Source: Klebsormidium nitens (taxonomy: Eukaryota > Plantae > Klebsormidiophyceae). Taken from it: a stretch of DNA of 42,003 nt. Position numbers and translations under genes: made by a program. Location of the stretch: contig DF237653.1 of NCBI GenBank assembly GCA_000708835.1, forward strand, positions 1 through 42,003. The letters are read 5' to 3'. The notes beneath the pieces are model-generated. The model had not been told where the DNA came from. It saw only the letters and a program-made list of their open reading frames with translations, and searched no databases. Numbering within the stretch: the stretch's first letter is position 1; every line of letters starts with the position of its first letter. Shown here one piece after another: positions 1 through 42,003 of the stretch.

Positions 1-1730
1 TGTGGAGTGCTCCTTCCTCGGCCGCAGAGGAGGTCGATTTGGAGGTGGCGATTACCGTATATCAGGGTGAAGCACATCCAAAACAGAAGCATTTGGTCTA
101 CGTCAATCTGGGTGGCTTTCCAGCTGCCTTTGGATGCGGAGGTCGCGGATGCGCTTCGAGTCGTCTTGACATTCTGAACGCTACGGAGGATTCGAAGAGG
201 ATGCGCGGCGCTTTAGAGAACGGGTTGATGTGAACAATATCAAAGCTCTGTGTTGTCCAGTGCACGGTGAGCTGCCAGTCTCAAAGATTTGAGCGCACCG
301 CACCACTGTGGCTCGCTGGCAGGTATGTTTAGTTGACTTGACGGGAAGTTTTGTACTGAGCCTCTTTGCGTTTCTCTGGCTGCGCCCGGCTCGGTATATG
401 CGAAGCTGGCGTTCAATACAGTTTTTCGTCTCGGGAAAATAGCAAGAGAAGAGCTGTTGCGGGCTGTATCACAACTGTCGTCACCAATTCAGCTGCCTCT
501 GACATGTACGATGTGTGGGTTGTTCATCAGGAAATCTTGATGACTGTGTTCACACAACCACTTGTCTTTTGCAATCAACACAAGTTAAAAGGAAGGATGA
601 AATTTGAATCTAAACTAGTACAGCATCATGGAAGACAATCTCTTAATCCTTCCCTACTGGCGGCAAAGAATGTGTCCACGTAACTTCAGCCTTAGCATAA
701 GTAACAGAAATGTTGCAGGTGGCGGAGTGCGGTGGAATGCGAGGCTGGATACATGAGACTCTGAGGGAGTCTTTCATGTGTTCTGCATTTTTTGAGTACT
801 GAAGAGCCTTGTTTACAGGAACACTTGGAATCACAGCCTGACCACAGCGCCGCAGGAGACTCACTCCTTCTTACTGAATCACAGCCAGCATTCGCTGCCT
901 CTGTGAAATTCTCCATCCAGACCTTTGATTTTCAAAATGACGCCGAGGGTTCAACACAGCCTAGCATGCATCCTCCAGATTGACAACAAGTGCCAAACCT
1001 CCCCCTCCTGCCTCACACTCCCCCTCCTGCCTCATACCAGGGCCTGCAATGGCTGCCTTCACAAGGTTCTGCAACTTCCCCACCGTGGGCAAGGGGCCGT
1101 CCGCGGGGGTGGTGAAATTCTGCTCGTCCTCTGGAGAAGTTCCCTATGGCCCGACCCTTCGAGCGGGGCCCAGCCTGGCCACACTGGTGGTGCCGATGGA
1201 AGGCATGCAGCTGCTGCCGATCAGGTGCGCGCATTTGTTGTTACTTTCTGGGGGCTGGGGGAAGGAGGTCATGAGGTCAGCTTTTATGGACGCATTATGT
1301 TCCTTGACCTTCTGAAGGGGCTTTGCATGCGGGCACTAAATTTGAGAAGGTTGTCTTTGGAGAACTCCTGGATTTATTGTCCAAGTTTCAAGGAGGTTGG
1401 GATTGGAAGAAAGATCGTGGGTTCCGGAGTGATACCTAAGTGGGGTTGGATCAAAGGAGACACTGGGTAGGTCTCGCTGTGACCCTCTCAGCAGGAATCC
1501 AAACAAGAAACTTTCGACATGCTATGAACTGCCTCCTTTCAAACTGTTGGCTTACATTTAGCTTGCCCTTGGGGTTATCACGACCGGCAGTTCCTGCTTT
1601 GCCAGGGGCATCGCTTGCAGATGGCAAGTATGCGCCGAGTCAAGACCCCATTGATTGTCAACCCGCTGTGCGGCATTGCTACAGGGCGCTGGAGAGTATC
1701 TTGAAGGGGCACTTCCGCCAGGCTCTCTGA
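1..1730 (+). CDS. Probable 3' exons of an unidentified spliced gene (partial)
   Basis: Exon-like segments with plausible splice sites: about 3-67 (WSAPSSAAEEVDLEVAITVYQG, then GTGAAG), about 979-1225 (after catcctccag; ...AFTRFCNFPTVGKGPSAGVVKFCSSSGEVPYGPTLRAGPSLATLVVPMEGMQLLPIR, then GTGCGC) and possibly about 1607-1730. No family recognised and the phases are not fully reconciled. Confidence 0.3.
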
Positions 1731-1858
1731 TCGTTTCAACCTTATTCTTCCCGTCCCCACAAACAGGCAGTTCTCTTGTCAGCAGGAGCCTTTTACTCTA
1801 GAAGAGGTCTTCCGCAGCCGTCAGTTGTGGAGTTCGGGAGAAGTTCTTTATAAGACGA

Positions 1859-4800
1859 ATGCCTGTTCAAGAACTGGGACGACAGGAAGGGGAAGAAAGC
1901 GAAATGAAAGTCTTAACCAAAAGCGCGGAGGTGGAAACAGAAACAAAGACACATTGGCCGTTTTGCAGCTGCGGCATCTGCAAGCAGCTGTTTGACAAGC
2001 CCACAATCGGCGGCAAGTGCGGGCACACGTTCTGTGCGGCATGCCTCGTGGGCTTCAAGAAACAGAGCACTCCCAACGATTGTCCCGAATGCGAGGAGCG
2101 CCTGTACATGTCGCAAGGGCCCGTTAACATGGTGGCCGCCAGCATCATCAACAGCCTTAAGCGGCGCTGTGTGAATGCGTTCACATATGACTGCGCGGCA
2201 AACGCGTATACGCCGGTGAGGGACTTTCTGCTTGTATGCTGGGCAGAATCCCGTCTAAAATGTGGACGTCCATTTCCTCATATCTTTGTTTGAAGACGCA
2301 TGGGGCTAGACCGGGCTCTCCATGGTGCTTTGTTGGTTGAAACATCGATTATCTCCGATTTTGGTGGAAGGTGGTCGTAAATTTTGGGAGTTGAGAGCGA
2401 GAGAGAATAGGACCAAAGCAAGCGGTGACATCCTCCAACTGTGCCCGGTTAGCGAACGAGTGCCGTGTTTCGTTTCCTTTTGTTTCCCACTGGAATACTC
2501 GAAGCAGGTAAAGCAAGCTTCATTTTCTGCTTGATGACTCGAATCATTAACAACACGGAAAGCCTGTTCCCTTTGCATATTCGCTGACTGAACCGTTGGA
2601 GCATCGGGCATAGTTCTTTTGGCAAGCCTCTCTCGATTGGGAAGGGCTTACCCGTCTTCGATCCGCCACAAAGTGTCCTGTTTCCTTCCTCTTAACACAG
2701 CTTCAGCTTGCTAGCATCTGGACTAGTACCTCAGTGCTTGTATCAATTCTGCGGATGCTTGGATTCACTTGGCCTACATTCTCTTATCGGACGGAGGCCC
2801 CAAAGGCCCCATTACCTCTCTTGCTGCCAAGCGCCCACTCGCCCACGTCGTCCCAAGCAAAGCTTTCAAAGTTCCAAATTCGCCGTTGTCTTTTTCAACT
2901 CAAACTCCTTCCGCCATTCCCTTCGCAGATTGGCAGCCAGGAGGGCGTCAGCAGCAGCTGCTCGTTCGTGGGGTCCGCTGACGAGATGGCCGCGCACGTG
3001 CCGACCTGCGATCTGAACGTCATCATGTGCCCCGAAAATTGCGGGCGAGTCGTGCTCCAAGGGGACCTCCCGACGCACCGGCAAACGGCGTGCACCGTGA
3101 TCTGCCGCCGCTGCAAAGCGAGCGTCCCGAGCCCGCTCAAGGAGAAGCACCGCAAGGTGACATCGCGTTTCGAGAGACGGGTGCTTGCGGCTGAAAGTGG
3201 GTTCGTGCAGGCTGTGGCTGTTTGTGTACCGCTCGTCCAGATGGTCTTTGGATCGATTGAAATGTTGGAGTGGAAGCTTTTCTGGCACTCCGCCTGTTGT
3301 GCGCATTAGTGAAGGTAAGAAATCCTGCATGCGGGACGCATCAAAGCCTCCCCACATGGAAAGGAGAAATGCTCATATGCTCGTGCGTATTGGATAAAGA
3401 GCGGCAGTCGGCTTGTTTGGAAAGCAACCCGCACTTCCGGTTGGCGTCTCCAGATTTCGCCCGTCCTTGCATTCCCCTGTACTACGTGCTCAAATGGCAG
3501 GCCACAGGATTGTCTTTACACCGAGAAGACGTCGGCTGGACTTCCGGCGACGCTGTGTCGATAGGTTCGATATCATGTTGACTGAGGGCATGTTGATTCA
3601 GGAAACGGGGACGGGTAGGGTGGGTTTGAGGGTCAAAGTGGGCAAGGGAGCGGAGCTTGTGTCATTTATGGATGTAGAGTTTTAGGTTTGTTCGTGCCTC
3701 CGAGCACTAGCCTAAATCAACATGCGCTTAGTCAACATGAGGTCGAGAAGTATGTTTTGTCGTGCATACTTGACCCTCCTCCTCGCTTTTCTGTCGGCAC
3801 AGGACGAGTGCCCAGGGATGGACGTCCCGTGCCATAGGAAGGAAGACGGCTGCACCATCGTGATTCAGCGGAGCGAGTTGGCTTCGCACATGGCGGTGTG
3901 CCCCTACGAGAGGCATAGGACCGAACTCGTCGCGATGCAGGACAAGGTCAAGGAGTGCCGGGAGCAGGTGGGGATGAAACTCGCGAAAGATTCTAAAAAG
4001 CTCCGACTACCACTGAAAAGCCTAACCCAGAAAGAGACCCGCTCCGCACCCCTACCCATCCTGGACCCCCAGATCAACCCTACAGGTCTCAGCGCGGTAA
4101 TCTTATTATACCTTAATATCTTCCTCGAGTGCGATCAGATGAGGGCCGCCCTTGCAGAGAGACCCAGCACAACCCCAGGTGTTTTCCTGACTTTCACGCC
4201 AGTCTGACCATACGACGCTTGGGGAGAGTTGGCCGGAATAGTTGCCACAGATCTCCCCGATGCTACGCGCAGTGAATGAACATTTGTCTACGGTGTAGGT
4301 CTGCGTGATCTGTCCACGCTTTTTTAAGACTCAAGTCGCGTTCCCATCTTAAAAGCACTCTCCAAATTGCTCCACAGTCATTAGGAATAATGAAGTCGAT
4401 GGAACGAGGCGACGTCTGGTCCATTACCGCCTGGTTTTTTTGGTGTACTTGACGGAGATTGAGTGTGTTTTCTTTTGGCTGTTGCTTCCACTTATGGCCC
4501 CGTCTAACAAGCTCTTATCGCACGGAGTCTTTCTTCCTTTTTGCAGATAGTGCGACAGACCGTCAAGATCGAGGCCCTAGAGTTTGAGTTAGCCCAGAAG
4601 CGGCGGGCGCCTCAGGGCGTTACCGAGGACGACCCTCCATACAAGAAGCGGAAAGCGTCCGACGGCGTCGGCCGGATCAAAGCGGAACCAACGGACATGG
4701 ACCCATACTCGGGACTGCCCCCGCATCACGACAGTACTCATCTGGGCAGCTCGCAAAGCGCCCTTCTGAGCATGTTCCAGTCGTTCGAAGTGGCAATGGC

Positions 4801-4912
4801 CACGAGAGCGGATGAGGTCGAGGTCGCCGTCGCGAAAGCGCGCGCGCGCCTGGGCGTTCTGGAGACGCTCACAAAGGCCCTCGCCGCACGAAGGAAACCC
4901 GCGGCCGGCTAG
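1859..4912 (+). CDS. RING (C3HC4) + TRAF-type zinc-finger protein, putative E3 ubiquitin ligase, about 371 aa, 4 exons
   Basis: Exons 1859-2215, 2929-3156, 3803-3967, 4547-4912, all phase 0 with GT..AG. RING: CGICKQLFDKPTIGGKCGHTFCAACL...CPEC. TRAF-like fingers: H..TCDLNVIMCPENCGRVVLQGDLPTHRQTAC, CRRC...H..DECPGMDVPC, GC...QRSELASHMAVCPYE. A coiled-coil-like stretch follows. No MATH domain seen. Confidence 0.85.
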
Positions 4913-5680
4913 GCCGACCCTCTGAGTCCACGCGCTCTGGTCACCCCTCTTTCCCCCAGCTTTGAGCGCACGCATGTTTCGTCTCCCCGAAATGTGATGC
5001 CGGCTCAAGCCCCCCCAAATCACGACCGCCCGACGGCGTCGGCGGAAAAGCATGCGGCGTGTGCGCACGAGCCGCCGGCTGACGTGGAGCCAGCGTCACC
5101 GAGGCCCTCTTCACGGGCCTCCTCTAGGCCCCCGACGCCCCATCGGTCCGGGAGCAACCGCCCTTCGAAACGGCCTCGGTCGCGCACGCCAAAGCGGTCG
5201 GCGGCGGAGGGACTCGGGCCGCTAGAGCCCCCGGCGCACCCCACCCTACGCACCTTGAGCTTTTGGTTCGCCGCCGTGGATAACGCCGGGCTGCGGCTCA
5301 AACGGCTCGAGAGCTTCCCGAAGCACCGGGCCATCTTCGCCAACATCGTCCGGGCGCTGGACCGGATGCAACAGGCGTTTGATTTCAAGCTCATGTACCA
5401 CGCGACGACGCATCCCGCGGCTCGGGAGCTCCTGCGGTGGCTCGCGGCTCGGATCAAGCAACTCGCGAAGGGAACAGTCGAAATGTCACCTGCAGAAGTG
5501 GATACGTGGAATGGGCTGGTTAAGGCCGTTCCGCCGGGTCTCCTCATCATGAGAAACGAGTCCCTTCTTGCGCTTGAGCAGGTTATGTTCGGTGAGGGAC
5601 TGAAGTACAACAGTAGGTTAAACCAGGAATTACGACAGGCGATCGTCAACGAGCAGCAACAGTCGGGTTCGAGGTTCTGA
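4913..5680 (+). CDS. Open frame directly continuing the RING/TRAF last exon past its TAG, or an independent single-exon gene starting at ATG 4997
   Basis: ORF 4994-5680 is in the same frame as 4547-4912 and codons 4913-4993 contain no stop. It encodes a Pro/Ser/Arg-rich linker, then a protein-like helical region (KHRAIFANIVRALDRMQQAFDFKLMYHATTHPAARELLRWLAARIKQL...). No family recognised. Confidence 0.55.
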   Translation, partial: ADPLSPRALVTPLSPSFERTHVSSPRNVMPAQAPPNHDRPTASAEKHAACAHEPPADVEPASPRPSSRASSRPPTPHRSGSNRPSKRPRSRTPKRSAAEGLGPLEPPAHPTLRTLSFWFAAVDNAGLRLKRLESFPKHRAIFANIVRALDRMQQAFDFKLMYHATTHPAARELLRWLAARIKQLAKGTVEMSPAEVDTWNGLVKAVPPGLLIMRNESLLALEQVMFGEGLKYNSRLNQELRQAIVNEQQQSGSRF

Positions 5681-7006
5681 AGGGCCGCCATGAGGAGATG
5701 CGCGTCTTTGGTGTATTCCAAGGGCTCTTAAATTGGAAGTGACACTACTTATGTACCAAAAGTCAAATCTTAGGCCTCTTAGAAATGCTGACACGAAAGT
5801 GGTCACTTGGATGTAGACTAGGCTGTAAGTAATGATAACCCAGATGGTAAGGACATCGAAGTCGCGAAAATATACTAGGAGTTTGCAAACAGACATGGAT
5901 TGTACTTTCCACTGATCGCATGTGTTAGTCGTATATAGTCCTATATTGGGAGTATGTGTGTATGTAGAAAGTTACCCTTTACCGAGCGTCTGCTAGTTCA
6001 GTGCGACCTAAACCGGGATTTTGGACGGCCGTTGGCATTTCATGTTGTTAAGCTGCCCTCTTAAATACAATTCTTCAACACCCATGCTTCAGGTTACGTG
6101 CAAGGTATTGTTATACCGGATCTTTATATACAGACATTAAATGTTGTCGGCTCTAATTGGCATGTATGTACGCCAGTGCAGCAATGCTTTTTATGTATAT
6201 ATATAAGCTTTATGATCCGCTGCCTGGCGCACTTGGGCCATGTGCACAATGGGGTTGAGAATAACATTGCGGGCGGGATGCTATATCAATATAGAGCGCT
6301 CGATCAGTGATCACAAACTGCGGATCGATTGTTGATAATTCATGAGCTGACCGGTTGATCCATTGCACAGACTCAAAGCTCATGCGCGCAGCCGCAGCCA
6401 CGTACTCCGAGCATGTGCGCATGGCGCCGGGTGCATGACGATCTAGCTTCAGATTATGTATTAAAAGCAGGAGCTAGCAGGCCTGTGTAATGATGTCATT
6501 TTGCTCTAGGCTCTCGAACTGAATATGGGCGGGCCGCCCGGTTGCACATGTGCATGGACAGTTATTGGCACTAGTCTGACCGTCTCTTAAGGACTTCACT
6601 GTGTTACCGGAGTACGTCATTCTGCCTGCATCCAAGCCGATATCAATAGAAGCTTGCTGGCAGGATCAGGTCGGTCAAACATCTGTGAAACTCATGCTCG
6701 GACGAGTCCAAGCATCTCACATGCAATCAACACTCCATGGTAGAGTTCGATTGCGACATGATCAACATGTGAGTGCCATGTGAGCGCAAGTATGCGGCCA
6801 TGTAACGAGAAAAAACTCATTTCGTGGTCAAAGAGGTGCACGTATGCATGATCCGGGCGCTCCAACATCTGCATGTTTTCGCTGCGAAAAGGGATCGTAG
6901 TGACTCAAAAGCCAAGAGGTTGGCAACGCACATCACTTCTGGCTCAGTCGAACAGTACAATTTTTTGAAGGCAGTACGCTCTTCAAGTGAACAGAATCTC
7001 ATCTCG

Positions 7007-10000
7007 CTATTTCTTCTTTTGCCTGCCTTTCCGCTTTGGCCGCGCGCTGGGGTTTCCGGCCCCCACTTTCGGGCCCGGCCGAGCCGGAACCGCCCGCACG
7101 ACGGGACGGGTCATCACGTTAGACGTCTGCGCAGCCGGAGGTGCCACGTCATCATCAGACAGACCGTCGCTCCCTTCCGCTCCAAGACTCGTCCTCTCAG
7201 CCCGGTCGTCGCGCCCATTCTCGCCGCTGACGTCATAAACCCCCTGTGCCACGTTACCAGACTCGCCGTCGCGAACCCCTTTTCCCACTGTCGAATCTAG
7301 AACTAGGTCCAGCGCTCCGGACCAGTCAGCCAAGCCCAACATCGGCAAAAGTTCTGCGGGGATCGTGGGGGGCCCGTCGCCAAAAAGGTCGCCGTTCTCG
7401 TTACCGTCCGGGGACTCGAAGAGTTCGGTGTGGAGCTCGGACCAATCCTCGTCGTCCACCGACTGGTCCACGACCCCCTGCAGAAAGATCCCAATCATTG
7501 TACAGAATGGAAGCCCAGTGACCGTTAACAAGGACGGGTGGGGTTATAACCATGAGCTATAATAGTAATAGGATCTAAAAGTAGTACGAAGAGGATTCTC
7601 AAGATTAACCAACACGAACTCTCTTACTGCATAAGGACTCGCTCCGCACCCAAACCCATCCTAACCACCACACTAACCCCAAGCGTCCTCGTCCTCACCA
7701 CACTAATCCCTTACTACTATTTATCCTTGTTACTATCAGGGTTTAGATTTTGTGGGGTCAGTTAAGGGGTTGGGGTGGTTACAGGTGCGGAGCAGGTAAA
7801 GTTTCAGATTAGGATTTTTGTCAACCCCAAAATGCTTACTAGTCACGGGGCTTGCTAATCAAGGTATCGAGAATTACCTGCAGAAGCGGCACGACCTCCG
7901 CGTACCGCTCCGCGCGCTCGGGGGGGATCCCCGACCGCTCGCCCGAGTACCACTGCAGAAAGTTCCACGGCTCGCCGGCGCCCGTCACGTCATTCTCCGC
8001 GAGCACGGTCATGATTTGGCTCCCCACGCTGCCCACTTTCGCAATCTTGTCCGGGCTCAATTTCGTCACCTTCTGGAACACCTGTACAGACTCCATCATC
8101 AGGTCGAGATCCGACCCTGCTCGCACCCCGACGTCCGGTTCCGTCCGTTCCGGAGTTCCGGCCTCCGGTTCCGCCCGCCGGACATCCTCCGGCAGCTGCT
8201 TCTCCCCCTGCGCCCGGGCCTTCTTTCCACGCCTGATGCGCCGCGCCCCCGCCGCCCGTTCTTTCGCGCCGCTTCCCTCCCCGTCGCTGACGTCAGCGTC
8301 GCTGATGACGTCCGCGCGCGCGCCGTTGCTGACGTCAGCACCGTTGGGGCTTCCCTCGGTCGAGCTTTCTTCCGGAGTCTCCGGCGCCGACGTCATGCTC
8401 TCTGCTGCCTCCTCTCCCGCGACGCGGCTGACGTCAGCTCCCCAAAACTCGTCGGCGTCGCTCCCTTCTTCTATGATGTCATCAGGCGCCACAGCGCCGG
8501 CGTCCGCCCGAGGCGCGGTGTCAAGTTTCTCCAGCAGCGCTCCGTTCTGCGCGCTTGACACCGCCTCGTTTGGCACGCCCATGTCCGAAGTGGTTTTGGA
8601 AGGGCCCTGTCGTTTGGCGTCTTTACCCCGCGAGTTCGCCATTTGAACCTCGATAACAGTCTCACCAGTCCCCGACAGGGCCTCACCTCCAACCTCCCCC
8701 CTGACCTCGTTTTCAGCCACCGTTTTTTGAGGCCCTGTCCGCGCTCCGTTCTCACTTTCCTTCTGCTTCGCCGCGTCTACTTGCGTCCTAACAGGGCCTT
8801 TGGTCGGCCTTACCTTTGACCATATCGTCGGTTGGCTCTCCTGACTCACAAGCAGCTCCGCCAGCGGCGAAATTTGCGGTGTGTTAACCGCTGGCCGTTC
8901 CGCCGGTTTTTCTGAATCCGGCTCCTTCCGGCCCCGTTCCGCTGGCTTCCGTCGCCGCTCTTTCCGGTCCTCCTCCCCAGACTCAAACCCTCCGCCGTCA
9001 GTGAAGCTCACGCGCACCGTCGGCCGCTCGCTGACGGCATCCTTCTTTCGTTCGGTAGATTTGTCCTTCTTATTTACGCTAACCGTGTCCTTCTTCTGTA
9101 CACTAATGTCCTCTCTTTTCCGCTCGCTGACGTCATCACGTCTCCTCTCACTGACGTCCCCCAGCCTCCGCTCGCTGCCTTTCTCCCGCCGCGTCTCGGC
9201 GGCGCTCTCCCGCCTCCTTTCGCTGACGTCAGCCCGTCTCCGCTCGCCGACGTCCTCCGCTCTGCGCTCGCTGACGTCATCCTTCCTCCGTTCGCTGACG
9301 TCATCTCTTTTCCGGTACACGTACCCCCGCCGCGCCCCCCCTTCCTCCGCCCCTTCCGCCTCCCCCGCGCCCCGCCGCTTCGACGCCGCCCCCCGTCGCG
9401 TCGTGCTGACGTCATCCTCCTCGGGGCTGACGTCAATCACGTGCGCTTCGGGGTTGTGCGCGAGCTTTCGGCCACCGCCCCACGCCTTTTCGCTGCTGCT
9501 TCGATCGGCGCTGTCTTTGCGGTCCTTTGCAGAGTCGAACAGTGGCTCGCTCCTGCCGGACAGCTGGATCTGGAAGTCGTATTCGCGGATGGGGGAGTCG
9601 GGCACCTGCGCAGATGGGTTTACCGACCGGGTTAGCCGGGTTTGTGATAGACTGTTCTTCTTCTTCTCTATTACCGACCGGGTTAGCCGGGCTTTGGGGT
9701 TTTCTGATAGATTGTTCTTCTTCTTCTTCTCATCTACCGACCGGGTCAGTCGGATGAACCGGGTTTGTCATAGATTGTCCTTCTTCTTTCCCTCTAACCG
9801 ACCGAGTTAGGCCGGGCTTTGGGGTTTGTGAAAGATTGTTCTTCTCCTTCTTCTGTTCTTACCGACCGGGTTAACCGGGCTTTGGGATTTTGTCATATTG
9901 ATCTTCTCCTTCTTCTTCTCTCGACTTTCACTGGCTCTCAGATGTCGCTTATGCATTGAAAAGGCGGACACTGAGGCTTGGGTTTGAGAGAGCAAGCTGG

Positions 10001-13000
10001 GCTCAGTCAGCGCCGCAAGCTCCTGCTCATTTGAATAAGAATTCTCTCCGCTCAGCTGTAAACTCACGCATTCGATCTTTCCAAGCGACTGTTCCTTCCT
10101 TCCGCTCAATTCTTATTTGAGACGCCACCGGATGGGGCCTGAATCACGGATGTAAAATGTTACGAGCGACCCAAAACTGACCACAATGACAAAGACGGCA
10201 AAGTAGAGACGAAGGCGGGAGCACATCACGATTCGTTCCCTACCATGACATTGATGTTGACTCGTAGAGCCGCCATCGTGGTGTTCAGCCGCTTCAGATT
10301 GGCTCCCAGGAAGAATTGTTCAACTCTCTCGTGCACGGTCAAGAAGATCGTCGGCCACGTCGGGTTCCGCCCGTTGCTTTCCGGCCGTTCCGCCGAGCCC
10401 GGCGTCCGCGGAATGCTCCCGTCCGCCTCCTTCCGCACGATCGTGCGCTCGATCTCGGCGACGACGGCCTCCCGGGACGGAATCCGGCCGGCGGAAACGG
10501 AATGGAAGTCTTGGGTGCAGAGCGGGCAGGGGGCGGTCAGCAAGTTGGCGAGATTGTCGCGCAACTGCAAGGGACGGATTAAGGAGCTGAGACTCGTAAG
10601 GGTAGGTGGAAGGGTTGAGGTACTTATTGATCCTCTGACAGAACCTGTGGAAGTAGAACGGGGACTCCGGTTTCCCATTCTGCCAGTTTTGGACCCCGAC
10701 ACTGCTTGGTCCTCTATACGCGCGCATCCCAAAGCCGGGTGACCTTCCACATCACTACTGCAGTTATCCGCTTCAGGGCGTTTGCGCTTGGACTCTAACA
10801 ACGAACCTACATACTTGAAATTGTAAGACCGTGGAGCAAAGAAAGTCAGAGTCAAAATTCCTACATCCTGCTCGTGAGACCTGCTCGCTTCAAACTCTGA
10901 CAGCAGCCCAAAAGTTCACAGAGATAAAAGAACAGAGATCGAAAGCCGAGATTTGCGAAAGGCGTGCATCCAAGCTGATTTCGCTGATAAGCTCGAACAA
11001 CAGAAAACTCGACAGATGTTTAGGCTCCTGAAGTGATGAGAATTGAAAGCTCCGGGGCCCCTAAACTGAAAGGGAGTAGCGGAAGTCCGCTCACCCTGCT
11101 GCGAAGAATCTGCATAAAGTTGCCCGGCTCGTTATGGTCTGCTTGCATCAGCTCTATTAACACTCCAAACAACTCTACAAACATTCAGGCCCCCGAAGAA
11201 CTTCTTTGGAGCTCTGGGCTCTAAACTGCTCCTAGAAGCAGGTTCCGCAGTGGGATCCGAGCGTTGAACCTTCTCACCCTGCTGCGCAGAATCTGCATGC
11301 AGTTGCCCGGCTCGTTGATCTTGCCCATCTTCACCCGGGCGCGGTCCGTCTGGAGCGCCTCCCACATCGCCTTCTCCACCTGGACATTCATGGCTGCAAA
11401 AAGGGACACGTGTTGCAACATCGGAACGGGGCGCCCCTAAACGAGTGTTGGTTCGAGGGCGTTTTGTGGGCGCACTCTATTCTGTATCTCGCTTTTCATT
11501 CACCACAAAGCAAGCACCGCGAGTTGACCCGGCTTTTGACCTACCTAAGCGACCCGAGTCGAGGAGTCGATGCAAACATTTCCTTGGATGATGTTTGTGT
11601 ATGCAGTGGGGGATAGCAAACTTCAGACAATCTCAGATTCGATTAGTCACCCGCCCTGGAGCAGAACTTGCTCACCCCGGGCCGTGACGCACTTACGGTA
11701 TCTATGTCAACGAAGTTGACGACCGCACTCGAGAAACAAAGCTACAGAATTTACTCTCAAATTCTTCGAGATCCGCTTCTCCACCTAGATGAAACGCAAA
11801 CCCGCCTCCTAACGGGGGCCTTACCCCACACGAGCTGGCCCGTTCGATGACAACAATCATTACGATCCTAAGACATCTCTCACTGGTAAACACCACAACA
11901 ATGATTCCTTTGCGCTGAAGGACTTGCTCGACTCTCGTCAAAGCCAACACAAATACAAACCCGCCCGCTAACCCAGCCCTTAACCCACCTGGGCTGGCCA
12001 TGTCGATGAAGTCGATCACCACGATCCCCGACACGTCCCGCGCGCGCAGCTCCTTCGCCACCTGTCGGGCGGCCTCCAGATTGATCCTCAAGTGCGTCTC
12101 GCTCTGCGCTTCGGCACGTGTACGATTTCCTGACGTCACCGCCCGCCCGCCGTTCACGTCGATCGACCAGAGGGCCTCCGTCTTTTGGATCACGAGGTAA
12201 GCGCCCGACTCTAGTTGCACGCGGCTCTGGAAAATCGAGTTGATCTGACCTTCGACGCCGAAAGCGTCCATCACGCCCTGTTTCCCGGAGTACAGCTCGA
12301 CGCGGTTCATTAAGTGCTCGCTGTTGTTTTCGGCGAGGTATGACATCACCTGGGCGTGCACTTCGGGGGTGTCCACAACCAGGCGCACCACCTGCGGAAG
12401 GGGAGGGGGGGAAGGGTTGTAACATCTTGAAGCAGCCAGAGTAGTCGAACATCGTTCTTGGCATGTGCAAGTGTGGTTCCACGTGTTGAAAGTGAACTCC
12501 AAGGAACAAATGATCCAGCGACTCAACCGCGGCCGCTGTCCGACTAGGCTTTTGAGTGCGAGACGGGTCGGAGATTGATGTTTGATATAGAAAGTAGCAC
12601 TTGAGAAGAGTCGTGGTAGCAACCGTTTACTCTAGCCTTACACGTAGAAGTAAAGCTACATATAGGGCCCCATTACCCAAAGCCACATCAGTCGACGACT
12701 CTTGATCTGCAATTTGGCACCGAGAGCAGCTTGCAAGCCCATAATGTAAGACTTTGATCTCTAAAGCGCCAAAGGTGCAGAGGTAACCCGACGACATCCT
12801 GCCAGAAACCCACCTCGGTCGACATGAGGTCCCGCACGATGGCCTGCGTCGGCGTCATGGCCTTGTACAGCAGCAGCGCCCCCGTGTTGCGCTTCACCGC
12901 CTCCTCCGCCTTCCGCAGGATCCCCTCGATCACCGTTTGCACCTGGCAGGCGGATCGCAAAAGTTCACGATCGCCCAGGTTGTGCCTTATTCCTAAATTT

Positions 13001-16000
13001 TCAAATCACAACTCAGACAGCAACGTAAGCCTTTAAGCAGTCCATTGCGTTAGGACCGCGGTGACGGTTTGCTTCAAACTGGGCAAACCGCTCAGGAACT
13101 ACAAGTCTCAAGTGTCCATCTTTTGACGTAAAAAGATGAAGGGCGACGAGACTATTCAGAGTTCTGCGGTGTGCCTGCCTGGGAGAAGTCTTGTTGAATC
13201 TTCTTTCCCTGCGCCGCCTTGAATTCCGTGCGCATCAGCAGGCAATACCACGGGTTTGGCTTTCTAAACTATTTGACTCCAGAGTACTGATTTAACTCAA
13301 CTCAGGCCCGACTCTTGACTTTGACGGCATAAAACTCGAGACTTGTTTCGCACCTCTTAGCCATGTTGTTGGATCACCTTCCCCTGAGCCGCCTTGGACT
13401 CAGTGCACAGCAGCGAGCGGTGATCTACTTTTAAGATTTTGGTTCTGTCTGAGACCGAGGCTTTGATGCAACTAGGCCTAACTTCACGGAAAACCAGACC
13501 TTGTTTCGCACCTGGTAAATGTCCTGTTGAATCTCCTTCCCCTGCGCCGCCTTGGACTCAGTCCGCAGCAGCAGGCGGTACCCGGCGGGCTTCAGCAGCT
13601 TGCCCAGCGTCTCGAGCCGCTTCCGCTCGTCGCCGGAGCGGATCTTGGCGGAGATGTGCACGCCGTCGCTGCGCGCAGTCAGCACCTGCATAAACGGTTA
13701 TGGGCAAGTTTGAGTATGAGAACAGTGTCAGGTTCTGAAGGCTTCGAGACTGTCCGCAGTTTCACAAAGCGACTTTAGTCCGCTCTCCAATCCGCTAGGG
13801 GATCAATGGCTGCAATGGTCACAACGTCGCCGTGCGCGGTCAGCACCTGCACCATGGTGTCAGGGTTTTGGGGATCCCAAATCCCTGATTCTTGCTGAGA
13901 TATGACGGCTCCGGAGTTCCGCAACTTGTACAGAGTGCTCTCGGGTCCGCAGGGGAGCGGAGCTTGGCGGGAGTCTGCACGCCTTCGTTGAGCGCGGTCA
14001 GCACCATTCCGAAACTTGAAACGTCCTGAGTGCATCTTCAGTCCTTTTCCAAGCGGCCGACGAAGCTCAGCCCGACGGCTCTTTCTACAAGCCTCGTTGC
14101 CATAATGACTTCACATTGAAGGCCCCTTGTAGAGGCCAGATCTGGGGCCACACCGTGGAGACTGAGTTGTCCTAATGCCAGAGCGCTGTTACCTTCCTAT
14201 GTAATGAACGAAAGGCCGAAGAGGAGGGACGCAAACAATTTGGAATGGGCTGCTGCCCCTTCCGTTTCTATGGGTAGAAAGAGCGCGGTGGATGTGCCCG
14301 AGACAAAAGTTACCACCTGTTTGATCCAATCGCCTCACACATGGCGCCCCAGGTGGCTCAGCATTACGGACACCTTGGGCACCTTTCTGCTGTACAAATC
14401 TTCTGCTGAATTTCATCGATCTCAAGCCCCTTGTATGATTGAACGAAAATGGAACTCAGAGTCCGTTCAAAGCCCTGAAGAGACTTCGTAACCGCCTCAC
14501 CACAAAGCGCCCCGGGTGGCTCAGCACGGCGGAGACCTTGGGTCCCTTGCTGCCGTACGATTCTTTGGTGCACTTGACCACCACAAAGTCGCCCACCTCC
14601 ACGTCCTGCCAGTTGCGCGACGTGGTCCATCCTGATTGGCGGAGTGCCACGTGCCCGTCTTTGCCTGGAAGGGAAGCACGAAGATCGTAGCTAAGAAAGG
14701 GCATTGATGTGCTCCGCTCTCGTTAGAGGGAAAGAGATTGCTTCTTTCCTGTAATGATTGCTTCTAAGTGATGCAGGGAAGCAAGTGGATGAATGCGTTG
14801 CTTGAGAAGCAAGCGTGATAAAAGCAGTGACCTCAAGTTCTCCCTCAATTGAGCCCTGTCCCGTGGACGTTGTGAGACACAGACGCTAGACGGGGCAACT
14901 TCTTGGTGTCGCAAATATGACGAAGCTCATGCTTTGCCTGAAATTTCTCGGGCTCTCGCATTTGTCAAACGCGTGGGTTTTTCGAAGCGCAACGTCATCC
15001 GGACGTCCGGCATTTTCGAGAGCTCCCTCTCCGAAGCCCAAAATATGCCGGTGCCTAAGGCAACAGGGGCAGGTATCAAAACAATCAAACCCATACATCC
15101 CACAGAGTTCATTGCGAAGCTTCATTGATAACAGCAGCAATACACGTACAAATCAAGTTCTGTAGAGAGCAATCTCAACGCTTCAAAGTTGAAATGGCGG
15201 CATCGATTGTACGTACCACCACCCTCCTTTCCTTCTGCATCGCCACTCTCGCCTTTCTCGTCCTCGTCTCCATCTTCCCCTCCCTCCTCCCCTAGTTGCA
15301 ACTCTTCCTCTTCATCCCCTTCCTCGGTCATGACGTCATCCTCGCCGTCATCGCCCCCTTCTTCCTCCTCGTCGCTCGCGCCCGCCTCCGCCTCCTTCCG
15401 CCCTGTTCCGTTCCGCTCGGCCTCCTTACCGGAACCGGACCCCGTTTCCAGCTCCTCAACCCCGTCGCCGAATTCCGCTCCGACACCGGAATCCGTCCCG
15501 TCACCGAAATCTTCGTCCCCACCGCCGACCGCCTCGACGCTCCCGTTGGGCAGCCGCCGGAAGACGTACGGCCGGTGGTGGTTGTATGCTTGCAGGAACG
15601 CCTTTTTGTACACGGTGACGTCGACGAACAGACCCGCCATCGCGCGCACCTTGGCGGTCACTTGCGCCAGTAGCACGTCACCAACCGACACCTGTCCAGG
15701 AAGGAAAGAACATAATCGACTCCAGAAATGCTTTCAGTTTAGGTTTTGGGAATTTGTCTGTCACAAGTGACGTCGACAAACAGCCCCGCCATCGCACGCA
15801 CTTTGGGGGGTCACTTGCGCCAGCAACACGTCACCCACCGACACCTGGCCAAGCAATCAGGCTCTTATGCGTAACAGCATTCGGAGTTGTGGATTATGAG
15901 TAACACGGTGACATTTACTAACAGACCCGCTATTGAGCATACCTCGCGGTCACTTGCGCCAGCGGGACGTCGCGCACAGCACTTGGCTGCGACCAAAAAC

Positions 16001-19000
16001 TTCCACTCTGGTTACTTGATCTGTCGCTGTTTCGAAGGAAAGCGTTGTGAACAAAAACGAACTATGGGACAGAAAAACCTTCGCAATTGTGTGCGCTTTT
16101 TCGAGAATCAATAGCTGGATTCTTCATCGTCGGGACACTTGAATCATGCGATGTCTCAAAGCGGGCTTTTGAAAGGTGGCAATGTAAGGGTGCCGGGGTT
16201 TTGACTGACACGGTCACGTTGGAAAAAAAGAGAAGAACACAAACAAGCCTGTTCTTGCTCCTTTCCTCGCTTTAACAAGGATCTCAAATCAATTTCAAGA
16301 TTGTTTGAGTCAACAATCATCCGCAGGAACCGAACAGGAACCTTTCAACTAAACCGTCTTCGACGGAACTTTGCGGCGCGTGAGTGCACCTGCTTCTCTT
16401 GCTCCAGCAGCATCTCCGCCAGCCTCCCGTCTTCCAGGATGGCGACACGTGGCATGGACGTGCGCGCCGCGTTGATGATGATCTCGCGCCGCACCTTGGG
16501 CCCCGCATCCGGTGCCTGTCAGAAGAGAAGAGTCAGTAAGTCTTCAAGTGTGGGGAGGTTTATGGAGGCGATGTGTCGGGGTAAACCAGGGGTTAGAGGT
16601 GGTTAATCATCTGGTGCCTTAGGCGCCAAACGGTTTGGCAAGGATCACAAGGCTGGCTTTGGCAAGGGTGTCCTGATACCTTGTAGCGGAAGAAGTATTC
16701 GATGAGACTTGCATGGCCGGATTGAAGTCTGTTTCATTCTTTCTCGTACAACCTACTGACGGTGTCGTCCTTCGCATGCAATCAGGCCTTCGCTTGGCCT
16801 AATTGTTTGAACGAGTTGCAACCTTCACTGACCATCTGAAAAAGACACTGAAAAGGACTGCAATTCAAGCCACTCCATCCGAGCATTGCCCTCGCTTGTC
16901 CGCCCTTGCAGAATCTCCCGCATCAGCCCCGACTCATAACTTCCTCAAAACCTCCCAGGAAAACAACCATTCCCAACAACGAAACCATCAAAGAGCTTCT
17001 TACCTCAGTTCTCCTCTCCGTCTCCGGCTCGTCCCCCTTCCCTTCCACCACCTCTTCTCCCTCGTCCCCTTCCTTCGTCCCCTTCTTCACCCCCTTGAGC
17101 TTCGCCAGCTCTGCGGGAATCGGCGCGTCCTTGGCCACTTTTCCCTCCCGCTCTAGTTCCTCCCGGAACTCCGCCTGCCGGAGCGCCTCCCGCCGGCGCT
17201 GCTCCGCGACGCGCGCCTGCACCGCGTCCTGCTGCGCGAGCCGCGCCATCTGGCGGGCCATCTTGCCCGCGTACACCTCAGGGTGGAACACCTGCCGGAA
17301 ACAAACTTGGTTAAAATTAATCCAAGACATAACTCAAGTGATCCAAGGAATGAACGTCATTCTTGGACCGTCGACCTGTCGTGTGCGCGAGGCGCGCCAT
17401 CTGGCGGGCCATCTTGCCCGCGTACACCTCAGGGTGGAACACCTGGCAAAGACGGTCTGGTCAACCTTCAACCCAAAAAATCCAAGAAGCTGACGTCGAT
17501 AATGATCTCGACCTTGATCGTGGGACGGTATTGTTTGCGCACAGGGCGTGGTGCTCAAAACGCGCCATCTGGCTTGCCCGCAGAAACTGCCGGGTGAAAC
17601 ACTTAGCAGGAACGGGCTCTTTACCTGATCTCGACTTGGAGACAGTAATCTACAAACCTAACACTGACTCATATTACCACGTCCGCAAAAGTTTCCACCC
17701 TGAACCCTTAAAGTAACCCCGCCCAGCCCAGATTGACCATCATTCCTATACAGATTTGGAGAGTGCTTTGTGTTCAATCTATGCGCGAGGAAGCGACAGA
17801 GATTTGATTTGATGTTCCTTCATGACCTTCTGTGTTTTTTACGCAAGCTTCGTTTCTCGAAGCTTGCTGCGCAGTCGTGTGAAGCTCTCCGTCGCTTTGT
17901 GCACGTTCCTCACAGATGAGTGCTTCCCTCCTTCTAAGATGCAAAATCGTTTCCGCACCTGCTGCGGCCCCAACCGGTGGTACGCCTTCTGGTAGCACCG
18001 GTTCTTGATCGTCTGCCACTCCCGATCTAGTTCCTGCAGCTCCCGCCGCAAAAGCACGTCCGACACGCCTTCCGCGGACGCACGCACGGACAGCCCGCAA
18101 CCGGGCACCGCGTTAAGGGCGACGAAGAGGAGCAGGCGGTGGCGCTCCGACCCGAGGATCGTGGGGTGGACATCCAAGATGTCGTTGCGCCCGGGGCGGA
18201 AGATCTGTACAGGAAAGCCGAGATCTAAGGAAAGACGTGGGCGTCCACAGCTGGGTTCTTTTCATTTTGGGTTTTAACACAAAGCGGGCGCTCGGAGCGA
18301 CGAATGGGGGACTGAGTTTGAAACGGCCAAACAGGATATTGGTATTGTATTGACCTCGAATCCAAAGATTCACGATTCAGAATACAGCTTCGGTTCGGAG
18401 GGAAAGCTTCCAACACTTGCGGACTCTTTGGACGGCTGACATAGGGCCTCGTGCTCAACCCCTGAAAGCTCGCCACCCACAAATACCGCAGATCGCCCCA
18501 ATTCTTTTGTATACCATTGAAGGACAGAACAGTCCCAAACTGTCCTCGACTCCCTAGAACTTTAAGCGCCTACAACCTCGACTGCAATCACGACACCCCA
18601 TATGTCCATAGTTTTCGTCACAATCTGGAGCCGTTGAAAACCAGGCACATATTAGATTCCTCAATGGAGCGACAGGATAGATGGACAGCAAACCCGCAAT
18701 CAAACATTGGCCGCCTGAGAGCGTCAGCTCTGCTTATGAATGCAGTACATTTCTCCGCTCTCAATCTTCTCACAATACCGCGCAAAATCCCTCACCATGT
18801 GGTTCCCGCTTATTTCGATCTCGGTCGACACCTCCGGCATCGGGTGGCCGTCCTCCCACGTGCGCCCGCTCGCGCTCGGCCCCTTGACTTGCACCAGCAC
18901 GTACTGGCCGCGCTTCGTCTTGGCCCAGATCGTCTCCCGTAATTCCGACGAGCACTTTTGGCCGCTTAGCTTGGAAAACAGGAACTCGTGCCGCTGATAA

Positions 19001-22000
19001 ATGACCGGCCCGTGCGACCCGGGCTGCCGGTCGGTGTGCTCGGTCTCGGGCTCGGCTTCGGACGCTTCTACAGCCGACTCGGACACTTCTGCGGTCGCGT
19101 CGGACGACTCTGTGGTTAGTTCGGACGCCTTCGAGTCAGCCCCACGTTTGGCGGCATCTGCCGTTGATTCGGACACATCAAGCGGCAATTCGGACGCATC
19201 AGCCGCTAAGCCAGGTGCATCAACCCCCGAACCGGACGCCGCTGCTACCGATTCGAACGCCACCGTCGGCATTTCGGACGCCTCTTCCGAAGTTGACTGC
19301 TCTACTTCCGCATTTGACGCTTCTTCCGTTTTTGATTTCTCCGTCGCCACTTCAGTTGCTTTTGCGGTTGTCCCTGTCTCCGTTACTGATTTAGAAGGCT
19401 CATCCCTTATCGACGCCTCTGAGGTCGCTTCCGGCGTCCCGCTCAAGGACTGCGGCGCCTCTGCTTTGGCTCCCGACGGCTCTACTTTCGCTTCGGACGC
19501 TTCGGATGCCGTCTCCGAGTCCGTGCCGGACGCAGCGTCCGTTTGGAACGAACCCACTGTGGCTCGCACAAACTTGTTCACCGATTCGGACGGCTCGCTC
19601 GCCGCGCTACTCTCTGCTTTTTTCGTTTCATCCAAATCCCGCCCCTCGGCGGACACCGACTTCCCCTCCTTCGCTTTCTCGTTTTCGCCATCCGCAGCAC
19701 TACCCTTATCCGCATTCTCGCATTCTGACACCTGTTTCGCCCCGTTCGAACCGTCCGCGCCGTTGGAACCGTCCGCACCGCTCGACCCCTCCGCACTGTC
19801 CGACCCGTCCGCGCCTCCCTTCTTCGCCTTCCACGGCGCCTTCTTCGCAAACTCCTTGTCGAACTTGTTCCACTTGCCCAGAAATCGCATCGGCACGCTC
19901 TCGAAATTGTAATCCAACACAACCGGGGGGATCGCGTTGTTCCCGGCTTCCAGGAGTACCAGAGCCCCCCCCCGCGCCGGTAAAAGCTCCTGAATCACTC
20001 CAATGAAAATCGTACCGGCCACCGGCCCGTGGTATTCGAGCGCCCGGGACAAGTCCACCAACCACGGCTCCTCCATGTAGGGGTACCCCCACACTTCTTT
20101 CAGCCTCTCCCAGGGCGCCTCCATTGCCCTGTCCACCGCCCCCCCCTTTCGAGGCAGCCCGTCGTGCGCCTCTTGCAGCTCTTGAACCAGCTTCTCGATT
20201 GGGGCGGAAGCGCCCGGCGCTTTCCTCCGGGCTACCTGCCTCACCCCCGGTTTTGTCTTCGCGTCCGTAACGTCCCCCGTAGCCGCCCGACGCTTCTCTA
20301 GTTCTTCCTCCAGAACGGCCCTCACGTCTTCTGGCAATTGGTCGCCATACCAATCCATTACCGCCCCAGCATTTTCCCGCAAAACTGTTACCACATTCTC
20401 GCCTTCCTCTAACCACTCCTCCCACGAGCCCACCAAGAGTTCCTCTTCGCTAACCGCCTCCAAACCCGCCGTTGGGTCGCTAACCCAAACCCGCACCCCG
20501 CCGTAGGATCCCTCTACCGCCTCCGCCAGATCAACATCTACCGCCCCATGCTCCTGCGCTCGTTCCCGCACTTCTTCCATGCGCTTCTCAATCTCTATCA
20601 CGTTAAGTGGGGCGTAACCCTCGGTTCCCCACAGCTGGTTAAGCGCCTCCCGAAACTGCGCTAACAGGTCTCGGTGCCGCTTTTTGCCCTCTGCCGCACA
20701 ACGGTCCACCAGAATGTTGTACAGCCGTTCTCTCAGCGCGCGGGGGGCAGTCTTGCCGGAGCTTTCCACGATGCCCTCGACGAAGTTGCGCGCGCGTTTC
20801 AGCAGGTTGAGGTAGTCGAGCTGCCGGATGCCGTTGACCCAGATGGTGAAAAGGTCGTTTGCGAACCTGCGAGGCAGAATTGAGATCTCCTTTTCTTCAG
20901 GTCTTCCGTCTCTTCGACTCTGAGAGGTCTGAAAACTGAAGCAGACTCATATGCACCTTCGGCAAACTGGAACCTCGAATGGTAATTCTAGAAACGAGCC
21001 GTGTTTGACATTCTTCGCCTGACTGTCCGCCTACAGAACTAATCTGCCTTATATAGATGCGTGGTATGCAATCTATTCCCTCATGAAATCCAGCACGAAA
21101 GCATCTGGTTAGGACCGATTGTGAAACGGCTGCGCTTCGCCTTTTCCCTCTGATAGTGGATGCATATGGAACGAATTCCTCCCCTAGATCTTTTCCATAA
21201 ACCCGCCCTTTCCGCCCTCACGAGAGTATGTTGATCCAAAACGAGGGTGCTTTTCACGTCAGATGAAGGGCACTGATGAAAACAAATCAGAGAGAAGCTT
21301 CGAATCCTCACTCGTCAAACTCGTCTTCCGCGCTCGACACGATCCCCGGGATCACGTTGCTGACGACATCCTCCAGGATGGTGACGGCAGCATCGAGCGC
21401 GCGGTCGTCAGCCAGCTTTCCCTCCAGGATCAACCGCTGAAGATCCGTTACCGCCACGTCAATCGCCTTGACCCCTCGGGACTTAAGCGCTGACCCTAGG
21501 TTGCAGATGATCTGGAACGCGGACTCGTCAACGCCAACCCCATCTACGATTTGCCCGTCAAAGGCGACCCATCTGCAGAAAGGACGGTGATTTGGTCGCC
21601 GGAGGAGACATTAGGACCAGTTTCCGCGCCCACCTTGAGCCTAACCCGGCGCCCAAACAGGCGCGCCGGAAACGCAGAAGCCCTGCCGGGAACCTCCGAG
21701 CTCGCCTGCTAACAAAGCGCCTCGAACCGCCCAAACAGTGTACAGCCGTTGCATTGTTACTTCCCAATTCGCCTCGTCGTCGTACATGAAGAAGAGACAT
21801 TAGGCGAAACGAACAATCTTTTGTTATGTGTTGTTTCTCGTCTTTTGGTCAGGTCTTGCAAGTAGCATGGGCCTCGATCGATTCTTTCCAGTTCACGGCA
21901 GAGAAGAGGCTGCACTGGATACGATTGACGTCAAACTTTCCCCCCCCTTTGCAGAATTTTTCTTCTCCTTCTCAAACTGGGAATCCCCCACAGATACAAG

Positions 22001-25000
22001 CCGTTTCATTTCAAACAAGGCAAGTTTTCCATTACCATCTTCAGAGTCAGCAAAAACTGTAGCTTTTGAAGCTTTCAAAGTTCGAAGAATGTTCAGCATT
22101 TCGATCCAAGCGTGACCCGAACATGAAATCTATTTACCGACTCAAAGGAGTCTTGTCACACACTCGATTGACCAGGACCCACTTCAACTTTACAACCTCC
22201 AGTCCCGCAAAACGCGAGCCGCCTCCAGGATGTCCTTCGAAACGACTTCAACCCTCCGTCTCATCGGTCTTTCTGTCAAACCATTTGGTTTAAACCGGAA
22301 TTCCAAGACCTTACACTCAGAACCCGAAACCGAAAAGCAGAACGCAGAACGCAGAACGCAGAACGCAGAAAGAACGCCTTTGAGACTCACCTCTCCAATA
22401 AGACCCGCGCCGCCTCCACGGTCTCGTCCGAGACGACCTTAACCGACTCCGTCTCGCCCGTCTCCTCGTTAACCTCCTCCCTAAACGACGACTGCAAACT
22501 CTTAACCACAGTGTCCGCCAGCACCGTATGCATCTCCCGTCGCGTTTGCTTTATCTCTTCCTTGGCCCGCTCTAGTTCCTCGACACTCATTTCGAGCCGC
22601 CCCCCCGACAAGTCCTCCACCCGATCCATCTGCGCGTTCTCCTTCTGGAGTTGCGCGATCTTCCGGTCGATCCACTCTATGTTCCGCTCTAGTTCTCCCC
22701 GCTCGTCGTCAGCCTCAGACTCAGCCCCTTCTTCTCCTTCATCATCCCAGTCTAGTTCCTCATCTTCGTCCTCGCCCGGAGCTTTCCTCCGAGCCCGAAA
22801 CGCCAGGGTAAATTTCCCCACCAGTTGCTTCGGAGCCTGTTCCACCTCCCCCCGCCCCTCGTCCTCTGCCTCCGACTCCCCCCCGGAAAGCTCCGCAATC
22901 AGCTTCTCTTTCTCCTCTTCGGGAAGCGCTTCGAAGTCTTTACTCCCGAAAAAGCGGCCCACCACTCCCTTCACCATTTTCGCACCGCTCGCAAGAAGCC
23001 CCGTAATACCCCCCACCTCCGCCGGTTCCGCCTGCGGGGGGGGGGTCCGTGCGCCTGCGGGGGCTGGGCGGCTCGACCCCCATGCGGAGAGCGAGGTAGC
23101 TGTGCAACCCCCCCACGGCACCAAGGAATGCCTCGGCCTCTTCTTCGTATTCGTCGTACCGTGGAATATTCAGCAAATCGTCGTTTGCACGCTGGTGAGG
23201 GGAGACAGAAAGAGGACACGTGTCAGCTCGGTACAAAATTCTGCCACGTGCCATCAGGGGGACGCGGATGCGGCAAAGCCGGGGCCCCGTTTCAGCGCAC
23301 CGATAAAGATGCGACACGTGTCAGCAGCGAAGGCTAGAGAGTGCGCGCCCCAAAAGCCACCACTCCCGGTCTCAGCAACGCCTGGAGCCTTCCAAACAAA
23401 CGATATACCCGACGATCGCTACTCCATACGATCTGCCCACAAACCGAAAGTTCACCAGTAAAACCGTCAACACCAAGGCCAATATCCTGGAGCGGAAGAC
23501 CTAAAAAGAAGACCATGAAAATCCTCCCAGAACAAGGGGTAGAAACCAGAGACGAAAACTTGCAGCATGGGACTGGAAAATGTCCTCACCGCGAGCGCCT
23601 CAAAATCCCGCCTTTCATACGCGTCCGCCATCCGCTCGAGCGGGAGCAGCGCGTTGGGCAGCGGCAGCTGATACACGTCCGACACATAGCGTATGACCCC
23701 CCGCGCAGCGGCCTCCGCGCGCGCCCACTCCCACGCGTCCGTGTCGAGCTCGCGCCAGATCTGCATCAGCAGCTCGAACGACTCCACCCATTGCACATCG
23801 ACCCACGCCCGGTACTTGGGCCACTCGGGATCGGTGATGTCAGGAACCGGGTTCTCCGCGAGAAACTGCAGCGCCTCGGCCTCCCACTGGGGGCGGTCGG
23901 AGGAAGGGTCGGCATTCTCCGCAGACTGTGAAAAGAGGAATTCGGGTCAGACTATAGTCAGAGGTAGGGTTAGAGGTGGGTTAAGAGGTAGGGTTCGCCA
24001 GGAGCTGGTAATGTCGGGAACCGGTTTCTCCGTGAGAAACTGCAGCGCCTCAGCCTCCCACTGGGGGCGGTCGGAGGAAGGGTCGGCATCCTCCGCGTAC
24101 TGTGAAGAGAGAGACAGGGTTAACATTGGGGTTAAGGTTAGAGTTAGGGTTTGCCCAGAGGTGGTGGTATCGAGAATCGGGTTTTCCGCAAGGAATTGAA
24201 GAGCCGCGCCTCCCACTGAGGGCGGGCGGAGGCAGGGTTGGCATCCTGTGCGGACTTTGAAAAGAGGAAAATGATTTTGATTGGGGTCAGGTTTAGAGTT
24301 ACGTTTGAGAAAGGGTTTGCTTGAAGCTGGTGGTGTTGAGAACCAAATCTTCCGCGAGAGTAAGGTATATACTAAGGAACAAGTTTAGAGTCAGGGTTGG
24401 TAGCGTGTGGCCGAAGCTCGTGGTCAGAGGTAGGGTCGGCATCCCCCGACGGCCGAGAAAAAGAAGACGTGCTCTCAGGACAGATCGGCAATTTCCTGAC
24501 AGGCTTCGCGGCAATCTCGGATATTGCGGATATTGCGGATATCCCTGGGGGTCGCAAGCTTAGGCAAGGTTGCTACAGCTTCAAGGGAAATGCCACTGGG
24601 CGTGGAGCGGACGTTGGTACCAAGCGTTTCAAACCAATCTTGAGCGGACTGCCGGGCATTAAGGGTACACCAGATTTTGCGGATCGTCAAGGGCACATGT
24701 GGCGTTTGATCAGCCTGCTACCCCCCCGACTATGTGTCGCCGGCGCAATCTTCGAAACTGAAAAGCCTCAAAACGTCGAACAATTCAAGGTACACGCAAT
24801 GTGGAGCTTCAAGCGGTAGAACCTCCTGATTCCGGGACTTTGAGCGCCAACCTCCCAGATCTGCCCCCGTACGCGACTCCTTGGCAGGGCTCCTGTGATC
24901 CCAACCGCCCCGCCTGCGGAAATCCCCCCGCATGGGGTAGCCCGGGGTAGCTACCCCGGGCAGGAGGGATTTCTATACCTAGTTACCATGCGCTGGAGCT

Positions 25001-27601
25001 AAAGACTACGCCTAACCTGCGCGGGCGCTTGTGGTTAACCAACCCCCTCACCTGATCCCTCGGCGCCACGTCAAGCTCCTCGAGCCGCCCCTCCTTGCGG
25101 GCCCGCTCGACGTCCTCCGCCCACTGCGCTTGCCGCGCCTTCCGCAGCGCGGCCATGTCAAACGCATACACCTGGCGGATTAAATTGAAGCTGTTTTTAA
25201 AGTTCAGGACGCTGGAGCTTCTGACCCCACGTCCACACCACTGATAGTTCCAAGTGCAATAAGATCCGCCCACGCCGTGATTGTTGGCACGTACAGCTCT
25301 TTGGTTGGATTGGTGGCTCGTCTGAAGAAAGATTTCACACTCATCTGCGACGAGTGCAGGATAGATCAGGCGGACCAAAGGATCGAGAGATGGTACGGGA
25401 CGACTGAGAATCGCAGCGCTGCCATCCAGATTGAAATTAAAAAAGGGACGCTCTAGATGTCTCATTTGTGCTGGCTTCTCAAAGCTTGTGTAAACCAAAG
25501 GGGAAGAAGTTGGCCCGCCAAAGCTTGCGACCCCCAGGCTAAGACTGAATCCTTATCATATCGAGACGATTGAGAACGGTAGCATTGCAAGGTCGAGCAT
25601 CGCCATCTGCGATCCGCCCAAGAAACTCATTCACTTTAAAGAGACCCACCTCTTCGATGAAATCGTCCAGGTGCTGATCGATCCCCTCCATGTCATTGAT
25701 CGCCTCGATGAACCGCTCGATCGCCGCCCCCCACGGCGCCTCGTAATCGCAGTGCACGTACGCATTGTACTTGTCTAATAGCTCAACCATAAAATCCATC
25801 AGTTCCTCCGTCATGCCCCGCTCCCTATTCTCTCCTGTCCCCCAGTACAACAGAATCTTTTCGACTGCCGCTCGCAGTTGCTTATCCTTTTCTGCCCGCT
25901 CGCGTGTCGCCTCTGGAACCGGCCAATCCTGCGTTTCGTCGACCCACTTCTTCGAGTCCACCACGTCTCTTGGGTCGGAAAACTCTCTTGCGGGGGCAGA
26001 GTCCTCCGCGGGGGGGGAGTTCTTGGCTGCAGATCCCCCCCCCGGGACCCCCTACCCCGCCCCCGAGACAACTCTTCCTCCACTTGGAACAAAGACGGCG
26101 TTTTCTTTTGTTTGCTCTTTGTTGACGCCGTCCGCACGTTTGCAAGACCGTTCCGATAGCCAGACGACTTTTTCTTCTCGGGACGGGGGCCGGGGCGCCT
26201 GCCGAACGCCCCCCCCTCAATGCTCTCATCCTCGTCTGAAGCCTCGTCTTCGCTTACACCCCCTCCGGCACGTATTCGCCTGCCCCTCCCCTTTTTCCTC
26301 GACTGCCCAGTTTCCCCTCTTCCAGACGTCCCAACCGACCCAGCTTCCCCGTCTTCAGGCGCTCCGGTTGGTCTTTCCCCAGGCGCTTGCTCCTCAGCCC
26401 CACCCGCATTCTCTTCCGAACCGCTCGGCTCAATTGTTTCTTCCAGTTCGTTGTGAACACCCTCGCCTCCATCATTCGTTGCATTCACTGCCCTGCCAGC
26501 TGGCGGCACGCAAGGTGGGCGCCTTTTGAAAGGCGGGCAGCCCAGATTACTTGTCCCCGGAAATGCTCTTCTTCTAGCGAGACTCTCCTGAGTAGGTCGC
26601 AAGAGCCCATAACCTCTTGCCCCCTCATAGCCTATGATTGCTTTAAACCAGCTTGGCGGCTTTTCCAGAGCGTTTGGGCTCGCACACAGTGCCTGCTTTT
26701 GAAAGGCAGCCGTGTGACTACATTCAAGTGGGGCTATCAAGCGGTTCTTGTTTGGGGCTCCAAGAAATCCACAGTGAGATGATGAGAGAGAGGGTCTGCG
26801 AAACTGACGCAGTTGGCCACACCATGCCTCATCAAAGTCGCACCTGCAAAAGAAGGACAGTTGAATCGTCAAAGCCGCTGCCTATGTCTGCCCACCATGT
26901 GGACGTAAGCTCTGACAGCTGGCAGCAGTCCAATTCGTCCTGATCACTTGGACAGAGACAATATCGTGGCGCCCTGACTGCGAATACACGACGAGCATTT
27001 TTGTTGATTTTGTTGCTTGTAATGCAGAGAATGGGCGCCCAATCAGCATTACACCACATATTGCCGGCCACCACTTCCTTCTTTGAAAACGAAAGTGGTG
27101 GCAAATGATGACCACTGTGCCACCACTTTTTCCCTACTAGACACGACGCCTGGGCGGCACATCAACTCTCTCGCAGGACACCATTACCAACACTAGGACA
27201 AAGAAAGGGTTTAGTGACACTGTCCGCCAGCAGATACTCTTAGAGCTCGCAGCTTGGATGGCCTCTAAGCTGGCAAAATGTAAAGGCGCTCAGCTCTCAA
27301 TGGCTTTTCTGATAAGAAAACAGCATTGCACTATTTGGCCCCGCCCCAGTGCCACATATGCAGCACCAGTGACTTCTTGACTTGTTGCACACTTTTCTTG
27401 ATGGGACGGGTGGTCGCGCAGATGACGCACAATCCAAGAAAGGGATGCCACATAGATTGCTGCCCAATGCAATTCATGTGCGCGCACTCACTTTCTCTGG
27501 CTGCTCTGCAGAGTTGCCGTTCCACCATCATGACAAACAGATGTATGCTGCCGCCAGCTGGCCCCAAAATGCGCTGCCGTCCCGCAGCTCGCTGACGTCA
27601 T
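7007..27601 (-). CDS. RNE: Giant RNase E/G-family endoribonuclease (probably plastid-targeted), 19 exons, about 3,180 aa
   Basis: Exons (minus): 27601-27492, 26843-25650, 25171-25052, 23925-23590, 23191-22391, 21572-21312, 20866-18796, 18204-17959, 17291-17004, 16515-16390, 15691-15217, 14664-14501, 13685-13512, 12942-12814, 12391-11989, 11393-11278, 10564-10244, 9605-7878, 7477-7007. All junctions are GT..AG and phase-compatible, given one-base corrections at two G homopolymers (about 26035-26043 and 23036-23045). Motifs: MPRVAILEDGRLAEMLLE, S1 VGDVLLAQVT...AGLFVDV, KCTKESYGSKGPKVS, 5'-sensor LLRTES, catalytic WSIDVNGG and GIVVIDFIDM, NLEAARQVAKELRARD, Zn-link CPLC. Ser/Ala/Arg-rich transit-peptide-like N-terminus. 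Family call is very secure for 10244-16515; the full-length model is less so. Confidence 0.85.
9620..9920. repeat. Intronic tandem repeat, 5 copies of about 50-65 bp
   Basis: Core TACCGACCGGGTTAGCCGGG...ATAGAtTGTTCTTCTTCTTC starting near 9620, 9671, 9734, 9795 and 9859, immediately upstream (gene sense) of the RNE exon-18 acceptor at 9605. Confidence 0.9.
11090..11133. repeat. Intronic copy of the RNE exon-16 3' end and donor
   Basis: 41/44 identical to 11273-11316 (ctcaccctgctgcg.agaatctgcat..agttgcccggctcgtt). Confidence 0.9.
13176..13420. repeat. Two intronic degenerate copies of the RNE exon-13 3' end and donor
   Basis: About 13343-13420 and 13176-13250 resemble 13500-13580 (cttgtttcgcacct...ccttcccctg.gccgccttggactcagt). 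Confidence 0.85.
15767..15962. repeat. Two intronic degenerate copies of the RNE exon-11 acceptor and 5' end
   Basis: About 15767-15847 and 15902-15962 resemble 15612-15694 (gtgacgtcgac.aacag.cccgccatcgc.cgcac...ggtcacttgcgccag...cacgtcacc.accgacacctg). Confidence 0.9.
17384..17605. repeat. Intronic copies of the RNE exon-9 acceptor and 5' end
   Basis: 17384-17445 is 61/62 identical to 17233-17294. A more degraded copy lies at about 17561-17605. Confidence 0.95.
17959..20020 (-). other. Extra degenerate RNase E S1 + 5'-sensor module inside the RNE gene, with no catalytic subdomain
   Basis: GTIFIGVIQELLPARGGALVLL resembles the S1 start. After a roughly 340-aa acidic insertion come GQYVLVQVKGPSASG...PEVSTEIEISGNHM/IFRPG and GLSVRASAEGVSDVLLRRELQELDREWQTIK, which parallel the RNase E/G consensus QVxKE..GxKG..T..ISL.GRY.VL and GxIVRTAAEG....L..DL..L...W..I. 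Confidence 0.75.
22337..22370. repeat. (GCAGAAC)n 7-bp microsatellite in RNE intron 5
   Basis: Four perfect GCAGAAC units plus a partial unit. Confidence 0.9.
24006..24445. repeat. Series of 3-4 progressively degraded copies of the RNE exon-4 acceptor and 5' end, separated by GGGTT/AACCC-rich spacers
   Basis: About 24006-24110 (roughly 90% identical to 23830-23935), 24163-24266, 24325-24360 and 24425-24445. Confidence 0.9.
24941..24960. repeat. Perfect 20-bp palindrome in RNE intron 3
   Basis: CCCGGGGTAGCTACCCCGGG is its own reverse complement. Confidence 0.9.
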
Positions 27602-28218
27602 TGCACGCACTGTCTAGCACAACCTGGCGACCGCATCCTATCAACTCCAAATATGGATTGATCAGATTGGCTGGCGACTGAACCCTGCAACCTTCACCAA
27701 AGCTGCGGCTTTGGACCCAAGCTTGAGCTGCCAGCTCCTCTGGCCTACGACATTGAATGTAGAGCAGCTGAGTGCACTATAGACTCCGAAGAGGATGGTC
27801 AGAACAAATTTTGGGGCTTTTTCCAATCAAAGGTATCCGAAGAGCTGAAAGGCTGAAGGGGGCTTTTTCCAATCAAAGGTATCCGAAGAGCTGAAAGGCT
27901 GAAGCCAACAAAGACGTCAAGAATCACGGCCGTGCAGGGCGCTTCTAACCCTGACACTCGAAACGCTTCAAGGGGCCAGTTGCTCCGGAGCAGAGATCCT
28001 GTGTCAATTTGCTCGCTTCGACCGTCCGGGACCGGCGTCCTTCCGCAAAAGGTACGGGACGTGCTTCTCCGGGTTCAAGGACATTCCGACGTTGAAGGAC
28101 ACTCCGAGTCTTACGCTCACGAAAGACGGAGGGTTGTTGTCGCAAGGGAGCCATAATGTGCCAGCTCCTTTTCAAAATGCGCGAAACGGTATCCTCTCTT
28201 TAGGGCAGCAAAGCAATA
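27602..28218. promoter_or_regulatory. Putative bidirectional promoter between RNE (minus) and the PELP1-like gene (plus)
   Basis: Only 617 bp separate the two divergent inferred ATGs. The region contains duplicated CCAAT motifs. Confidence 0.55.
27813..27904. repeat. Perfect 46-bp tandem duplication
   Basis: GGGGCTTTTTCCAATCAAAGGTATCCGAAGAGCTGAAAGGCTGAAG occurs at 27813-27858 and 27859-27904. Confidence 0.95.
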
Positions 28219-31200
28219 ATGTCGAGCGCTGCCCTCTTCCTAAACGGTGCCGGTCAGGGGGGCCCGGCCCAAGGGGGCACAGACCTGAAAGCCCTCCTTC
28301 TGAGGGGCATCCTTGCCACGCTGTTCCCTCCCCACCAAGTCGGCGCCGCCCCCGTCGACGCCGCTTCTCCTCAAATTGTGCTGCAAGCCGCGTCCACAAT
28401 TGAAGCCCACCAGCTGCTGCGAGAAACTGACAATGGGACCACCGAAACTGCCCAGAAGCAGCACCAGCGAGCAGTGGACCAATGGGTCGACCGGCTCTCG
28501 GTCAATCTGGGGGCGCCAGGTGGCGCGAGATGGGCGGCCGCGTGCCTCGCGGGTCTCACCTGCAAGGAGATTGGCGCAGAGCGGTTTCTGGCGCTGTATC
28601 AGGGACTAGCTGGGAAGCTCGTCGCAATGTGGAAGGAAGCGGAGGGAGCGGAAGTGGTGGGGGCAGTGCAAGCGGCTTTGAGCGATTTGGTGGGCAGGTT
28701 GGGACAGCTGGCGGACATGCCGGGCGTGAGGCGCGAGGGCGCCGGGGTGGTGGCTAAAATTGTGCAGCCGTTGATTGGGGTAGGAATCTTTATGGCCGCT
28801 TACTCCCAGAATGTTATATGTTCTGGGCCTCTTTGAATGTTTGAGTGTGTGGCACAGATCTATGGAATAACCTATGTGCTCACAGGGTGTGTGCCCAGTG
28901 TCACCCTCGCGCCCTCTGAGTTGGGGCGTCCCACAAACGGGACTGCTTTGGTGCACATTCTTTGGATTAGTGATCCTGGTAACGGTCTCGATGGGAGGGT
29001 GGTCGCAGTCTCTGAACCTCCCTAGTGCATTTTGTCGATGATGAGGCCACAACAAGCCGCCAACACGCATGTGGGGACTCTCAACACATACTTCTACAGG
29101 TTGATGTTCACCACACTGTTTTCCCAGGCAATTTTGCTTCTTAAAGACGGAACGAGCAAAGGTGGCAGCTGAGAGGTTGTAGACGCCAACATTAAGTAGC
29201 TTTCTGATCTTGAAACTTCACTGCAGGCATTAGGCTCGTCCCCGTCTCAAGACGCTGCCGCCGAGTCGCTCGACCTGCTCATCGTCTCCCTGCAAAGCTT
29301 CCCCTCCCCCTTCCGGCACCACTCCGAAGCCGTCGAGACAGCTGTCATCAATCTCCTGCTCAGAGGCCCTTCCGACATCACGCTACCCAACGCGCCCCCG
29401 CAAGTCACCCGCGCTGCCACAGCCCTGGCGCTCCTCCCTGTGGCGGCCGGAGACGCCGCCACCTGGAGCGCCCTGATTCACCGGCTGCTCATTGCCCTCA
29501 ACACGCTGCTTGTGCCAACGCTGTCTGGGTTGGAAAGCCCCGCCTCGTTTGAAACGGCCGCCTCGCTTCTCCTTCCCCAGGGATCCCCCCCTCCCCCCCC
29601 TCTCGGACGCTTTGACTGGTCCTTATCCAACATGCCCACCAGCCACTTATGGCCGCCCACCGTCCCGGTGATTACGTCAATCCTGACAGCGACGCGAGCA
29701 ATGCTGACGTCAGCTTATCCGGTCTCCGTCCCCATACCCGTCGCTCCAATCTTAGCCCTCGTCGCCCGCTTATTGAACGTCGTTGGCACCTTATTCGGTG
29801 CGGGCGCTTATGACGCTCTGAGCGGGGACCGGCAAGCAGCACTTCTGGCGGAGCTGCCAAACCTGCAAAAACTCGCGCTGGATTTGGCGGTTGCGCTTTT
29901 AGCAGGGGCTGGGACGCATTTACTGCCGCACGGGGAGCAATTAGCGGGTTTCGTGGGTGACGTTCTGAGGCGGACGTCAGGAGAAGTTGCTGGAATGTCA
30001 GTGCTCAGAGTCCAAGCATATAGGGCGGCGGAAGAGACGCTGGCGTGCTTGGGCGCAGGTAAGTTATAAAATGTTCCTTTGAGGTGGCTGAAGAATGCAC
30101 TTGCGTCAATGAGGTCAACGTTTGGGTGTAGGGATCGTCTTCTGAGGTTTGAGGGTTTAGTCAATCGTTTGTACGTTTCATAAAATGGGAGTTGGATTCT
30201 CGAGAGCTTAATATTTCATTTCCTCGTTTTCGGCTGAAGCGATTAAATGAACTTGCTGACCTTTCAACCTCAGAACCCATCAGTGTGGTTCTCAAGCTGG
30301 ACCCTGATTGGAACACCTCCGTTTGCAGGCGTCTCTCTCGTTCTAGCCCCGACTCTAGTTCCCCATGCCCTCTCCGACCTCCGCCATGCCCACCGGTTCC
30401 TCACTCAGCCCCGGACACCGGACGCCGGCGCGCTACATCTGTCCGATATTCTCCAGCCCCAGGGGGGTGGTTCGACTGGCGGCCGGAAGGGGGGGAAAAG
30501 AAGGAAAGGCGGTCGGGATGGCTCTACCGGGGGGCCTGTGTCCGCGGAAGTGGGAGCGGAAGAGGCGTTCGAAGTGGCGGGGGGATCCCTCCGGGCAATC
30601 GAGAAGCTGCTCGCTGTGGTGAGAACGGGCCCGGTGCTTTCTCTTAAGAGACTGAACTGGTCAATTTTCTGGCGAAGATCTCTTTAGGTCTGTAAAGGGA
30701 ACCGGTCAAACTTTGTACTTCAGCAGTGGGTATTCTCTATTCGTCATGCCCCTAATGTGGCTCGGTTAGACCCACAACGAGATCCTAATCGAGTCTAATG
30801 ATGTCTACAGAGATTCAACAGTGCAAACCAGTCTTGTTGCGGTCTAAGCTTCCCTGTTGGCAGCCTTGCTCATGTTACTTGCTCCATATATCTTTTCAGG
30901 GCGGGCCCTTGATTCCCGAGAAGTGGCGGACTGAGCTCGACGCCGCAATCTTCCACGTGGCACACCTCGCGGCAGGGGGGATCCCCCGGGCAGGGTCCGG
31001 GGCGCTCCGCCTCGCAGCGTGCAGGGCTCTGCTAGCCTCTGTGACGTCACCCGGGAGCCACCGGCCGCCGTACTTGCCGCAAGCGCTCGCGATCTTCCGA
31101 AGATGTGAGCATGATCCCGCTCAGAAGATGCCGTTCGTTTTAAGCAAAGGGAGGGATTGGACGAAGGGAACCGAAAGAGCAAGAAAGAGTTTGGAACTCT

Positions 31201-32407
31201 TGCTGTCATGTCGGCGAAGCGAGAAGGGAAAGTCATGGCCCTCCGGTTGAGCTTCTTTTGGAGAGCGTTCGGTCAGATTTATTCTAGAGAGGCCCTTGCA
31301 TATTGAAGTCCTTTTGCTCGATCAATGGCGTGTGAGACTCCTATTGTCACTCTTGAAGCCGACGTGCATACGACCGTCTCGTCTGCTGACCACACCGCTC
31401 TCCGTCCTGCAGGCCGTTCGGAAATTGGTACCCCGGTCGGCGCGTTCAGCACGCACGCACTGCTCGTCCTGGAACCCTTTCTACATCCTCGTTCCTTGCC
31501 GGTCCTCAAACTGCCTGGCGGGTCTCGTTCTGGGGGGGTCCTGCCCGCTGCCGACGCAGCCCCCCGGAACGCGTTCAGTAACGACCCGTGGCAGGAGGCG
31601 GAGGCGTGGCTGGGTTACGGTGCGGGGTTCCGGCACGGGCTGGAGCAGTGTGAATCGGCCCCAGAGGAACAGGAGACGGCCCCGGAGGAGTGTGAAAAGG
31701 CTCCCGAGGGGCGAGAACCGTCAGTGCCGCAGCGGGAGGGGGACCTTGAGACGGGGGCCGTTTCACACCACAAGCGAAGCAGGTTAGAGTCCGATGGAGC
31801 TACCCGAGACACCGGTGCTGCGGCTCTAGAGAACCGGGGGCGCGGCGAGGCGGCCATCGCAGAGCAGACCGGCCGTTCTGCTGACGTCACCATGTCGGAG
31901 GCACGGGAGCACGCTGACGTCAGTACTCCAGTGGCAGGCAAGGGTTCGGGTTCCAAGGGTTTGGACAATGGGGGCGCTGAGGCGGGGACGACGTCAGTGG
32001 ACGGGATGAAGCACGTGGCTCCGAACGAGGGCGGAGGAAAATATCTAGAGAAAGGTGGTAATGATGCTGGCATCGGTGCTTCTGGAACGAAACGGTTGCG
32101 AGAGGAAGAGGCTGTCGAAAAGGAAGTGCGTATGGGCGGGGATGCGGAACCAAGGGTTGAGCCAGGGGCGAAAGAAGCTCCAAACTACTTGAGACCGGGA
32201 GACCTGGCGGTGCTGGCCGCAAAGGAAAAGGGAAAGTTGGAAGATGAGCCCGATTCGAAAAGTAACGCAGAGCGCGAGAGTGCGGCTGAAGCTGCGCGGA
32301 ACGTTTTTGGTCTCATGCCAAGAAAAGGAGGGGACGCTGACAGCGACTCCGAAGGTCCTTTGCCGTCCATTGTGGACGGGGATCCAGACGATGATGATTT
32401 TATGTAA
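28219..32407 (+). CDS. RIX1/PELP1-like pre-60S processing factor (rixosome subunit), 5 exons
   Basis: Exons 28219-28779, 29227-30058, 30329-30618, 30900-31104, 31413-32407, all GT..AG and phase-consistent. HEAT-like helical N-terminus with family-like segments WVDRLSVNL, RWAAACLAGLTC, LALLPVAAGDAATWS, PVPVAPILALVARLL, LAACRALLAS, PPYLPQALAIFRR, HALLVLEPFLHPR, and the acidic end PLPSIVDGDPDDDDFM. Assignment is from motif recall. Confidence 0.8.
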
Positions 32408-33389
32408 TCCGTCAAAACCGCTATTACTTTCAAAACGGTTCCAACCTGAGGTTGCACCGGAAAGTCAGTGTAGTCCATGATCCTCCATCTGCGGGCTTGG
32501 TCAAAGATCATACACAAAGGTACGTGGCACCGTGTAGCACACTGGCCGGGCAGCTTCTGCTTGTGCTGGCGTGGCGATTCCCTGCGGTTCGCGTCATCTT
32601 CTGAGTGCGACTTGATCCATGGTTAAGCTGGTTAAGCTGGTCACTGCTGAAATCAGATTCAACAACCTCGCGATTTCGAAGCTCGATGATGCATGGCGCG
32701 TTCTACGGTAAGACAGTACTGTACTAATATATGGACCGCACTCCGGTGAATGACCTCATGATCGATCATTATATGCATGCATGGCATCGATGATGTACAA
32801 CATGGCTTGTGGTAGTCTTTGATAGCCGGCTGCTGCATGCACCGTCTTCGCGTGAGCACTTAACGTACCCGCCTAGGTAGGTTCGGACACAGGCCGGCAT
32901 GATCATAATCTAGCTGCGCAATTAGTGCTGCTTGGCTTATGCATGCAGAATGACACTAATTTTATAATTTAAGATTGGCACATGTACACGTTGGTACTAG
33001 ATCACCAACGTGTTCAAGTGCCGCTGTTCACTAAATGCACGCTTAATCCGATCATAGCCTGTAACGATGTCGGACGTCAAGGTTGAGCGGACGTGTGACT
33101 AAATGATGCGCCACAGTGGCCGCAGATTCGGTTCGGATCTAGAAAGTCCTGCAGAATTTGGATGTATCATCAAATATGTCCTTGTCACGGACTGTCGGAC
33201 AAAATGGCCCGACTTACGTGAAAGTGATCTAACTCGTGCATGAGTCCACCTCTTCTCCTGACAGGGGACAACTCGCGGGCCACAACTCACAGATCTGGCA
33301 AAGGTCTCTATGCCGGGAGATCAGCGTCAGATACAAACTCAGAAGGTTGCTCCATAACTCAAGACTCAGTTGGAAGTAACGCTTAGGTC

Positions 33390-36300
33390 TCAGCTGCCCT
33401 CCAGCGCTTCCTCTATCAGTCTTCTTGTTAGGGCCTTTGGCAGGCCCATGACACTATCAATGGTCCCAACCTGCATAGCATTGGGAGCGTACGTATCGAT
33501 GAGGCTCACCGTCACAAAGCACTCGTGATCTTACCGACCATCTTAAAATTAGGGATGCACGAGTACGTCCGTCCAAGTGGACTCCCGAATCAGCTTAAAA
33601 CGTTACACTCGAAAAGTCTGCAGACAGAAACTATGCGCACATCGTCAGAAATCTATCAACGCACGCGCAGAATCCATCTCTACTCACAAATTCTCCGCAA
33701 TCACACCCGTGACACGTGGCAGAACACGACAATGTTTTGCATGATCATCTTCCGCTGAGGAAAGGACACGACAACTCACCACTGATTCGACGAGGGGCGA
33801 TACGAGCGGGTTTTCAATCATCAAACCACCAGCCGCATAGTAGACCGAGCCCTCCTTGATCTGAAACCGGAGAGATGCGGAGTCAGCCTATGACCATGGC
33901 ACCAAAAGTGCTCAAACAATCTTCGCCTTTTCGCGATCTTTATGATCTTGCTTCAGGGAACCTGATCCTCGTGAGATTGGTGAATTGCTTGGATTCGAGC
34001 ACTTCAACGTTTGCAAAATTCTATCGGGATGAGAAAGGTTGTCGACACTTCGATAGAAGCAGAGGCGCGCACAGCATCCGACTCTGAAGCTCCCGACAGG
34101 AAGACTATTGTCCATCCAACGGCTCCAAAACGGCCCACAATGGCCACCCTCCGGACAAACACTGGTGGGTGAAGGCGTTTCCTTAAAATGCTTCGTCGGG
34201 CAACGACTTTTTGAACCGACAGGGATGATTCTCTTGACCCTGCTTATCCAGGAAAACAACTTGCTTCTTAGTGAGGATTTCGCGAAGCCACACTTACCAG
34301 ACTTTCTACGACCTCCTGCGGTATTTTGTGGAAGTAGATCTGCAGCGACGGAAGAATGGTGTCAGATCCGTTGCTTTCATTAAAAACGAAGGTATTCATG
34401 AGATTGATTTCCGTGGAAAAGGACGCCCGGTGCAAAAGTTAAGAATCGCAGATGTAAGCCACCAGAACGTTGGCCCTTATTCACAAGGTGCTTCAGCTCT
34501 TGCGTTACAGGACTTTGCGCCAGACAATGCATGATGGAGCGTTCATGAGAGCGCAAGCTACGCACAGAAAGAGCACGCCATTTTGTACCTCAGTGGAGTC
34601 GAATCCGCCGTATCGCTTCTGCGTGCGCAAATTGGTGACGAGAACTGACCCAACCGTGCTCGCGGGCGAGCGGCCGTAGCCTGTGAGATGGTGACACGTG
34701 TTCGAGTGGGGTATCAAATAACTGGTAGATACAGGTCAAAGAAAGTAACTCTTTGAGAGGCGCAAGGGAGCGAAGAGATATATAAGTTCGTTTTGGCAGG
34801 TCAAAACCCTCAGTAACTGACGCTGTCGATCATCCGTTTGAGAACAACCAAGGCCTATCGACATTCTTTGTGTAAGACCAAGTTCCCCGTTCACAGTTGG
34901 GGTGCCTTGTCACAGCAGTTCAAAGATTCGACGGCCCAGGAATTTTGATGCAGGTGAACAGCATGGAAGGATTCAACCACAGAAAATATCCTCAAGAGTC
35001 AGCTGATAACAGATTCCAGATCCAACAACTGCCCTCGTCGACACACTGACGAGTGGGAAGTCGTTTCGGACCCCCAAAAACGAACTGTTTGATTGTCCTT
35101 TCCTGCAGCTTTTAATCAAAAGTCAAGCGCCACAAAGCTAGCTCACTCATGAAGGGTATTGATTACCCCAAAAGCGTGGAGAATTTGATTGACCCACTTT
35201 TAATCTCTGTCATACTCCGGCGCATCAAGTTCACCGCTGCGATGGTGAATCGATTCAGTGACAACTGTCGATCGACTGTACTTGTCGTACGTCGCACCAG
35301 TACCATACGCAGGACGCTCCAAAATTGGTCGACTATTCCACATCTGCTGCAACGCCAGCTTTCACAGATTTGGCAACGACTGACAACAATCTGTTTCGAC
35401 AAAGACCGAGATCCAGGAGGACAGCGCAGACGCGCATTTGTCTTTAGTAAGTCCTACGACAAGTGCAATCTGAACATTCTTTTTATCTAGACCCACAGTT
35501 GACTACAGAGCACCAGCAATCAATGAACCAGTCACCTGTCACTGCGGGTGATGAAACGCACTTAACCTTCAATGAAAAGCCTCGCCTCCTCAGCACTTTC
35601 CGGCTTTTCTCGGATTTGTCCCTCATGAACTACAACCTGCACGACAACACATCCATCGAAATGTAAGACATCGGAGGTCTGCAACTCCCGAATGCAACTT
35701 GAACGGCAGAAACAGCTAGTGCCAACTTTTGAAAAAAGTTCAAGCAACATGCGGACAACATTCATTGCAATGCCAAGGCCAAATGGGTGATCTTGATTAC
35801 AAGATATCGACATTGAGACACAATCAAAGAAAACATCAACCAAATAAAATATGAAACAGTTGACACGCTCATGAAGAACTTCCCAAAGACATCAAACAGC
35901 ACTGAAACTTCAATCTTCTCCTTATTGTCAACGACATTCAAGGGAGAGAAAGAGGGAGGTCTCTAAGGGGTAAACATGAAGGGACTTCTTCCTGACAGAG
36001 TGATATTCCAGAGTTAAACTCTCCCACCTGGTCTGCAGTAATAAGTAAAACCTGCTCATCATCAGATGGCGGGGGGACCTTCAAGCGTGCAAGGAGGGCG
36101 TCAGCCTGTAAAGAAGAGACATATTCCTCAGACTCCCAGGCCCTATCATTCAACGCAAAGCTGGTAATCAGTAATTGAGACACACCTGACTGCCACCTTG
36201 CTCTCAATTGTGTCCCCTCAGCGGGCTTCAATATCAGACATGATTGATCATGCATTTGGAACTGCCATGAACGGCACTGGAACACTCATCATTGCACACA

Positions 36301-36750
36301 CACACTGCTGGTGTCGTGCATCTGGATCCACTTTCTGCGGTCGCTTTTGTGTGAGTGCAAACTTCCAATAACGATAACAGCAGCTTCCAATGAGATGAAA
36401 CAGTTTGTCGCAAGCGCTCAAAAGTCTGTTCTAAGCAGCTGAAGAGTCACTGTGCATTACACTGATTCAAAGCTGCCAGACATTGTGCCACCATCTGACA
36501 CCGATGGGGCACCGATGCTCATTGCCATAGGCCTTTCTGAGGATATTCTGTCTTTATGATGAGCTGTCCAGGGGCTTGCCTTGGCATGAGCTAAAGCCAT
36601 CACCAGCTCCTGCGCGTTGCTCTTCCGTATGGCTTTCTCATCAATGTCCGCTGTCTCCACCTCAAACGCATAGCCCATCTCTTTCAAGATGGCTTGCCTG
36701 GTCCGTGATGCAGAGCCCAAGATAATGCGCAAATTCATCCCTGACGACAT
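33390..36750 (-). CDS. Maf-like nucleoside triphosphate pyrophosphatase, about 204 aa, 7 exons
   Basis: Exons 36750-36580, 36105-36028, 35636-35567, 34680-34589, 34339-34298, 33860-33780, 33470-33390. Motifs IILGSASRTRQAIL, ADIDEKAIR, LITADQVVVHEGQIREKP, AAGGLMIE, GTIDSVMGLP. Intron 1 is GC-AG (AAG/GCAAGC). Confidence 0.92.
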
Positions 36751-36955
36751 GGTGCAACATGCCACGTTGGTAGTGCCAGCTTTGATGCGCTCAAGCTGCT
36801 TCTTCAAGGATTCCTTGTAAACTTGTGTATTCAAACTTTGAACCTTCCAACTTTGTCCAGCTGGGCAAGAGCTCAGACCTTCATATGGAAGCTAGAAACA
36901 GTACGTGCAGGGTTTTAAAATGTGGAATATAGATTTATGGTTGCCGGCATGTGTC

Positions 36956-37076
36956 GTGGTTCGTTCATACCTAGGCTATTGCGCCGGATCCCATCAGACC
37001 TCCGAAGCTAAACGCCTGTGGGCAAGAATAGTACTGGAATGGGTGACCTTCCGGGAAGTCCTTGTGACGAACCCAC
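36956..37076 (+). rRNA. Cytosolic 5S rRNA gene, single dispersed copy
   Basis: GTGGTTCGTTCATACC...CCGGATCCCATCAGACCTCCGAAGCTAAAC...GGGCAAGAATAGTACTGGAATGGGTGACCTTCCGGGAAGTCC...ACGAACCCAC. Conserved eukaryotic 5S motifs, helix I and II pairing retained, internal box A/C, upstream TATA-like ATATAGATTTA. Confidence 0.95.
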
Positions 37077-37079
37077 CTC

Positions 37080-37083
37080 TTTT
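37080..37083 (+). terminator. Pol III T-run terminator of the 5S gene
   Basis: TTTT begins 4 nt after the inferred 5S 3' end. Confidence 0.7.
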
Positions 37084-37894
37084 GCCAGTGTTCCTTTTGC
37101 CTCTTTCTACCTATACTGCAATTTCGTTATCTTTGGTGTAGTTTTGTGACTCGTTGGCCAAACTTTTGATCAACAACAGATTGAACAGATCAATGGTTCG
37201 TGGCACTCCAATTGCTATTAAAAGCATGCGGCCATGCATGCAGTTTGATCATGTTGGTATATTATGTTGTTTGTAGCCTGAGGTCGCGAGGCTTTGCGTG
37301 TCGCAGGTCAGCTAAAACAATCCTCGACATGCGATTTACCGTGTGCGCATAAATTGATCGAGGCAGACGTGGTACTAGCTGCAAAGTTGTCCTGCAAAGT
37401 AGTTTGGAGACATGATGGGGCGATAATTTGAGGTCGACCAGGCCTACATGATTGTACCTTATCAGGTAATACTAACATCTGCAGGGCATGCACCGCGGCA
37501 ACTACTTTGTATTAGCGCGTACGTACATCACTTGATGGCCCCCACAGCTGGCCGCTCGATTTGACGTGGAAGGCATTTCGTCTTGACATGCTTTTCCAAT
37601 TGTCTTCACGTTAATGAATGAATTATGGACGGTTTATGCATCCAATTGAATACTAGGATCCGAGCAACCAAATTTTACTCAACATATTGGCCTCCTTCAA
37701 AACGACCCTTTGCACTATGTAATACTTGACGATATGTTGCTGAGTATTGCCTACATCTTCGATAATGTATTGCGCGCTAGATTGACTTGATTTAAGTTAC
37801 CTTCGCAACGCATCAATTGGTAGCCTGTATTCAGCCGATCCGGCCTCTTTAACGGTTCGTCTTGCTTCTAACTCTAGCTTGGAGCCTGAGTCAA

Positions 37895-40800
37895 TCAATC
37901 TCTCGGCCACCCTCCCCAATCACAACCATTTACACTGAACCCCCCATCCACTGAAATGACCTGACCTGTGATGAACGAAGAGCCGGGCAAGCATAAGAAT
38001 GCCACGGTTCCAGCTAACTCACTTGGTTCCCCAACACGACCTAACGGAGTTCGTTTGACGACCTGTGCTTTGAACTCTTCGTCCTTCAATACCTGCACGC
38101 GCAGTAGCTTGCGAGCCTTAGCATGAAGCGGCTGTACTGTAACGAGGTGTCGGCTGAGCTAGTAGTCCAAGCGAACTCAGAGACGCGAACATGATCTTGG
38201 CGAAAGCAGATCGCAATCAGAGCAAATCAACGAGTTCGACTCAGTGGATGCATGCAACGTTCAACAACGCTAATCAGGCATGTTAGTGTGGAGGCAGCAC
38301 GGGTTGCTCTCAGCGAAGCTTGGGTCGAGCTCCTACCTGCTGTGCAAGCTCCGTGTTAAAATACCTGAAGCACGAAGACCAGAGATCAGCAAGGAACGAG
38401 TCGTGAAAACAGCTGACCAAATATTTTGAGCGCTGGATCCGGCCGACGATCTCTGCAAGTCGTAGTATGGACACAGCGAGGATTGCCGAACAAGCACGCG
38501 ACTCATCGAGTTTGGCGAAGGGAACTGACATGATCGTGCAGAAAAGATAAAGAGTGGAGGCCGGCGTTATGCTCGTAGATTACAACCGGAGCTTCGGACC
38601 TCCAAATCTGCTCAATTTAGAGCTGGCCGCCAAACGCAGAGGCAGACTCTCACAACGTCAGCCAGTCTCAGGTGCACCTGCAAGCAGCAGCTTCGTTTCT
38701 TAACGCTAGGATCGAAACGGTTTCGAATGCCCGCCGAATCTGCTGCTGACTGACGGGACCTAGTGACTCGTTGACAAGGCAGTCCCCCTCACCAAGGGGC
38801 AACGGCGTTGACTCGGATCCCGTCCCGTGCCCATTCTTGTGACAGACTCCGCGTTAGCTGGTTCATAGCACCTGGACAAAGGGTCCGCGTGTTTCAAAGA
38901 CTTTGTTTGACGAAGAGTTGTCTCGAAAGTGACCCAATTCCAGATCCTTTTCCGAGATCATAGACTAGGGCCACCGATTACAGACTGATTGTAATCGAAA
39001 TATTCTCATCAGTCCTGTACCGTCAGCGGCCCAAGCAAATAGCCAAGCACTCTCCAGTCATTAGCAGGCGTTCTCAAGGCTGTTGAATCTCGTCGACCAA
39101 GCTGAATGTTTTCGTCGGCCAAACCCCGTGCAACTTCTGATTCGATAAAGTGCGAGAAGATTTGCGGAAGCAAGAGAAGCTGCCGACCTTTCGTCATGGC
39201 GTATATGCTCCCCGTTCGGATGGCGACGACCCCCGCAATCGACGAGACCATGACAACGGATGCGTTCCCGCTAGCCTTGAGCAAAGGGTATGCCTGCTGC
39301 GTTATAAAGAATGCGGACTCCAGGTTCGTCGACATTATCTTCGTGTAGTCCGCCTCCGTGAACTTTTCCGTTGGGTTTCGGATGTTTGTACCTACGTTGT
39401 TGACCTGCGAATAGAAGGTTTCTGCGTTTACGTCTGTGCTACTATTGCTCAGGATATAAGGTCTTCAGATAGCCTTGGCTACACCAAGCTATCTAGGAGA
39501 AAGTAGCAAATGATCAGCTGAATTCGGTACTTCGTCGTTGATCGATTGCACTAACGCAGAGATGGCGTAGTTTGTAATCTAAATCCAGCTCTTCAGTGCA
39601 AAGGAGCAGCCTGAGCGCAGTCTTTGTGACCCGAGGAAATGTAGCACAACTTTACCGCTGGACCAGAGACCACTAGGTCAATAATGACCTAAAGAGCACT
39701 TTACTCAGGAAGTCATTTGCTTTCACGATCTTCGCGTGACCTGTCGAGATGGTCGCCAGTAGGAAACGATACTCCAGCCAATTAGGATCCCCGATGAAAT
39801 CTGTGCAAGCGGGCAAAGCCGATGTATCCTGCCCAGTCTTCATGTTGCCCGATGCTCCAGCACCTAACGAGCTGATACATCCCTGCCAACAGCGCAACTC
39901 TTTCTCCGATGGGATCACCAGAGCTTAACCCAGCGCACAGTGCCAACGATAGCTACTTTTCTCTTAAGTCATGATTACACAGTGTCCCCACATACACATT
40001 CTCCTAATCAGAGGATCTCAAAGCAGCTTGTAATTCAGAGTAGCCCTTGCACACAGAAGGTAACTCACTAGGATGTCTAACTTCCCCTTGAACGCAGCCT
40101 CAACACCTTGCAATAGCTCCTTCCTGCCCTCGGACGTGCTGACGTCGCAGGGTGTTCCGCTGACATCGAAACCCTGAGCTTGCCATGCTGTGAGTGCAGT
40201 CTTCAGATCTTCTTCCGAACGAGCACACGTGTAGACAGATGCCCCCAACGATGCAAGCTCTTCAACGATGGCACGCCTGTGTAAAGAGAGCAAAGGTAAA
40301 GGGTTCCTCCTAACCAGGGGCTGCGGAGCGCCCTTCTGTCAGACACTTCATGCGATTCAGAGGGTGTTGATGTGTGGAGTAGAATAAGGGCAAGACCAGG
40401 GAGCACAGAGCACACAAGCCTATTGACACAATGCTAGACAATTCATAAGACTTTCTTGAGACTGCTTGTCAATCAGTGGTCCAGCCTGGCCAAACGAAAG
40501 ATTGGACGGATTGCCATCTGGCTTGAGTATGTCTGAAGCATCTCGATACAGATCTACGAAAGCGGCAGACACGAAAAACCGTCTGTTCATATCAGCCAGG
40601 TAGCTTTGCATCTAACATGTATTTCTTCGGTTGGCAACAGTTTGGCACCGTGATCTGATAAACACACCCATAAGCATAGAGCATGGCACTGCTGCTCATC
40701 TCAAGCAATGTGCTTGATTTCCAGCGAAGGGTTCATGGCTACTGTATGATCTATTGCTAAAGCCAACGAACCATTGTAATGCGGAAAGCACTACATCCAT

Positions 40801-41013
40801 AGAGCAGATTGGACCATGCAAACCCCTCAAAATGCAATTCGAAGTCCAGCTATACAATGCTGTGAAATCAACAGATCACATTCCAGCTAAACTTGCATAT
40901 TAACGACCATTAGAGCCAATCTTTGCGCCTCACCCAAGGCCTCTGGTTCCCCCTGTGCAGACAGCCAATTTGCCCTTCAAGCTCCATCTTCCTAGGGCGC
41001 CTGTTGTTGCCAT
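37895..41013 (-). CDS. Tropinone-reductase-like short-chain dehydrogenase/reductase, 6 exons
   Basis: Exons 41013-40934, 40276-40069, 39404-39188, 38871-38793, 38364-38337 (28 nt), 38092-37895. Motifs [39 protein letters not shown] (YxxxK), [32 protein letters not shown] further upstream exon (about 41233-41296, transit-peptide-like MHSSVAAISPTSW...) is possible. Confidence 0.92.
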
Positions 41014-41371
41014 TGCACCATTTACGGTGCCTTCACCTGTAATTGTAAGCTGAAAACGCAATGTGGGTACACCCTGAAAATGCCCTTGATGTGCTGTGAA
41101 TAGATTTCCAATTAGGCAATGAGAAGATTGCGGTTTCCTTGTAGATCCGTGATCATGCAGCCGAACGGGAGCCGAACATCAGCGGTATGCGAGGGATTGC
41201 CCAAGTTGGTATCTTCACTGGCGACCTTTTCACCGGGTACCGGCTCTGACGGTCGCCCCGCACGACCATGAGGTGGGAGAGATCGCAGCGACCGAAGAGT
41301 GCATCTTCACCCCTTATGCGTCGCCACTGCCACAGGTGCTCCATTTAGTCGATCATACATGCATGCACCTA

Positions 41372-41859
41372 TTAAACCACCACCCACCCTTTAAATACCG
41401 GCCGGGATGCCGGCCAACTTCAGAACTTGAACTTCAAGTCGGAAGTTCAAGTTCTCCTCATGGGGCGCACACATTTGGCACTTGAAAATGGCTTTTCCCC
41501 AGCTTTGGGCACGTATATGTAGAACTTGGTTTCCAATGGCGGTGCCAAGCCCAGTCGCCCCAAAGAGGCCTTGCAGGGAGGCGCCAGGCTTTTCAGCTCT
41601 CAAAACCACCAAAAATAGCTTCTTTAGGCTAAAGTAGCTTTTTAGGGCCTAAAGGCCTTGTTTTTGACGGTTTTCAGAGCTGGAAAAGGGAGCGCATCCC
41701 AACGGGGCCTGTTCCTAGCGACCACGCTTGACACCGCCAGATTTGGTGCAGGTTTGATACAGATTTCAGGTAGAGGAGCCAGTATTTTGAGTGTTCCAGA
41801 AGATGCGCCCCAGAGTCGCAGTTTGAATTTCACGATCTCGAGGACCCATGGTGGTTTAA
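41372..41859. mobile_element. Degenerate foldback / MITE-like element
   Basis: Terminal inverted TTAAACCACC (41372-41381) / GGTGGTTTAA (41850-41859). Nested inverted segments: tggggcgca/tgcgcccca, tggcggtgccaagc/gcttgacaccgcca, cttttcagctctcaaaacc/ggttttcagagctggaaaag. Also a 14-bp hairpin at 41422-41455. No convincing coding capacity. Confidence 0.55.
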
Positions 41860-42003
41860 ACAGTCACGGTGGCATCGCCGTTATCGCCGCCGTTTGCAAG
41901 GTCCAGGCAGAGGGGATGGGAAACGACAGATTACACTGGCCAGGAAACTGACGTTTTAAGCTGCCGTTCTTTCAACATTGTTCGTTGAAACAGCCATTGC
42001 CAC

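Follow-up and report, generated by a model that had tools for sequence, protein, structure and literature searches.

The 42,003-nucleotide stretch of Klebsormidium nitens DNA analysed here (the window) carries a gene whose single spliced mRNA codes for a giant plant-type RNase E, and minus-strand exons 7-9 of this gene (20866-17004) encode the RNase E S1 and 5'-sensor body a second time. RNase E is the central nuclease of RNA decay and processing in many bacteria and plastids, and its recognition of substrate is coupled to cleavage by a moving part, the S1/5'-sensor body. The gene represents a known enzyme, RNase E, in a new form with an extra S1/5'-sensor copy. A literature search linked neither Klebsormidium nor the streptophyte algae to RNase E, and it returned no description of a tandem S1/5'-sensor in RNase E.

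Transcript and gene structure

An earlier note on this DNA had claimed that the extra module is spliced in phase through exon 9 into the canonical RNase E, and had named the join of exon 9 (17004) to exon 10 (16515) as a test of this claim. RNA contigs of ~5.4 kb from four runs of four studies contain all the joints e7-e8-e9-e10-e11, and the junctions 17959>17291 and 17004>16515 were seen in all four runs. The boundaries of exons 7-11 in these contigs are GT..AG throughout on the minus strand. The spliced exons 7-17 encode 1504 aa with zero stops in the window, the counterpart of this frame in the related locus L001 is open over 1556 aa, and all the peptides quoted in the note were found in the translation. 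Because the RNA contigs join exons 7-9 in frame to the canonical core, the module and the core belong to one gene rather than two. It is extremely improbable that the region instead holds two tandem genes or that the similarity to RNase E arose by chance: one low-depth unspliced contig (16495-16713) could mark an internal start, but the contigs with the exon 9-exon 10 joint also contain exons 7-8 and 11, the frame is open, four loci retain the layout, and the profile statistics and shuffles given below favour homology. For the major transcript, two tandem genes are refuted by these joints. Upstream, conserved coding blocks reach as far as ~26.8 kb, and downstream there is an ORF of 588 aa; with these, a whole protein of about 3,000 aa is plausible, compared with the approximately 3,180 aa of the earlier note, and the gene appears to code for some 2,600-3,200 aa.

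The exon 9 acceptor and 5' end are echoed twice in intron 8 (17292..17958, minus strand), at 17384-17445 and 17549-17618, and these echo acceptors are unused in the RNA contigs.

Table 1 Features of the extra module and of the canonical RNase E core in the window. S1' denotes the S1 of the extra copy.
Feature	Position	Strand	Basis or detail
Exon 7, whole	18796-20866	-	RNA contigs
Exon 7, first 266 codons: conserved region preceding the extra module	20068..20865	-	frame open in RNA contigs
S1' N-terminal half (PWLVD...GTIFIGVIQELLPARGGALVLLEAGNNAIPP...)	19846..20067	-	RNase G profile positions 20-72, insert removed
Ala/Ser/Glu-rich acidic insert, 278 aa, in the S1' loop	19012..19845	-	net charge -33
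S1' C-terminal half (...KRGQYVLVQVKGPSASGRTWEDGHPMPEVSTEIEISGNHM), phase-0 intron at its end	18796..19011	-	profile positions 95-140
Exon 8: degenerate 5'-sensor, LSVRASAEG vs canonical LLLRTESKA	17959..18204	-	RNA contigs; PF10150, six-frame scan E 3e-5
Exon 9: post-5'-sensor helix (VFHPEVYAGKMARQMARL), charged helical stretch, Lys/Glu linker to the canonical enzyme	17004..17291	-	RNA contigs and junctions; L002 profile alignment
Exon 10: canonical RNase E start, RNase H-like N-terminal strands (KVRREIIINA...)	16390..16515	-	RNA contigs and junctions; profile positions 2-37
Exons 11 (15217-15691; RNA contigs) and 12 (14501-14664): canonical S1, Gly/Glu/Asp-rich acidic insert	14501..15691	-	ends at phase-0 intron GRFV/VL
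Exons 13 (13512-13685) and 14 (12814-12942): canonical 5'-sensor (LLLRTES), RNase H-like part	12814..13685	-	PF10150 4e-9
Exons 15 (11989-12391), 16 (11278-11393) and 17 (10244-10564): DNase I-like subdomain, Zn-link, small domain	10244..12391	-	PF10150 5e-40

With an RNase G profile of 502 positions, built from 110 bacterial proteins, the spliced canonical core reached 315-320 bits, and exon 15 scored 138.1 bits against PF10150, whose gathering score is 25.5. The equivalents of the E. coli catalytic residues D303, N305 and D346 are kept in this core (SIDVNGG and VVIDFIDM, corresponding to aiDVNtG and viDFIDm of the profile), and the columns of R169/T170, F57, F67 and K112 are intact (LLLRTES, GLFVDV, KKAFLQ and YGSKGPKV). 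The Cys pair of the Zn-link is present as well (APCPLC, aligned to epCptC of the profile). The GT-AG sites of exons 13-14 are conserved with L001. The canonical S1 also carries an acidic insert, of 114 aa with a net charge of -38.

Homology and lost residues of the extra module

Judged by profile comparison, the extra module is a true but degenerate homologue of the RNase E S1/5'-sensor. RNase_E_G (PF10150) was the sole Pfam match of exon 8, covering profile positions 9-82 in three loci with E-values of 4.7e-5 (window), 4.6e-4 (L001) and 8.9e-6 (L002) and scores of 20.1-25.8 bits, the L002 score (25.8) exceeding the gathering score of 25.5. When exons 7-9 were spliced, they scored 32-36 bits against the RNase G profile over positions 24-213(235), spanning the exon 7/exon 8 junction, while the best of 3000 shuffles reached 6.6 bits; in E. 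coli numbering, profile positions 24-235 are residues ~24-225, and the L002 alignment extends into exon 9, to positions 213-235. The hhalign comparison of the module gave a Prob of 96.7 and an E of 4e-10. The RNase E similarity expected within 17959-20020 was found in this way by Pfam, the RNase G profile and hhalign. Within the second S1 and 5'-sensor that had been claimed there, the S1' C-terminal half and the sensor are firmly upheld by these scores, and the S1' N-terminal half tested alone was marginal (1-3 bits; hhalign E 0.03). BLASTP returned no alignment of exon 8 with the canonical sensor exon, and neither phmmer nor a shallow profile matched RNase E among the PDB sequences, so the relationship is visible to deep profiles only. 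The Pfam S1 family (PF00575) matched neither copy, because each is split by an insert. As for predicted structures, AF2 gave a poor model of exon 7 with three orthologues (pLDDT 40) and a fair one of exon 8, in which the order is beta-alpha-beta-alpha (pLDDT 77.8). With the exon 8 model as query, RNase E was not among the PDB structures retrieved (best Foldseek E 0.34, best VIA-align Z 4.9), and the matches in Foldseek 'pdb' and VIA-align 'pdb_via_wide' were weak and generic; ESM Atlas feature searches gave scores <0.85, with S1 families as weak leads only.

F57 and F67 are the residues that stack on RNA in RNase E. According to PMC2631609, R169 and T170 bind the 5'-phosphate. In the extra module, the F57 equivalent is L and the F67 equivalent is I or L. 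The GxKG motif, which the earlier note had reported missing, is indeed absent, and the K112 loop is replaced by a longer loop, SASGRTWEDGHPMPEV. The T170 position reads A, A, P, P in the four loci, so that the Ala described for this position holds in the window and Pro is found in L002/L003; the R169 position reads R, H, R, R and is thus kept in three of the four. The catalytic subdomain and Zn-link are also lacking, as had been stated: the alignment to the RNase G profile ends at position 213-235 of 502, and in a six-frame scan neither the interval between exons 9 and 10 nor the upstream DNA yielded another RNase E-like piece. The S1' first half has a net charge of -2, and its canonical counterpart one of +5; the sensor exon, at pI 9.3, is basic and the S1' C-terminal half mildly so.

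Because F57, F67, K112 and T170 are lost and the S1' first half is acidic, RNA capture by the canonical surfaces looks the least likely of the roles that the earlier note had proposed, the others being autoinhibition and altered oligomerisation, while some RNA binding by the module is possible in view of the R169 equivalent kept in 3/4 loci and the basic sensor exon. The module could also still be an RNA-binding platform, capturing RNA independently of its 5' end at a direct-entry or accessory site and raising the affinity or shifting the specificity of the core. We regard this as rather unlikely: the selection on the OB/S1 and sensor frameworks, the retained R169 equivalent and the basic character of the sensor exon and S1' C-terminal half would fit such a platform, but the F57, F67, K112-loop and T170 equivalents are all replaced, and the acidic S1' first half has the 278-aa acidic insert in its loop.

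Conservation, distribution and origin

The layout with the extra copy is kept in four loci, which form two species pairs (window/L001 and L002/L003), and the amino acid identity of the module between these pairs is 43-56%. Substitution rates indicate that the extra copy is under purifying selection in the four related algae, with a dN/dS of 0.07-0.26 (window/L001) and 0.012-0.19 (L002/L003) for the module and 0-0.19 for the canonical exons. The values for the two pairs, in the same order, are 0.13 and 0.19 in the S1' N-terminal half, 0.07 and 0.012 in the S1' C-terminal half, and 0.26 and 0.10 in exon 8. The first 50 aa of exon 9 show a dN/dS of 0-0.04 and are identical in the window and L001 despite a dS of 0.29. 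The S1' acidic insert differs in length among the loci and has a dN/dS of 0.43-0.55, and the first 266 codons of exon 7, to which no Pfam family matched, show 80-90% aa identity inside the species pairs and a dN/dS of 0.22-0.38. That the module is an evolutionary relic, a mere spacer in a long N-terminal extension, is hard to reconcile with these rates and very improbable: its canonical functional residues are gone and plant RNases E show poor conservation in their N-terminal extensions (PMC2486463), but the S1' C-terminal half and the start of exon 9 change very slowly, the fast acidic insert lies in the same exon as that slow half, and the identity between species pairs has been maintained.

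A search with exon 7 among 1.84 billion representatives returned P0001 and P0002 only, the exon 8 profile search returned P0123 only, and no match to the module was found in the metagenome contigs scanned. The module thus appears to be restricted to one lineage within the range of these database searches, whose length limits excluded full-length plant/algal RNE proteins. Both copies have their best sequence relatives among the bacterial RNase G / Rne-Rng proteins (PF10150), the canonical catalytic exon being 51% identical to P0004-P0007 and the pseudo-module up to 29% identical to P0004. These bacterial proteins have about 490-530 aa with one module each, and no tandem S1/5'-sensor was present among those retrieved.

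As the earlier note had observed, both copies have an acidic S1 insertion and a phase-0 intron at an equivalent site: in all four loci, the two copies share the S1 loop that holds the insert and the codon boundary (between L127 and V128) and profile column of the intron. The shared intron and insert favour a duplication within a eukaryote, and the proposal of an intragenic duplication stands to that extent. The two copies are 16% identical, which is below the identity of either to bacterial RNase G, so the duplication would be old or the copies fast-diverging. In the tree, each copy has a long branch and the free topology does not join them directly, while the AU test did not reject their placement as sisters (p 0.34); the phylogeny that had been suggested as a check neither shows nor rejects sister status. 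Alternatively, the module may be what is left of another RNase E/G-family gene, which was fused upstream and lost its catalytic half. This is distinctly unlikely: the module resembles its own canonical copy less than it does bacterial RNase G (17-29% identity) and is not joined to that copy in the free tree, but the intron position, its phase and the insert loop are shared, a common clade is not rejected, and the rest of the window and loci yielded no second RNase E/G-like coding piece. The sequences do not discriminate between an old duplication and fusion with a paralogue.

Proposed role and comparison with known RNases E

In E. coli RNase E, the S1/5'-sensor body clamps RNA onto the active site as one unit. 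This 5/S1 subdomain (residues 36-214) moves as a single unit (PMC2631609). The duplicated piece corresponds to that mobile unit (~36-214) plus the next helix; unlike the E. coli 5/S1, the extra copy is devoid of F57, F67, the K112 loop and T170, has no RNase H/DNase I platform of its own, and carries the long acidic insert. A charged linker of ~100 aa ties this extra S1 and 5'-sensor body to the catalytic core.

We give an even chance to the explanation that the extra 5/S1 copy was duplicated within a eukaryote and is now a tethered structural or regulatory pseudo-clamp, not a second 5'-end sensor. The exons for the S1 and 5'-sensor body would have been duplicated inside a eukaryotic genome after the gene had gained the S1 insert and the L127/V128 intron, and, by docking to the catalytic core or to partner proteins, the resulting pseudo-clamp may tune access or assembly. 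The module is more probably a pseudo-clamp with a regulatory or structural role than a second sensor of 5' ends. It is also conceivable, though unlikely, that the tethered 5/S1 body, dead in catalysis and in 5' sensing, is a built-in allosteric regulator, which would occupy the site where the real clamp docks on the RNase H/DNase I platform, either in cis or on an adjacent protomer, and gate substrate access with the help of its long acidic, nucleic-acid-like insert. If so, the autoinhibition and clamp closure that have been studied in bacterial RNase E would have a natural pseudo-subunit version here. A ready-made experiment on clamp roles beyond RNA binding is offered by this natural enzyme, in which a second, disabled clamp is kept by selection; its reach is limited to four closely related algal loci.

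The Klebsormidium gene and plant plastid RNase E are alike in being nuclear and intron-containing with a bacterial-type catalytic domain. The RNase H, S1, 5'-sensor, DNase I and Zn-link parts are present in both, S1 is interrupted by an insert in each, and a long extension lies N-terminal to the catalytic domain. Arabidopsis RNE (At2g04270) has 996 aa, an S1 insert and a long, poorly conserved N-terminal extension (PMC2486463). The N-terminal extensions of plant RNase E are unexplained, and an extra clamp could account for part of them; whereas a second S1/5'-sensor is unreported for Arabidopsis RNE, the Klebsormidium extension holds a recognisable second 5/S1 body.

Transcript evidence and the intact RNase E core

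The extra S1 (S1') and 5'-sensor copy is encoded on the minus strand by exons 7-9, upstream of the RNase E core of exons 10-17. The earlier note had made the junction from exon 9 (17004) to exon 10 (16515) the point that separates one gene from two tandem genes. RNA contigs from four public runs (four studies, two organism labels) were mapped to 15001-21000, and this junction was found: 17004 and 16515 are joined in transcripts, because the contigs carry exons 7-11 spliced together. In each of three runs, a single contig of ~5.4 kb spans exons 7-11 with GT..AG at all junctions; the fourth run gave identical exon 7-11 junctions on shorter contigs. Exons 12-17 were located by GT-AG sites and conservation with a related genomic contig. 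The frame is open over the 1,068 codons of spliced exons 7-11, and exons 7-17 give 1,504 codons with zero stops. The contigs overrun the mapped interval by ~710 nt on its upstream side and by ~1,510 nt on its downstream side; subtracting exon lengths from the downstream figure shows that they pass exon 17 by about 200 nt.

Positions of exons and other features in the window
Feature	Position	Strand	Evidence
Exon 7	18796-20866	minus	RNA contigs
Exon 7, first 266 codons	20068-20865		conservation
Exon 8	17959-18204	minus	RNA contigs
Exon 9	17004-17291	minus	RNA contigs
Exon 9 acceptor and first ~60 nt	17233-17294		
Intron 8 echo	17384-17445		98% identity to exon 9 start
Second intron 8 echo, decayed	17549-17618		
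Exon 10	16390-16515	minus	RNA contigs
Low-depth contig, run X1	16495-16713		RNA contig
Exon 11	15217-15691	minus	RNA contigs
Exons 13-14 with the intron between them	12814-13685		
588-aa open frame	7839-9605	minus	
Long open frames	28200-32400 (e.g. 31325-32407, 29440-30069)	plus	

The low-depth contig of run X1 (2.5 vs 31) continues without splicing from exon 10 into the 3' part of intron 9, and may stem from pre-mRNA or from a minor internal start. The exon 9 acceptor and the beginning of that exon are duplicated within intron 8, and comparable echoes of adjacent exon ends occur in the introns of L001, a related algal locus. The true acceptor at 17291 is the only exon 9 acceptor used in the RNA contigs.

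Exons 10-17 scored 315 bits against an RNase G profile (110 bacterial proteins), and exon 15 alone scored 138 bits against Pfam RNase_E_G. In the aligned columns, the core retains both catalytic motifs (SIDVNGG, VVIDFIDM), RT as the sensor pair and the cysteines of the Zn-link; its S1 likewise retains the residues that match F57, F67 and K112 of E. coli (numbering via alignment of P0004, a bacterial RNase G protein, to PDB chain 6g63_A). The core S1 is interrupted by a 114-aa Gly/Glu/Asp insert, a likeness to plant RNase E, of which an S1 insert is already a known trait (PMC2486463). The intron between exons 13 and 14 is present in the window and L001 and missing in L002 and L003, two further related loci, which have a single 303-nt exon instead (L002 18065-18367; L003 15180-15482); this difference is an intron gain or loss inside the lineage.

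Homology and conservation of the extra module

The S1/RNase E similarity proposed for the extra module was borne out by Pfam, the RNase G profile, hhalign and shuffled controls. RNase_E_G was the sole Pfam match of exon 8 (profile positions 9-82), with E-values of 4.7e-5 in the window, 4.6e-4 in L001 and 8.9e-6 in L002, where the score of 25.8 bits is slightly over the Pfam gathering score. Spliced exons 7-9 scored 32 bits against the RNase G profile in one alignment spanning the exon 7/8 junction. When the acidic insert was excised, the score rose to 34-36 bits and the alignment grew to profile positions 24-213; the L002 module extends it to position 235, the first RNase H-like helix, whose codons open exon 9. 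The best score among module shuffles (n=3,000) was 6.6 bits, and hhalign aligned the module to the RNase G alignment over 185 columns (96.7% probability, E 4e-10). The N-terminal half of S1' is marginal by itself (1-3 bits, hhalign E 0.03) and is assigned because it is collinear with the remaining module and correctly placed. A six-frame scan found no further RNase E-like pieces in the window, L001 or L002. The extra copy covers about E. coli residues 24-225 and so corresponds to the '5/S1 subdomain (residues 36-214)' of E. coli RNase E, which moves as a single unit and brings RNA to the active site (Koslover et al., PMC2631609).

Structures were predicted for single exons rather than for the spliced module. 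The exon 7 model (three sequences) had a pLDDT of 40, and the exon 8 model (four sequences) a pLDDT of 77.8 with beta-alpha-beta-alpha order. We assign the putative module fold solely by sequence profiles, because searches of the PDB with the exon 8 model (Foldseek, VIA-align) matched structures only weakly and generically, with RNase E not among them.

The first 335 residues of exon 7 had only two matches among 1.84 billion representative proteins. The contigs of both, and of a fourth locus reached via exon 8, are genomic and show the exon order of the window. L001 is near the window, and L002 and L003 are near each other and farther from it; L002 shares with the window 43-56% amino acid identity over the module and 62-81% over the core, with L003 similar. 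The module splice sites are kept in all four loci. The low dN/dS values of the module regions show that the extra module is a selected protein domain, not sequence in decay.

Selection on module and core regions (dN/dS)
Region	Window/L001	L002/L003
S1' N-terminal half	0.13	0.19
S1' C-terminal half	0.07	0.012
Exon 8	0.26	0.10
Exon 9, first 50 codons	0	0.04
Acidic insert	0.55	0.43
Canonical exons	0-0.19	0-0.07

The first 266 codons of exon 7 are also conserved (dN/dS 0.22-0.38). They matched no Pfam family and, among 1.84 billion representatives, no relatives beyond the four loci; in a low-confidence model of P0002, the L002 orthologue, they are partly helical.

Origin and possible role of the extra copy

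The two copies share a phase-0 intron at one profile column in 4/4 loci (module GNHM/IF, core GRFV/VL), the split falling between the residues that match L127 and V128 of E. coli. Assuming two module introns, about five in the matching core part and roughly 750 position-phase sites, we roughly put the probability that position and phase agree by chance at the order of 1-2%. Each copy also has an acidic insert, placed in the same loop of S1; the one in S1' is 278 aa of Ala/Ser/Glu with a net charge of -33. These two parallels had been noted earlier and hold. The shared loop weighs less because it is a known hot spot for inserts. An exon duplication within a eukaryotic genome is the favoured reading, because of the shared intron column and phase and the shared insert loop. 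Module and core are identical at 29/179 aligned residues (16%), which speaks against a recent duplication; each is closer to bacterial RNase G (module 17-29%, core up to 33%). A phylogeny of the 5/S1 region gave both copies long branches, which join near the same bacterial sequences. Constraining them together cost 1.6 log-likelihood units (AU p 0.34), a value at which the tree neither establishes nor rejects a common origin.

In the alignment, the extra module has Leu for F57 and Ile for F67 (Leu in L002/L003). As claimed from the sequence, the GxKG loop with K112 is lost, a longer loop standing in its place, and T170 is replaced by Ala (Pro in L002/L003). Likewise, profile alignment and the six-frame scan found no counterpart of the DNase I subdomain, Zn-link or small domain after the extra copy, so that its claimed lack of a catalytic subdomain and Zn-link stands. 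The net charge of the S1' first half is -2, compared with +5 for the canonical copy. Because the framework appears to be kept, the canonical RNA and 5'-phosphate contacts lost and the connection to the core conserved, the extra module most likely acts as a tethered pseudo-clamp, structural or regulatory, a proposal to which we give about even chances. What connects it to the core is a charged linker and a helical stretch that is strictly conserved; by docking on partners or on the core itself, it would tune access or assembly. The main rival, to which we give distinctly lower odds, is accessory RNA binding by the module through other surfaces; in its favour, three of the four loci keep Arg at the R169 position (L001 has His), and the sensor exon is of basic character.

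Novelty and predicted extent of the gene

The literature searched yielded neither an account of RNase E from Klebsormidium or another streptophyte alga nor a report of any RNase E with a tandem S1/5'-sensor. The gene is an altered member of an enzyme family already known, and has to date been seen in one small lineage by a search that did not reach full-length plant RNE proteins.

Coding blocks conserved with L002 reach upstream to about 26.8 kb and matched no Pfam family. Downstream of exon 17, the 588-aa open frame, rich in repeated charged motifs (…DVSERR…), probably belongs to the RNase E gene as a large C-terminal exon, and a predicted whole protein of about 3,000 aa is plausible. The long plus-strand frames suggest a neighbouring opposite-strand gene, which would bound the RNase E gene upstream.
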